A DNA stretch of 64,000 nt from NCBI GenBank assembly GCA_963743525.1, contig CAVUQH010000002.1, forward strand, positions 1 through 64,000, given 5' to 3'. Shown piece by piece: positions 1 through 64,000 of the stretch. The notes under the pieces were generated by a model. The model was given only the letters and a program-made list of their open reading frames with translations. It did not search any database and was not told where the DNA came from. The position numbers and the translations under genes were made by a program. Each line of letters begins with the position of its first letter. Positions within the stretch are counted from its first letter, which is position 1. This DNA comes from an uncultured delta proteobacterium (GTDB lineage Bacteria; Myxococcota_A; Polyangia; Haliangiales; Haliangiaceae).

Positions 1-1020
1 GCGGTGTCGTGATCGGCAATCCCATCAATGACGTGACCTGTCTGTCCCGGATCACGGACGCAGCCACCGAAGCGGTGGACACCGAATCGGTGCGCAACCT
101 GGCGATGCGTTTCGAGACATGCCGGAGCTGGCGGCATGGATCCGCAATCTGCCGCAGCGGAACGACATGGGCGATCCGGACGACGGCCCACGGGTGGCGT
201 CCCCGACGTGTCCCAACGGGTGCGCATCCCGGCCGCCAATCCGAACTGCGTCGAGCGGTCGGCGCTCTACCTGGCTGCGGGCGAGATCATCGATCCACGG
301 CCGCTTCGGCAGCTCGCCACCATCCACACGCCGATCGGACCGCACACGTTCCCCGTCGAAGAATGACGCACCGATCAAGCTCGATCCGCGCATCCCGCGG
401 AACGCCCTCGAAGCCGGTCTGTTCCGCATGATGGAGCCGCGCGAGCTGGATCTCTCGCCCCGTGAAGCGCTGCAGTGGATCGGCGCAATTGCGGCGGAGC
501 CGGCCAAGGCACACCGCAACGGACGGGCACGGGTACGCAACGCGCGCCGGGCGTTCGATCGCGTGCTCCGCGGTAGGCCGGTCCGCGGAATGCCGTCGAG
601 GACGTGGGATTTGCCTTCGCGATGGCCGAGCAGGCGGCGCGGATGTTCGGCGTCCAGGGGCTGGAGGTGGTCAAGATGGGGGCCATGGCGCTCGACCACC
701 TGGCCCGGCGCCGTCCGCGCCCACGGCGGAACCTCTCGCTGCGCATCGGCGGCCTCCGAATCGAGCCGGACCTGGGCACGCTTGGCGCGGTAGCCAGGGT
801 CGGCGAGCGACTCGGGCTTCGTGTCGGCGCCGCCGCGCTGCAAGCCAAGCTCGCCGAGCTGGGCATCACCGCGCCCGTCATCGCCGAGGTGGAGCACGAG
901 CTGAATCGCGAAGGGCTCAGCCTCGGACAGCTGGCCAAGCCCAGACCGCAGCCGGGAACGCTGGCCGCGCTGACGACCAGCGCGCTCATGGGCCAGCGCG
1001 CCGCGAACGCAGTGACGTAG
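1..1020 (+). CDS. Putative transglutaminase/papain-like Cys-His-Asp protein, 5'-truncated by the window and broken by about 4 frameshifts
   Basis: Stitching frames at ~116, ~200, ~360 and ~583 gives a continuous protein: GVVIGNPINDVTCL...ELAAWIRNLPQRND...RIPAANPNCVERSALY...GPHTFPVENDAPIKLDPRIPRNA...AANAVT*; Cys codon 247-249, His 343-345, Asp 383-385. Confidence 0.55.
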
Positions 1021-1180
1021 CCGCCCACGGCACACGCCGGGCCGCTTGCCTCGCGCCGCCGCGAGAACGCCCGATGTGCGCCTCGAAAACGGACCTCGCA
1101 GGCCCCAGCGGTCTGCCCAAGTAACGCCGGGCTTCGGCCCGCCACGGACCGGGTGCGCCCGGAGAACGGAACCAGAGGAG

Positions 1181-1957
1181 ATGCAGATCATCAGCCAGCC
1201 GACCCCCAAGGAGACCTTCGTGCAGGAGATTCGCGACGCGGTCGCCGATCTGTTCGACGCGATCTTCGACCTCGCGTCCGAAGAGGTGCGCGACTTCCCG
1301 GAGGATGTCGAGCGCATCGACAACGTCAGGCTCCAGACGCACGACTGGATCGAGGGCAACCACACGCTGTGGGTGGACGAGGACGACGTGCTGTTCACCG
1401 CCTCGGTGGTCATCGATGCGCTCAGCATGCAGTTCGGCTCGCCGGAGCTGAGCGAGGCACTGAATGCCCAGCTCGCCGCGATGGTCGCCGAGGTGCGCCG
1501 CCAGCGCGAGGCCGCCAGCGGGCCCGCGAGCGCGCTGTTGGAGGCGCCCCGCCCGGCGCTGCTGGGCCCGGCGTCCGACAGCGTGTCCTACGTGCACTCA
1601 GACGCGAATCCCCCAACCGCCAACGGAAGGAATCACGATCATGGCTGCAAAGAAGAAGAAGACCCACCACCCCCCGGCGGCGTCGCCCCGCCAACAACAA
1701 CACGACGCTCAAGACCGTCGGAGCTGCGGTGCTCGGCGGCGCTGGTGGCGCGATGGTCGGCGGGCTGCTCGTCCGCTCGGGCGTCACGCCCACCACGGCC
1801 GCCGTGGGCGTCACGGTCGCCGGCTCGGTCGGCGCCGCGATGGCCAAGAAGGGCACCCCCATGCGCCTGGCTTCGGGCGGCGCTGCCGCGGCGGGCGCCG
1901 GCCAGCTCGCGCTTGCCTGGCTGGCTTCGCAGGGGACAAAGAAGACTACGACGGTGA
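1181..1957 (+). CDS. Hypothetical acidic helical protein of the element; true end probably near 1600-1640
   Basis: AGAGGAG directly before ATG 1181 (MQIISQPTPKETFVQEIRDAVADLFDAIF...); typical GC3 codon use to ~1600, after which the frame runs into the next gene. Confidence 0.6.
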   Translation: MQIISQPTPKETFVQEIRDAVADLFDAIFDLASEEVRDFPEDVERIDNVRLQTHDWIEGNHTLWVDEDDVLFTASVVIDALSMQFGSPELSEALNAQLAAMVAEVRRQREAASGPASALLEAPRPALLGPASDSVSYVHSDANPPTANGRNHDHGCKEEEDPPPPGGVAPPTTTRRSRPSELRCSAALVARWSAGCSSARASRPPRPPWASRSPARSAPRWPRRAPPCAWLRAALPRRAPASSRLPGWLRRGQRRLRR

Positions 1958-2103
1958 GCGTGCGGCCGACGCATCCGAAGCCGAAGAACGCCGCCGACCC
2001 CGGTGACGTCGAGGCGGCGTTCGAGCGCGCCCGCGAGGAGCTGGCCATGCAGGACGAGGCCGACGCGTTCGCGGACGACTACGACCAGGAGGTGGCCGCC
2101 TAG
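1641..2103 (+). CDS. Hypothetical membrane protein with basic N-terminus, Gly/Ala-rich hydrophobic helices and acidic tail (one frameshift)
   Basis: GGAAGGA RBS then ATG 1641 MAAKKKKTHHP; removing one C from the C6 run 1670-1675 joins it to RRRRPANNNTTLKTVGAAVLGGAGGAMVGGLL...DYDQEVAA*. Confidence 0.65.
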
Positions 2104-2116
2104 CTCTCTGTCTATC

Positions 2117-2155
2117 GCTGTCGCGGATCGGTTCCTGATGTAGCGCGGGCTGCGC
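2117..2155. repeat. Left arm of a 39-bp inverted repeat (partner 3059-3097)
   Basis: GCTGTCGCGGATCGGTTCCTGATGTAGCGCGGGCTGCGC; its reverse complement matches 3059-3097 at 37/39. Confidence 0.95.
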
Positions 2156-2182
2156 ACCCATTTCTCACGCAAAGGAGAGTCC

Positions 2183-2602
2183 ATGTACGAAGACATCGCA
2201 GACCTGATCATCCTCGACGGAAGCGACGAGGACGAGCTGCGCAACGCTACCCGCGATCATCGCCGTTCCACCTCCCGGTCCTCGGGGTCGCCCCGGCGTT
2301 CCATCGTTCGGCCCCGCACCGCGATCATCCGCACCGGCGGCTCGCGTGTGTCGGCGCATCGCCCCAGCGCGGGCAGCATCATCCGCCGGGACACGGGCGG
2401 GCTGAGCACGGGCGTTCTCATCGAGTCGGGCGCCCAGGTGCTGGCCGCGATCCAGCCCCTGCCCCAGGCCCCGGTGGCCACGGGCAAGCTGGAGGACGAT
2501 CTCAGCAACCTGGTGCTGTACCAGAAGGCGCTGGCCGAGCACGCGAAGCGTGACGAGCAGCTCCGCACCGTCGGCTCGCTCGCGAGCAAGTTCTTCGCCT
2601 AG
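2183..2602 (+). CDS. Hypothetical protein, candidate virion structural protein (Arg/Ser-rich segment, helical C-terminal half)
   Basis: Strong RBS AAAGGAG; 139 aa MYEDIADLIILDGSDEDELRNATRDHRRS...ALAEHAKRDEQLRTVGSLASKFFA. Confidence 0.8.
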   Translation: MYEDIADLIILDGSDEDELRNATRDHRRSTSRSSGSPRRSIVRPRTAIIRTGGSRVSAHRPSAGSIIRRDTGGLSTGVLIESGAQVLAAIQPLPQAPVATGKLEDDLSNLVLYQKALAEHAKRDEQLRTVGSLASKFFA

Positions 2603-2607
2603 AGGCC

Positions 2608-3039
2608 ATGAGCATGCTCGGAACCCTGCTCGGAACCACGACGCCCCTGTACAAGGGCACCGCTCAGCCAGGCACGGCATCGGCTGGCGGGCTCGTGGGC
2701 TTGCTCTCGGGCCTGTTCGGCACCGCGGGCACGCCGGCTTATGCCGGCACGGGGCAGCCGGCTACCTCGGGTAGCAGCTTCTCCATGTTCCCGCAAACGC
2801 CGGTCTACGCCCGTCCGGTCGTGGCGTCCAGCCCGGACGCCGCGCCCCCGGATGCGGAGCAGCCCATCCTCGCGCCTGCGCCAAGCCCTGCGCCCGCACC
2901 CGCGCCGACCGAGAGCGAGCCCACCGGACAGAACGCCGAGGCGCCCGTCCGGAAGACCACGCTCATCGTGAAACCGGGACCCGGAACCTCGATGGAGGAC
3001 GTTGTGCGGTTTCTGCAAGACCGCGTCCTCGACGACTAG
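2608..3039 (+). CDS. Hypothetical protein with three TPxY repeats and a Pro/Ala-rich linker
   Basis: 143 aa ORF 5 bp after the previous stop with GAGG RBS; TTPLYKGTAQP / GTPAYAGTGQP / QTPVYARP. Confidence 0.75.
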   Translation: MSMLGTLLGTTTPLYKGTAQPGTASAGGLVGLLSGLFGTAGTPAYAGTGQPATSGSSFSMFPQTPVYARPVVASSPDAAPPDAEQPILAPAPSPAPAPAPTESEPTGQNAEAPVRKTTLIVKPGPGTSMEDVVRFLQDRVLDD

Positions 3040-3058
3040 CACCTAACACCTGACCTGC

Positions 3059-3097
3059 GCGCAGCCCGCGCTACTTCAGGGACCGATCCGCGACAGC
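3059..3097. repeat. Right arm of the 39-bp inverted repeat (partner 2117-2155)
   Basis: GCGCAGCCCGCGCTACTTCAGGGACCGATCCGCGACAGC. Confidence 0.95.
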
Positions 3098-3125
3098 TCC
3101 ACATCCATCCCCCCAAGGAAGACCC

Positions 3126-3780
3126 ATGTTCTTCTTGCGCAACTCACACCCGGCTCCATCCGCAACGCGCCCCCCGTGCGTTCGGGCTCGAAGCCGACAA
3201 CTTCAGCGACCTCGCGATCGCTCTCTACAAGCATTTCATGAAACTCCGCGGACCCGATCCGGCGACCAAGGGGCAAAGCACGCTCTATCCCGCGACCACC
3301 AACCGGGACATTACCGAGCTGGCCACCTTGTGGACCAGGGAGGTGGCTCGCGCCAGCATCGACAACGACACCGACAAGGTACGCGCGAAGCAGTGGCGCG
3401 ACTGTATCGCACAGGTCCACCGCGACGCGGACGTGGCCGCACATCCTGATGCTGTCTACGCGCACACGTACGATTTCTGGCGCTGCATGGAGAAGATCGC
3501 CATCTGGCTCGACGTGCGCAAGCTGCGTCCGAGCACCTGGGACCTCGTGGTGAACTCGGTCGGCGAAGCGGTCGAAGATCTGCCGAACACCTTCGGGGAC
3601 GCCGCGCACGCGGTCGGCGGTGCGGGCAAGCGAGCCGTCGGCGCGGCCGGCGACGCAGCGTCCGCGGTCGGACGGGGTCTGGTCGACTTCTTCGACAAGC
3701 CGGTCACGATCATTGCCGTACTCATCGGCGGCGCGCTCGTCATCCCGCCAGTGGTACGCGCTCTCCGAGGCGCGGAATGA
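3126..3780 (+). CDS. Hypothetical C-terminally membrane-anchored protein, paralog 1 (one frameshift near the start)
   Basis: AAGGAA RBS before ATG 3126; removing one C from C6 at 3170-3175 joins MFFLRNSHPAPSATR to AFGLEADNFSDLAIALYKHFMKLRGPDP...; hydrophobic C-terminus IIAVLIGGALVIPP. Confidence 0.7.
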
Positions 3781-4313
3781 CCGTGAACCTGCGCGGCGCG
3801 AGCGCGCTCGATCACCAGCGCCGCTTGCGGGCCTTTTTCGCCGACCAGCGCGGAGCCCAGGATGTCGAAGGCGTTCCTGTCCCGCGCACGACCAACGCCG
3901 ACGTTATGCGGCTCGCTGGGGCCTGGAGTCGCGAGCTGGCCCGGGTCCCCATAGCCAGCGATCGCGATCGCACGGCGCGCGCACGCTGGGCCGCCTGTAT
4001 GGCGACAGTGCGCAAGCTCGCTGACCCCGCTCGCCCTGACCAGGAGTACGCAGCGAATCGCGCCTTCTGGCTCGACTGTACGGCGCAGCTGAGCAACTAC
4101 CTGGCCCAGCGCAAGGCGCGCCCGAGCACCTGGTCGCTGGTCGTCGATGCCGCGTCCGACACGCTGGCCGAGGTCCCGGGCGCGCTCGGGGACGCCAGCA
4201 AAGCCGCCGCAGGCGCCGCCGCTGGGCTGGTGAAGGAGCCGGCCAAGCTGGCGCTGGTCCTCCTGGGCGGCGCGTTGCTGCTGCCACCGCTGGTCAAGGC
4301 GGTGCGGTCGTGA
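3777..4313 (+). CDS. Hypothetical C-terminally membrane-anchored protein, paralog 2
   Basis: ATGA overlap with the upstream gene; shares PxTTNxD, WxRExAR, PDxxYA...FW, RKxRPSTWxLVV and GGALxxPPxV with it. Confidence 0.8.
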   Translation: MTVNLRGASALDHQRRLRAFFADQRGAQDVEGVPVPRTTNADVMRLAGAWSRELARVPIASDRDRTARARWAACMATVRKLADPARPDQEYAANRAFWLDCTAQLSNYLAQRKARPSTWSLVVDAASDTLAEVPGALGDASKAAAGAAAGLVKEPAKLALVLLGGALLLPPLVKAVRS

Positions 4314-5035
4314 CCGCCAGGCGTGGCCGAAACGGCTGGCTACTTCTGGCAGGTGGGGCCGCTGTGGGTGCCTACGCACTCCACCGGAGCGTTCGGACCG
4401 CGCAGGGAAACACGGGCGAGGTCAGGCCGGCGGATCGCCCGGTCCTCCTGCCCGCGGCGGGCAAGCGCTTTGACGCCCTGTTTCGCCGGTGGGGCAACGA
4501 GCGCTCGATACCGCCCGCGTATCTCCGCGCCCTGGCCGCTCGCGAGTCCAACCTGAACCCGAGCGAGCGCGACGGTTCGGCCTGGGGTCTGCTTCAGGTG
4601 CGCCAGATCGTCGTCGAGGGCTTCAACCGCCACCACGGCACAACGCTCCAGCACATGGACATGCTCGACGCCAAGCGCAACGTCGAGGTCGCCTCCTGGC
4701 AGCTTCGCACCATCGTCAACAGCTACCAGCGCAACCACCCGCTCATCGGCAATCTACAGGAAGACTGGACCAACCCCCGCTTTGTCGAGCTGGTGACCTT
4801 CGGCTGGAATGCCGGCTGGTCCGAGCGCGGAGGGGTCGGCCGTGTGGCCCGATACCTCGAGCGTCGCGGCCAGACGGCCGCCGTCACAATCGATCTCATC
4901 CACGACGCCGCCCGCGCGGCCGGCGCCGCGTCCACGCTCTCGCGCGCCGACAAGGTGCGGTGGTGCAAGGGCGTGGTCCGCATCTACATGAGCGAACGTT
5001 TGCGAGGACCCATCGCCGCGAGACCCGCGGCGTGA
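4310..5035 (+). CDS. Lytic transglycosylase (SLT/lysozyme-like) with N-terminal membrane anchor
   Basis: YLRALAARESNLNP (catalytic Glu, ES motif) and AWGLLQV motif; hydrophobic WLLLAGGAAVGAYAL; GTGA overlap. Confidence 0.8.
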   Translation: MTARRGRNGWLLLAGGAAVGAYALHRSVRTAQGNTGEVRPADRPVLLPAAGKRFDALFRRWGNERSIPPAYLRALAARESNLNPSERDGSAWGLLQVRQIVVEGFNRHHGTTLQHMDMLDAKRNVEVASWQLRTIVNSYQRNHPLIGNLQEDWTNPRFVELVTFGWNAGWSERGGVGRVARYLERRGQTAAVTIDLIHDAARAAGAASTLSRADKVRWCKGVVRIYMSERLRGPIAARPAA

Positions 5036-5045
5036 AGGAGAGGAC

Positions 5046-5384
5046 ATGTTGAACTCGAACGAGCTGATGGCCGCCATCGCCCGAGGCGCGGCCCCCGAGG
5101 CTGACGCCGAGAGCAAGCGAAGCGCGGCGCAGGCGTGCCGCTGGCTTCTCACCGCGCTGGAATCCGAGCCGGGAGCTCCGCTGGTGCCGCCCGATCCCCC
5201 GGTTGCCTCCGCGCCGGCGCCGGCACCCGCAGCGACCGCACCGAAGACTGGCATCCCCGCCGGGCAGATCCTCGACGTGCTCATCGCCAAGCTGAAGGCC
5301 GAGCTGCCCGATGAGGCGCCCGCCCCCGAGCGTCCGGCGTTTCGCATCCCCTTCGTGCCCGTTCCGACGGGGAGCCGCCGGTGA
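5046..5384 (+). CDS. Hypothetical protein
   Basis: AAGGAGAGG RBS; 112 aa ORF co-oriented with the element genes. Confidence 0.65.
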   Translation: MLNSNELMAAIARGAAPEADAESKRSAAQACRWLLTALESEPGAPLVPPDPPVASAPAPAPAATAPKTGIPAGQILDVLIAKLKAELPDEAPAPERPAFRIPFVPVPTGSRR

Positions 5385-5414
5385 TGGTCCGGCGGTTTCC
5401 CGGCCGCGCTGGCG

Positions 5415-5443
5415 TTGCGGGTAGCACCCAAATGCATTACGTT
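5415..5443 (+). promoter_or_regulatory. Sigma70-type promoter for a leaderless RHH regulator transcript
   Basis: TTGCGG (5415-5420), 17 nt, TACGTT (5438-5443), 7 nt, ATG 5451. Confidence 0.5.
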
Positions 5444-5450
5444 CCGGTGC

Positions 5451-5642
5451 ATGCCCCCAAGCGACGCAAGCCTGACGATCCGACTGCCCGCCGATCTCAA
5501 GGACGCCATCCTGCGCGTGGCCGAGGACACGCACCGCTCCGCCGGCAAGCTGATCACGATGGTGATGAGCGAGTACCTGGAAGGTCTCGGTGAGTACACC
5601 CCAAAGCGCACCAGACCCGCGCGACGAACCCGCCGTCGATGA
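5451..5642 (+). CDS. Ribbon-helix-helix (CopG/Arc-like) DNA-binding protein
   Basis: SLTIRLPADLKDAILRVAEDTHRSAGKLITMVMSEYL fits the RHH beta-alpha-alpha pattern. Confidence 0.75.
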   Translation: MPPSDASLTIRLPADLKDAILRVAEDTHRSAGKLITMVMSEYLEGLGEYTPKRTRPARRTRRR

Positions 5643-5781
5643 CGCCGTCAGCAAACGAGACCGCGAGCTGCTCCGCTACCTCGTAGAAAGGACCGTCGAG
5701 GAATGCATCCGAAACTCCAATCGAGCACCGTCGCAATCTACGCCCGGTACTCTTCCGATCGGCAGCGCGAAGCCAGCATAG
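5590..5781 (+). CDS. Small hypothetical protein overlapping the RHH and recombinase genes
   Basis: 63 aa ORF with amphipathic helix SKRDRELLRYLVERTVEECIRN; overlaps both neighbours, so uncertain. Confidence 0.4.
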   Translation: MSTPQSAPDPRDEPAVDDAVSKRDRELLRYLVERTVEECIRNSNRAPSQSTPGTLPIGSAKPA

Positions 5782-7354
5782 AGGACCAGGTCCGGCGGTG
5801 CCGGCAGTTCATCGCCCAGGCCGGCGGCGACCCCGACGCGGCGCAGGTCTTCTCTGACTTCGCTGTCTCCGGCGCCAGTCTCGACCGGCCTGGCTTCGAA
5901 GCGATGATGGCGGCCATCGACGGCGGCCGGCTCGGCGCCATCGTGACCGAGGACGTCTCGCGCATCAGCCGAGACTTCGCCGACTCGGCGCAGATCTTCA
6001 AGCGTCTCCAGTACGCCAGCGTCCCGCTGCTGGGCGTCGCCGACGGCATCGACACCAGCTCGAAGAACGCCAAGCTGTCGTTCACGGTCAAGAGCCTGGT
6101 CGCGGACCTCTACCTCGATGACCTGCGCGACAAGACGCTGCGGGGACTGGAGGGACGCGCGCTCGCCGGGTACGTGACGGGCAACCCGCCGTTTGGCTAC
6201 GCGACCGAGCCGGACACTGACGAGCGCGGAAACGTGCTCGGCCATCGGCCGGTCATCAACGAAGCGCAGGCGGCGATCGTTCGTCGCATCTTCCAGGAGT
6301 ACAACGACGGCGGCTCGCTCAACGGCATCGCCCGGATGCTCAACGTCGAGGGAGTGCCCTCCCCTCGCACGGGCACGCGCCACAAACGGACCGGCTGGGG
6401 CGGCTCGACCATCCGGGCGATGCTCTACAACGAGAAGTACGCTGGCGTGTGGAAGTTCAAGGAGCGGCAGTGGGTGAAGGTGCCCGGCAGCAACAAGCGG
6501 CGCCCGCGCGCCCGCAACGCCGACGAGGTCATGGTCAGCGAGCGTCCCGAGCTGCGCATCATCGACGCAGGACTGTGGGATGCCGTGCGAGCCCGGCTCG
6601 CCGCGACCAAGCGCAAGTACACCACGGGCAGCAAGGAGCGCGTCGCGGTGAGCGGGCGCAAGTCGAGCTACCTCCTGTCCGGAATCCTGGTCTGCGACGT
6701 ATGCGGCGGACCCATGACCATCCACGGCGGGACCTCGGCCCGGTACTACCGCTGCTCCGCCAATCGGACCAAAGGGACCTGCGAGAACGCCCTGAGCGTC
6801 CGCGAAGAGGTGATCCGCACCGAGATCCTCGACGTGCTGCGGCAGGAGCTGCTGACGCCGGAGCGCATCGCGTTCGTGCGCAAGCAGATCGCGCTGGAGC
6901 TGCGCGACTACTCGAAGAAGCTGGAGGCGGAGATCCGGGATCGGCGGGACCGGCTGGCGCGCACGGAGGAGAAGATCCGCGGGCTCGTCAACTTCATCGC
7001 CCAGGGTGACCAGTCCGAGTATGTGGTCCAGACCCTGCGCGACATGGAGGCGCACGCCCGCTCCGAGAAGGCAGCCATCGCCCAGCTCAAGGACGACCTG
7101 ACCCGGCCGCTGCGGCTGCCCAGCCTGGACGAGATCACCGACCTGGTGTTCAACCTCGACGCCTCGCTGAACACCGATCCCGTCCGCGGCCGAGGCCAGC
7201 TGCGCCGCTGGCTGAAGGACGAGGAGATCCGCCTGCGCCCCGAGCCGGGCGGAACCTACGCCGCCGAGGGCGCCCTGCTCCCGCTCGTCGTGCTCGCCGA
7301 CGCCAAGAAAAGAAGGCCACAAATCCCTCAGGAGGACTTGTGGCCTATCGTTCG

Positions 7355-7373
<19 letters not shown>
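5703..7373 (+). CDS. Large serine recombinase (integrase)
   Basis: AIYARYSSDRQ catalytic Ser, DRPGF, EDVSRISR, recombinase domain (PPFGY, W...TIRAMLYNEKYAG), Zn ribbon SYLLSGILVCDVCG...YYRC, coiled coil. Confidence 0.95.
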
Positions 7374-7428
<55 letters not shown>

Positions 7429-7444
7429 TCAATTTGTGGAGAGG

Positions 7445-7473
7445 TATTTATAAGGATGGCGGGGGGATGTCAA
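7445..7473 (-). promoter_or_regulatory. Sigma70-type promoter of the tRNA
   Basis: TTGACA (7473-7468) followed by AT-rich TTATAAATA at -10 distance, ~17 nt upstream of the tRNA 5' end. Confidence 0.6.
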
Positions 7474-7534
7474 GTCGGGGTGGCGGAATGTCGTCTTTTG
7501 GCTCCTGGCGGTGCCGAATCGGGCCGCCGGAGGC

Positions 7535-8407
7535 TCAGTGGCTGTCCAGGAAGGCGAAGTAGCGTTCGGGCAGGTCGGCGAGCTCCATTCGCTCGCCGCA
7601 CTGCTCGCATGCCACGTCGGGAAGGCGCGGACGCTCCCCGGCCACGACATCGACGACGACGTCGCAGATGGACAGGCACTCCTGGCACTCGAGGGGCGTG
7701 ACGACCAATCGCACGAGCAGGCGCTGGGCCACCATCGGCAGCAGGTTGAGCTGACCTACGACGGCGGGCGAGCAGCGGTGGGCGACGATCACCTGATGGT
7801 CGTCCAGCTGTTCGACGAAGCGGATCAGCTCGCGGGCCCCGGACGAGTTGATCGATCGGACGTGCTCGAGGTTGAGGACCAGGTCGCCGGTCGATTGCGC
7901 CAGCGCGGACAGGTCGCTGTGTTCGTTGACGTCGGGGCCGAGCGTGGCGTGCACGTCGTGCTCGACGACCAGCGGCACTGGCGCATCGTCCTGGCTGATG
8001 TCGTCGTCGAGGTTGGCCGGAAGCCAGTGGAGCAAGGCGATGAGGCTCGCGGCGTCGGTCGGTTTGTGGATGACGGCGTGGGCCACGGCCAGGGCCGCGT
8101 GGTTTGCCGCCACCTCGCTGAACCCGGTGAGCAGGATGCGCATGACGCCCGGCCGTTCGGCGCGGATTCGACCCAGCAGGTCGAGCCCGTCGTTCGCGCC
8201 GAGGACCAGGTCGGAAACCACCGCATCGACGTCGAGGTGGTGCAGGAGCCACAGCGCTTCGAGGGGGCTGCGTGCGACGTATACGTGTCGCGTGAGGTCG
8301 TCGAGCTGTTCGCGCATGGCGGCGAGGAATTCGCCGTCGTCGTCGACGAGCAGGAGTGCCGGCCGTTGCTCGGCCACGTCACGGTGGCGTTCGAAATGCT
8401 GCTGCAT
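7535..8407 (-). CDS. Response regulator receiver fused to a STAS-like domain with C-terminal zinc ribbon
   Basis: LLVDDD...VVSD...LLTG...KP receiver; LEHVRSINSSGARE STAS-like motif; CQEC...CEQC. Confidence 0.8.
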   Translation of the reverse strand: MQQHFERHRDVAEQRPALLLVDDDGEFLAAMREQLDDLTRHVYVARSPLEALWLLHHLDVDAVVSDLVLGANDGLDLLGRIRAERPGVMRILLTGFSEVAANHAALAVAHAVIHKPTDAASLIALLHWLPANLDDDISQDDAPVPLVVEHDVHATLGPDVNEHSDLSALAQSTGDLVLNLEHVRSINSSGARELIRFVEQLDDHQVIVAHRCSPAVVGQLNLLPMVAQRLLVRLVVTPLECQECLSICDVVVDVVAGERPRLPDVACEQCGERMELADLPERYFAFLDSH

Positions 8408-8580
8408 TTGACTCAGTCGCGCGGATCTCCGCGAAGAACCCCCAGCGTCGATCGTAACACCGGTTGGCCGATGGGCGGGAGTTGTTCGCCGAGGGTGTCG
8501 GGAGCTCTGGCAGTCCATCCGACACCTGCGCCGTGGCACCCACGAGCAAGGCGATGCCGGTGTCGAGTATGCTCGCGGGG

Positions 8581-8799
8581 ATGAGAGCGTTGATTCTGAT
8601 CATGGCCGCGGTGGTCTCGATCTCGGCGCTGCCGGGCTGCGGCAAGCGGTCGGACGATTCGGCGGCGAAGAAGCAGCCGCCCGGGGACGATGCGGCGGTG
8701 GTTCGGCCGGCCGACGCGGGGGTGCCGCCGGCGGATGCGGTGCCGGCGACGCCGCCGGGGACGCCCGACATCGAGGTGCCGGCGCCAGTGCTGGAGTAG
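8581..8799 (+). CDS. Small lipoprotein
   Basis: MRALILIMAAVVSISALPGC lipobox-like signal, Pro/Ala-rich tail; TATGCT 7 nt before ATG. Confidence 0.65.
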   Translation: MRALILIMAAVVSISALPGCGKRSDDSAAKKQPPGDDAAVVRPADAGVPPADAVPATPPGTPDIEVPAPVLE

Positions 8800-8812
8800 C
8801 GCCGGGGCGCTG

Positions 8813-9556
8813 CTACTTCTTGCCCAGGCGGCGGCGAACTTCGCGCCACAGGCGCTCGTACGATTCGGAGGCGTCGGTCCAGCGGGCAAATGACGACAGC
8901 GGTTGGCGGCGAACGCTCATCTGTTCGACGACGCTGGCGTAGGGGATTTCGGCTTTGAGCAGATCGCCGCGGTCTTTGCGCAGCTGGTCGACGGTCTCGG
9001 TGTGGAGCTTCTTGCGCCGGTCAACCATGGAGAAGAACGGCATGACCTGCACCTTGAGGCGGCTCTTGGCCAGGAACTGATCGAGCTGCTCGAGGGTGCG
9101 CAGCGACAGCGGCGCGGGGATGACCGGCACGACCAGGGCTTCGGCGGCGCGGAAGATGTTCTCCGACAACAGCGACAGGCTGGGCGGACAGTCGAGGAAG
9201 ACGTAGTCGTACTCGCTGGCCAGCGGCTGGAGGATGCGAGAGAGGCCCTTCTTGGGGTGCTGCAGCTCGTCGAGGAGCAGGTCCAGGTTGCGGTACGACT
9301 GGTCGGCCGGGAGGATGTCGAGGGACTCGTAGTCGGTGCCCTTGATCCGATCGTCCACGTCGCGGCGGGCCAGCAGCCTGGCGACGCCGCCCTTGACCTT
9401 GGCCTTGACGCGAAAGTAGTAGGTGCTGGCGGCCTGCGGATCCAGGTCCCAGATGAGGGTCCGCTTGTGCGCGCGCGACGCCAGGTAGGCCAGGTTGACG
9501 GCGGTGGTGGTCTTGCCGACGCCGCCCTTGATGCTGAAGACCGCGACGACCCTCAC
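8813..9556 (-). CDS. ParA/Soj-family ATPase
   Basis: KGGVGKTT deviant Walker A, DLDPQ, FLDCPPS; GTG start overlaps the CHAD stop (GTGA). Confidence 0.9.
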   Translation of the reverse strand: MRVVAVFSIKGGVGKTTTAVNLAYLASRAHKRTLIWDLDPQAASTYYFRVKAKVKGGVARLLARRDVDDRIKGTDYESLDILPADQSYRNLDLLLDELQHPKKGLSRILQPLASEYDYVFLDCPPSLSLLSENIFRAAEALVVPVIPAPLSLRTLEQLDQFLAKSRLKVQVMPFFSMVDRRKKLHTETVDQLRKDRGDLLKAEIPYASVVEQMSVRRQPLSSFARWTDASESYERLWREVRRRLGKK

Positions 9557-11072
9557 GACCGGGACTCCCCGGCCATGGCGCGAACGCGCTTGCGCACGGC
9601 CGCGCGGTCGAAGCGCCGGAAGCGCTTGCCGACCTCGGTGCGGGCGTCGCGCTGCCGCTCCTGCAGATGACCCACCAGCACACCCATGGCCAGGAGCGTA
9701 TCCAATCCGCCGTAGCCTTCGCTGAGCATGGCCCGCGCGAAGCCGGCCAGCTTCTCCGCCTGCACGGTCAGATCCTGGAACAGGCCCAGGCTCTCCTGCA
9801 GACGCTTGAGCGCGGAGACCACGCGATCGAGGTCGTCGGCTCGCAGGATCGGCTGGAATGACTCGAGGAGATAGCGCAGTTTCTTTGCGGTCTTGCGCAG
9901 CTCGTGGAGGGCCTCGGGCGGGCTTCCGGGGCCGATCGCCCTGCCCTCGCGCACCAGCAGCTTGTGCGCGCGCCGGATCTCGGCGCCGGCGACGACTGAC
10001 AACCGCTGGCCACCGCGCTCGCCAATCTCCTCGCCCTCGGCCAGGGCGCGCCAGGCCTCCATCATCTGCGCGTACCGCGGACCGGCCATGGCCGCGCGCA
10101 AGGCCGTCAGCATGGCCGAGCGGCGGGCGTCGAGGTACGCGTGCAGCGGCTCGATGTCGGCCTGCATCGCCCGGGGAAGCTCGGCGCGGTAGCCGCCCAA
10201 TCGCTCGAGGTAGACGTCGAGATCGCGCAGCGCGCCGCTCTCGCTGCCCAGCCAGCGCAGCTCGCCGGCGACCGCCCGGGTCTGCTCGGCGGGCAGCACG
10301 CCGCGCAAGCGGGTGAGCAGGCTGCGCGCGCGGCGCATGGCGACGCGCAGATCGTGGAGGAACTCGGCATCGAGGTCGCGCACGACGCCGTCTTCGACGC
10401 GGCGGGCGACGTCGAGCAGCGCGGCCAGGATCCGACGAAGGCCGCCGGCGGCGGGCTCGTCGGGATCGAGGTCGAACGCGCGGCTTGTTCTGGTAGTCCT
10501 CGGGGTGGCGTCCGGCGGCGGCGGCGACGTCGTCGATCAGAATCGCCGGGGACCGGCTCCAGGTCGGCGGCGGACAGCGCCGCGGCCACGGCGTCGGCCT
10601 CGGCGTCGTAGCCGCGCACCGGACGGACGACGACGCGTCCGGGCAGCGGCTCGCCGCCGACGGCGCCCCGCTCTTCCACGATCCGCACCACCAGCTTGTC
10701 GTCGTCGTTGGCCACCTCGACAATCTCGGCCTCGCGCTCCACCGTGCCGACCGCGAGCAGCGCGCGCACGCCGATGATGCGGGCCACCTCGGCGAGCACC
10801 GGAGGCAACCCGTCGGCCCGGACCGGCGCCGCCAGCACCGGGCCGACGGCAACGGTCTCGCCGCTGCCGAGGCGCAAGAGACGGGTCCGCTCCGGGTCAA
10901 CGGCCAGCGCCAGGCCGGCGGCGTGGAGGCGCCAGTCGAAGGTGTCCAGGTAGGTCCGGGAGCCGCGCACGGCCGCGCTGCCCTCGCGCAGCCGCAGCTG
11001 CCCGGGCAGCTGCAGCGCCGCCGCCCAGCCGGCGCTGGTGCGAAAGGCCCGCGGTTGTGCAGCGATCGGCAA
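9553..11072 (-). CDS. CHAD domain protein with CYTH-like N-terminal region (two frameshifts)
   Basis: YLDTFDWRL N-terminal motif; EFLHDLRVAMRRARS, LRDLDV, LHELRKTAKKLRY, LQESLGLFQD; frames join at ~10541 and ~10475. Confidence 0.8.
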
Positions 11073-11147
11073 GCCGCTGAATATAGCAATGTACGGGGGC
11101 AGCTGTGTCGCACCCACGGGAGTGGCCGGCTGCTGTACTGTGAACCG

Positions 11148-13445
11148 GTGAGGAAGCCGCAGGCGTTGGGCAAACGCCGCTGGTGGTCGGCGATCAACGC
11201 GCCGTTGCTGGCGGCGATCGCGGCCACGCTGCTGTCGGCCCTGGCCTACGCCGGCGACCACAAGGGCTGGTGGAGCGTGCCCGGGCTCGACCGCGTCGAG
11301 CTGCTCACGGTCAACGCGCGCTTTCGCTTGCGCGGCAGCCGCACACCGTCGTCGGACGCGCTGGTGATCGTCGGCGTCAACGACGCCACGCGCGAGCGTC
11401 ACCCGGAGGTGTTCCAGACCCGGCGCGGCTGGGCCGCCTTGATCGACGCCATCGGCGCCCGCCACCCGCGCGCCATCGGTCTCGACCTGTTCTTCCAGTC
11501 GCCCGAGGTGGCGCTGTCGCCGGAGGTGGTGACCCACGTGCGCGCCGCCGCCAGGGCGGTGCGCGCCGAGCCGCCGCCGCACACGCCGGCCACCAACCAG
11601 GCGCTGTCCGCGCTCGACGAGGTGATCGAGGAGACCCGCGGCGACGAGCTCCTGGCCGCGGCGGTGAAGCGGGCCAAGGTCGTCTACCTGGGCACGCTGT
11701 TCTACCTGCCCGAGCACGGCGACAAGCCGGCACCCGACGGCGCGACGGTGCCGCCCGGCGTGGGCAAGGCGCGCTACGACGAAGCGGCGCTGGTGGCGGC
11801 GCCGCCTTCGCAACGCCCGCTGCAGGCGGTGTGGGTCGGCAGCTCGCTTCCGGCGATCGCCGACGGCGCGGCCGGCGCGGGTGCGGTCAACGTGATCACC
11901 GACGACGACGGCGCCGTCCGCCGGGTGCCGCTGGCGCTGGAGTACGGCGGCGCGCTGTACATGCCGATGGGTATGGCCCTGGCCCGCGCGGCGCTGGGCG
12001 CCGATGCCAGCTACGTGGTCGGCGACAGCGAGGTGCGCCTGGGCGATCGGCGCGCGCCCGTCAACCCGCAGGGCGAGGCGATGCTGTCGTACCTGGGCAA
12101 GAACCAGACCTTCCCGCGATTGTCGGCGGCCGACGTGCTCGATGGCCGCATCCCCGACGGCGCGCTGGCCGGCAAGCTGGTGCTGGTCGGCTTCACCGAC
12201 AAGGCCCGCGACAAGGTGCAGACGCCGCTCGACGCCGAGATGGATGGCGTCGAGATCCACGCCACGCTGGCGCACAACCTGATCTACGACGAGCTGATGC
12301 GGCCGACCACGCCGGCGATCACTCTGCTCACCATCCTCGCCCTGGGCGGGCTGATCACGCTGGCGCAACTGCGCGTGGTCCGGCGCCGGCGCGCGTGGGT
12401 GGGCGGTGTCATCGTCGCCGCTGCGGTGATCGGCTACCTGATCGCCGCGCAGGTGGCGTTCGACCAGGGCATCGTCGTCGCCGTGGCCGCGCCACTGGCC
12501 ACCTGCGTGCTGGTGGCGCTGGCGTCGCTGGGCACGGCGCTGGCCACCGAGGGACGAGAAAAACGGGCCATTCGCACCGCCTTCTCCCAGTATCTGGCCG
12601 AGTCGCTGGTCGAGCGCATCGCTTCCAACCCCAGCCGCTGGCAGCAGATCCTGCGCGGCACGCGCGACGAGCTGACGGTGTTGTTCTCGGACATCCGCGG
12701 CTTCTCTCGCTTCTCCGAGACGCTCGAGCCGGAGGTGCTGTCGGCGTTCCTCCACGAATACCTGACGCCGATGACCGATCTGGTGCTGCACCAGGGCGGT
12801 CTGCTCGACAAGTACATCGGCGACGCGGTCATGGCCATCTACGGCGCACCCGAGGAGCAGAACGACCACGCCCGCCGCGCCTGCGACACCGCGCTGGCGA
12901 TGCTCGAGCGCCTGGTACCGCTCAACGCCGCGTGGAAGCCGCGCGGCCTGCCCGAGATCGCCATCGGCATCGGCATCAACACCGGGCCGATGTCGGTGGG
13001 CAACATGGGCTCGGACGCGCGCTTCGACTACACGGTCATGGGCGACGCGGTCAACCTGGGCGCCCGCCTGGAGCCGCTGACCAAGGAGTACGAGGTCAAC
13101 ATCCTGGTCGGCGAGGAGACCGCGCGCCAGGCCGGCGACGGCTTCGTCTTTCGCGAGCTGGATCTGGTGCGGGTCAAAGGTCGTCAGGGCACGGCGAGGG
13201 TCTTTCAGCTGGTCGGCCGCGCCGGCAGCTCGCCGCTGTCGGATGCCGACCTGGCGCGGTGGAACCAGGCGCTGGCCGACTACCGCGCCCGCGCGTGGGA
13301 CGCCGCCGAGCGGGGCTTCGTCGAGATACTCGACGTCCACCCCGAAGACGGGCCCGCGCAGGTGATGCGCCGACGCGTGCGCGCCCTGCGCCTGGATCCG
13401 CCGGGAGACGACTGGGACGGCGTGTACGCGCAAGTGTCCAAGTAG
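11148..13445 (+). CDS. CHASE2-domain adenylate/guanylate cyclase
   Basis: DDDGAVRR and DGVEIHA CHASE2 motifs, 3 TM helices, VLFSDIRGFS, DKYIGDAVMA, YTVMGDAVNLGARLE. Confidence 0.92.
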   Translation: MRKPQALGKRRWWSAINAPLLAAIAATLLSALAYAGDHKGWWSVPGLDRVELLTVNARFRLRGSRTPSSDALVIVGVNDATRERHPEVFQTRRGWAALIDAIGARHPRAIGLDLFFQSPEVALSPEVVTHVRAAARAVRAEPPPHTPATNQALSALDEVIEETRGDELLAAAVKRAKVVYLGTLFYLPEHGDKPAPDGATVPPGVGKARYDEAALVAAPPSQRPLQAVWVGSSLPAIADGAAGAGAVNVITDDDGAVRRVPLALEYGGALYMPMGMALARAALGADASYVVGDSEVRLGDRRAPVNPQGEAMLSYLGKNQTFPRLSAADVLDGRIPDGALAGKLVLVGFTDKARDKVQTPLDAEMDGVEIHATLAHNLIYDELMRPTTPAITLLTILALGGLITLAQLRVVRRRRAWVGGVIVAAAVIGYLIAAQVAFDQGIVVAVAAPLATCVLVALASLGTALATEGREKRAIRTAFSQYLAESLVERIASNPSRWQQILRGTRDELTVLFSDIRGFSRFSETLEPEVLSAFLHEYLTPMTDLVLHQGGLLDKYIGDAVMAIYGAPEEQNDHARRACDTALAMLERLVPLNAAWKPRGLPEIAIGIGINTGPMSVGNMGSDARFDYTVMGDAVNLGARLEPLTKEYEVNILVGEETARQAGDGFVFRELDLVRVKGRQGTARVFQLVGRAGSSPLSDADLARWNQALADYRARAWDAAERGFVEILDVHPEDGPAQVMRRRVRALRLDPPGDDWDGVYAQVSK

Positions 13446-13497
13446 CCACACGCAGTTTGCCATCGTCGGGTCGCAGCGCTTTGATAAGCTGTTAACG

Positions 13498-13911
13498 ATG
13501 TACCGCCGTCAACATCGCGCGTGTCCTTCGTGTGCCACGCCGATGCACCCGACGCGGATTCGCGTCGCCGGTGCCGAGGCGGTGGCGATCGAGATCTGTG
13601 CCGGGTGCGGTGCCTGCCTGTTCGACTACTTCGCCGCCGAGCTGGGGTCGGTGGCGCGCGCGCTGGCGCGTCAGGGCGCCCACCCCGAGAGCGCGCCGAG
13701 GCTCGACATCCGTCCGGCCTGCCCGGAGTGCGAGCTGCGGCTGCCGCTGGTCAGCTACCTCGACGAGGGTCCGCTGATCTATCGCTGCGACGGCTGCCTG
13801 TCGGTCTTCCTCACGGCCCGGCAGCTGCGGTTGTTGGCCGAGTTCGAGCAGACGCACAAGGCGTCGGTGACGGTGCTCCGGGCCGTCGGCGAGCGCCTCG
13901 GCGTCCTCTAA
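13498..13911 (+). CDS. Tandem zinc-ribbon (zf-TFIIB-like) protein
   Basis: CPSC...CAGC and CPEC...CDGC pairs. Confidence 0.7.
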   Translation: MYRRQHRACPSCATPMHPTRIRVAGAEAVAIEICAGCGACLFDYFAAELGSVARALARQGAHPESAPRLDIRPACPECELRLPLVSYLDEGPLIYRCDGCLSVFLTARQLRLLAEFEQTHKASVTVLRAVGERLGVL

Positions 13912-13981
13912 CCCGCGGAAATCCCGCCATAATGCGTGGCGGTTGACTTTCTTTCGGCGCCCGGATATTTAGGGAAGCGAA

Positions 13982-14457
13982 ATGTCCGGGCAGCGAAATG
14001 GCGACCCCGAGGGAATCGACCGAATCGTCGAGACCGCCATCTACCTGCAGGCCGAGTCGCGCCGCCTGGCGCGCGAGAGCTGCGCCCGCCACGGCATCAC
14101 CGCCACCCAGCTGAACGTGCTCAAGCTGCTCGAGGCGGTGGGCAAGCTGTCGCTGTCGGAGCTGTCGCGGCGGATGGCGGCGACCAACTCCACGGTCACC
14201 GGCATCATCGACCGCATGGTCGCAGCCGGGCTGGTCGTGCGCGAGCAGAGCGCCGAGGACCGGCGAGTCTGGACCATCGCCATGACCGACGCCGGTCGCT
14301 CGCTGTCGCGCGAGATCGAAGTGGCGCCGTGGGACCTGCTCCGCCAGGCGCTGAACGACCTGCCGGCGGCAGAGCTCGATAGCTTGATCGACACCCTGAC
14401 CAAGGTGGCCGCCCACGTCGAGTCGGCGGTCAGGACGAGAGACGGAGGCGAAGCCAA

Positions 14458-14461
<4 letters not shown>
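13982..14461 (+). CDS. MarR family transcriptional regulator
   Basis: [10 protein letters not shown]...[17 protein letters not shown]...DRR...TDAG. Confidence 0.9.
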
Positions 14462-15314
<853 letters not shown>

Positions 15315-15315
<1 letters not shown>

Positions 15316-16874
15316 TGCCGTCGATGCGCGATCGCGTCGCCGAGCTGGAAAAGCGCACCGCCAAGGTGCGCGAGATGGGCGGCGAGGCGCGCGTAGAGAA
15401 GCACCACGGCCGGGGCAAGCTGACCGCGCGCGAGCGGTTGGCGGCGTTCTTCGACGACGGCGACTTCTTCGAGGTCGGCCTGCACGGTACCGAAATGGGC
15501 GCGGGCGCCGATCCGGTGCCGGCCGACGCGGTGGTCTGCGGCTGGGGCAAGGTGCGCGGCCGCCACGTCGCCGCCGCCGCCTACGACTTCACGGTCAAGG
15601 GCGGCTCGATCGGCTTCACCGGCGAGACCAAGGTCACGCGCATGCGCGAGCTGGCGCTGCGCTGCCGCATGCCGATGGTCTGGTTCGTCAACTCGGCGGG
15701 CGCGCGCATCGACCCCAAGGCCGGGCGCGACCCGGACATGCTGTCCTTGTTCGCCGGCTCGGGGCACCTGTTCCGCGAGCAGGTGATCATGAGCGGGGTG
15801 GTGCCGCAGGTGGCGGCCATGGTCGGCCCCGGCGCCGCCGGCACCGCCTACATCCCCGGCTTGGCCGACTTCGTGCCGATGGTCTCGGGCACCAGCTCGA
15901 TGGCGCTGGGCGGCCCACCGCTGGTCAAGGCGATGACCAACCAGGACGTCACCGAGGAGGATCTGGGCGGCGCGCGGGTTCACTGCGAGGTCTCGGGCGT
16001 CGGCGACGTCGAGGTCGAGGACGACGCCACCTGCATCGAGCTGGTCAAAGACTACCTGGCGTTCATGCCCCAGCACTGCGGCGAGCAGCCGCCGATCGTC
16101 GACTGCACGGATCCGATTGCCCGAGCCGACGACGACCTGCTGGACATCGTCCCGGACAGCCAGAAGCGCGCCTACGACATGTACGAGGTGATTCGCCGAG
16201 TGGTCGACGACGGCCGGATCCTCGACATCAAGCCGCGCTGGGCCCGGCCGATCATCACCTGTCTGGCCCGCTTCGGCGGCCGCCCCGCCGGCATCGTCGC
16301 CAACAACCCCAAGCAGGTGGGCGGCGTGCTCGACGGCGACGCCGCCGACAAGGCGGCCCGCTTCATCCAGATCTGCGACGCCTTCAACATCCCGCTGGTG
16401 TTCCTCATGGACGTGCCCGGCTTCTGGGTCGGCAAGCACGTCGAGCACGCTGGCATCATCCGCCACGGCGCCAAGATGCTGCACGCCATGGCCGCGGCCA
16501 CCGTGCCCAAGCTGACCGTGGTAACGCGCAAGGGCTACGGCGCCGGCTACTACGTCATGGCCGGGCGCGCCTTCGAGCCCGACCTCCTGGTCGCCTGGCC
16601 GGGCGCCGAGATCAGCGTCATGGGCGCCGCCGGCATGGTGTCGATCGCCGCGCCCAAGCTGTTCAAGGGTGCCGAGCCGCCGGCCGAGGTGCGCAAGCAG
16701 ATCACCGACTCGATCCAGAAGAACATCGACATCTACAAGGTCGCCGGCTGGGGCCTGGTCGACGAGGTCATCGACCCGCGCAAGACCCGCGAGGCGTTGT
16801 GCCGGGGGTTGGAGATGGCCTGGGGCCGAGTGGTCGAGCGCCCGGCCAAGAAGCGCGGCGTCATGCCGGTTTGA
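15315..16874 (+). CDS. Acyl-CoA carboxylase carboxyltransferase subunit
   Basis: [42 protein letters not shown]. Confidence 0.92.
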
Positions 16875-16893
16875 CCGGCTGGAGGGAAATCCA

Positions 16894-18129
<1,236 letters not shown>

Positions 18130-18180
18130 CGCACGATTTCGGGTCTTGCCCCGGGCGCCCGGTTGGCTAGGATGCGCGAC

Positions 18181-20664
18181 ATGGTGGGGCGAGACTGGTT
18201 GGCGAGCGGCGCGGCCGCGGCGGTGGCGATTGCGGTGTTCGCGCTGGTGCCGGCGGCGCGGGTGCCCGCGCGCCTGGCGGGCGTGATCGGCGGCGACGCG
18301 GTGGCGCCGATCCACCTGAACGGCGGCACGCGCCTCGAGCTGACCGCGCCGGCTGGCGCGACCGTCGATCAGCGGCGCGCGCTGACCAGCGCGCTGCTGC
18401 GCCGCGGCAGGGCCCTGGGCGTCCACGTCTCGGCCGTGCGTTCGGGCGACGATCGCGTCCGGGTCGACGTGCTGGGCGATCGCCCGGTGTCCGAGCTGGT
18501 CGCTGCGCTGGGACGCGAGCACACCTTGTCCATGCGCCGGGTCAACAGCGGCGCCGCGCTGTCGAAGTCGATCTCGGACGCGGTCATCGGCGACCCCGCG
18601 GCAGCGGCGGCGGGCGTCGAAGGGCATCCCGACTACTGGACCTCGAACGCGACCGGACTGGCGCAGCGCGACGACTACCTGTCCGGGCCCGACCGCGGCA
18701 CGCTGAGCTCGTATCTCGCCGGACTGTTCCGCCGCCGCCCCGAGCTGTCGCCGCCGCCCGACCACGAGATTGCCTTCGACTGCAGCAGCACACCGGGCAG
18801 CTGTCGGAGCTACTACCTCGAGCGCAAGACATGGCTGACCGACGCCGACGTGTCGGCGGCCGAGGTGATCTGGGACCAGTACACCAACCGGCCGGAGGTG
18901 CTGGTCACCTTCACTCGCCGCGGCGCGACGGTGTTCGCGGACATGACCGCCGCCAGCCTCGGCAAGAAGATAGCCATCGAGATCGACGGCCAGGTCAACT
19001 CGGCGCCAGTGGTCGAAGGGGTCATCCGCGGCGGTCGTTCGTCGATCACCATGGGTGCCGACGACCCGCAGACGCAGCAGCGCAAAGCCGAGGAGCTCGC
19101 GGCGTCGCTGAGCAGCCCGCCGCTGCCGTTCCCGGTGCGCGTCGCCGGCACCAGCCGCATCACCGCCCGGCCCAACAGCCCGCGGGCGCTGGCGGCGCGC
19201 GGCGTCTTCGCCCTGCTCTGCGGCCTGCTGGCGCTGCTGTTCCTGCGCCTGGCCCGGCGCGCCGGCGCAGACGACGATCCCGAGAGCGTACCCGCGGCGA
19301 CGCTGCGCGGCAGCGGCCGGCTGGCCAGGCTGCCGTGGCGGCAGCTGTCGGTGTCGGCAGCCGGCGTGGTCGTCGTGCAGCTGCTCGCTCGCGTCCCGGT
19401 GCCCGGCATCAATCACGATGCCCTGGCCAATCTGGCCGCCGGCTGGAGCACCGCCAACACCCCCGCGATCAGCGTCTTCTCCCTCGGGCTGATGCCGTTC
19501 TTGACCGCGGCGGTGCTGGTCGAGCTGGTCTGCCTGGCGGTGCCCCGGTTGCGACGTTTGCGCCACGGAGGTCCCCGGGGTCGCGCGCGCATCGCCCGCC
19601 CGGTCGCGCTGGTCACCATCCTCCTGGCGTTCGTCCAGGCGTGGATGGTCGCGCTGTGGTTGGCGTCCCTCGGCCGCGGTCCGTACGCCGCGGCTGAGCT
19701 GCTGCCCGACGCCGGCATGCGCGCGATGCTGGTCATCGCCGCCAGCCTGAGCTGCGGCGTGCTGGTCATGGTCGGCATCGCCGGCTTGATCGATCGCCAC
19801 GGCCTGGGCAACGGCATCTCGGTGATCCTCCTGGCCGGACTGATCGGCGAGGCGCGCGCGATCACCGCGCGCACCAGCCAGCTCGCACCGTCGCCTGCGC
19901 TGCTCTTGTACGCAGCCATCGGCCTGGTGGCCATCGCCCTGCTGACCCGCTGGCTGATGCGGCGCCGCACCTGGTCGGCCGCGCATCCGACGCTGCCGAT
20001 GCCGGCGACCGGCGCCGTACCGCTGTCGGCGGTCTTCTGGCTCCTGTCGCTGGCCGCTCTGCTGTCACCGTTCGTCGCGATGCCGCTGTGGCTGGCGCAC
20101 CTGGTGCCGTCCAGCTTCCACCAGCTGCTGTTGCAGCTGGCGCTGATCGTCGCGACCGGTGCCGGCTTCGCCTGGCTGTTCGCGCGACCGGCCGTCTGGC
20201 TGGCGCCGGCCCGAGCGCTGGGACAGCAGGTCAGCGACGGCGACGCCCGGCGCGCCTTCACCCGCGCCGCGTGCTGGTCGATCGCCTGGTTGCTCGTGGT
20301 CGCCGCCCTCTATTACGCGCTGCGCCGCGAGGCGGCGCCGTTCCTCCTGGGACTGCCGATCCTGCTGCTGGCGGTAGCCATCCTCAGCGACCTCCACGCC
20401 GAGTGGCGGGCCCGCGCGCGGACCCCGGACCTGGTCCCGGTGTGGCCGATCCACCGGGTGGCGCTGGCCCCGATCGTGGCGACGACCCTGCGGGAACGGG
20501 GCATCGAGCACCATCTGCGCGGCCTGCGCCACCGCAGCCTGCTGCACTTCTTCGGCCCGTATGTGCCGATTGTCGTCATGGTTTCGGCGGCCCAGGCCGG
20601 CGAAGTGACGGCCCTGCTGGGGCCCGCTCTATCCCGGCAAGCGCGCGCCGCTGAACGCGGTTAA
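18181..20664 (+). CDS. Fusion of a SecD-like periplasmic (P1) domain, a SecY-like membrane domain and a DUF2007-like C-terminal domain
   Basis: LNGG; RPEVLVTFTRRGATVFADMT...IAIEIDGQVNSAPVVEGVIRGG (SecD head); VPVPGI, ISVFSLGLMPFLTA, IDRHGLGNGISVIL (SecY); TLRERGIEHHL (DUF2007-like). Confidence 0.75.
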   Translation: MVGRDWLASGAAAAVAIAVFALVPAARVPARLAGVIGGDAVAPIHLNGGTRLELTAPAGATVDQRRALTSALLRRGRALGVHVSAVRSGDDRVRVDVLGDRPVSELVAALGREHTLSMRRVNSGAALSKSISDAVIGDPAAAAAGVEGHPDYWTSNATGLAQRDDYLSGPDRGTLSSYLAGLFRRRPELSPPPDHEIAFDCSSTPGSCRSYYLERKTWLTDADVSAAEVIWDQYTNRPEVLVTFTRRGATVFADMTAASLGKKIAIEIDGQVNSAPVVEGVIRGGRSSITMGADDPQTQQRKAEELAASLSSPPLPFPVRVAGTSRITARPNSPRALAARGVFALLCGLLALLFLRLARRAGADDDPESVPAATLRGSGRLARLPWRQLSVSAAGVVVVQLLARVPVPGINHDALANLAAGWSTANTPAISVFSLGLMPFLTAAVLVELVCLAVPRLRRLRHGGPRGRARIARPVALVTILLAFVQAWMVALWLASLGRGPYAAAELLPDAGMRAMLVIAASLSCGVLVMVGIAGLIDRHGLGNGISVILLAGLIGEARAITARTSQLAPSPALLLYAAIGLVAIALLTRWLMRRRTWSAAHPTLPMPATGAVPLSAVFWLLSLAALLSPFVAMPLWLAHLVPSSFHQLLLQLALIVATGAGFAWLFARPAVWLAPARALGQQVSDGDARRAFTRAACWSIAWLLVVAALYYALRREAAPFLLGLPILLLAVAILSDLHAEWRARARTPDLVPVWPIHRVALAPIVATTLRERGIEHHLRGLRHRSLLHFFGPYVPIVVMVSAAQAGEVTALLGPALSRQARAAERG

Positions 20665-20674
20665 ACTGGACGGA

Positions 20675-21889
20675 ATGCTCCGCCGCGCTGCGCTCGCCGC
20701 GCTGGTCGCCGCCTCCCTGTGGGCGTGCAGCCGGCCCATCCCGCACGACGACACGCCGCCCCCTCGCGGCCAGAGCTACGCCGACTATCTGGCCAGCGGC
20801 CAGCCCAAGCCGCCGTCCCGGCCGGCTGACACCAACGACACCGACGAGATGGTCGTCCACGTGATCAACGTCGGCCAGGGCGAGTCGATCCTGCTCGAAT
20901 TCCCGTGCGGCGCCGTGCTGGTCAACACCGGCGGCGAAAAGAACGACCAGTGGGACGGCGTCGCCCACCTGACCGCCTACCTCGACAAGTTCTTCGCCCG
21001 GCGCACCGATCTCGACAAGACCTTCGAGCTGCTGCTGCTCACCCACCCGCACCTCGACCACACCCGCGGGGTCAACGCGATCCTGTCCCGCTACACCGTG
21101 CACAACGTGGTCAACGACGGCATGCACAACGAGTGGCTGGTCCAGGACGGCAAGAAGGTGCCCGACGAGGGCGGCCTCCACCAGATCGCGCTGGAGGCGT
21201 GGGCGCGCAAGCACTCCGACTCGGTCGGCTACGATGCGGTTCGGGTCAACGACATCGGTCCGCGCGGGCTCACCGACGGCGTCATCGATCCGGTCAACGG
21301 CTGCAAGCGATCGATCACCGATCCGCAGATCCGCGCGCTGTGGGGCCAGGAGTTCACCGACCGCGACACCTTCGGCGACAACCCCAACAACCACAGCGTC
21401 GCCCTGCGCGTCAACTTCGGCAAGTCGTCTGTGTTCCTGCCCGGCGACCTCGAGTTCCTGGGCGAGTCCCGGCTGGCCAAGAAGTTCGCCGCCGAGCCGT
21501 CGATCTTCGACGTCAACGTCTACGTCGCCGGCCACCACGGGTCGAAGAACGGCACCAGCAAATACCTGATGGAGGCGATGACCCCCGACCTGGCGGTCAT
21601 CTCCGCCGGCCCGTACGGGCGCACGGCGACCTGGAGCGCGCGCCGTTTCGGCCACCCGCACCGCGACGCCATCAACCACATGACCTCGCGCGAGTACGGC
21701 GTGAAGTGGAACCGACCCGACCCGCTCGACGTCATGGTCGGCGTGCGCGGCGCGTGGAAGGACGAGATCGTCGAGAAGTTCGAGAAGCGCCACATCAGCA
21801 AGGCGGTCTACTGCACCTGCTGGGACGGCGACGTCCAGGTGCACATGAACGCCAACGGCTGGATCCACGTCGAGCACGACGGCAAGTAG
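20675..21889 (+). CDS. ComEC/Rec2-like metallo-beta-lactamase-fold lipoprotein
   Basis: LWAC lipobox, VGQG, THPHLDH, NNHS, PGD, HHGS, FGHPH. Confidence 0.85.
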   Translation: MLRRAALAALVAASLWACSRPIPHDDTPPPRGQSYADYLASGQPKPPSRPADTNDTDEMVVHVINVGQGESILLEFPCGAVLVNTGGEKNDQWDGVAHLTAYLDKFFARRTDLDKTFELLLLTHPHLDHTRGVNAILSRYTVHNVVNDGMHNEWLVQDGKKVPDEGGLHQIALEAWARKHSDSVGYDAVRVNDIGPRGLTDGVIDPVNGCKRSITDPQIRALWGQEFTDRDTFGDNPNNHSVALRVNFGKSSVFLPGDLEFLGESRLAKKFAAEPSIFDVNVYVAGHHGSKNGTSKYLMEAMTPDLAVISAGPYGRTATWSARRFGHPHRDAINHMTSREYGVKWNRPDPLDVMVGVRGAWKDEIVEKFEKRHISKAVYCTCWDGDVQVHMNANGWIHVEHDGK

Positions 21890-21918
21890 CTCGCGCCGCC
21901 GTGCTATAAGCGCCCATC

Positions 21919-22773
21919 ATGGGCATCGACCTCTCCCTCGCCGGCCAGACGACGACGCCGCTCGAGCACACCTATACCTGGCGCGACTGCGTGCTGTACG
22001 CGCTGGGCGTCGGCGCGCACATGCCCGACGACCTGGAGTTCCTGTACGAGGGCCGCGGGCCCAAGGTGCTGCCGACCTTCGCCGTGGTGCCGTCGTTCCG
22101 CACCCTGGTCAACATCGTCGTGAAGCTGGGCGCGTCGGTCACCGCGGTGCTGCACGGCGAACAAAAGGTGGTCCAGCACCGGCCGATTCCGCCCAGCGGC
22201 ACCTTCACCACCGCGGCGACGGTCAAGGGCATCTACGACAAGGGCAAGGGCGCCCTGGTCGTGGTCGAGGCGGCGACCACCGACGAGCGCGGCGAGCCGG
22301 TGTTCGACAACGTCTTCTCAATCTTCGTCCGCGGCTCCGGCGGTTTCGGCGGCGACCGCGGCCCGGCGGCGCTGTCGGCCAATCCGCCCGAGCGCGAGCC
22401 GGACTTCACCTTCACCGAGCGGACCTCGCCGACCCAGGCGGCGCTCTACCGGCTGTCGGGCGACCTCAACCCGCTGCACGTCGCCCCCGAGGTGGCAACC
22501 GCGGCCGGCTTCCAGCACCCGATCCTCCACGGCCTGTGCACCTACGGCTACGCCGGTCGAGCGGTGCTGGCCCGCGCCTGCGGCGGCGACCCGGCCCGGT
22601 TCCGCTCGCTGGCGGCGCGTTTCTCGGGCGTGGTCTTTCCCGGCGACGAGCTGACCACGGCCGGCTGGGAGGTCGAGCCGGGGCGATTCGTCATCCGCGT
22701 GACCAAGCAGGACGGCACGCCGGTGCTCACCAACAGTGTCGCCGAGGTTGCGGCCGCGGCCGCGGCCAGCTAG
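21919..22773 (+). CDS. MaoC-like double hot-dog enoyl-CoA hydratase 2
   Basis: LYALGVG, VLPTF, LHGEQ, YRLSGDLNPLH, ILHGLCTYG. Confidence 0.9.
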   Translation: MGIDLSLAGQTTTPLEHTYTWRDCVLYALGVGAHMPDDLEFLYEGRGPKVLPTFAVVPSFRTLVNIVVKLGASVTAVLHGEQKVVQHRPIPPSGTFTTAATVKGIYDKGKGALVVVEAATTDERGEPVFDNVFSIFVRGSGGFGGDRGPAALSANPPEREPDFTFTERTSPTQAALYRLSGDLNPLHVAPEVATAAGFQHPILHGLCTYGYAGRAVLARACGGDPARFRSLAARFSGVVFPGDELTTAGWEVEPGRFVIRVTKQDGTPVLTNSVAEVAAAAAAS

Positions 22774-22782
22774 ACAAGGGCC

Positions 22783-23613
22783 ATGACGACGCCCTATCAG
22801 CGCGAGATCGAGATCGCGTCCCGCCTGGCTCGCGAGGCCGGGTTGCTCAGCTTGCGCTACCGCGAAGGCGATCTGAAGGTCGAGCTCAAGGCCGGCGACG
22901 AGCCGGTGACGGTTGCCGACCGCCACGCCTCTCGGGTCGTCGTCGAAGGGCTGACCACCGCTTTCCCCGACGACGTGGTCATCTCCGAGGAGAAGCAGGA
23001 CGACCTGCGCCGCCTCGACGCCGAGCGGGTCTGGTACATCGATCCGATCGACGGCACCAAGGATTTCATCCGCGGCGACGAGGGCTTCTGCGTGATGATC
23101 GGCCTCACCGTGGATCACCGGCCGGTGGCCGGCGTCATCTACCAGCCGGTGGGCGACCGGATCTACTGGGGCGCCAAGGAGCGGGGAAGCTGGATGCAGG
23201 CACCCGGCGCCGAGCCAAAGCGGATCCACGTCAGCGACATCAGCAACGTCAACGAGATCCGCTTCGTCGCCTCCAAGAGCCACCGCGGTGGAGAGATCGA
23301 TCAGGTCAAGAGCGCCCTGGGCATCAAGAACGAGTTCAACATCGGCTCGGTCGGGCTCAAGCTGGCGCTGATCGCCCTGGGTGAGCGCGACCTGTACGTG
23401 AATCCGTATCCCAAGTGCAAGACCTGGGATACCTGCGCGCCCGAGGCGCTGCTCAGCGAGGCCGGCGGCCTGATGACCGACGTCCACGGCCAGCCGCTGC
23501 GCTACGACCAGCGCGAGCAGAACCGGCCGCAGGGGATGGTCGCCACCAACGGGCGCATCCACGAGGCCGTCATCGAGAAGCTAGCCGCAGTCTTCCCCAG
23601 GGGACGCTCTTAA
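22783..23613 (+). CDS. cysQ: 3'(2'),5'-bisphosphate nucleotidase (inositol monophosphatase family)
   Basis: PVTVAD, ISEE, WYIDPIDGTKDF, SHR, WDTCAP. Confidence 0.85.
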   Translation: MTTPYQREIEIASRLAREAGLLSLRYREGDLKVELKAGDEPVTVADRHASRVVVEGLTTAFPDDVVISEEKQDDLRRLDAERVWYIDPIDGTKDFIRGDEGFCVMIGLTVDHRPVAGVIYQPVGDRIYWGAKERGSWMQAPGAEPKRIHVSDISNVNEIRFVASKSHRGGEIDQVKSALGIKNEFNIGSVGLKLALIALGERDLYVNPYPKCKTWDTCAPEALLSEAGGLMTDVHGQPLRYDQREQNRPQGMVATNGRIHEAVIEKLAAVFPRGRS

Positions 23614-23737
23614 GTTTCTAAGTTTTTTCCTGTGCAACTCCGGCCAGTTGTACGAAATCACTCGATCCAGCCCGAGTGGTTTCGCGCAAGTTTCGGGAAT
23701 CGCAGACGAAGTTTCTTAGAAACTTAAGAGCGTCCCC
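23600..23737. repeat. 138-bp MITE/REP-like element with perfect 23-bp terminal inverted repeats
   Basis: GGGGACGCTCTTAAGTTTCTAAG (23600-23622) and its exact reverse complement (23715-23737); internal hairpin CGAAATCACTCG/CGAGTGGTTTCG. Confidence 0.85.
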
Positions 23738-25368
23738 TATGGGCGGGTGCCGGGGTAGGTGTCGAAGTAGGCGGCGATGGTCGCCGGGGTGCCGCTGATG
23801 TAGATGACGTCGTCCATGCGGACCAGGAAGTCGGCGCCGAACTCGACGATGACCTCGTCGCGGCGTTCGACGGCGACGACGCTGCAGCCGGTGCGCTCGC
23901 GAATGCGCGCGCCGAGGAGGGGTCGATCGGCCAGGCTGCCGGCAGCCGTCTTGACCAGCTTGATCTCCGGCTGCAAGCTGACCGCCTCCTCGCCGAGCAG
24001 CTGGAACGACAGCAGCTGACCGGCCACCTGCCCCACCGACAGCGCGAAGTCGGCGCCCGCCCGGTGAACCCGCGCGACGTGATCGGCGCTGTTGACGCTG
24101 GCGATGATGGCGGCGTCAACCACCAGCCCGCGCACGACCGCCGCGGCAAAGATGGTCTCGCTGTCGTCCTCCATCGTCAGCAGCACCGCCTGGGCGTCGG
24201 TGACACCGGCCACGGTGAGCAGATCCGGATCGAGCACGTCGCCGGCGACGTCGACCCCTTCGGCCGGCTCGGTGTGGATGACCCGCACCTCTTCGCCGGC
24301 GTCGCTGAGGAACTGCGCCACCTTGCGCCCGACCTCGTGGTAGCCGACCACCACGAAGTGACCGGTGCGCGCAACCCGGGTCGTCAGCTCGCCCAGCCGG
24401 GTGATCGCCTCGTGGCTGCCGGCGGCGACCAGGATGCTGCCCTGCTCCAGCTTTTTGTGCGGTGATGGTCGGGCGTCGAGCTCGCCGCCCACCCACTGGG
24501 CGATGATGGTTGCGCCGGTCTTGTTGCGGACGTCGGCCTCGGCCAGGCTCTTGCCCACCAGGGCGCTGCCGCGGGCGACGCGCACCTCGGCGACCTCGAG
24601 GGCATTGCCCAGCCGCTGGCCTCCACCGGAGACGCGGGGGCTGATCTTGACGCTGGCCTTGGCCGCAAGCGCCGCCGCCAGCGCGTGGCGCGGGGTGAAG
24701 ACTGCGCTGGCCCCGGTGCGCATCAGCGGCGCACGCCGGGCCGGCTTCTCGACCAGCGCGACAATCTTGCCCTCGTAACCCTGCTGCCGGGCGCTGAGGA
24801 TGAGCAGCGCGTCGTCGTGCACACTCTTGTTGGCGACGATGCCGCGGGCGCCGTGGAGATCGCCGAGCAGCTCGTCGTCCTCCTCGAGATCGCCGTAGAC
24901 GACCGTGCGACCGCGCTCCTGCAGCCGGCGGGCGACCGCCAGATCGTCCTCGATCACCACCACCGGGATCTTCTGCCGCTCGAGCTCCTCGGCCAGCGGG
25001 GCCACGGCCGGTCCCCAGCCGTAGATGACGATGTAGCCCTTGCCGCGCGGCACCCTCGTCGGCAGCCGGCCCTCGAACCGCTCCTCGAAGAATGGGATCA
25101 GGAACACGGGAAAGACCAGGAACGCCATGATCACGCCCAGGAACTGCACGCAGATGACGAACCCCTGCATGACCGGGTGCGACCAGGTCGAGTCGGCTCC
25201 GTAGCCGGTAGTGGTGACGGTTTCGGCCGCCCAGCTGAGGGCGGCGCCAAAGCTGCGCTCCTTGCCCTCCAGGTGGTCCATCCCCAGCATGTACAGGAAC
25301 GCCACGACGAACAGCGTCAGCGGCAACGCGCTAATGAGAGCCAGGAGGCGGCGGCTTGACCGTCGCAT
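23737..25368 (-). CDS. Potassium channel with tandem RCK (TrkA-N/C) domains
   Basis: 2 TM helices with TTTGYG selectivity filter, two Rossmann-like and two TrkA-C modules. Confidence 0.9.
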   Translation of the reverse strand: MRRSSRRLLALISALPLTLFVVAFLYMLGMDHLEGKERSFGAALSWAAETVTTTGYGADSTWSHPVMQGFVICVQFLGVIMAFLVFPVFLIPFFEERFEGRLPTRVPRGKGYIVIYGWGPAVAPLAEELERQKIPVVVIEDDLAVARRLQERGRTVVYGDLEEDDELLGDLHGARGIVANKSVHDDALLILSARQQGYEGKIVALVEKPARRAPLMRTGASAVFTPRHALAAALAAKASVKISPRVSGGGQRLGNALEVAEVRVARGSALVGKSLAEADVRNKTGATIIAQWVGGELDARPSPHKKLEQGSILVAAGSHEAITRLGELTTRVARTGHFVVVGYHEVGRKVAQFLSDAGEEVRVIHTEPAEGVDVAGDVLDPDLLTVAGVTDAQAVLLTMEDDSETIFAAAVVRGLVVDAAIIASVNSADHVARVHRAGADFALSVGQVAGQLLSFQLLGEEAVSLQPEIKLVKTAAGSLADRPLLGARIRERTGCSVVAVERRDEVIVEFGADFLVRMDDVIYISGTPATIAAYFDTYPGTRP

Positions 25369-25431
25369 GCCCCTTCAGGTTAGTCTCTCGGCGGCATCCG
25401 CGGCAAAGGCCGGGAGCCGAAAGGGGGATCC

Positions 25432-27489
25432 GTGACCAGAGCTTCGACCGGAATCATTGCGCTCGCGTTGACTGCGCTCCTCGCCTGCTCGGGCGACACC
25501 GGCCCGCAGGGACCCGAAGGACCCCAGGGACCCGACGGCCCGGAAGGACCGATCGCCGCTCCTCCGGTCATCACCGGCATCTCCCCCGACTGGGGCTCCG
25601 CGCTGACCACGGTGACCATCACCGGGCAGAACTTCTCCGACACCGCCGCCGACGATCACGTCACCTTCAACGGGGTCAACGCCACGGTGACCAGCGCGAC
25701 CGCCACCCAGATCGTCGTGCAGCCGTCGCTCGCCACCGACGACGACATGTTCCTGGTGGTCAACGTCGAGGTCGCCAACCAGGTGTCCAACGGCGTGGTC
25801 TTCGAGCTGGTCGCCTCGGGCACCGCCCGGGCCTTGCCGGTGATGCTGCCGAGCAACCCGACCAGCGTGGTCGGCATCGGCAACGACCTGTACATCGCCG
25901 CCGGCGCCGGCCTCAGCCCCCTGGCCGGCCTGTACAAGCGCGACGCGAGCGGCGTGGTCACCCAGGTCTTGCCCGCTCGGGCGCTGCCCAACCTGGGCAC
26001 CGAGGGACCGCAGACGCTGTACGACGGCCCCATCGCGCTGGCCACCGACGGCACCAACCTCTACTACACCACCCTGCTCGGCTCGGTGCGCATGTACGAG
26101 ATCGCCGGCGGTGAGGTGAAAGAGCTTCTCGGCCCGGCGCTCGGCGGCGGCGACGCCTTCCCGCCGCGCACGGCGCTCACCTTCGACAGCAGCGGCAACC
26201 TGTTCGTGCTCGACCGCAACGGCAACGGCAGCAACAACGGCTCGGTGATCGAGGTGTCGGCCAGCGGCGCCATCTCGGCCGCCGGCAACGTCGGCGCCAG
26301 CTCGTGGGGCCTGGCCAGCGACGGGACCGACCTGTTCGCCACCGCCGGCGGCTTCGTGGTCAAGATCGCCGACCCGACCGGGTCGCCGCAGGTCACCACC
26401 CATTCGGCGCGCAGCGCCACCGCCGCCGGTATCACCGTGGTCGGCACCGACGTGGTGGTGTCGTGGGACGACGGCCTGCTGACCAAGGTCCCGGCGGCGA
26501 CAGCCGGCGCCTCCACTCCGTTCGGCGACGCCGCCGGCTACGGTTACCTGGCCCAGGGATTGTGGACCTCGAGCGGCGGCGACCTGTACCTGGCGCAGAG
26601 CGACTCCAGCGCGGTCCGCGAGATCGCCACCGGCCAGAACGATGCCGAGATCGTGGCCGCCGGCGTGCGGGCCGCCTTCTCGACCCTGCGCGTGGGCAGC
26701 GACTGGTACTTCGCCACCATCGGCGGCGCGCTGTTCGGCGGCTCTCTCGGCGACGCGCCCGCTGCGCCCGATGCGGCCATCCTCGAGGTCAAGGCCGACG
26801 GCTCCAGCCGGGTCGTCCACACCGGTCAGCTGCTGGTCGACATGGTCAACGACGGCTCGGGCCAGCTGACGGTCAGCGACTGCCTGGAGCAGCGCATCTT
26901 CACCCTCGACGTCGCCACCGGCGACACCACCGATCAGCTGACCGACGCCGACGGGCTGACCTGCCCGGCCGGCCTGTTCCGCGCCAGCACCGGTGACCTG
27001 TTCTACGTCAACACCGACCTCGGCGGCGTATCGACCAGCACCGTCGGCCAGCTGTCGGGCACGACCAACACCCTCGACTTCGTCACCGGCTTGCCCAAGG
27101 GGATCATCTTCCTGCGCGGCGTCGGCACCACCCTGGTGATGGCCGGGCTCGGCCTGGTCAACAACCCGTCGCCGATCTACCGCGCCACCGCCACCGCCAG
27201 CGGCGACGCCACACCGCTGGTCTCGGCCGGCGTGACCGGCGGCACCGCCGGCCTGTCGGTGGGACCGAACGGCCTGGTCTACACGCTGCGCTTCGCCATC
27301 GGCGACCTGCTCGAGATCGAGCCGACGTCCGGTGAGGTGACGCCGGTCGGCTCGACCCTGATCGACGGGCTGGCCAACTTTGGCCCCGGCGGCAGCGGCT
27401 CGGTCGGCCTGTCGATCGGCTTCCTCGACGACGGCACCAAGGTGATGCTCGACTCCGGCCAGGGCGTGATGGCCGGAGTCGCCCCGTAG
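25432..27489 (+). CDS. Surface lipoprotein with short collagen-like segment, IPT/TIG domain and probable beta-propeller repeats
   Basis: LLAC lipobox, GDTGPQGPEGPQGPDGPEGP, PVITGISP...VTITGQNF, repeated xxDGxxLY blades. Confidence 0.8.
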   Translation: MTRASTGIIALALTALLACSGDTGPQGPEGPQGPDGPEGPIAAPPVITGISPDWGSALTTVTITGQNFSDTAADDHVTFNGVNATVTSATATQIVVQPSLATDDDMFLVVNVEVANQVSNGVVFELVASGTARALPVMLPSNPTSVVGIGNDLYIAAGAGLSPLAGLYKRDASGVVTQVLPARALPNLGTEGPQTLYDGPIALATDGTNLYYTTLLGSVRMYEIAGGEVKELLGPALGGGDAFPPRTALTFDSSGNLFVLDRNGNGSNNGSVIEVSASGAISAAGNVGASSWGLASDGTDLFATAGGFVVKIADPTGSPQVTTHSARSATAAGITVVGTDVVVSWDDGLLTKVPAATAGASTPFGDAAGYGYLAQGLWTSSGGDLYLAQSDSSAVREIATGQNDAEIVAAGVRAAFSTLRVGSDWYFATIGGALFGGSLGDAPAAPDAAILEVKADGSSRVVHTGQLLVDMVNDGSGQLTVSDCLEQRIFTLDVATGDTTDQLTDADGLTCPAGLFRASTGDLFYVNTDLGGVSTSTVGQLSGTTNTLDFVTGLPKGIIFLRGVGTTLVMAGLGLVNNPSPIYRATATASGDATPLVSAGVTGGTAGLSVGPNGLVYTLRFAIGDLLEIEPTSGEVTPVGSTLIDGLANFGPGGSGSVGLSIGFLDDGTKVMLDSGQGVMAGVAP

Positions 27490-27495
27490 GCGCGA

Positions 27496-30317
<2,822 letters not shown>

Positions 30318-30326
30318 CGGACCAGC

Positions 30327-30947
30327 CTACCCGGCGTTCTCACGACCCGCCAGGCCTGCCAGCACACCCTCGGCGGCTTTCCGCGCCTCTTCGATCTCGG
30401 CCTCCATGCCGCCCAGCCACATACGACCGAAGGCGCCAAAGGTGATGACCTCGAGCAGGTGGATGGGCGAGGCCTTCTCGGCCTCGTTGGCCGCCAGCGC
30501 AGCGTAGCCGGCCGGATGCACCTCGAGGATGTACAGGGACTGCCCCGACACGATCATGTCGCCATGGCGCATGCGGTTGATCAGCTGCGACTGGTGGCCG
30601 TCGATGCCGGTGATGATCTGCGACGAGACGATGCGCGGCTTGAGCCGCTCCTCTTCGTGCAGGCCCAGCTCGTCGAGCATGGCGGCGCCGGCGGCGCGCA
30701 CCTGGCCCTGGTCGAAGTCGTGGAGCTCGATCATGCCGTAGGCGCGCTCGACGATCTGCAGGCCGGGCTGGCAGGTGGTCGCCTTGAGCGCGCGATCGGT
30801 GAGCTGGTTGATGGCGATGCCGGGCGCGATCTCGACGAACAGCGCCGCCTGCTGCTCCCGGGGCATGAAGCCCGACGCGACGGTCTGCAGGAAGCCGGTC
30901 AGCTGGGGCTGCAGGTGGTCCAGGAAGGCATAGGTTCGCAGGTCCAT
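30327..30947 (-). CDS. Bacterial microcompartment tandem-domain shell protein (BMC-T)
   Basis: [52 protein letters not shown]; resembles the H. ochraceum satellite BMC-T (from memory). Confidence 0.88.
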
Positions 30948-30967
30948 GCCCGGGCGAACCTATCACA

Positions 30968-32370
<1,403 letters not shown>

Positions 32371-32378
32371 CGATTCGC

Positions 32379-33383
<1,005 letters not shown>

Positions 33384-33414
33384 GCCGCTCACGGCAGGAA
33401 CCTTTCTCGTACGG

Positions 33415-34257
<843 letters not shown>

Positions 34258-34261
<4 letters not shown>

Positions 34262-34944
34262 GAGGCGTGCGGCATTCCCATGAGGTGGAACGCCCCGAGG
34301 TACAGATGTTGGGTCAGCCACGCCGTTGGAGTGATGATGATCCAGCGCAGCTGCGGAATGAAAATGACGGCCATCAACACGAAGGGGCCGTATACCGCAT
34401 ACCTCTGAAAACCGGGGATCCATCGGTCCGGGAGCAGACCTTCTATGACCGTTCCGCCGTCCAGCGGCGGGGCGGGAATCAGGTTGAAGAACATCAGGGC
34501 CACGTTGAGGCCGACGCCGTACTGCAGGAACCTATTGAAATCGCTGGACACGTCCAGCACCCGGAAATGCAGGAGCGAGGCGTGGACCGCCACCAGAACC
34601 GTGGCCAGGAGCAGGTTCATGGCCGGCCCCGCCGCCGCCACCAGCATGTGGGCCGTCCGCATCCGCAATTTGCGGGTAAACGACAGCGGATTGACCATGA
34701 CCGGCTTGCCCCAGCCGAAGCCGAGGCTGGTTCCGTGGCTCATCACCAGGAACATCAGCGGTGCCAGCAAGGTGCCGATCGGGTCCGCGTGGGCCAGCGG
34801 ATTCAGCGTCACCCGCCCCTGAACCTTGGGCAGCCGATCCCCCAGCTTGTACGCCACGATCGCGTGCCCGAACTCGTGCACCGCGATCGACAAGATCAGG
34901 GTGATCATCCCCAGAAGGATCAGCCGTACGGTTTCCGTATCCAT
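34258..34944 (-). CDS. Site-2 protease (peptidase M50)
   Basis: HEFGH, RVTLNPLAH, AAAGP, FNLIPAPPLDG. Confidence 0.9.
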
Positions 34945-34987
34945 CGAAACTGCCGACACTATGGACGTTTCACCCCCACCCCGCAAC

Positions 34988-35151
34988 GGGGACACGCACG
35001 GGGGATCCAACGCATCGGAATCGCTCCGCTTCTCAGCACAAACGTCCAATCATTTTCCGCCGCCCTGCCGTCGCCGCGGCCGCCAACGATTGGACGTTTG
35101 TGCTGAGATCCTGATTGATTTCAGCGGGTTGGGACCCCCGTGCGTGTCCCC
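34988..35151. repeat. 164-bp MITE/REP-like element made of two 64-bp imperfect inverted arms
   Basis: Perfect 17-bp outer arms GGGGACACGCACGGGGG (34988-35004 / 35135-35151) and perfect 21-bp inner arms TCTCAGCACAAACGTCCAATC (35031-35051 / 35088-35108), separated by 26-bp diverged segments. Confidence 0.85.
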
Positions 35152-36050
35152 TAGGCGCGGGGGTGGTGGCGGCGGTAGAGGTCGAGCAGCCGGGCGCGGG
35201 AGACGTGGGTGTAGATCTGCGTCGTCGACACGTCGGCGTGGCCGAGCATGGCCTGGACCGCGCGGAGGTCGGCGCCGTGCTCGATCAGGTGGGTGGCGAA
35301 CGAGTGGCGGAGCTTGTGCGGGCTGATCGGATCGCGGATGCCGGCGGCGCGGGCGTAGCCGCGGAGCAGCTTCCAGAAGCCCTGGCGGGTCATCGGCTTG
35401 CCGCGACCGGTGAGGAAGATCGCCCGCTCGTTGGGGTTCTTGACAAAGGTCGGGCGCGCGCCGGCCAGGTACTGCTCGAGGACCTCGGCGGCCACTTCGC
35501 CGAGCGGAACCATGCGCTGCTTGCGTCCCTTGCCGGTGACGCGCAGCCAGCCGGCGGCCAGGTTGAGGTCGGGCAGCGACACCCCGACCAGCTCGCTGAC
35601 GCGCAGGCCGGTGGCATAGAGGGTCTCGATCATGGCTGCGTCGCGCAGACCGCGCGGGGTGTTGCGCGGCGGCGCGGCCAGCAGCGCCTCGACCGCGCCT
35701 TCGCCGAGGACGACCGGCAGCCGGCGGCCGATGCGCGGGCCGTCGATGGTCTCGGTCGGATCGGCGTCGAGCAGCCGCTCGCCGACCAGGTAGCGGAACC
35801 AGCCGCGGATGGCGACCAGCGCGCGGGCGCGACTGCGGGCGCCCAACCCTTCGTCGGCGAGCAGCAGCAGGTAGTCGGTCAGCTCGATCGGGCCGACGTG
35901 GTCGACCCGCGCCACGCCGCGGTCGTCGAGGAAGCGGCACAGCCGAGTGAGGTCACGGCTGTACGCCTCGATGGTGTTGGGCGACAGATTGCGCTCGACC
36001 TTGAGGTGAGCGAGAAACTGATCGCACGCGGGGTCCAGCGCCAGAGCCAC
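35151..36050 (-). CDS. xerD: Tyrosine recombinase XerD
   Basis: [65 protein letters not shown]. Confidence 0.9.
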
Positions 36051-36118
36051 GACCCCGCATTGTCCCACGCACACCGGCGCGGGCAAGAAACCAGAGTGAC
36101 CCAGGGCCGAGCGCGGCG

Positions 36119-36502
36119 CTACACGCCGAGCAGCTCTTTGACCTTGCGCAGCACCTGCGGCGCCTGGATCGGCTTGGTGATGTAGGCGTTGGCGCCCAGC
36201 GCCAGAGCGCGAGCGCGGTCCTCGGCCCCACCCTCGGTGGTAATGACGATGATCGGCACGTCGCGCAGAGCGGCGTCGGCGCGGACCCGCTGCACCAGCT
36301 TGAGGCCGTCCATGATCGGCATGTTGATGTCGGTGAGGATGATGTCCGGCCGGCCTTCGCTGGCCAGCTTCTTCAGGGCCTCGACGCCGTCGCCGGCCTC
36401 CACCGAGCGCATCCCGGGGATGCGGCTCAAGGCGTAGACCAGGAGCTGCCTCATGGTCGGGCTGTCCTCGACTACCAAACAGGTGTACTCGGCCGCGCTC
36501 AT
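36119..36502 (-). CDS. cheY: CheY-like response regulator
   Basis: VVEDS, TDINMP, T, KP; end of the che cluster. Confidence 0.85.
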
Positions 36503-36518
36503 GCTCCCTCGATTGCCA

Positions 36519-37373
36519 TTACTCGATTAGCGCCCGGTATTCTTCCACGGTTCCAACCGCGTCACCCGCGCCGCTGCGCGCACGCGCCGCCAGCCGCGCG
36601 GCTTCGAGAGCGCGCCCTGCGCCGGTCCACAAGAGCTCGAACATCCGCCGGTCCAGCTCTCCCAGCGCTTCCTTCTGCGACAGGAAACACCAGACCGCGA
36701 CGGCGCCGACCACGCGATCACCCTCGCGCAGCCCGAACACCACCGTCGGATCCTGCTTGCCCGGCTCGCGCCGCAGCTTGCACGCGTCCGGCTCGAGGAA
36801 CGGCTCGCCGCCGGCCGCCACCGCGCCCAGCACGCCGGGGCCCGGCGCCACCGGCACCAGCGTGTCCGGGTCGACGCCTTCCACGGCCAGGACGTGCAGC
36901 TTGCCGTCGTCGCCGATCGCGTACAGCGCAAACCGCTGGGCGCCGACGAAGTTGAGCAACACCTCGATGATCACCTGCACGACCTCGAACACCTCGAGGC
37001 TGGCGTGCAGCTGACTCTGCGCCACGTACAGGCTGGCCAGGTCGCTGGCCTCGCGCTCCATCTCGCCGTAGCGGTCGGCAAAGCGCGCGCTCTCGCTCTC
37101 GACGGTGTCGACCCGGGCCAACAGGCGCTGTTTCTCTTCTTCCAGGGCGTGGAGCTTTTGCAGCAGCTCGTCCAGGGTGCCCTGCGACGGCGCCGGCCGC
37201 CCGGCCGTGGCCAGCTCTTCCTCGAGCTGAACGATCCGCTTGCGCAGACGGTCGTTCTCGCGAAGCAGATCGCGGGTTAGCTGCGCCCCCTTCTTGAAGA
37301 ACGACTCCAAGAACTCGCGCTTCTTCGTGAGGAGGCCACTCTCCTCAGGATCGCGATCGGACGGGTCGTCCAT
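36519..37373 (-). CDS. Coiled-coil plus GAF-like domain protein
   Basis: Heptad region followed by LYVAQSQLHASL...VLLNFVGA GAF-like segment; TACGAT 7 nt before ATG 37373. Confidence 0.75.
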   Translation of the reverse strand: MDDPSDRDPEESGLLTKKREFLESFFKKGAQLTRDLLRENDRLRKRIVQLEEELATAGRPAPSQGTLDELLQKLHALEEEKQRLLARVDTVESESARFADRYGEMEREASDLASLYVAQSQLHASLEVFEVVQVIIEVLLNFVGAQRFALYAIGDDGKLHVLAVEGVDPDTLVPVAPGPGVLGAVAAGGEPFLEPDACKLRREPGKQDPTVVFGLREGDRVVGAVAVWCFLSQKEALGELDRRMFELLWTGAGRALEAARLAARARSGAGDAVGTVEEYRALIE

Positions 37374-37395
37374 TCGATTCATCGTACCACGGGGC

Positions 37396-38496
37396 TCAGC
37401 GCGGCAGCGAGCGGGCGAACCGCACGATGGCCTCCGCCACCGCGTCCAACGGCACGATGTCGTCCACTGCGCCGGTCCGGACCGCCGACTCGGGCATGCC
37501 GTAGATGACTGCCGTGGACTCGGCCTCGGCCAGCGTCACCCCACCCGCGCGACGGACGGCGGCAACCCCGCGGCTGCCGTCGCTGCCCATGCCGGTCAGC
37601 ACCACGGCCATGGTATTCCGCCCCATCTGGGCCACCGCGGTCTCCATCATCCGGTCGATGCTGGGGACGATCTTGGGCGTGGGACGGGTCTCCTCGGCCG
37701 ACTCGATGCGCACCCCCACGGTGCCGCCGGGACGGGTCTCGACCACCATCGAGCCGCTGCCGGGAGCCACCAGACCTACACCCGGCTCCAGCGGCTCGCC
37801 GCCGGCCGCCTCACACACGCGGAAGCCGCCGGCGGTGTCCAGGCGGCGGGCGAACGGTCCGGTGAAGCTGGCCGGCATGTGCTGCGACACCAGCACCGCC
37901 ACCGGCAGGTCGCGAGGCAGCATTTCGAAGATCTCTTTCAGCGCCGGCGGCCCGCCCGTGGACGCGCCGATGCAGACCACGCCGAGGAGGTGCGGCGCCG
38001 GCATCACCGTCTCGGGCGACCGCGGCCCGGGCGCGAAGCCGGCGGCGGTCGCCGCCCGCGCGCCGCGCAGCCGCACCGGCTCGAGCCGGCCCAGTCCTTT
38101 GATCTTGGCGATCAGCTCGTGGCGAATGGTGTCGAGCTCGGGCGCCACCGTGCGCGCGGGCTTGGCGACGAAGTCGATCGCTCCCAGCTCCAGGGCCTTG
38201 AACACGCTCTCGCGCGCGGAATGCGAGCTGACCACCACCACCGGCGTCGGCCGCTTGCTCATGAGGATGCGCAGGAAGGTGTAGCCGTCCATCCGCGGCA
38301 TCTCGAGGTCGAGGGTGATGACGTCGGGCGCCAGCGCCAGCGCCTCGCGCAACCCCTCGTCGCCGTCGGCCGCCTGGCCGACCACGCGAATCCCGGGGGC
38401 GCCCGCGAGCATCGCCGTGATGCTGCCGCGCGTGCCCGGCGAGTCGTCGATCACCAGCACGCGAATGTCGCCGCCCTCGCCCTCGGCGTTCACCAT
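37396..38496 (-). CDS. cheB: Protein-glutamate methylesterase CheB
   Basis: Receiver domain plus GASTGGP, QHMP, LTGMGSDG. Confidence 0.93.
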   Translation of the reverse strand: MVNAEGEGGDIRVLVIDDSPGTRGSITAMLAGAPGIRVVGQAADGDEGLREALALAPDVITLDLEMPRMDGYTFLRILMSKRPTPVVVVSSHSARESVFKALELGAIDFVAKPARTVAPELDTIRHELIAKIKGLGRLEPVRLRGARAATAAGFAPGPRSPETVMPAPHLLGVVCIGASTGGPPALKEIFEMLPRDLPVAVLVSQHMPASFTGPFARRLDTAGGFRVCEAAGGEPLEPGVGLVAPGSGSMVVETRPGGTVGVRIESAEETRPTPKIVPSIDRMMETAVAQMGRNTMAVVLTGMGSDGSRGVAAVRRAGGVTLAEAESTAVIYGMPESAVRTGAVDDIVPLDAVAEAIVRFARSLPR

Positions 38497-39344
38497 CGGC
38501 TCCTCCGCGGAGGTCCGGGCTTGCGGTAGACGGTGTCGTTTTCCAGCTGCACCAGCTCGAAGTCGGTCGGCAAGTTGAGAAGCGTCTCGGAGTGGCCGAG
38601 GAGCAGATAGCCTCCCGGCGCCAGGCGATCATAGAACGACTGCACCACCCGCCGCCGCACCGCGGCGTCGAAATAGATGAGTACGTTGCGACAGAACAAC
38701 ACGTCGACGTCGCCGACCAGCTCGAGCGGCTCGTCCTGGACCAGGTTGAGGCGGGCAAACGCGACCGGCGCGCGCACATCTTCGCGCACCTCCCACAAGT
38801 TGCCGGCGCGGCGAAAGAAGCGGTCGCGGCGCAGCGCCGAGGTCGACCGCAGCGCCGAGTCGCGGTAGCGCGCCTGGCTGGCCTGGCGCAACACCCGGCG
38901 CGAGATGTCGGTGCCGACGATGCGCACGTCCCAGTCGCGGAATCCGCCCTGCTCGACCAGCAGCATCGAGATGGTGTAGGCCTCCTCGCCGCTGGCGCAG
39001 CCGGCGCTCCACAACGACAGCACCTTCTCGTCCTTCTCGGCGCGCAGCTCGGGCAGGATCTCCTCGGCGAAGGCGCGCAGCTGGTACTCCTCGCGAAAGA
39101 AGTAGGTTTCGTTGACCGTCACGCGATCGACCGCCTCTTCCAGCTCGCGCCGGCCGTGCGAGCCGGTGCGCAGCAGGCGCGCGTACTCGGAGAAGCTGCG
39201 CGCGCCGGTGGCATCCAGGCGCGGCGCCAGCCGGCGCTCGAGCAGATAGCGTTTGTCCTCGTTGAAGTGCAGGCCGGCGTAGCGATGAAAGAGCTCGCTG
39301 ATCAGGCGAAATTCGCCCGCAGTCATCTCCACGCCCGCTGCCAT
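38490..39344 (-). CDS. cheR: Protein-glutamate methyltransferase CheR
   Basis: NETYFFRE, WSAGCASGEEAY, FCRNVLIYFD, GHSE. Confidence 0.93.
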   Translation of the reverse strand: MAAGVEMTAGEFRLISELFHRYAGLHFNEDKRYLLERRLAPRLDATGARSFSEYARLLRTGSHGRRELEEAVDRVTVNETYFFREEYQLRAFAEEILPELRAEKDEKVLSLWSAGCASGEEAYTISMLLVEQGGFRDWDVRIVGTDISRRVLRQASQARYRDSALRSTSALRRDRFFRRAGNLWEVREDVRAPVAFARLNLVQDEPLELVGDVDVLFCRNVLIYFDAAVRRRVVQSFYDRLAPGGYLLLGHSETLLNLPTDFELVQLENDTVYRKPGPPRRSRW

Positions 39345-40927
39345 CAGCGCGGTTCCGGCTCCCGCTCGCTGCGCTCGGCGTCGCTGAGGGCAGCGCGGAT
39401 CGCCGCGGCCATCTCGGCATCGTCCTCGACCGGCAGGCGTTCGCGCAGGTGCTGGTGACCGGCGCCGCCCAGCGTGCCCAGGGCGCGAATCGCGGCCAGC
39501 CGCGCGTACGGCTCCGGATCTTCGAGATGCGGCGCCAGGACGTCGGCGACGTCGTCGCCACCGAGCTCCGACAGCGCCAGCGATGCCGCCGCGCGGACCT
39601 CACCCAGCGGCGAGGACAGACCGACACCGGTGAGCAGCGACGTCGCCTGGGGCGCCAGCCCGCGCACACCCAGCCGTCCCAGCGCGGTCGCCGCGGCCGC
39701 CGCCACCTCGGGCAAGCTGTCGTCACCCAGCGCCGTGGCTGCGCGGGCCTCGGCGCCGGCACCGCCCACTGCACCCAGCGCGCGCAGCGCCGCCGCCGCC
39801 GACCGCTCGTCATCACCGACGACGGCCTCGCCCAGCGCACGGTCGACGGCGTCGCCGCCCTGCCCCAGCGAGGCAACCGCGTCGTACAGGTCGGCGCGCA
39901 GATCCGGCTCGATCCGATCGGCCGCGGCCAGCACCGCGTCCACCGCCACCGCGCCCATGGTCGCCAGCGCGGCCAGGCACGCATCGGCGACGCTGGGATC
40001 GGCGAGCCCTTCGGCCAGCGCGGCCACGAACTCGCGGGCGCCGGCTCCGCCCAACACCACGGCAGCCGCCCGGCGCGCTTCCGGATCGGACGAGGCGAAG
40101 ACCGCGACCACGTGGGCGCGGGCGTCGGGCCCGAGGCCGCCGAGCATGCGGCGGATCTCCCCGGCCTCATCGTCGTCGGCGTGCCGCAACAGGGTCGCCA
40201 GCGCCACCGTTGACGCCGTGTGCAGCGCCCGCCGCGAATCGCGCAGGGCGTCGACCAGGTGCGGAACCGCCACCGGATCGCGACTCCAACCGAGCAGCCG
40301 GATCGCCGCCTTGCGCAGGACCGGCTCTTCCAGGCTGGGGCGAATCTCGGCCACCGTCACTTCGACCTGCAGCACCGCAAGCCCCTCGAGCGCGGCCAGG
40401 CGCAGGGTCAAGTCGTCGTCGGCCAGCAGCCTGCGCAGCGCAGTCTTGGCGCCCACCCCGCCGACCTGGCGCAGCGCCTCGGCGGCGGCGACACGCAGGT
40501 TGGGATCGTCGTCGGCCAGCAGCCGGGTCAGCACCGGGGTGGCATCGCCCTCGCCGATGGCGCCCAGGGCATCGACCAGGAACTTGCGGTGGTCGCCACC
40601 GGTGGACACCTCGCCCAGGAGCGGCGCCACCGCCGGCCGGCCGATGCGCGCCAGCGACTCGAGCGCAGCGTTGCGCCGGCCGACCTCGGTGGTGTCGCGA
40701 ACCACGGCGATCAGCGCCAGGGTCGCGGCCTCGATGTCACCCCACCGCGCCACCCGCGCGGCCGCTTCTTTGCGCACCCGCCAGTCGTCGTCGCCCAGCG
40801 TGTCGACCAGCAGCTCGAGCAACTCCGGCCGCGCGTTGCCGGGCAGCTCGATCACCGCCCGCCTCCGGTCCTCGGGATCCTCGGCCGCCAGCTGCGCGCG
40901 CAACAGGCGCAAGTCGAGGCCGCTCAC
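39344..40927 (-). CDS. HEAT-repeat protein
   Basis: Repeated LxDxDxxVRxxAAxAL helices. Confidence 0.85.
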   Translation of the reverse strand: MSGLDLRLLRAQLAAEDPEDRRRAVIELPGNARPELLELLVDTLGDDDWRVRKEAAARVARWGDIEAATLALIAVVRDTTEVGRRNAALESLARIGRPAVAPLLGEVSTGGDHRKFLVDALGAIGEGDATPVLTRLLADDDPNLRVAAAEALRQVGGVGAKTALRRLLADDDLTLRLAALEGLAVLQVEVTVAEIRPSLEEPVLRKAAIRLLGWSRDPVAVPHLVDALRDSRRALHTASTVALATLLRHADDDEAGEIRRMLGGLGPDARAHVVAVFASSDPEARRAAAVVLGGAGAREFVAALAEGLADPSVADACLAALATMGAVAVDAVLAAADRIEPDLRADLYDAVASLGQGGDAVDRALGEAVVGDDERSAAAALRALGAVGGAGAEARAATALGDDSLPEVAAAAATALGRLGVRGLAPQATSLLTGVGLSSPLGEVRAAASLALSELGGDDVADVLAPHLEDPEPYARLAAIRALGTLGGAGHQHLRERLPVEDDAEMAAAIRAALSDAERSEREPEPR

Positions 40928-41673
40928 GACCCATCTCCTTCGTCGTGGTGGTGGGCGTGGAGGATTTCGCTGAGCGCCTCGCCGAAGTAGTCGCGCGCCT
41001 GCGCGATCTCCGACGGCACGCGCAGGCCGTACAGGCGTCGCGCTTCACCGACGTCGGCCGCCAGCTCCGGGGGGAAGTCGCCCGGCGCTCCGTCGGCGCG
41101 CCAGCGCGACACCTCGTCACCGACGTACAGCATCAGGTCGGCGACCAGGAGACGCGCCAGGTTGCGCGCACGCTCCTCGCCCTCGCTGCGGCTGCGGTAG
41201 CTGAAGCTCAGGCGGTCCTCGCCGGCGGCGCGGATCGCCTCGGCCTTGTGCTCGCCGGTCTCGCTGATCTGCCGTCGCCGCACCAACAGTCGCTCGCCGT
41301 GCCCGGTCAGCGCCCGGTCGAGCTTGCCCGGCAACTGGTCGACGATGTGGTGCTGCTCGACGTAGTCGGACGCGCCGTACAGGCTGGTCGGCCGGCGCTT
41401 GTACGCGGTGCGCGAGTAGACCGAGGCGATCAGGATCACCGCGGTGTGCAGGCCGGCCGCGGCGATCTCCTCGCACAGCTCGTAGCCGAGCACGCCGGGC
41501 AGCGCGACGTCGACCACCAGCGCCGCCGGTGGCGGCGTCGCGCGCAGGACCAGCCGCGCGCTCTCGCCGTCGGCCACGCCGATGACCCGGTGCCCCGCCG
41601 CACGCGCGACCGCCACCGCCGACTCGCGCAGCGCGGTCTCGCCGTGGGCGACCAGTACCAGGGACCCGCTCAT
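40924..41673 (-). CDS. Atypical response regulator with C-terminal helical domain
   Basis: VVDVALPG but the acidic pocket reads AHGE; C-terminal RARNLARLLVADL. Confidence 0.75.
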   Translation of the reverse strand: MSGSLVLVAHGETALRESAVAVARAAGHRVIGVADGESARLVLRATPPPAALVVDVALPGVLGYELCEEIAAAGLHTAVILIASVYSRTAYKRRPTSLYGASDYVEQHHIVDQLPGKLDRALTGHGERLLVRRRQISETGEHKAEAIRAAGEDRLSFSYRSRSEGEERARNLARLLVADLMLYVGDEVSRWRADGAPGDFPPELAADVGEARRLYGLRVPSEIAQARDYFGEALSEILHAHHHDEGDGS

Positions 41674-42158
41674 GCCGGGGCACTCTCCATGCCGCGCAGC
41701 TGGTCCTTTTCGTCGTCGCTGAGAATGGCGTCGAGGTCGAGGACCATCACGATCTCCCCCTCCGATTTGACCACGCCGGAGAAGAAACGACGGGCCATGC
41801 CCAGCGGCGGCGGCGGCTTGATCTCGCTCTCCGCGATCTGCCGCCGGTCGGCGACGTCGTCGACCGCCAGGCCGACGATGCGGCCCTCGAGGCCGACGAT
41901 GACGTACTTGCTCCGCTCCGAGCCCGCGGCGCGCGCGTCCAGGCCGAAGCGCCGGCGCAGATCGATGAGCGGCAGGAAGGCGCCGCGCAGCTCGACGATC
42001 CCCTCGACGAACGACGGCGCCATCGGCACGCGGGTGATCGGCACCGGCCGGATGATCTCCTTGATGCGCATGATGTCAACCGCGTACAGGGAGTCGTCGA
42101 CGACGAAGCAGACCACCTGCACCGACGGCCCGGCCTCGTTGGTTCCGCCGTCGGTCAT
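41670..42158 (-). CDS. cheW: CheW
   Basis: YAVDIMRIKEII, VPMAPSFVEGIVELRG, GLAVD. Confidence 0.9.
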   Translation of the reverse strand: MTDGGTNEAGPSVQVVCFVVDDSLYAVDIMRIKEIIRPVPITRVPMAPSFVEGIVELRGAFLPLIDLRRRFGLDARAAGSERSKYVIVGLEGRIVGLAVDDVADRRQIAESEIKPPPPLGMARRFFSGVVKSEGEIVMVLDLDAILSDDEKDQLRGMESAPA

Positions 42159-42673
42159 CGCACCGTCCCCACCTTGAAGCCGACCACCTGCGCCAGCTCG
42201 AGCAGCACGATCAGCTCGCCCTCGACGCGGGCGACGCCGGCGACGAAGTCCGTCGCGACCCCGCTGGGCAGCGGCGCGCTCTCGATCTGCGGATTATCGA
42301 CGCGCTCGACTCGAACCACCCGGTCGACCACCAGGCCGAAAGGCTCGCCGTCCTGGTCGACGATCAAGATGCGGGTTTCGCGCGACGGCTCGACCGGCGG
42401 CAAGCGCATCCGCCGCCGCAGGTCGAGCACCGGAATCACCAGCCCGCGCAGGGTGATGACGCCGAGCAGGAACGCCGGCACCCGCGGCAGCTCGGTGATC
42501 TCGCGCATGCGCGAGATCTCGCGCAGCTCGGTCATGTCCAGCGCGTAGGTCTCGCCGCCCAGCGCGAACGTCAGCAATTCGCGATCGTGATGACGGCGCG
42601 ACCGCCGGCCGGTGTAGGCGGCGAGGAAGGTCTCTTCCGTGGCCAGCGCCCGGCGCCCGCCGTCGGCCATCAC
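42155..42673 (-). CDS. cheW: CheW
   Basis: YALDMTELREI, LPRVPAFLLGVITLRG, GLVVD. Confidence 0.9.
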   Translation of the reverse strand: MMADGGRRALATEETFLAAYTGRRSRRHHDRELLTFALGGETYALDMTELREISRMREITELPRVPAFLLGVITLRGLVIPVLDLRRRMRLPPVEPSRETRILIVDQDGEPFGLVVDRVVRVERVDNPQIESAPLPSGVATDFVAGVARVEGELIVLLELAQVVGFKVGTVR

Positions 42674-44823
42674 GCCGCCTCCGCGGAGCCGCCGCGACCG
42701 AGGGCGGCCTCGACCAGCGACGGGATATCCAGGACCAGCACGGTCTTCTGCCCGGCCAGCTCGGTGGCGCCGGCGATGCCGGCCAGCCCCGACAGCGCCC
42801 GGCCCAGCGGCTTGATGACGATGTCCTGCTGGCCGACCAGCTCGTCGACCACCAGGCCGACGCGGTGCTGGGCGATGCCGACGACGACCACGTACATGTG
42901 ATCGCTCGACAGGTCGTCGACGTCGACCAGCGGCGAGGCCACCGTCGGCGGCGCCACGGGCTCCGCCGGCGCGGTCAGCCCGAAGACGTCGGCGACTCGC
43001 ACCAGGCGCAAGGTCTGGCGGCGCAACGACACCACCTCGCGACCTTCGATGGTGCGCACGTCCTCGGGCTCGAGCATCAGGCTCTCGACCACCGCGTTGA
43101 GCGGGATGGCGTAGGTGCGGCCGGCCACGCGAGTGATGATGGCGCCGATGATCGCCAGGGTGATCGGCAGCGTGATGGTCACCTGCGTGCCCAGGCCGGT
43201 CGCAGACGACACGTCGATGATGCCGCTGAGGTGGGCGATGTTGGTCTTGACCACGTCCAGGCCGACCCCGCGGCCGCTGATCTCGGTCGCCTTCTCGCGG
43301 GTCAACATGCCGGGCAGGAACAACAGATTGTGCAGGTCGCGGCGGGTCATCTCGCGCAGCTGCGCCTCGTCGATCAGCCCGCGCGACACCGCGGCGCGGG
43401 CGACCGCCTGCTCGTCGATGCCGCGGCCGTCGTCGGTGACGCTGACCAGCACCCGGTTGCCCTGCTGCAGCGCGCGCACGGCGATGGTGCCGATCTCCGG
43501 CTTGCCCGACGCGATTCGCTCGGACGCGGTCTCGAGCCCGTGGTCGATGGCGTTGCGGATGATGTGCATCAGCGGGTCGGACAGCTCCTCGACGATCAGC
43601 TTGTCGAGCTCGACCTCGGCGCCGCTGATCTCGAGACGAATCTCCTTGTTGAGGCTGCGCGACAGCTTGCGCACCACGCGCGACAGCTTGTCGAACACCT
43701 GCCGCAGCGGCACCATGCGCACCTCGAGGATGCCGTCCTGCAGCTCGGTCAGGCGCCGCTCGAGGGCGCGCACCTCGTAGCGGAGGATCTGGCTCTCCTC
43801 GGTCAGGCCCCGCTCGATGAATCGCTCGAGCAGCGCCGCCAGCCCGGTGTGGACCAGGGTCAGCTCGCCGACCGCGGTCATCAGCGCGTCGAGCTTGCGG
43901 ATGTCGACGCGCACCGACTGGCTGACCGAGCGCAGACTGGTCATCACGTCGTCGGCGGCATCGGCGACCGCGTCGGCTGTCTCCAGCACCAACTCGGGCG
44001 GGCGCATCGGCGTCGGCACCGGCGGCGGCAGGTCGGCCGGTGGCATCGCGATCGGCGCCGCCGACTCGCGCCGAGGAACCCGCCCCAGCTCGATGTCGAT
44101 GCCCTCGAGCGCCCGTGCCAGCTCGGACTGGACCGCGTGCGACGCGACCAGGATGTCCAGCTCGAGCACGTTGGGATCGGAGGCCGCGCCCGACGGCAGG
44201 TAGGTAATGATTTCGCCGACCGGTTTGACCCGGACCTTGATCGCCTCGATTCCCTTGTCGATGGCCATCAGGTCGAACACGCCGTGCAGGCGATAGATGG
44301 TCGTGCCGCGGCGGATGCTCTCGCGCAGACGGTGCTCTTCGTACTCGGTCAGGACGCTGAGCAGCCCCGGCTCGATCAGGTAACCGCCCAAGCCGTCGTC
44401 GGCGCCGACCTCGTCGCGGGCGACCGGCGGCGCCTCGGTGGCCGCCTGCAGCCGCGCCAGGTAGTTCCCGACCTCGGCGGCGTCCAGATCGCCGCCACTG
44501 GCCGCCGCCTCGAGGCCGCGACCAAACAGCTCGACCGCCTCGAACAGAACGTCGAGCACCGCCGGGTGCGGCTCGGCCCGGCCCAGGCGAATGGCGTCGA
44601 GCAGACTCTCCAGGCGATGCGCCAGCTCACTCTGCTGGGTCAGGCCGAACATCCCACACAGGCCCTTGAGCGAGTGCACGGCGCGGAAGCAGGCGTTGAC
44701 CCGGTCGGGATCGATGTCGCCGGCGGCGCGCTCGCGGTCGAGCTCGAGCAGGTTGCCGCCCAGGGTTTCGACGATCTCCTGCGCTTCGGAGAGGAACTCG
44801 GTGAGTGCCTTGTCGGGAGCCAT
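42670..44823 (-). CDS. cheA: Chemotaxis histidine kinase CheA
   Basis: FRAVHSLKG Hpt, RMVP, HIIRNAIDHG, DDGRG, SGRGVGLDVV, C-terminal CheW domain. Confidence 0.94.
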   Translation of the reverse strand: MAPDKALTEFLSEAQEIVETLGGNLLELDRERAAGDIDPDRVNACFRAVHSLKGLCGMFGLTQQSELAHRLESLLDAIRLGRAEPHPAVLDVLFEAVELFGRGLEAAASGGDLDAAEVGNYLARLQAATEAPPVARDEVGADDGLGGYLIEPGLLSVLTEYEEHRLRESIRRGTTIYRLHGVFDLMAIDKGIEAIKVRVKPVGEIITYLPSGAASDPNVLELDILVASHAVQSELARALEGIDIELGRVPRRESAAPIAMPPADLPPPVPTPMRPPELVLETADAVADAADDVMTSLRSVSQSVRVDIRKLDALMTAVGELTLVHTGLAALLERFIERGLTEESQILRYEVRALERRLTELQDGILEVRMVPLRQVFDKLSRVVRKLSRSLNKEIRLEISGAEVELDKLIVEELSDPLMHIIRNAIDHGLETASERIASGKPEIGTIAVRALQQGNRVLVSVTDDGRGIDEQAVARAAVSRGLIDEAQLREMTRRDLHNLLFLPGMLTREKATEISGRGVGLDVVKTNIAHLSGIIDVSSATGLGTQVTITLPITLAIIGAIITRVAGRTYAIPLNAVVESLMLEPEDVRTIEGREVVSLRRQTLRLVRVADVFGLTAPAEPVAPPTVASPLVDVDDLSSDHMYVVVVGIAQHRVGLVVDELVGQQDIVIKPLGRALSGLAGIAGATELAGQKTVLVLDIPSLVEAALGRGGSAEAA

Positions 44824-44830
44824 GCGAGAT

Positions 44831-45205
44831 TCAGTCGGCCGGCAAATAGCGCCGCACGGCGGCGAGCAGCTGGTCGGCGGCGTACGGCTTGACCAGATAC
44901 TCGTTGGCACCCAACGCCAGCGCCTTGTCGCGATCCCGCTCGTGCCCCTCGGTGGAGATGATGATGAGCGGGGTCGCCTGATAGCGCTCGTGAGTGCGGG
45001 CGAAACGGATCAGCTCCAGCCCGTTGATGTCGGGCATGTTGATGTCCGTGATGACGAGATCGAACGACTCCGTAGGCAGGATGCGGATCGCCTCGAATCC
45101 GCTCGCAGCCTGCGTGATCTCGAGGTCGGCGGCGTCCTCCAGCGCGGCGGCGGCAAAGGCGCGCGCGGTGGCGGAGTCGTCGACGAGCAGCAGCCGGTGC
45201 GGCAC
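44831..45205 (-). CDS. cheY: CheY-like response regulator
   Basis: LVDDS, TDINMPDING, ST, KP. Confidence 0.85.
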   Translation of the reverse strand: MPHRLLLVDDSATARAFAAAALEDAADLEITQAASGFEAIRILPTESFDLVITDINMPDINGLELIRFARTHERYQATPLIIISTEGHERDRDKALALGANEYLVKPYAADQLLAAVRRYLPAD

Positions 45206-45245
45206 CAACTGGCATGTTACCAGGATTCCCGAGTAATCTCAGCGT

Positions 45246-47225
45246 ATGGCCAAGGTAGGCGCACGCTGGCAGGCGTGGCCGCTCCTGGCGGCAACGCTGG
45301 CGGCCGGCTGCCCGGCCGGCAAGGGGACTCCGGACTCTCCGGCGGGACCGCCGCCACCGGAGACGGTCGAGGTCGCCCCCTTCGCCCCCCGTGGGGCGGC
45401 GGATGAGACGCTGATCCTGGGCACCGGGGCCGGCACGCGGTCCACGGTCATCCGGTTGGCGACGGAGGCCCACACCGTCGCCGTGGACGGAACCTGGGCG
45501 GATCCGTCCGGCAAGGGCGGCGGCATCGGCACCGTTCGCCTGACCACCACGCCACAGGCGGGCGGTCTGCTGCGCGTGGGCGTCTCCTGGAGCTTTGCCT
45601 CCACCGACCAGCGCTGGCGCTCGGTGGCCTGGGTCGGAGCGTTCCTCGCCACCTCGGTGCTGAGCGTCAACCTGGCCGACTATCGCTTCGACAGCCTCAA
45701 CACCGGCCGCACCGACCGGGCCGCGACCAGCGCTCTGGTCGCCACCGGCTTCCTCGCCGGGTTGACCGGTGCCGACGTCGCCGCCGACGCCACGGTGATC
45801 GGCATCGTCAACCCCGACGGCACCATCGGACCGGTCGCCAACCTGGCGCAGCAGGTCGCCGCCGCCAGCAAGGCGGGCAAGCGGCGAATCGGGATCCCCA
45901 CCGGACAGCGGGCCGCCGGCACGGTTGCGGTGGCCGACCTCTACGGCGCCTATACCCTGCTCACCGGGAGGCCGCTTCCGCCGCCGCAGCCGGTCGCGGC
46001 GGCCGACATGGTCCTGCCGGCGTCAGTCGCCGCCGCCATCGGTGACCGCTACCGTGCCTGGCGCCGCGACCTTGGACGCGAGTGGGCACGACTGGTCGCG
46101 TTGCGAGCCGCGGGGCGACTGCCGGGCGCCATCGCCGCGCTGGCAAACGCGGCCGACGCCCACGGCCGCGACGCGGAGAAGCGCTTGCGCGACGGCGCCA
46201 TCGTCACCGCCTACGGACGAATCGTCGAAGCCGTCACCTTCGCGCGCGCCGCCAACGCCGTTGCCAGCGTGCTGTCCCTGGTACAGACGGCCAACCTGCC
46301 CGACGCTGGCGAGCGACTCACCGCGCTGCAAGCAGCCGCCCCGGACCGCGCGCCGCTCGAGGCACTCGGTCGCGCGCCACCTCGCACCATTGGCGACTAT
46401 CTGACGACCATCGCGGCCCTGGGGCAGGCGACCGCGGGATGGAGCTTCGAGCGCAGCGCCGCCGACGGCATGGCGCCGGCGCTGGACGCGCTGAGCCACC
46501 TGGATGGCAAGACCGCGGACGAGCTGGCCGATCCCGCGCTGCAGGAGCAGCTCATGCGCGATCTGGTGCCTACACTGCTCGCCCTGGCGCGCGGCGCGGC
46601 CCGCGCCCAGGTCGCCGCCGACCTGCTGGTCGTCGCCCGCGGACAGTCGTCGGCCGCGTTCGACGCGCCGACCCCGGCGCTGAACCAGCTGGCCAGCGCC
46701 TACGCAGCCGTCGCCGCCGCCGACCTGGCCGGCGTCGATCCGCAGCCGGACGACCCCGACTACCTGGTCGCCCACATGGCGTTCGAGCTGTGGCGCAAGC
46801 CGACCGGAGGTGCCGCCGCGATGCGCGACACCTGGGGCGCGGACAGCGCCACCTGGAGCCTGGCGCGCCTCGCCGGAAGCGTCGAGGAGTACAACGCGAC
46901 GTCCGCGGTCGTCGCCCGCGACTCGTCGCTGGCGGCGCACCTCGACGACGACACCGGACAGCCGGTCGGCGTCGGCAACCCGGCCGCGCTGGCGGCGATG
47001 CTGACCGCCGCCGAGCGCGCGGCGCGGCAACACGCCCACGCCGCGCAGGTGGCGACGGGGAGCATTCCGCTGGTGGCGAAGCTGCGCTACCAGCACGCCC
47101 GGACGCTGGCCGGGTCGAAGGACGTCGGCGATCGCCTCACCGCGCTCGAGGAGTACTGGGCGTCTTCGTCGTACTCGCAGCTCGCCGTCGCCCTGGCGCG
47201 CATCAGCACACCCGCGGCGGCGCCA

Positions 47226-47237
<12 letters not shown>
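45246..47237 (+). CDS. Lipoprotein with a Lon-protease (S16)-like domain lacking the catalytic dyad
   Basis: AAGC lipobox; ATVIGIVNPDGTIGPV and GKRRIGIPTGQR match the S16 fold, but DGPSAG reads DRAATS and the Lys position reads Gln. Confidence 0.65.
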
Positions 47238-47741
<504 letters not shown>

Positions 47742-47745
47742 CGGA

Positions 47746-48174
47746 CTACTCCTTGGCCCGCACGCCCTGGGCGATGCGATCGAGGATGCCGTTGACGAAC
47801 GCCGGCGCCTCGGCCGCACCGTAGCGCTTGGCCAGCTCGACGGCCTCGTTGATCACGACCTTGGTCGGCACCTCGGCGGAAGCGAGCAGCTCGCCCACCG
47901 CCAGGCGCAGGATGTTGCGATCGACCCGGCTCATCCGCTCGATGCGCCAGTTGCGCGACGCGCTCTGGATGACGTCGTCGATCTCGGCGCTGCGCTCCAC
48001 CGTGCGCTGGACCAGCTCGACGGCAAACGACAACACCCGCTCGTCGATGTCATCCTCGGCGGCCTCGGCGCAGGCGTCGAGGGCGTTGTTGACGGTCTGC
48101 TCGGGGTTGAGGTCCATCGCGTACAGGACCTGCAGCGCGTGCCAGCGCCCCCGGCGTCTAACCCCTGCACCCAT
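47746..48174 (-). CDS. nusB: Transcription antitermination factor NusB
   Basis: RRRGR...ALQVLY, DRNILR, VVINEAVELAKRYG, FVNGILD. Confidence 0.95.
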   Translation of the reverse strand: MGAGVRRRGRWHALQVLYAMDLNPEQTVNNALDACAEAAEDDIDERVLSFAVELVQRTVERSAEIDDVIQSASRNWRIERMSRVDRNILRLAVGELLASAEVPTKVVINEAVELAKRYGAAEAPAFVNGILDRIAQGVRAKE

Positions 48175-48177
48175 CGC

Positions 48178-48653
48178 TTACCCGTCGATGGCGCGGAACA
48201 GCGACGCCATCTCGATCGCCGCCATGGCAGCGTCGAAGCCCTTGTTGCCGGCCTTGGTGCCGGCGCGCTCGATCGCCTGTTCGATCGTGTCGGTGGTGAG
48301 GACGCCGAAGCTGACCGGAATCGGCGCGTCGTTGGCCAGCTGCGCCAGCCCGCGGGCGACTGCGCCGGCCACGTACTCGAAGTGCGGCGTGCCGCCGCGG
48401 ATGACCGCGCCGACGCAGATGATCGCGTCGATGCCGCCGCGGGCGACCACCTTGCGAGCCACCTGCGGGATCTCGAACGAACCCGGGCAGCGGTAGATGG
48501 CCACGTCCTCGTCGCGCCCGCCGGTGCGGCGGATGGCGTCGAGCGCGCCGTCGACCAGCGGGTCGACGATCAGGCTGTTGAAGCGGCCGGCGACGATGGC
48601 GAAGCGCATGCCGGTGGCCGAAAGCTGCCCTTCGATCGTTTTCATGGGGGTTT

Positions 48654-48657
<4 letters not shown>
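48178..48657 (-). CDS. ribH: 6,7-dimethyl-8-ribityllumazine synthase
   Basis: RFN, PGSFEIP, GAVIRGGTPHFEYV, GNKG. Confidence 0.95.
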
Positions 48658-49873
<1,216 letters not shown>

Positions 49874-49877
<4 letters not shown>

Positions 49878-50485
49878 ACTGCGCTCGCTTGTCGATATCC
49901 GCCGAGCAGCTTCTCGACGTACTTCCCGATCATGTCGACTTCCAGGTTGACCGCGGAACCCGCGTGCTTGTTCGCCAGCGACGTCGCGCTGACCGTGTGT
50001 GGAATCAGAGCGACGCCGAAGCTGCGCCCATCCACGGCGTTGACCGTCAGGCTGATGCCGTCCACCGCGATCGAGCCCTTCTCGATCACGTAGCGCAGCA
50101 CCTCGGCCGGGGCGCCGATGTCGATCTCGAGGTTGGCGCCCAGATCGCGGCGGCTGCGCACCTCGCCGACCGCGTCGACGTGTCCCGCGACCATGTGGCC
50201 GCCCAGGCGATCGCCGGCGCGCAGCGCGCGCTCGAGGTTGACCGTTGCCTGCGGCCGGAGCGCGCCCAGCGTCGTCCGCCGCAACGTCTCGGCGCCGGCC
50301 AGCGCCGTGAACTCGCGCGCGCCGATGTCGGTGACGGTCAGGCAGACGCCGTCCACGGCGACCGACTCACCGAGCGACAGCTCGGCGACCGGGATCGCCG
50401 CGGGCGCGATCACCAGCACCGCCGCGTCGCTGCGGCGATCGATGCGGGCGATGCGCCCGACGTCTTCCACGAGGCCGGTAAACAC
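49874..50485 (-). CDS. ribE: Riboflavin synthase
   Basis: [36 protein letters not shown]. Confidence 0.93.
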
Positions 50486-50555
50486 TTGGATTCCTTGACT
50501 AAGCGTACTCTGCCGCCACTCTAGCACGGCCGCGCCAGGCGGGAGCAGCAAAGGA

Positions 50556-51680
50556 TCAGCGCCGCCGGCCGCGACGCCGCGGGCGCAGCGTCAGCGCCAG
50601 GTCGTCACCCAGCCGGCGCGGCTCGCCGATGAAGCGAAATCGCCAGGCGTCGGCCAGCGCCGCGACGCCGCGCCCGCCGATCCATCCCGGGCCGCCGGCG
50701 ACCGCGGTCGGTGCCAGGTAGAGGCGGACCTCGTCGACCAGGCCGGCATCGAGGAAGCCGCGGTGAACCTCGCCCCCACCCTCGACCAGCAGTGACGCGA
50801 CCTCTTCGGCGGCCAGTCGCGAGACCAGGGCAGCGAGGTCGACCCGACGCCGGCGACCCAGCCGCCAGACCTCGGCCCCGGCGCGGACCAGCGCCCGCTC
50901 GCGGGCGGCCGGCGCCGACGCGGTGGTGGCGATGATGACCCGCGCCCTGGACCGGCTGCCGGCGGGAAGCAACCGCGACTTGCGCGGCGTGCGCAGCTGC
51001 GAGTCGACCACCACGCGCACCGGGTCGCGACCGCGGCCGCGCGCGGTCAGGCGCGGATCGTCCGCCAGCACCGTGCCGATGCCGACCAGGATCGCGTCGA
51101 CCTCGCCGCGCAGCGCATGGCCGTCGCGCCGGGCGGCGGTGCCGGTGATCCACTGCGACTCGCCGCTGGCCGTCGCCACCCGGCCGTCCAGCGTCGCGGC
51201 TGCCTTGAGCACGGTGTAAGGCCGGTGCTCGCGCGCCCAGGTGAAGAAGGTGCGGTTGAGCTCGGCGCACTCGTCACGCAGCACGTTGCGGGTGACCTTC
51301 ACCCCGCGCCGCGCCAGCCAGGCGGCCCCGCCACCGTGACCGGGAATCGGATCGTTTCCGCCGATGACCAGGCGCGAGATGCCGGCCGCCAGCACCTTGG
51401 GCGCACACGGCTCCGTGCGGCGCTTGCTGGTGTGCTTGCACGGCTCGAGGTTGACGTACAGCGTGCAGCCGGGGGCGCTGCCGCCGACCGCTGCCATCGC
51501 CTCGGCCTCGCCGTGGGGCCCACCGAGCTTCTTGTGCCAGCCCTCGGCGATCAGCTCACCGCGCGGTGAAACGATGACGCTGCCGACCAGCGGGTTGGGC
51601 GACACTCGCCCTGCCCCGCGCCGGGCCAGCTCCAGGCAGCGCGCCATCCAGCGCTCGTCGTCGGCCGACGCCCGCGCCAC
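50556..51680 (-). CDS. ribD: Bifunctional riboflavin deaminase/reductase
   Basis: PNPLVG, HGE, LEPC, SQWIT, VEGG. Confidence 0.93.
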   Translation of the reverse strand: MARASADDERWMARCLELARRGAGRVSPNPLVGSVIVSPRGELIAEGWHKKLGGPHGEAEAMAAVGGSAPGCTLYVNLEPCKHTSKRRTEPCAPKVLAAGISRLVIGGNDPIPGHGGGAAWLARRGVKVTRNVLRDECAELNRTFFTWAREHRPYTVLKAAATLDGRVATASGESQWITGTAARRDGHALRGEVDAILVGIGTVLADDPRLTARGRGRDPVRVVVDSQLRTPRKSRLLPAGSRSRARVIIATTASAPAARERALVRAGAEVWRLGRRRRVDLAALVSRLAAEEVASLLVEGGGEVHRGFLDAGLVDEVRLYLAPTAVAGGPGWIGGRGVAALADAWRFRFIGEPRRLGDDLALTLRPRRRGRRR

Positions 51681-51683
51681 GGT

Positions 51684-52151
51684 CTACAGGTCGCCCTCGC
51701 GCCGTTTGATCAGCTCGCCGAGCTCGTGAACGAACTCGTCGATGTCGCGAAAGTCGCGGTAGATCGACGCGAAGCGGACGTAGGCGACCTCGTCGAGCGC
51801 GCGCAGCCGCGGCAACACCCGCTCGCCGACGTCGCGCGACTGGATCTCGGTGACGCCCAGCTCGCACACCTCGCGCTCGACCTCGAGCGCCAGCTCCTGG
51901 ACCTTCTCCATCGCCACCGGCCGCTTCTGCACCGCGTACTTGAGGCCTTTGACGACCTTGTTGCGGTCGAACGGCTCGCGGCGGCCGTCCTTCTTGACCA
52001 CCTGGGGCAGCGCATCCTCGATCCGCTCGTAGGTGGTGTAGCGGCGGGTGCACTCGGCACACTCGCGGCGCCGGCGGATCTCTCGCGCGTCCTTCGACTG
52101 GCGCGAGTCGATGACCTTGTCCTCGAGCGAGCCGCAGAACGGGCAGCGCAT
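51684..52151 (-). CDS. nrdR: Transcriptional repressor NrdR
   Basis: MRCPFC...RRRREC...RYTTYE, ATP cone, [10 protein letters not shown]. Confidence 0.96.
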
Positions 52152-52154
52152 GCC

Positions 52155-52631
52155 CTACTCCGTGGGGTCTCCGCCGTGGCCGTCGGCCGGCTTGTGCTCG
52201 AGCTGGCCGATCTTCTCGATGCGCCGCTGGTGACGGCCGCCCTCGAACGAGGTGTCGCGAAACACCTTGACCGCCTGTTCGGCGACGCCCGATCCGGTGA
52301 CCCGCGATCCGATGGCGATGACGTTGGCGTCGTTGTGCGCCCGCGCCGCCTGCGCGGTGAACGTATCGGTCACCACGGCTGCGCGGATGCCGACGATCTT
52401 GTTGGCAGCGATCGAGATACCGATGCCGGTACCGCAGACGACCAGCCCGCGCGCCTCGCCCTCGGCGGCGACGACGCGACGGCCGACCTTGGCGCCGTAG
52501 TCGGGATAGTCGACCGATTCGTCGGAATCGGTGCCGATGTCGATGACCTCGTCACCCAGTCCGCGCAACAGCTTGACCAGCCGTCGCTTGAGCTTGTAGC
52601 CCGCGTGGTCCGATCCGGCGTACCACTTCAC
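52155..52631 (-). CDS. rpiB: Ribose-5-phosphate isomerase B
   Basis: SDHAG, DYPD, CGTGIG, HNDAN, FEGGRH. Confidence 0.95.
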
Positions 52632-52633
52632 GG

Positions 52634-53888
52634 TCAGTCTCCTTTGTACCGCGCCAGCGCGAGGCTGGCGTTGGTGCCGCCGAAACCGTACGAGTTGGAC
52701 ATCGCCACGTCAACCACCAGCTCACGCGGCTGGTTGGGCACGTAGTCGAGGTCGCACTCGGGATCCGGTGTCGTGTAGTTGATGGTCGGCGGGATGACGC
52801 CGCGGCTGAGCACCAGGGCGGTGATCGCTGTCTCGATCCCTCCGGCCGCGCCCAGCGCGTGGCCGGTCATCGACTTGGTCGACGACATCGGCAGCTTGTG
52901 CGCGTGATCGCCGAACACCGTCTTGACCGCCGCGGTCTCGTTCTTGTCGTTGAGCTGGGTCGACGTGCCGTGGGCATTGATGTAGCCGACACTGCTCGGG
53001 TCGATCTTGCCGTCGGCCAGCGCCTTGCGCATGCACCGGGCCGCGCCCACGCCTCCGGGCGCCGGAGCGGTAATGTGGTGGGCGTCGGAGTTGGCGCCGT
53101 AGCCGATGACCTCGGCGTAGATGCGAGCGCCGCGGCGCTTGGCGTGCTCGAGCTCCTCCAGCACGACCACGCCGGAGCCCTCGCCGATGACGAAGCCGTC
53201 GCGGTCCTTGTCGAACGGGCGGCTGGCGTGCATCGGGTCGTCGTTGTTGGTCGACAACGCGCGCATGGCGTTGAAGCCGCCGACGCCGAGCACCGAGATG
53301 GTCGACTCGGTACCACCGGCCAGCATCGCGTCGCACTCGTTCCAGCGGATCAGCCGGGCGGCTTCACCGATGGCGTGGGCGCCGCTCGAGCAGGCCGACA
53401 CGTGGGAGAAGTTGGGACCCCGGGCGCCCGTCTGGATCGACAGGTAGCCCGGCGTCATGTTGATGATGAGGTCGGCCACGAAATAGGGCGAGAAGGCGTG
53501 GCGCGGGCTCTTGTCGATGGTGCCCTGATAGCCCTGCTCGATGGTGCGCACACCACCCAGGCCGGAGCCGACATAGATGCCCCAGCGGTCCTCTTCGCCC
53601 TCGGGAACTCTGCGTCCCTCGTAGCCCGCGTCGTCCATCGCCATGTAGCCGGCAGCCACTCCGAACTGCAGGAACAGGTCGAGATGCCTGAGCTCCCGCT
53701 TCTCGAAGTACTTGGTTCCGTCCCAATCTTTCACTTCGCACGCGAAGTGCGTCTTGTACTGCTCGTGATCGAAGTGAGTGATCGGGCCGGCGCCGCTCTT
53801 GCCGGCGACCAGGCCCGACCACGTCGAACTCGAGATCGTTCCCGAGCGGCGTAACCAGTCCGATTCCGGTGATGACGACACGACGCAT
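52634..53888 (-). CDS. fabF: Beta-ketoacyl-ACP synthase II (one frameshift at ~53827)
   Basis: [10 protein letters not shown] start; [24 protein letters not shown]; removing one A at 53827-53828 joins the frames. Confidence 0.92.
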
Positions 53889-53897
53889 GGACAACCT

Positions 53898-54140
<243 letters not shown>

Positions 54141-54208
54141 TCCAGTAACTCCGTTTTGGGAAAGTGTCGTTGGGAGGCTGCGTACCTTACATCAACAGCC
54201 CGGCGGAT

Positions 54209-54975
<767 letters not shown>

Positions 54976-54979
<4 letters not shown>

Positions 54980-55899
54980 GCCTCCCATCCACTCACCTCG
55001 TGAGGCTCGCCCACGGTGGTCACGTCGATCTCCTTGGCCACGCGCTTGACCAGCCCGCGCAACACCGAGCCGGAGCCCAGCTCCAGCGCCCGCGTCACGC
55101 CCATGTCGGCGAGGGCGCGCACGCTCTCCTCCCAGCGCACCGGCGAGGTCACCTGGTCGACCAGGAGCTGCTTGACCACGGCGCTGTCGCTGTTGGCCGC
55201 GGCGGTGACGTTGGCCACCACCGGTACCTTCAGCGGGCCGACCTCGATGGAGGCCAGCGCCTCCTTCAGCTGATCGGCGGCCGGCGCCATCAGCGCACAA
55301 TGGAACGGTGCGCTGACCTGAAGGATGACGGCCCGCTTGGCCCCCTTGTCCTTGGCCAGGGGCACCGCCCGCTGCACCGCTTCGGCGTGGCCGGAGATCA
55401 CGATCTGGCCGGCGCCGTTCATGTTGGCCGGCGACACCACCTGGCCCTGCGCCGCCTCTTCGCATACCGCGCGCACGGCGTCGGCGTCGAGGCCCATCAG
55501 CGCGGCCATGCCGCCTTGCCCCTCGGGCACCGCCGCCTGCATCGCCTTGCCGCGCAGGTGGACCAGCTTGACCGCGTCGGCGAAGCGCAGCGCGCCGGCG
55601 GCGACCAGCGCGCTCCACTCTCCCAGCGAGTGACCGGCGGCCACATCGAAGGTCAGCCCCTTGGTCTCTTCCAGCGCGCGCAGGACCGCGATCGAGTTGG
55701 TCAGGATCGCCGGCTGGGTGTTCTCGGTGCGGGTCAGCTCGTCTTCCGGGCCGTCGAAGCAGATCTTCGAGATGGCGTAGCCGAGGGCGTCGTCGGCCTC
55801 CTCGAACACGCGCCTGGCCGCGGTGAACTCGATCGCCAGATCGCGGCCCATGCCGACCCGCTGCGATCCCTGTCCGGGAAACAAGAGTGCAGTCTTCAC
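54976..55899 (-). CDS. fabD: Malonyl-CoA:ACP transacylase
   Basis: FPGQGSQ, GHSLGE, SAPFH, PVRW. Confidence 0.95.
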
Positions 55900-55909
55900 A
55901 ATCTTCTCC

Positions 55910-56910
<1,001 letters not shown>

Positions 56911-56914
<4 letters not shown>

Positions 56915-57936
56915 GTGCCCTCTGCCCGAATGCCTACCCAGAGGGACGCATGGCGCGCAATCGCTGCGGTGAGGTTTTCGATGAGATGTCCTCGCGCCTC
57001 GTCGTCGGCGGACTTGATGGCGTTCTTGATCGCGTGTTCGTCGCTACGCCCGTGGCAGATCATGACCACCCCGTCAACACCGCCGAGCAACGCGCCGCCA
57101 CGCTCACGGTAGTCCAGCGTACGCCGCAGGTCGTCGACGATCGGGTTGGCCAGACCAGTGCCGACGCGCGCCTGCGCCATCTGCACCATCGCTTCGGACA
57201 GTCCCTCGGCCAGCTTGAGCACGACGTTGCCGGTAAACCCATCGGTGGCGACGACGTCGATGCGGCCGGAGAAGAGGTCGGATCCTTCGACGTATCCGAT
57301 CAGCTCGAAGGCGGCGTCGGGATCGGCAGCCATGCGCTCGAGCAACTCCAGCGCCGCGCGGGTCAGCGCGGTGCCCTTGCCCGGCTCGGTGCCGTTGGAC
57401 AGGATGCCCACCCGCGGCCGCGCGCGCCCGTGGGCCAGGCGATCGTACTCGCAGCCGAGCAGGCCGAACTGCGCCAGCATGGTCGGCTTGACCTCGACGT
57501 TGGCGCCGGTGTCGCACAGCACCAGTGGTCCCGCCACCGTCGGCAGCACCGACACGATGGCCGGGCGCTCGATGCCGCGGATGCGACCCAGGGCGAAGGC
57601 GCTGGTCGCCAGCATCGCGCCAGAGTTGCCGGCCGAGACCACCGCCTGGGCTTCGCCGCGGGCGACCATCTCGACGGCCAGCCGCATCGAGCTGTGCGGC
57701 TTCTGCTTGAACACCCGCGCGGGGTGGTCGTCCATGGTCACCGCCTGCGGGGCGTGGACCACGCGAATGCCGTCGTCGGGAGCCACGCCGTGCTTGGCCA
57801 GCTCGGCGTGCACGAGCTCGGCATCGCCGACCAACGCCACCGTCACCGGGAGCTCGCGCACGGCCTTTGCGGCACCGGCGACCTCGGCCGCGGGGGCGGA
57901 GTCACCGCCCATTGCGTCGACGGCGATGACGTTCAT
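56911..57936 (-). CDS. plsX: Phosphate acyltransferase PlsX
   Basis: IAVDAMGGD, SAGNSGA, DGFTGN, ICHG. Confidence 0.95.
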
Positions 57937-57981
57937 CGGCCGGCTCGAATGTCTGAGGCGCGCGGGGGCGCCTCGCCACGC

Positions 57982-58185
57982 TTACTCGTCGGCCTCGGTC
58001 GAGGCGACTTCGATGACCTTGCTGCCGCCGTAGCTGCCACAGGCCATGCACACGCGGTGCGGAACACGGGGCGCACCGCAGTCAGGGCACGCCTGCACGG
58101 TGGCCTTCTTGCCGGCGCCGCGCGACCACGCCGAGCGACGGTTGCGAATGCGAGAGGGGCCGAGTCTGCGTTTCTGAAGTGCCAT
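57982..58185 (-). CDS. rpmF: 50S ribosomal protein L32
   Basis: MALQKRR...CPDCG...PHRVCMACGSY. Confidence 0.92.
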   Translation of the reverse strand: MALQKRRLGPSRIRNRRSAWSRGAGKKATVQACPDCGAPRVPHRVCMACGSYGGSKVIEVASTEADE

Positions 58186-58193
58186 GATGTCCT

Positions 58194-58745
58194 CTAGAGC
58201 TTGATGTCCTTGAGCGCCGCCAGGCGCGGGTCGATGACGGCGCGGTCACAACCGCACTCGCCGGCGTTCAGGTCGGCGCCGCAAACCGAGCACAATCCTC
58301 GGCAGTCGGGCCGGCACAGTGGAGCGTAGGGAACCGCGAGGATGATCTGCTCGCGGAGCAGAGGCTCGAGGTCGATCTCGTCCTCGTCGTAGGGATAGAC
58401 GTCGAGGTCGTCCTCGGTCAGCTCGAGATCGTCCTCGCTTCCGCCCTCGGGGATCTGCGCCCGCGGCATGAAGGTGACCGCGACCTTGTCGGCGAACTCG
58501 ACCCGGGCCGGGCCGACGCAGCGACTGCAGGCGACCTCGAGCCAGCCGCGAATCGTGCCGCGCGCAAAGACGTTGGTGCTGTCGGCGTACAGCTCGATGT
58601 CGGCCTCGCCCTGCCCCGCGTCGGGGTCGTCGGCGGGCCGCTCCAGCGCCTGGCGAATCGGCAGCTCGGCGATGGCCGTGCGCACGAACTCCGTGCCCAG
58701 CGTGATCTGCTGGTGCGCCGGTAGGTCCGCGATGCGAACCTTCAT
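58194..58745 (-). CDS. yceD: DUF177/YceD family protein (alternative start 58763)
   Basis: CSRC, IDLEPLLREQIIL, CRPDCRGLCSVCG, DPRLAAL; upstream of rpmF. Confidence 0.88.
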   Translation of the reverse strand: MKVRIADLPAHQQITLGTEFVRTAIAELPIRQALERPADDPDAGQGEADIELYADSTNVFARGTIRGWLEVACSRCVGPARVEFADKVAVTFMPRAQIPEGGSEDDLELTEDDLDVYPYDEDEIDLEPLLREQIILAVPYAPLCRPDCRGLCSVCGADLNAGECGCDRAVIDPRLAALKDIKL

Positions 58746-58779
58746 GGAGGTGCCCTGCCGCATGATTCGGAAGCAGCGT

Positions 58780-58807
58780 ACTATATGGACCGCCGCCCCT
58801 CTGTCAA
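58780..58807 (-). promoter_or_regulatory. Sigma70-type promoter of the yceD-rpmF-plsX-fab operon
   Basis: TTGACA (58807-58802), 16 nt, TATAGT (58785-58780). Confidence 0.7.
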
Positions 58808-58837
58808 GAACCGAATGATCCCGCGTGCATAAGCAAA

Positions 58838-58869
58838 CGGCGGGTCGCGCCGTGAAGCGCAACCCGCCG
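58838..58869 (-). terminator. Probable intrinsic terminator after the lipoprotein gene
   Basis: 13-bp GC-rich stem with 6-nt loop, followed on the minus strand by TTTGCTT. Confidence 0.5.
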
Positions 58870-58900
58870 GAATCAATCAGATCGTTACGGTGTTGCGGGC

Positions 58901-59230
58901 CTAGTTGGCGCCGCCACCGGCCTCGTCGGCACCGCCGCCCGCCTCGCGGACCTTCTTGCGGCACTCGCTCCACTTGTCGTCCATCGGCGCGAGCTCCTTG
59001 CCGATCTTCTTGCCGTTCTCCTTGTCGTCCTTGTACTTCTCGCGGAACTCCTTCTTCAGGGCGCTCCGCTTGTCCCGGACCTTGTCCAGGCAGTCCTGGT
59101 CCTTGCAGGCACAGGCCTCGTCGATGAGCTTCTGGTACTTGTCCTTCCACTCACCGGCGTCGCCGCCGCAGGCAGAAAGGGCAAACGAAAGAGTCGCGGC
59201 CACGAGGCCGAGCTTCACGAGCTTGATCAT
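58901..59230 (-). CDS. Small Cys-containing lipoprotein
   Basis: LSAC lipobox, ACACKDQDC motif, AGGAGGA RBS. Confidence 0.8.
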   Translation of the reverse strand: MIKLVKLGLVAATLSFALSACGGDAGEWKDKYQKLIDEACACKDQDCLDKVRDKRSALKKEFREKYKDDKENGKKIGKELAPMDDKWSECRKKVREAGGGADEAGGGAN

Positions 59231-59382
59231 CAGATGGTCCTCCTCGGTGGGCCGAGGAGGTCCCCACCTACCCCGGCAAACTCCGAATCTCGCTGGCCGC
59301 GACCCGGGCCGTCAAGGCGGGGCGAAGAAAACTCACCCCGCCCGCCGGGCCGGGTGTTAGCGTCCGGCCGCTTGGAGGGGCC

Positions 59383-60672
59383 GTGCGTCGCATCACCATC
59401 ATCCTCGCCGTCGCGATCGTCACCTTGTTGCCACGCCCCGCGCGCGCTGCGAACACGGTTGGAATCAATACCCATATCCCCGCTCCCGAGGTCATCGACC
59501 TGGTGGTCGAGCTGGGTGCCAGGTGGATTCGGGTGGACGACAACTGGCCGGATCATCCGGATCCGTGCAGCCAGTCGATTGGCTGGCTGCCGGCCCTGGA
59601 TACCGCGGTCGATTACGCCGTGGCCCACGGGCTGTCGGTCTACATGACCCTGGCCTACACGCCGGCGTGCGCCTCCGCCGGCGACGGTGCCGGCGACGGG
59701 CCGCGCAACGACGTGCCGCAGGCCGCGCTCTACCACAGCTTCGTCCGCCAGACCGTGGCCCACTACCGGGCCAAGGGCGTGACCCACTTCGGCCTGTGGA
59801 ACGAGCCCAACCTGAGCGGTTTCTTCGAGGGCGACGGCAACGCCTACGTCAACGACGTCGTCGTGCCGGGCATGGCCGGCATCGCGCAGGGCTGCGCCGA
59901 CGCCGGCTACTCCGATTGCCTGGCGCTGGGGCCCGACCTGGCTCACGTCGGCGACTACGACGTCTTCCTCGACGCCGTGCTGCAGCGCATGGCGCAGTCG
60001 TCGCTGCGGTTCGACATCTTCACCCATCACATCTACCAGGGCTTCGACGTCGCCATCTACGACGGCGACTCGTTCATCAACGCCCTCGACACGCGCCGGT
60101 TCCCGTTCACCCGCCGCTCGCTGGTCAACGTCCTCACCGACAACGGCCTGGCCTCCGGTGGCGTGCCCGCGATCGAGGTGTGGCTGACCGAGACCGGCTA
60201 CCGCGCCAACCCGCCCACCGACGCCGGTGAGATGGCGACGCAGAAGAGCTTCTACATGAGCGTCATCGACCAGCAGCTGGCGCGATCCTGGTACACCAAC
60301 ACCTTCTTCTACGAGATCGTCGACTCGATGGACAGCATCGACGGCTTCGGCATCACCCGGCGCGACGGCATGGGTGGCTTCACCCGCAAGCCCGCGTTCG
60401 ACGCCTTGCGCGACCGCATCGCCTCCGAGCCGGAGCTCAACGGCACCGCCGCCGAGCCCGACGCCGGACCGGGACCGGGACAGCCCGACGCCGGGCCGGG
60501 ACCGAGCAGTCCCGATGGTGGCAGCGGCGGCGGCGGTCCCGATGGCGGCGGCGGTGGCAACGGCAGCGGTGACGGCACCGGTTCGGGCGGCTGCAGCACC
60601 GGCGGCGGCGGCGCGGGAGCGCTGCTCCTGGCCGGCCTCGCGCTACTGTTCGCGCGCCGCCGGCGACGCTAG
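59383..60672 (+). CDS. Secreted clan GH-A glycoside hydrolase with MYXO-CTERM anchor
   Basis: Signal peptide, WNEPN acid/base, WLTETG nucleophile, Gly/Pro linker, GGCSTGGGGAGALLLAGLALLFARRRRR. Confidence 0.8.
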   Translation: MRRITIILAVAIVTLLPRPARAANTVGINTHIPAPEVIDLVVELGARWIRVDDNWPDHPDPCSQSIGWLPALDTAVDYAVAHGLSVYMTLAYTPACASAGDGAGDGPRNDVPQAALYHSFVRQTVAHYRAKGVTHFGLWNEPNLSGFFEGDGNAYVNDVVVPGMAGIAQGCADAGYSDCLALGPDLAHVGDYDVFLDAVLQRMAQSSLRFDIFTHHIYQGFDVAIYDGDSFINALDTRRFPFTRRSLVNVLTDNGLASGGVPAIEVWLTETGYRANPPTDAGEMATQKSFYMSVIDQQLARSWYTNTFFYEIVDSMDSIDGFGITRRDGMGGFTRKPAFDALRDRIASEPELNGTAAEPDAGPGPGQPDAGPGPSSPDGGSGGGGPDGGGGGNGSGDGTGSGGCSTGGGGAGALLLAGLALLFARRRRR

Positions 60673-62237
60673 TTGCCGCTGCTACTGGCGGCCGCCAGCG
60701 CCGCGCCGCCGACGAACAGCAGCGCCGCCAGGTCCTTGTCGTTGAACCGCAGCTGAGCGCCGAGGAACCAGTCGCGGCCGAACTTGTACGACGGCTCCTC
60801 GAACTGGTGCGGCACCGAGAAGCCGTCGTCGGCGATCGGGATCGAGTCCGGCTTGTTGAGCGCGTCGTCGATGCCGCCGAGCACGTACATGTGGCGGAAG
60901 ACCTCGAGCACCGCCGCCAGCTTGACCCGCGGCAGTCGGTCGAAGCTGGCGTCGAAGACGTCGAGCGACATCTTGAGCTTGTCGTTGAACCAGAACGTAT
61001 CCAGACCGACGCCACCCGCCGACTCCTTGACGCCGTAGCGGAACTGCGCCCAGCCCAGGCGCTTGCCGAACTGGAACGTGAAGCGGACCCGGTCGCGAAT
61101 GATGAACTGCTTCTGGCACGGATTGTCGGCCGCGCTGCAGGTGAGCGAGGTGTCGGGGTAGCCACCCTCGGGCCCCTTCACCAGCTCGAGGTAGTAGAAC
61201 TTGTCCGGCCGGGTGTTGATGTCGACGGTGATGTAGCTGCGCACGCCGCCGTTGCGGAAGGTGTACTCGCTGCGCAGCCCGACGTAGGTCTGCATGCCGA
61301 ACAGCGTGCCGAGGAAGCCCTTGGCGTCGTCGCTGATGTCGGTGAGGTTGTCGGCCAGCGTCGAGTCGTTGACCAGGCGGCCCAGGGTGCCCTGGTCGTC
61401 GTCGATCTTCTTCGCCACCGAGGTGCTGTGGGTCATCAGATCGTCGACCATGTCGAGCTTTTCGCGCACCTTGGCCCCGGTGTCCTCGACCTCCTTGCGC
61501 GCGCTGGTCACCAGCCCCTTGGCCTCGGCCGATGCCTCGTCGAGGTTGTCGAGGATCTTGTCGACCCGCTCGGGCGCATCCTTGCTGACCGCGCGGATGT
61601 CGGCGGTGATCTGCTCGATGCGCGCCAGGCTGCGATCGGTGCGCTCGAGGATGGTGGCCACCCGACCCGACTCGGACTGCACCAGGTCGTCGATACGGTT
61701 GGCGATGTTGGCGATCGGCCCGCGAAGCAACTGGCGAGCGTCCTCGCTGAGGTCCTTGATCGGAGATCAGCGCCTCGTCAACCCGCGGCAAGGTCTGGTC
61801 AACCCGGCGGAACAGCTGTTCGACCGTGGTCGCCTCGACCACCATCGGCACCTGCTCGCCGGGCTTGAGCAGGCGGTTCTTGGTGCCGTCCTCGGCCAGC
61901 TCCCCGCCCGGATCGAGCTCGAGATAGAACGTGCCCAGGAGCGACGTGGTCTTCTTGTAGACCACCGCGTTCGACCACACCTGCACGTCGCCGCGCACGT
62001 CGAAGTCGATGCGCGCCTGGCGGCCCTCGATCGACAGGCCGGTGATCTCGCCGACCGGCAGGCCGGCGATCACCACCTGCGATCCGACCGGCAAGCCCGA
62101 CGCATCGCGGAACTTGGCGTACAGCGGGTAGGCGTTCTTGCCCGACGGCTGGCTGCCGACGCTCCGCCACACGGCGTAGGCGGCGATCACACCGACCAGC
62201 GTCAGGATGCCTACCTTGACCCCCTGTGACAGCCACT

Positions 62238-62241
<4 letters not shown>
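60669..62241 (-). CDS. mlaD: MlaD/MCE family protein (one frameshift at ~61762)
   Basis: FRDASGLPVGSQVVIAGLPVGEI MCE motif, helical region, GTLGRLVND; removing one G joins the frames. Confidence 0.85.
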
Positions 62242-63913
<1,672 letters not shown>

Positions 63914-63915
63914 TG

Positions 63916-64000
63916 CTACTGGTAGACCCGGGGGACGCGCTTGGATACGCCGCAGGTCACCTCGTAGGGGGATACGCCCGCCTGCTCCGCCAGCTCCCCG
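63916..64000 (-). CDS. alr: Alanine racemase, C-terminal fragment (continues beyond the window)
   Basis: GELAEQAGVSPYEVTCGVSKRVPRVYQ* matches the Alr C-terminal YE..C....RVPRVY motif. Confidence 0.75.
   Translation of the reverse strand, partial: GELAEQAGVSPYEVTCGVSKRVPRVYQ

Follow-up and report, generated by a model that had tools for sequence, protein, structure and literature searches.

Conserved long-range inverted repeat around two genes of a myxobacterial integrative element, a possible RNase III processing stem

Bacteria usually rely on local hairpins to set the ratios of genes within an operon. Helices that close over much longer distances are known from ribosomal RNA, where the leader and trailer of 16S and 23S rRNA form imperfect RNase III stems of 30-50 bp with central mismatches and kilobase-scale loops. 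A 23S rRNA intervening sequence that carries an ORF, S23p of Coxiella burnetii, is likewise an RNase III-excised stem loop with paired flanks; it sits in rRNA, its one ORF is apparently not made and the RNA is rapidly degraded once excised (PMC4990558). B. subtilis RNase III cuts intramolecular long-range mRNA duplexes of 10-36 bp that span hundreds of nucleotides, up to 505 nt, and the figure examples are named for single mRNAs (priA, yqeU, atpA and asnB) (PMC11780869). Pairing across a coding region also controls RNase action in S. aureus icaR, where it involves one gene, covers the Shine-Dalgarno sequence and lowers expression (PMC3868564), and in B. subtilis hbs, one gene with a 14-bp pairing (PMC5737220). 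In the cip-cel operon, selective RNA processing and stabilisation in intergenic regions sets the subunit ratio through local 3'-end stem-loops (PMC4423207).

The DNA analysed here, referred to as the window, is a 64,000-nt stretch from the start of contig C2 of a myxobacterial genome of 8.55 Mb and 70% GC. It contains an inverted repeat that brackets two protein-coding genes, A and B, in the operon of a mobile element. The repeat resembles the rRNA stems in helix length, central mismatches and loop size, but its loop consists of protein-coding genes and its cleavage is a prediction. Stems of similar length with central mismatches occur at 5/7 16S rRNA loci of the host family; identity with these stems was rejected, since all profile scores were negative. 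As in the intervening sequences, flanks would pair around an excised coding loop, here as a proposal; in contrast to them, the loop would lie in mRNA and holds two conserved genes with ribosome-binding sites, whose products have no Pfam family. An rRNA intervening sequence was rejected, because Rfam searches over 1-7500 found a tRNA alone above threshold and no rRNA gene around the repeat. Compared with the B. subtilis duplexes, the loops are longer (737-1079 nt), the arms are intergenic, whole genes are enclosed and the arrangement is family-wide. Unlike the icaR and hbs pairings, this one has 30-40 bp, encloses two genes, is internal to an operon and leaves the Shine-Dalgarno sequence free. 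The parallel with cip-cel is intergenic processing that would set an operon's subunit ratio, a purpose that we infer for the present locus, where a single helix of long range would set and shield the two ends. In the open-access literature searched, we found no description of a stem enclosing a multi-gene mRNA segment and no paper on this element family.

The left arm (2117-2155, plus strand) and the right arm (3059-3097, plus strand), its reverse complement, are complementary at 37 of 39 nt (95%) and separated by 903 nt. They contain a conserved 30-nt core at 2125-2154 and 3060-3089, respectively. The two mismatches are U·G at 2133/3081 on the sense strand and U·U at 2139/3075. In 60 triplet shuffles of bases 1-7400, the longest repeat with two or fewer mismatches was 22 nt, compared to the real 39 nt. 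The left arm begins 13 nt past the stop codon TAG at 2101-2103 and ends 27 nt 5' of the ATG of gene A, whose Shine-Dalgarno sequence and ATG span 2172-2185. The right arm begins 19 nt past the stop codon of gene B and ends 28 nt 5' of the next ATG, at 3126, which has its Shine-Dalgarno sequence at ~3116-3121. The positions of these signals place both arms in intergenic gaps. The preliminary description had reported the 39-bp repeat, the intergenic position of its arms and a mismatch that becomes a G-U wobble in RNA, and all three were confirmed, the repeat exceeding all 60 shuffles. Searched against all 24 contigs of the 8.55-Mb genome, each arm matched only itself and its partner (E 2e-11), and therefore the 39-mer is not the dispersed genome-wide repeat that the same description had raised as an objection. 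A MITE or the terminal repeat of an IS was rejected together with a dispersed repeat on the grounds of the single genomic pair and its fixed place in the element. Rfam covariance models gave nothing on the arms at E up to 1, although the 900-nt split suits such models poorly.

Bases 1-7373 form a single run of co-oriented plus-strand genes. It opens with F2 (9-1020; F labels are ours), a putative transglutaminase-like Cys-His-Asp protease with invariant C80, H112 and D125 and about four frameshifts in the assembly. F7 (1181-1957; 3' end uncertain) has no known function, and F13 (1641-2103), a hydrophobic Gly/Ala-rich protein with its start codon and body in different frames, lies just 5' of the left arm. 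Inside the repeat are gene A (2183-2602; 139 aa; no Pfam, PHROG or NCBIfam family) and gene B (2608-3039; 143 aa), which encodes a low-complexity protein with 2-3 Pro-x-Tyr repeats and has no family. The first gene past the right arm is one copy of F9 (3126-3780; frameshift near 3175), followed by a second F9 copy (3777-4313), an SLT lytic transglycosylase (4310-5035; PF01464, E 4e-7), the small conserved protein F8 (5046-5384), a ribbon-helix-helix/Arc-like regulator with weak matches (5415-5642) and a large serine recombinase (5703-7373). The 3' end of the recombinase gene overlaps the 3' end of a minus-strand tRNA-Met(CAT) gene (7354-7428), where the element has probably integrated and has its right end. 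Sequencing errors close to the start of the contig, or else degeneration of this copy, would account for the frameshifts (F2, 9-1020; F13, 1641-1700; first copy of F9, ~3175), some of which are at homopolymer runs. Directly past the tRNA-Met 3' end, a 14-bp terminator-like hairpin with a U-tract (7314-7346, minus strand) overlaps the last codons of the recombinase gene on the opposite strand.

Relatives of gene A were found in 16 of 61 related genomes (own genome included), with up to 8 per genome. A phylum-wide sample of 301 genomes had them in only three, each from the same family as the host. The related loci are labelled as Kofleriaceae, Haliangiales and Myxococcales. Clustering the ORFs of 69 loci of 9 kb or more gave a fixed gene order: a variable regulatory block, F4, F2, F7, F13, A and B, F9, SLT, an M23 fusion, F8 and an integrase. 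The regulatory block of relatives includes an IrrE/ImmA-type peptidase, present in many copies of the element, and a gene that, in our own reading of its sequence, is sigma-like and that has no Pfam match. The M23 peptidase (Pfam) is fused to a domain that we take, from its motif, to be GIY-YIG-like. Among 98 loci the integrase is a tyrosine enzyme in 32 and a serine enzyme in 14, with none within the sequence examined in 52. Ten kinds of tRNA gene occur in the family loci, mostly just beyond the integrase, and the family core of ~8-12 kb lies beside many different tRNA genes. Attachment repeats, 14 to ~26 kb apart, were found at three loci: L063, where they are 20 bp long, and 2/5 loci extended by 40 kb, where they lie ~25 kb off. 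Attachment repeats of convincing length were absent from the upstream DNA (up to 10 kb) in 34/35 loci and were not found for the tRNA ends of 22 loci, and the window's tRNA-Met has no attachment repeat in its own assembly.

Most core proteins of the element are without a family. No capsid, packaging (terminase/ATPase) or replication family and no HUH Rep, relaxase or helicase was detected among the core proteins or among the ORFs tested in the attachment-bounded L063. IMG/VR contigs contained no gene A relative (0/32 candidates), no F2 relative (0/21) and no match to the core pattern. The two longer attachment-bounded copies contain defence and toxin cargo. Cargo regions at L235:1-7534, L233:2210-10094 and L066:788-4264, which lie between the core of the element and the far attachment repeat, have type I restriction-modification, TIR and PNP/NTPase defence-like genes as well as a WHH/colicin-type nuclease with an SMI1/KNR4 immunity gene. 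In the attachment-bounded L063, a group II intron reverse transcriptase (13359-15008) splits the M23/nuclease gene. Two small islands of the host genome (G000), at C12:724653-728608 and C4:602894-606592, have an F4-like gene, a tyrosine integrase and a divergent regulator-like gene without A, B, F2 or the repeat; the C4 island abuts tRNA-Cys.

Conservation of the repeat was examined in the window and 160 further loci, of which 80 were the best among 112 from genomes and 80 the best among 213 from metagenomes. Leaving out 36 loci with too little flank, 125 were testable, and 123 of these have the repeat between the regions before A and after B at a score of 37 or more, a cut-off chosen after the scores were known. 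Shifted control windows reached the same score in 6/342 cases (maximum 47). After dereplication at 90% identity, the repeat is present in 98/100 loci, with arms of 25-62 nt and loops of 737-1079 nt. The loci are kin, so these counts overstate independence. The two misses, L126 and L139, are truncated: both keep the right arm, and unrelated DNA replaces the left arm together with the 5' part of A. Of 20 further regions, which partly represent the same elements, 18 of 19 testable ones have the repeat. Three distant relatives without it (L043, L014 and L016) keep A and F9-like or F2-like neighbours. L016 has a local 13-bp GC hairpin just 5' of the gene that follows A's next gene. The loop always begins with gene A and includes gene B in 93/98 loci, while the gene past the right arm varies (F9 in 48, SLT in 33, F25 in 6, none called in 11). 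The bracketed genes stay constant as the downstream gene changes, and the stem is therefore tied to A-B. The two-gene cassette recognised from the window alone thus recurs with the same two genes in 123/125 testable relatives, and the suspicion that homologous elements might lack complementarity is contradicted by its retention in 98/100 dereplicated loci.

Aligning the left arms with the reverse-complemented right arms defined a 30-bp core with the consensus GGATCGG-variable-GTCGCGCGAGCG. It is 87.6% Watson-Crick paired, or 94.1% with G·U, compared to 32-43% when the arms are slid by 1-3 columns and 70.4% Watson-Crick when arms are crossed between loci. A locus's own arm was strictly the best partner in 27/98 loci; for many, the arm of a close neighbour fits equally well or better. 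Covariation was counted over 49 disjoint nearest-neighbour pairs on the protein A tree. Two-sided changes numbered 123 versus 39 expected, and 93 of the 123 led from one Watson-Crick pair to another; one-sided changes led to G·U in 85 cases, to A·C in 26 and to other mismatches in 50. The variable middle columns covary within a locus, and the arms of L050, L093 and L032 are off the consensus profile and still match each other. The kept complementarity, the compensatory changes and these off-consensus matching arms show that pairing between the arms is under selection.

Part of the sequence is conserved as well. About 14 core columns are 90-100% conserved across loci in which gene A homologues fall to ~40% identity, and the core contains a weak dyad of G[A/C]TCG half-sites. 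The arm profile finds 183/196 arms and one other site in 1.12 Mb, with none before the first gene; two unrelated single sites reach profile scores as high as that of the left arm (22.9 and 22.2) without being BLAST matches. No core is perfect (0/98), which is not significant by itself, and non-wobble mismatches gather centrally at columns 56, 61, 63 and 65. The preliminary description had set compensatory change, expected of an RNA stem, against sequence conservation, expected of a protein site: the covariation is there, and the clean separation is not, since conservation is strong too. In full folds the arms pair at a mean probability of 0.90-1.0 in 9/9 cases, and they are also paired in the MFE and centroid structures of the window. 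Kissing hairpins were dropped as a candidate, single-arm hairpins being no stabler than shuffles (mean z 0.65 and 0.36).

Mismatches on the sense strand are G·U in 189 and A·C in 57 of 415 cases, with G·U favoured in 72 loci, A·C in 7 and a tie in 19. Two columns wobble in 45/98 loci each, the arms differing in the direction that G·U permits. Differences of the C/T type exceed those of the G/A type 5.0-fold in the arms, but they also do so 2.7-fold at fourfold-degenerate sites of A and B, compared to 1.1-fold in the intergenic DNA next to the arms; this synonymous-site bias partly confounds the G·U excess. The sense duplex is the stabler one in 85/98 loci with RNA parameters (mean gap 5.2 kcal/mol) and in 75/98 with DNA parameters (gap 1.3). 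The G·U excess and the stability of the sense duplex therefore favour a sense single strand, and the counts fit both RNA and single-stranded DNA. RNA is preferred because the arms occupy the gaps between genes without reaching the ribosome-binding site, because the stem stays with A-B when the gene downstream is a different one, and because a rolling-circle initiator was not detected and the motif occurs with either class of integrase. Taken together, we think it probable that the arms form a long-range helix in mRNA, and the RNA-stem branch of the preliminary description is borne out by the kept complementarity, the compensatory changes and the preference for G·U on the sense strand.

CTX phage, with its folded attachment site, provides a model for pairing in single-stranded DNA. 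By analogy, the arms might pair in a sense single-stranded form of the element and act as a signal for packaging, priming or recombination. Such pairing, too, would favour G·T over A·C, and the weak dyad of the core and the greater stability of the sense strand with DNA parameters (75/98 loci) would fit it. We nevertheless regard it as improbable: neither the core proteins nor the tested L063 ORFs gave a match to an HUH Rep, relaxase, helicase or capsid, the same core occurs with tyrosine integrases (32 loci) and serine integrases (14), and the arms stay intact within integrated copies and hence are not the attachment site. The dyad and the strong sequence conservation could also mean that one protein reads each arm as a double-stranded site, either as a looping repressor or at convergent promoters for the sigma-like gene, and that the arms look complementary through a shared consensus, and the elements do have ribbon-helix-helix and sigma-like genes. 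This is very improbable, as the variable middle columns covary within a locus, at least three off-consensus loci keep matching arms, and hardly any site besides the arms fits the profile. Inverted repeats that flank a cassette near a recombinase gene might finally serve recombination that inverts the segment and so turns A-B on and off, as the preliminary description had suggested. The segment was inverted in 0/153 informative loci of 161 (0/99 dereplicated), both flanks were co-oriented in 101 loci, perfect cores are lacking, integrase class varies, and the mismatches lie mid-arm, where crossover requires identity. With no inverted copy and a motif that occurs almost nowhere else, both the switch and the dispersed repeat are rejected, and we give the switch next to no credence.

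We tentatively propose, with slightly less than even confidence, that the stem is an RNase III processing signal that releases a closed-end, probably stabilised two-gene message. A single polycistronic sense transcript would carry both arms, which would pair into a 30-40-bp helix closing a ~900-nt loop; a sigma-70 promoter scan was empty. Host RNase III would cut the helix and free A-B as its own message. The predicted double cut lies near the middle of the core, at 2138/2139 in the left arm (plus strand) and 3077/3078 in the right arm, in the best-fitting register, which is weakly supported. It would yield a ~940-nt A-B RNA (nt 2139-3077) with both ends locked in a GC-rich stem of 16 bp or longer, and the outer duplex would hold the upstream and downstream halves of the message together. 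The predicted inner stem has ~-38 kcal/mol in the window and a median of -49 kcal/mol across loci (best register). The median distance from core end to ATG is 28 nt, and the Shine-Dalgarno sequence of A lies outside the helix. An intact RNase III gene (rnc) is present in the host (L211). A second, frameshifted RNase III match (L212; G000:C3, ~1065000-1068000) lies among ORFs that we read as plsX-, acp- and mutM-like, and this stretch may be foreign or misassembled. The 14 nt past the right core are pyrimidine-rich (C-rich in the window copy), with 7 or more U in 26/98 loci; a long-range terminator formed by the helix and a U-tract was rejected because so few loci have the U-rich tract.

RNase III spans a helix of 22 bp and prefers A-U at position 2 of the proximal box (PMC3867540, PMC1540722, PMC6212723). 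We scanned 23 cut registers over the 98 loci with rules taken from E. coli and B. subtilis; the host has 70% GC. The central register (window 2137/2138) was best at 703, followed by registers at 689 (both halves paired in 13/98) and 609. In the best register both 11-bp halves are paired in 72/98 loci, A-U occurs at -11, +11 and +4 in 93, 84 and 70 of 98, and three of the four conserved A-U columns fall at rule positions; it fails for A-U at -4 (17 of 98), -3 (4 of 98) and +3 (13 of 98) and for wobble at -10 and +10 (1 of 98 each). By a rough estimate, this fit to the E. coli rules could arise by chance. The core sequence is also more conserved than RNase III reportedly needs (PMC3867540).

Closed RNA ends slow decay by RNase E/J and 3' exonucleases. 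In the most speculative step of the proposal, the closed ends of the A-B message would resist exonucleases and 5'-end-dependent decay, and because of this the operon would yield more of A and B than of its protease and cell-wall enzymes. The circularised message that the preliminary description had raised finds no support here; it would need a ligase, and PF09414 RNA ligase had no match in the host assembly (97% complete). Cleavage may also have the opposite effect, with RNase III cutting the helix to remove or down-regulate A-B, or merely to split a long message. The fast decay of the excised Coxiella RNA (PMC4990558) points this way, as do the 10/18 highlighted E. coli sites at which cleavage destabilised the transcript; both outcomes occur in that study (PMC5371410). 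It is an improbable reading, since both genes are conserved, with clear Shine-Dalgarno sequences that the helix leaves free, since the inner stem is predicted to be strong, and since L016, in a single case, has its local 13-bp hairpin in place of the repeat. Rather less improbable, though still unlikely, is a helix that forms and stays uncut. It might be a regulatory, localisation or packaging signal bound by an element protein, for example through the basic segment of A, or by RNase III that binds and does not cut, or might bring the upstream stop beside the downstream start. The ~14 near-invariant core columns would suit this, as would the basic segment of protein A after its Arg-Asn motif (median +5 in 40 aa), and the G-C pairs beside the predicted cut correspond to catalytic antideterminants of E. 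coli RNase III (PMC1540722). Against this, a near-regular helix of 30-40 bp is a typical substrate of RNase III, which the host encodes, and no RNA-binding family was detected in the element proteins.

Protein A has an acidic N-terminus, an Arg-Asn-Ala motif, a basic segment and a conserved C-terminal two-helix part, with no family, Atlas or viral fold match. Arg-Asn-[Ala/Ser/Gly/Thr] occurs near residue 15 in 97/98 loci (2243-2251 in the window's gene A), and the median net charge is -5 before the motif and +5 over the 40 aa after it. The Arg-Asn-Ala/Gly motif recurs in F2, F4, F7, F13, F25 and F0. It often separates domains, and in the M23 fusion, for instance, it precedes the GIY-YIG-like domain. 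Its density in several element families is 4-14 times that of unrelated flanking ORFs, which is 0.47 per 1000 residues. F2 combines invariant Cys, His and Asp residues with a weak lead (score 0.89) to transglutaminases, and the motif is likely the cleavage site of this putative protease. These features suggest protease-matured core proteins of some particle. That they are abundant structural proteins, as the preliminary description put it, is a label that we infer from protein anatomy. The Shine-Dalgarno sequences of A and B (medians -7.4 and -7.8 kcal/mol) are weaker than those of F4 (-9.3) and F2 (-8.9), and Shine-Dalgarno strength lends no support to over-produced particle proteins. The F4 model is good in parts; it matched nothing above Z 5.0 and had no Foldseek match at E 0.001, and the F2 and F4 profiles found no solved-structure relative.

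In its fullest form, the reading would be that an rRNA-style stem of a new class of myxobacterial element excises a closed-end, possibly circularised mRNA and so over-produces the core proteins of a capsid-less membrane particle, matured by a protease between Arg-Asn and Ala and carrying cell-wall hydrolases and a nuclease; judged from sequence, this whole chain is unlikely. If the processing stem itself is real, the excision design of rRNA and its intervening sequences would here be applied to a translated message, guarding both ends together, and synthetic mRNAs could be stabilised with the stem as a simple building block. It also marks a widespread integrative family that has no detectable capsid or replicase and shows a recurring Arg-Asn-Ala motif beside a putative protease.

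Follow-up and report, generated by a model that had tools for sequence, protein, structure and literature searches.

Organization of the locus

The window analyzed here, a stretch of 64,000 nucleotides, carries at positions 18181..20664 of the + strand a gene whose stop-free translation gives 827 aa in one frame and consists of a SecD-type TM1-P1-TM2 part, a SecY paralog, and a DUF2007-like domain. The original prediction of a single uninterrupted ORF that joins a SecD-type head to SecY signatures is borne out by this product, in which VPVPGI, SVFSLGLMPFLTA, and GLGNGIS are each found. Profile searches place the SecD part at aa 209-316 (PF22599) and aa 69-354 (TIGR01129) and the SecY part at aa 431-586 (PF00344) and aa 394-555 (TIGR00967). 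Hydropathy reveals 12 strong helices, two around P1 and ten after it, with basic residues on the loops that the hydropathy-based topology predicts to lie inside. In the host, L15 and map/S13-like ORFs flank the canonical secY (G000:C5:62516-63550), and the secD-secF genes are at G000:C22:113025-116087, confirming that the fusion lies outside the ribosomal operon and is paralogous to the housekeeping genes, as had been proposed. The host genome has one secA and one secE, and a search of it for a second secA found none.

The one-chain order of SecD part and SecY part is common to 114 of the 153 family proteins, including an ortholog with 70% identity in a genome of the same genus (G001), and the fusion is therefore not an assembly artefact. 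A search of sequencing runs listed no RNA run with the sequence, and contigs from DNA runs were short fragments, none of which extends across the fusion gene. The gene is under purifying selection though fast-evolving, with a dN/dS of 0.41, compared with 0.09-0.26 for neighbor genes, that stays below 1 in each segment. This elevated ratio, and five loci at which the module is split over two frames (L083, L098, L141, L151, L155), might suggest a functionless, decaying duplicate or a chimeric assembly. However, there are 114 one-chain homologs (~26-70% identity) with invariant family-specific residues, and members are present in 56 of the 118 genomes of the taxonomic family and in 26 of 401 at the level of the phylum; together with the dN/dS values, this makes such an explanation highly improbable and largely refutes it.

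Ten nucleotides past the stop lies an MBL-fold (ComEC-like) gene (20675..21889, + strand; assigned by profile match), which probably does not belong to the system of the fusion; neighbor comparison shows that it adjoins the fusion within the same genus only. Among 32 loci, no neighborhood is conserved beyond the genus. No output partner gene is conserved nearby, which counts against the sensor reading developed below.

On the 5' side, a promoter-like but unproven element, TTGCCC-16-TAGGAT (18146..18173, + strand), ends 7 nt before the ATG. The element is indeed there, but it scores 8/12 and a promoter scan upstream of the fusion called nothing, so that the earlier claim of a dedicated promoter stays weak. 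A leaderless promoter, and hence a leaderless mRNA, is nonetheless plausible from the sequence because a similar element, TTGTTC-16-TACCAT, occurs 6 nt 5' of the ATG of the G001 ortholog, with TTG..TAnnAT kept.

A SecD head without its proton-coupling helices

The SecD-derived part begins with TM1, a SecD-type N-terminal anchor recognized by hydropathy and followed by a match to the SecD LxGG motif (aa 7-25; 18199..18255, + strand). It continues with the periplasmic P1 domain (aa 44-330, head 209-316; 18310..19170, + strand), which matches PF22599 at E 2.5e-18 and host SecD at E 8.6e-45 by hhalign. Its last helix, TM2, was located by hydropathy and alignment (aa 337-355; 19189..19245, + strand), and a helix occupies this place in 114/114 N-fused members. 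The fusion thus shares with SecD/SecDF (TIGR01129, PF22599; Thermus thermophilus 3AQP/3AQO; host SecD P0155) the same TM1-P1 base/head-TM2 order, including an insert in P1 that is specific to the lineage of the host SecD. In contrast to SecDF, it lacks TM3-6, the essential TM4 Asp, and the SecF/P4 half, and therefore has no proton-driven P1 stroke; PMC5974789 describes the proton-coupling helices of SecDF as powering the pulling. The expectation that the proton-conducting TM domain of SecD would be missing holds: the hhalign alignment to host SecD stops after TM2, and the D-A-N motif around host SecD Asp543 was in no other protein compared. With TIGR01129, the fusion scores 74.4 bits versus 244.4 bits.

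A word-indexed homolog search returned only two full-length relatives, its candidates being swamped, and the family emerged from an exhaustive search. It is large, mostly myxobacterial, patchy in distribution, and solitary, and P1 is joined in both orders, at the N-terminus in 114 and at the C-terminus in 16 of the 153 proteins, or is absent. P1 is always predicted to be periplasmic, and 16/16 permuted forms have one helix before it. In a P1 tree, all non-canonical P1 domains, those of the N-fused, C-terminally fused, and stand-alone forms alike, make up one duplicated branch apart from canonical SecD, so that separate derivations of the P1 fusions from the canonical protein find no support.

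A SecY paralog that keeps the core and loses the plug and docking loops

The SecY paralog spans TM1-TM10 (aa 385-742; 19333..20406, + strand). Aligned to host SecY, the family profile covers residues 14-422 (hhalign probability 99.6), and aligned to E. coli SecY it covers residues 19-424 (E 6e-46), so that by profile alignment the membrane region is a complete ten-helix SecY fold. The C-terminal half, previously described as degenerate, does belong to SecY, but it is a colinear TM6-TM10. Like housekeeping SecY (SecYEG; PF00344, TIGR00967; E. coli SecY and host SecY P0154), the paralog has ten colinear helices and retains, in E. coli numbering, SxFxLGxxP of TM2b with G81/P84, R113, Q131, GxGNG of TM5, G273/P276, P339, and D415; in the fusion, GLGNG, G611/P614, P670, and D737 are kept. 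We take the pore ring of E. coli SecY to be positions 82, 86, 187, 191, 278, and 408. Four of the six (82, 86, 191, and 408) stay aliphatic, position 187 is Tyr/Phe in 111/145 paralogs (Ile in the fusion), and position 278 is small and variable (Ser in the fusion), unlike the Ile found at both in E. coli SecY. I408 is described as a pore-ring residue in PMC3164448. A channel still able to open would be expected to keep its core in this way, with aliphatic pore-ring positions, G81/P84, Q131, GNG, G273/P276, and D415, and this counts against the sensor reading.

Other positions set the family apart. Counts per SecY column refer to 145 paralogs versus 20 canonical SecY proteins. Glu448, at the cytoplasmic end of TM2b (19522..19524, + strand), replaces E. 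coli Gln93 and is found in 144/145 paralogs by alignment, accompanied by Arg461 (143/145) and Arg468 (145/145), and the C2 loop is basic rather than acidic. E. coli plug positions 60-66 (TM2a) are gapped in 118-144 of the 145 paralogs, the plug region P42-G81 shrinks from 40 residues to a median of 28 (29 in the fusion), and the F[ST]GG motif occurs in 1/145 paralogs versus 20/20 canonical proteins. Loops L6/7 and L8/9, where the ribosome, FtsY, and SecA dock, are deleted as well. The columns of R255 and R256 are gapped in 141/145 and 139/145 paralogs and that of R357 in 118/145, the R239-P276 interval falls from 38 residues to a median of 21, and the [IV]PG[IV]RP (IPGIRP) motif is present in 0/145 versus 20/20. 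According to PMC2171681, PMC2063957 (Table I), and PMC8082313 (section 7), the functioning of SecY with SecA and the ribosome depends on R357 and on these loops. Because the plug helix, both docking loops, and the proton-coupling helices of SecD are gone, a routine translocon is unlikely.

A specialized exporter or insertase is a narrower proposal, in which a self-contained translocon would serve a limited set of substrates with some other motor or none (as a YidC-like half-channel formed by the better conserved N-half), the tail replacing the cytoplasmic cover of SecG and P1 ratcheting the emerging chain. All ten helices are kept, conservation peaks in TM2b (0.62) and C2 (0.59) and is 0.32-0.45 in TM6-10, the repeated fusion to P1 mirrors the holo-translocon, and a SecG loop covers the cytoplasmic side of resting SecYEG according to PMC5974789. 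Set against these features are the missing docking loops, a host with a single secA and secE, the absence of proton-coupling SecD/SecF helices, and a covalent stopper that is predicted at the very site of substrate entry. Accessory Sec systems are defined by a gene cluster, and no substrate gene cluster of this type accompanies the fusion, as neither accessory-Sec nor substrate or partner genes were found among 93 neighbors of 28 loci. We therefore consider such an exporter rather unlikely, and the self-contained translocon/insertase put forward in the original prediction is disfavored.

The resemblance to the accessory SecY2/SecA2 system (TIGR02920, NF009082), in which a housekeeping copy is likewise joined by another, divergent SecY, is similarly limited, as the fusion reaches 28-29 bits where the cut-offs are 250-353, its Gram-negative host lacks secA2 and conserved accessory or substrate genes, and extra domains are fused to it. 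With TIGR00967, it scores 74.6 bits versus 253.6 bits. It differs further from housekeeping SecY in its fused P1 and DUF2007 parts, its patchy distribution, and its fast evolution. The fusion is a new architecture built from known parts and qualifies neither as SecY nor as SecD or SecY2.

The cytoplasmic tail and a possible role in sensing

The C-terminal domain (aa 745-815; 20413..20625, + strand) carries a loop of the form R-x-L-L-x-F-F-G-P-x-x-P. Its designation as DUF2007-like stands by way of relatives, 33 of 51 aligned C-terminal domains matching PF09413 at E <= 0.01, but is not reached by the 827-aa protein alone; among whole family proteins, 4/44 are above the cut-off. DUF2007 is annotated as a "putative prokaryotic signal transducing protein", from which the tail differs in a hydrophobic loop that is peculiar to the family and co-evolves with TM5 of the SecY part. 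A search of the host genome at E 0.01 detected no stand-alone DUF2007, and a search for a solved structure related to this domain found none. R785, L770, and P796 are invariant in the family.

Ser547 in TM5 (E. coli Ser188; 19819..19821, + strand) and His784 in the tail (20530-20532, + strand) rank first among long-range pairs by mutual information (z 9.1), and they also lead the 325,465 pairs of residue traits compared (phi 0.88). Both residues occur in 39 sequences, Ser only in 4, His only in 1, and neither in 133, and they change 21 and 19 times on the tree, compared with 4-13 for the next-ranked pairs, which are clade markers. An independent-pairs test gave 8.3/10 pairs in the same direction and 0 opposite, with a median p of 0.008 for a pair that had been chosen from the tested data. 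This covariation implies a contact by which the tail is predicted to plug the cytoplasmic funnel of the SecY paralog. The tail-channel pairs 668-761, 668-789, and 741-780, and a grouping of S/T versus H/Y/F, failed the same test; mutual-information pairs among near-invariant columns were ignored as pseudocount artefacts. The literature examined did not confirm E. coli Ser188 as a prl site, and such a role was not used as evidence.

The best reading of these features, which we hold tentatively and at somewhat less than even confidence, is that of a pseudo-translocon acting as a periplasm-facing, cytoplasm-gated polypeptide sensor. By analogy with P1 of SecDF, the head would catch unfolded envelope polypeptides, the presumed ligand, which would enter the open outer vestibule of the plug-less SecY paralog and displace the DUF2007-like tail from the cytoplasmic funnel, this displacement being the signal. 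What we infer in this reading is the physical plug, the identity of the ligand, the displacement of the tail, and a partner downstream. The family would then be translocons turned inside out into a receptor for unfolded envelope protein, which in one lineage would report by serving an ECF sigma factor as its anti-sigma factor.

The same inverted anatomy, an outer vestibule that appears open and an inner stopper suggested by the sequence, would lead one to think of an inward channel, in which P1 would catch peptides or misfolded proteins in the periplasm and the SecY part, lacking its plug, would let them through to the cytoplasm for uptake or for retro-translocation and degradation. The DUF2007 loop would then be the inner gate, and Glu448, Arg461, and Arg468 would possibly be proton-coupled. 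This is consistent with the conserved channel core, with the new, near-invariant Glu448, and with PMC7858069, according to which canonical SecY can admit periplasmic polypeptides. However, no conserved protease, ATPase, or peptidase neighbor was found at the fusion loci, no driving force is identifiable, and the anti-sigma fusions point to signaling, so that an inward channel is unlikely.

The evidence for signaling by a sensor comes from a subclade that carries an N-terminal anti-sigma-type motif, D-Y-L-W..G, found in 5/114 N-fused proteins (5/68 loci, 3 independent); the stop of an ECF sigma gene overlaps the fusion start at 5/5 of these loci (3 independent). The motif also begins the gene directly 3' of 7/10 homologous ECF genes elsewhere, where what follows it is mostly a single hydrophobic segment and a C-terminal region of unrelated sequence, and the best six matches to it in 121 genomes are these ECF-downstream genes. 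On the full-length tree, the distribution of the motif takes 4 changes, all within a single branch of 17 rows (98/97), which suggests that the link to ECF factors is an old association with losses. By its sequence, the subclade would have the layout of membrane anti-sigma factors of ECF factors, namely a cytoplasmic anti-sigma domain, one helix, and a periplasmic sensor, but with SecD P1 and a whole SecY paralog as the sensor part. ECF-like genes near L091, L101, and L083 reached just 37-50 bits with the profile of the ECF group and were left out of these counts. The motif occurs in only a small minority of the N-fused proteins, in which P1 alone could sense; this is a point against the sensor reading. 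The 827-aa fusion itself has no such motif, with six residues before TM1, is not downstream of an ECF gene, and in the full-length tree stands apart from the branch that bears the motif, grouping with the motif bearers only in a P1-only quick tree. Searches of its host genome found neither the motif nor, at E 1e-30, a match to that ECF group. The earlier suggestion of a sensor built from translocon parts thus gains support from the subclade and from the predicted self-plug, but for this protein it is a proposal only.

A passive holdase or decoy would account for the stand-alone, lipoprotein-like P1 genes of the same branch, one of them in the host genome, for the lack of an output partner in most members, and for the rapid evolution. 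It would bind unfolded or translocon-targeting peptides in the periplasm and buffer envelope stress with neither transport nor signaling, the ECF fusions merely reflecting stress control of expression. This proposal leaves unexplained the invariant tail residues, the co-evolving plug contact, and the cytoplasmic add-ons (the anti-sigma motif and a zinc ribbon), and we consider it distinctly improbable.

To our knowledge, the known SecY paralogs (SecY2 and plastid SCY2) all still export protein. Should a sensor function be confirmed, it would be new in kind, and the family would provide the first case of a translocon fold reused for signaling or inward traffic. It also offers a natural experiment on gating, as to which parts of SecY are needed without plug and docking loops and what role P1 has without proton coupling. 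The SecD P1-SecY-DUF2007-like family was not found in print: literature searches for SecY with DUF2007 (subscription journals lying outside their scope), for a SecY-like protein in Myxococcota, and for ECF, anti-sigma, and SecD in Myxococcales found no paper, and in atlas searches the clusters of the family bear automatic names only. The main text of the ECF re-classification paper (PMC7826278) contains neither SecY nor SecD, and its supplements may list this ECF group or motif. Among organisms in culture, Sorangium sp. So ce1000 encodes the permuted form of the fusion (WP_437586108.1).

Domain order of the fusion and the Sec complement of its host

The original prediction described the studied gene as a single uninterrupted ORF with housekeeping secY located separately, and both points hold: translation of window:18181-20664 (+) gives one open frame of 827 residues, and the canonical secY sits among ribosomal genes in the host genome (8.55 Mb, 97% complete), which also carries a secD-secF pair besides the fusion, one secA and one secE. 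Profile matches assign the N-terminal part of the fusion to a SecD-type helix plus P1 domain (TIGR01129, aa 69-354; PF22599, aa 209-316), and this part also matches PDB 3AQP/3AQO. After a second helix come a module homologous to SecY (PF00344, aa 431-586) and a soluble, DUF2007-like C-terminal domain of 70 residues (the tail). Twelve predicted helices with alternating basic inside loops place periplasmic P1 outside and the tail inside.

A promoter-like element at window:18146-18183, with its -10 ending 7 nt upstream of the ATG and no Shine-Dalgarno-like stretch, occurs in both same-genus genomes, making a leaderless transcript possible. A gene for an MBL-fold ComEC-like protein, probably a lipoprotein (window:20675-21889), lies 10 nt downstream and is conserved in the same-genus genome only. 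Elsewhere in the host, L004:1492-2439 (-), at about 447324-448271 of G000:C8, encodes a stand-alone P1 domain (315 aa) with a lipoprotein-like signal (LLLLVGC), and this P1 groups with those of the fusions in their non-canonical branch.

SecY and SecD features kept and lost

The family profile can be aligned with the SecY of both host and E. coli along the full set of ten helices. For residue comparison, 145 paralog modules were aligned with E. coli SecY, which provides the numbering used here, and with 20 canonical SecY from Myxococcota. G81/P84, R113, Q131, GxGNG, G273/P276, P339 and D415 are conserved in the paralogs, which add Glu448 (at Q93) and Arg461 (fusion numbering) as new near-invariants. 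The IPGIRP-type motif is found in 20/20 canonical SecY but in none of the 145 paralogs. Of the 145 paralog rows, 118-144 have gaps at the plug positions 60-66, 141 at R255, 139 at R256 and 118 at R357, and these gaps are confirmed by shortened segments, P42-G81 measuring 28 residues in paralogs versus 40 in canonical SecY, and R239-P276 21 versus 38. The resting SecY channel is sealed by plug and pore ring, and loops of the L6/7 and L8/9 type dock SecA, FtsY and the ribosome (PMC8082313); R357 is called crucial in passages of PMC2171681 and PMC2063957. Specialised export or insertion by such a module, with its helices kept and docking loops lost, is rather improbable.

The predicted absence of the proton-conducting SecD domain was likewise borne out, as homology to host SecD stops after TM2 and the essential TM4 Asp is thus missing; according to passages of PMC5974789, this residue couples protons to P1 movement. 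By the features tested, the fusion works unlike both SecYEG and SecDF, and it is not an accessory SecY2.

Covariation of tail and channel, and a possible mechanism

Among 198 modules (183 once near-copies were removed), the top long-range covarying pair is Ser547 in TM5 and His784 in the conserved loop of the tail (z 9.1). Ser547 adjoins SecY position 187, which we take to be a pore-ring position. Among 325,465 residue-trait pairs this one ranks first (phi 0.88), and it has undergone about 20 changes on the tree, whereas those ranked next are clade markers. On a tree built without the tested columns, the association ran in the same direction in 8.3 of 10 independent pairs and never in the opposite one (median p 0.008); chosen from the same data that tested it, the pair amounts to one strong contact rather than a structure. 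Three other tail-channel pairs failed this test. The covariation suggests that the tail loop occupies the cytoplasmic funnel, where the SecA two-helix finger, ribosome or SecG loop normally act.

These comparisons show a protein whose SecY fold is predicted to be intact and which lacks both plug and motor docking; its P1 is periplasmic, proton helices are absent and the cytoplasmic tail co-evolves with the channel. In functional terms such a molecule would be inverted, with its outer side open and its inner side stoppered. P1 binds unfolded protein in SecDF (passages of PMC5974789) and would here hand unfolded polypeptides of the envelope to the lateral gate or the vestibule; their engagement would push the tail out, this displacement being the output. 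We favour this reading tentatively and hold it to be somewhat short of probable. Inward transport is unlikely, although polypeptides from the periplasm can enter SecY according to the abstract of PMC7858069, and a passive holdase is quite improbable.

Whatever its mode of action, the fusion gene is under selection yet fast-evolving (dN/dS 0.41 against the same-genus ortholog; 0.09-0.26 for neighbour genes), and that it is a mere relic is very hard to credit.

The family and its link to ECF sigma factors

At E <= 0.001 an exhaustive search returned 6349 representatives, 297 of them with E <= 1e-30; the best 150 were examined. P1-SecY-tail order occurs in 114 of 153 proteins, SecY-tail-P1 in 16, SecY-tail alone in 15 and partial or other forms in 8, proportions that are skewed towards the query, with some of the 15 possibly truncated. 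A single helix separates tail from P1 in 16/16 permuted forms, so that P1 is again predicted to be periplasmic. Seven of the 15 P1-less forms (P0118, P0121, P0125, P0129, P0142, P0146, P0150) have a zinc-ribbon-like CxxxxC..CxxC segment at their start, which makes a second type of cytoplasmic add-on; P1-less four-cysteine starts occur at loci L084, L094, L099, L136, L139, L141, L150, L154 and L157.

The tail profile matches 56/118 host-family genomes (including the unpublished G445 and G446) and 26/401 phylum genomes, the host being counted in both. Further loci come from records titled Sorangium, Polyangiaceae, Limisphaerales and Gemmatimonadetes, and Atlas clusters of the family are for the most part Myxococcota and Acidobacteriota. 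Paralog SecY modules form a long branch separate from canonical SecY (FastTree, 0.90), and non-canonical P1 domains, whether N-fused, C-fused or stand-alone, a single branch separate from canonical SecD (SH-aLRT 99). The family is real and conserved, and apparently undescribed so far: database names are automatic only (e.g., "SecDF P1 head subdomain-containing protein"), no publication was found linking SecY with DUF2007, SecY-like proteins with Myxococcota, or ECF/anti-sigma with SecD, the papers listed by broader literature searches included nothing relevant, and the passages of PMC8675477 and PMC7826278 covered make no mention of it under the terms searched.

Tandem duplicates of the fusion or its tail occur in three genomes (L031:3076-6578; G412:C120 27330-28768; G454:C87 11698-14383), and members at L083, L098, L141, L151 and L155 are each split between two frames, either as pseudogenes or through misassembly. 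No recurrent partner or substrate gene appeared across 32 clustered loci, gene calling being incomplete at a few low-scoring ones (e.g., L045), nor in 93 neighbours of 28 scanned loci. In one case, a P1-less member (L092:3931-5804) adjoins flagellar/type III export genes (PF01311, PF01312).

A sister lineage is shown by its predicted genes to carry ECF wiring. A D-Y-L-W..G...L-E..L motif opens 5/114 N-fused proteins (5 of 68 loci, many of them short; three independent: L082/L132, L125/L130, L126), and all five overlap the stop codon of an upstream ECF gene. With its profile, the motif is recovered at the beginning of the immediately downstream gene for 7/10 homologs of the ECF sigma gene preceding one such fusion, the motif not being found downstream of homologs L108, L110 (which ends at a contig edge) and L111. 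The six best matches among 121 genomes are those ECF-downstream genes, and a second profile, built from them and L082, again recovers all five fusions. From position and layout, we infer that the motif behaves as a group-specific, candidate anti-sigma domain. In a 47-row tree built without it, the 8 motif-bearing rows fall within one 17-row branch (98/97), requiring 4 changes, and several motif-less members there retain an M-S/N-E-R start. The window's protein lies outside this branch, with six residues preceding TM1, and a search of the host genome did not find the motif-linked ECF group. The ECF-downstream genes at L102-L107 and L109 start with D-Y-L-W-D..G.P-D-P-E-V..L-E, a candidate anti-sigma domain, usually before one hydrophobic stretch and with varied C-terminal parts.
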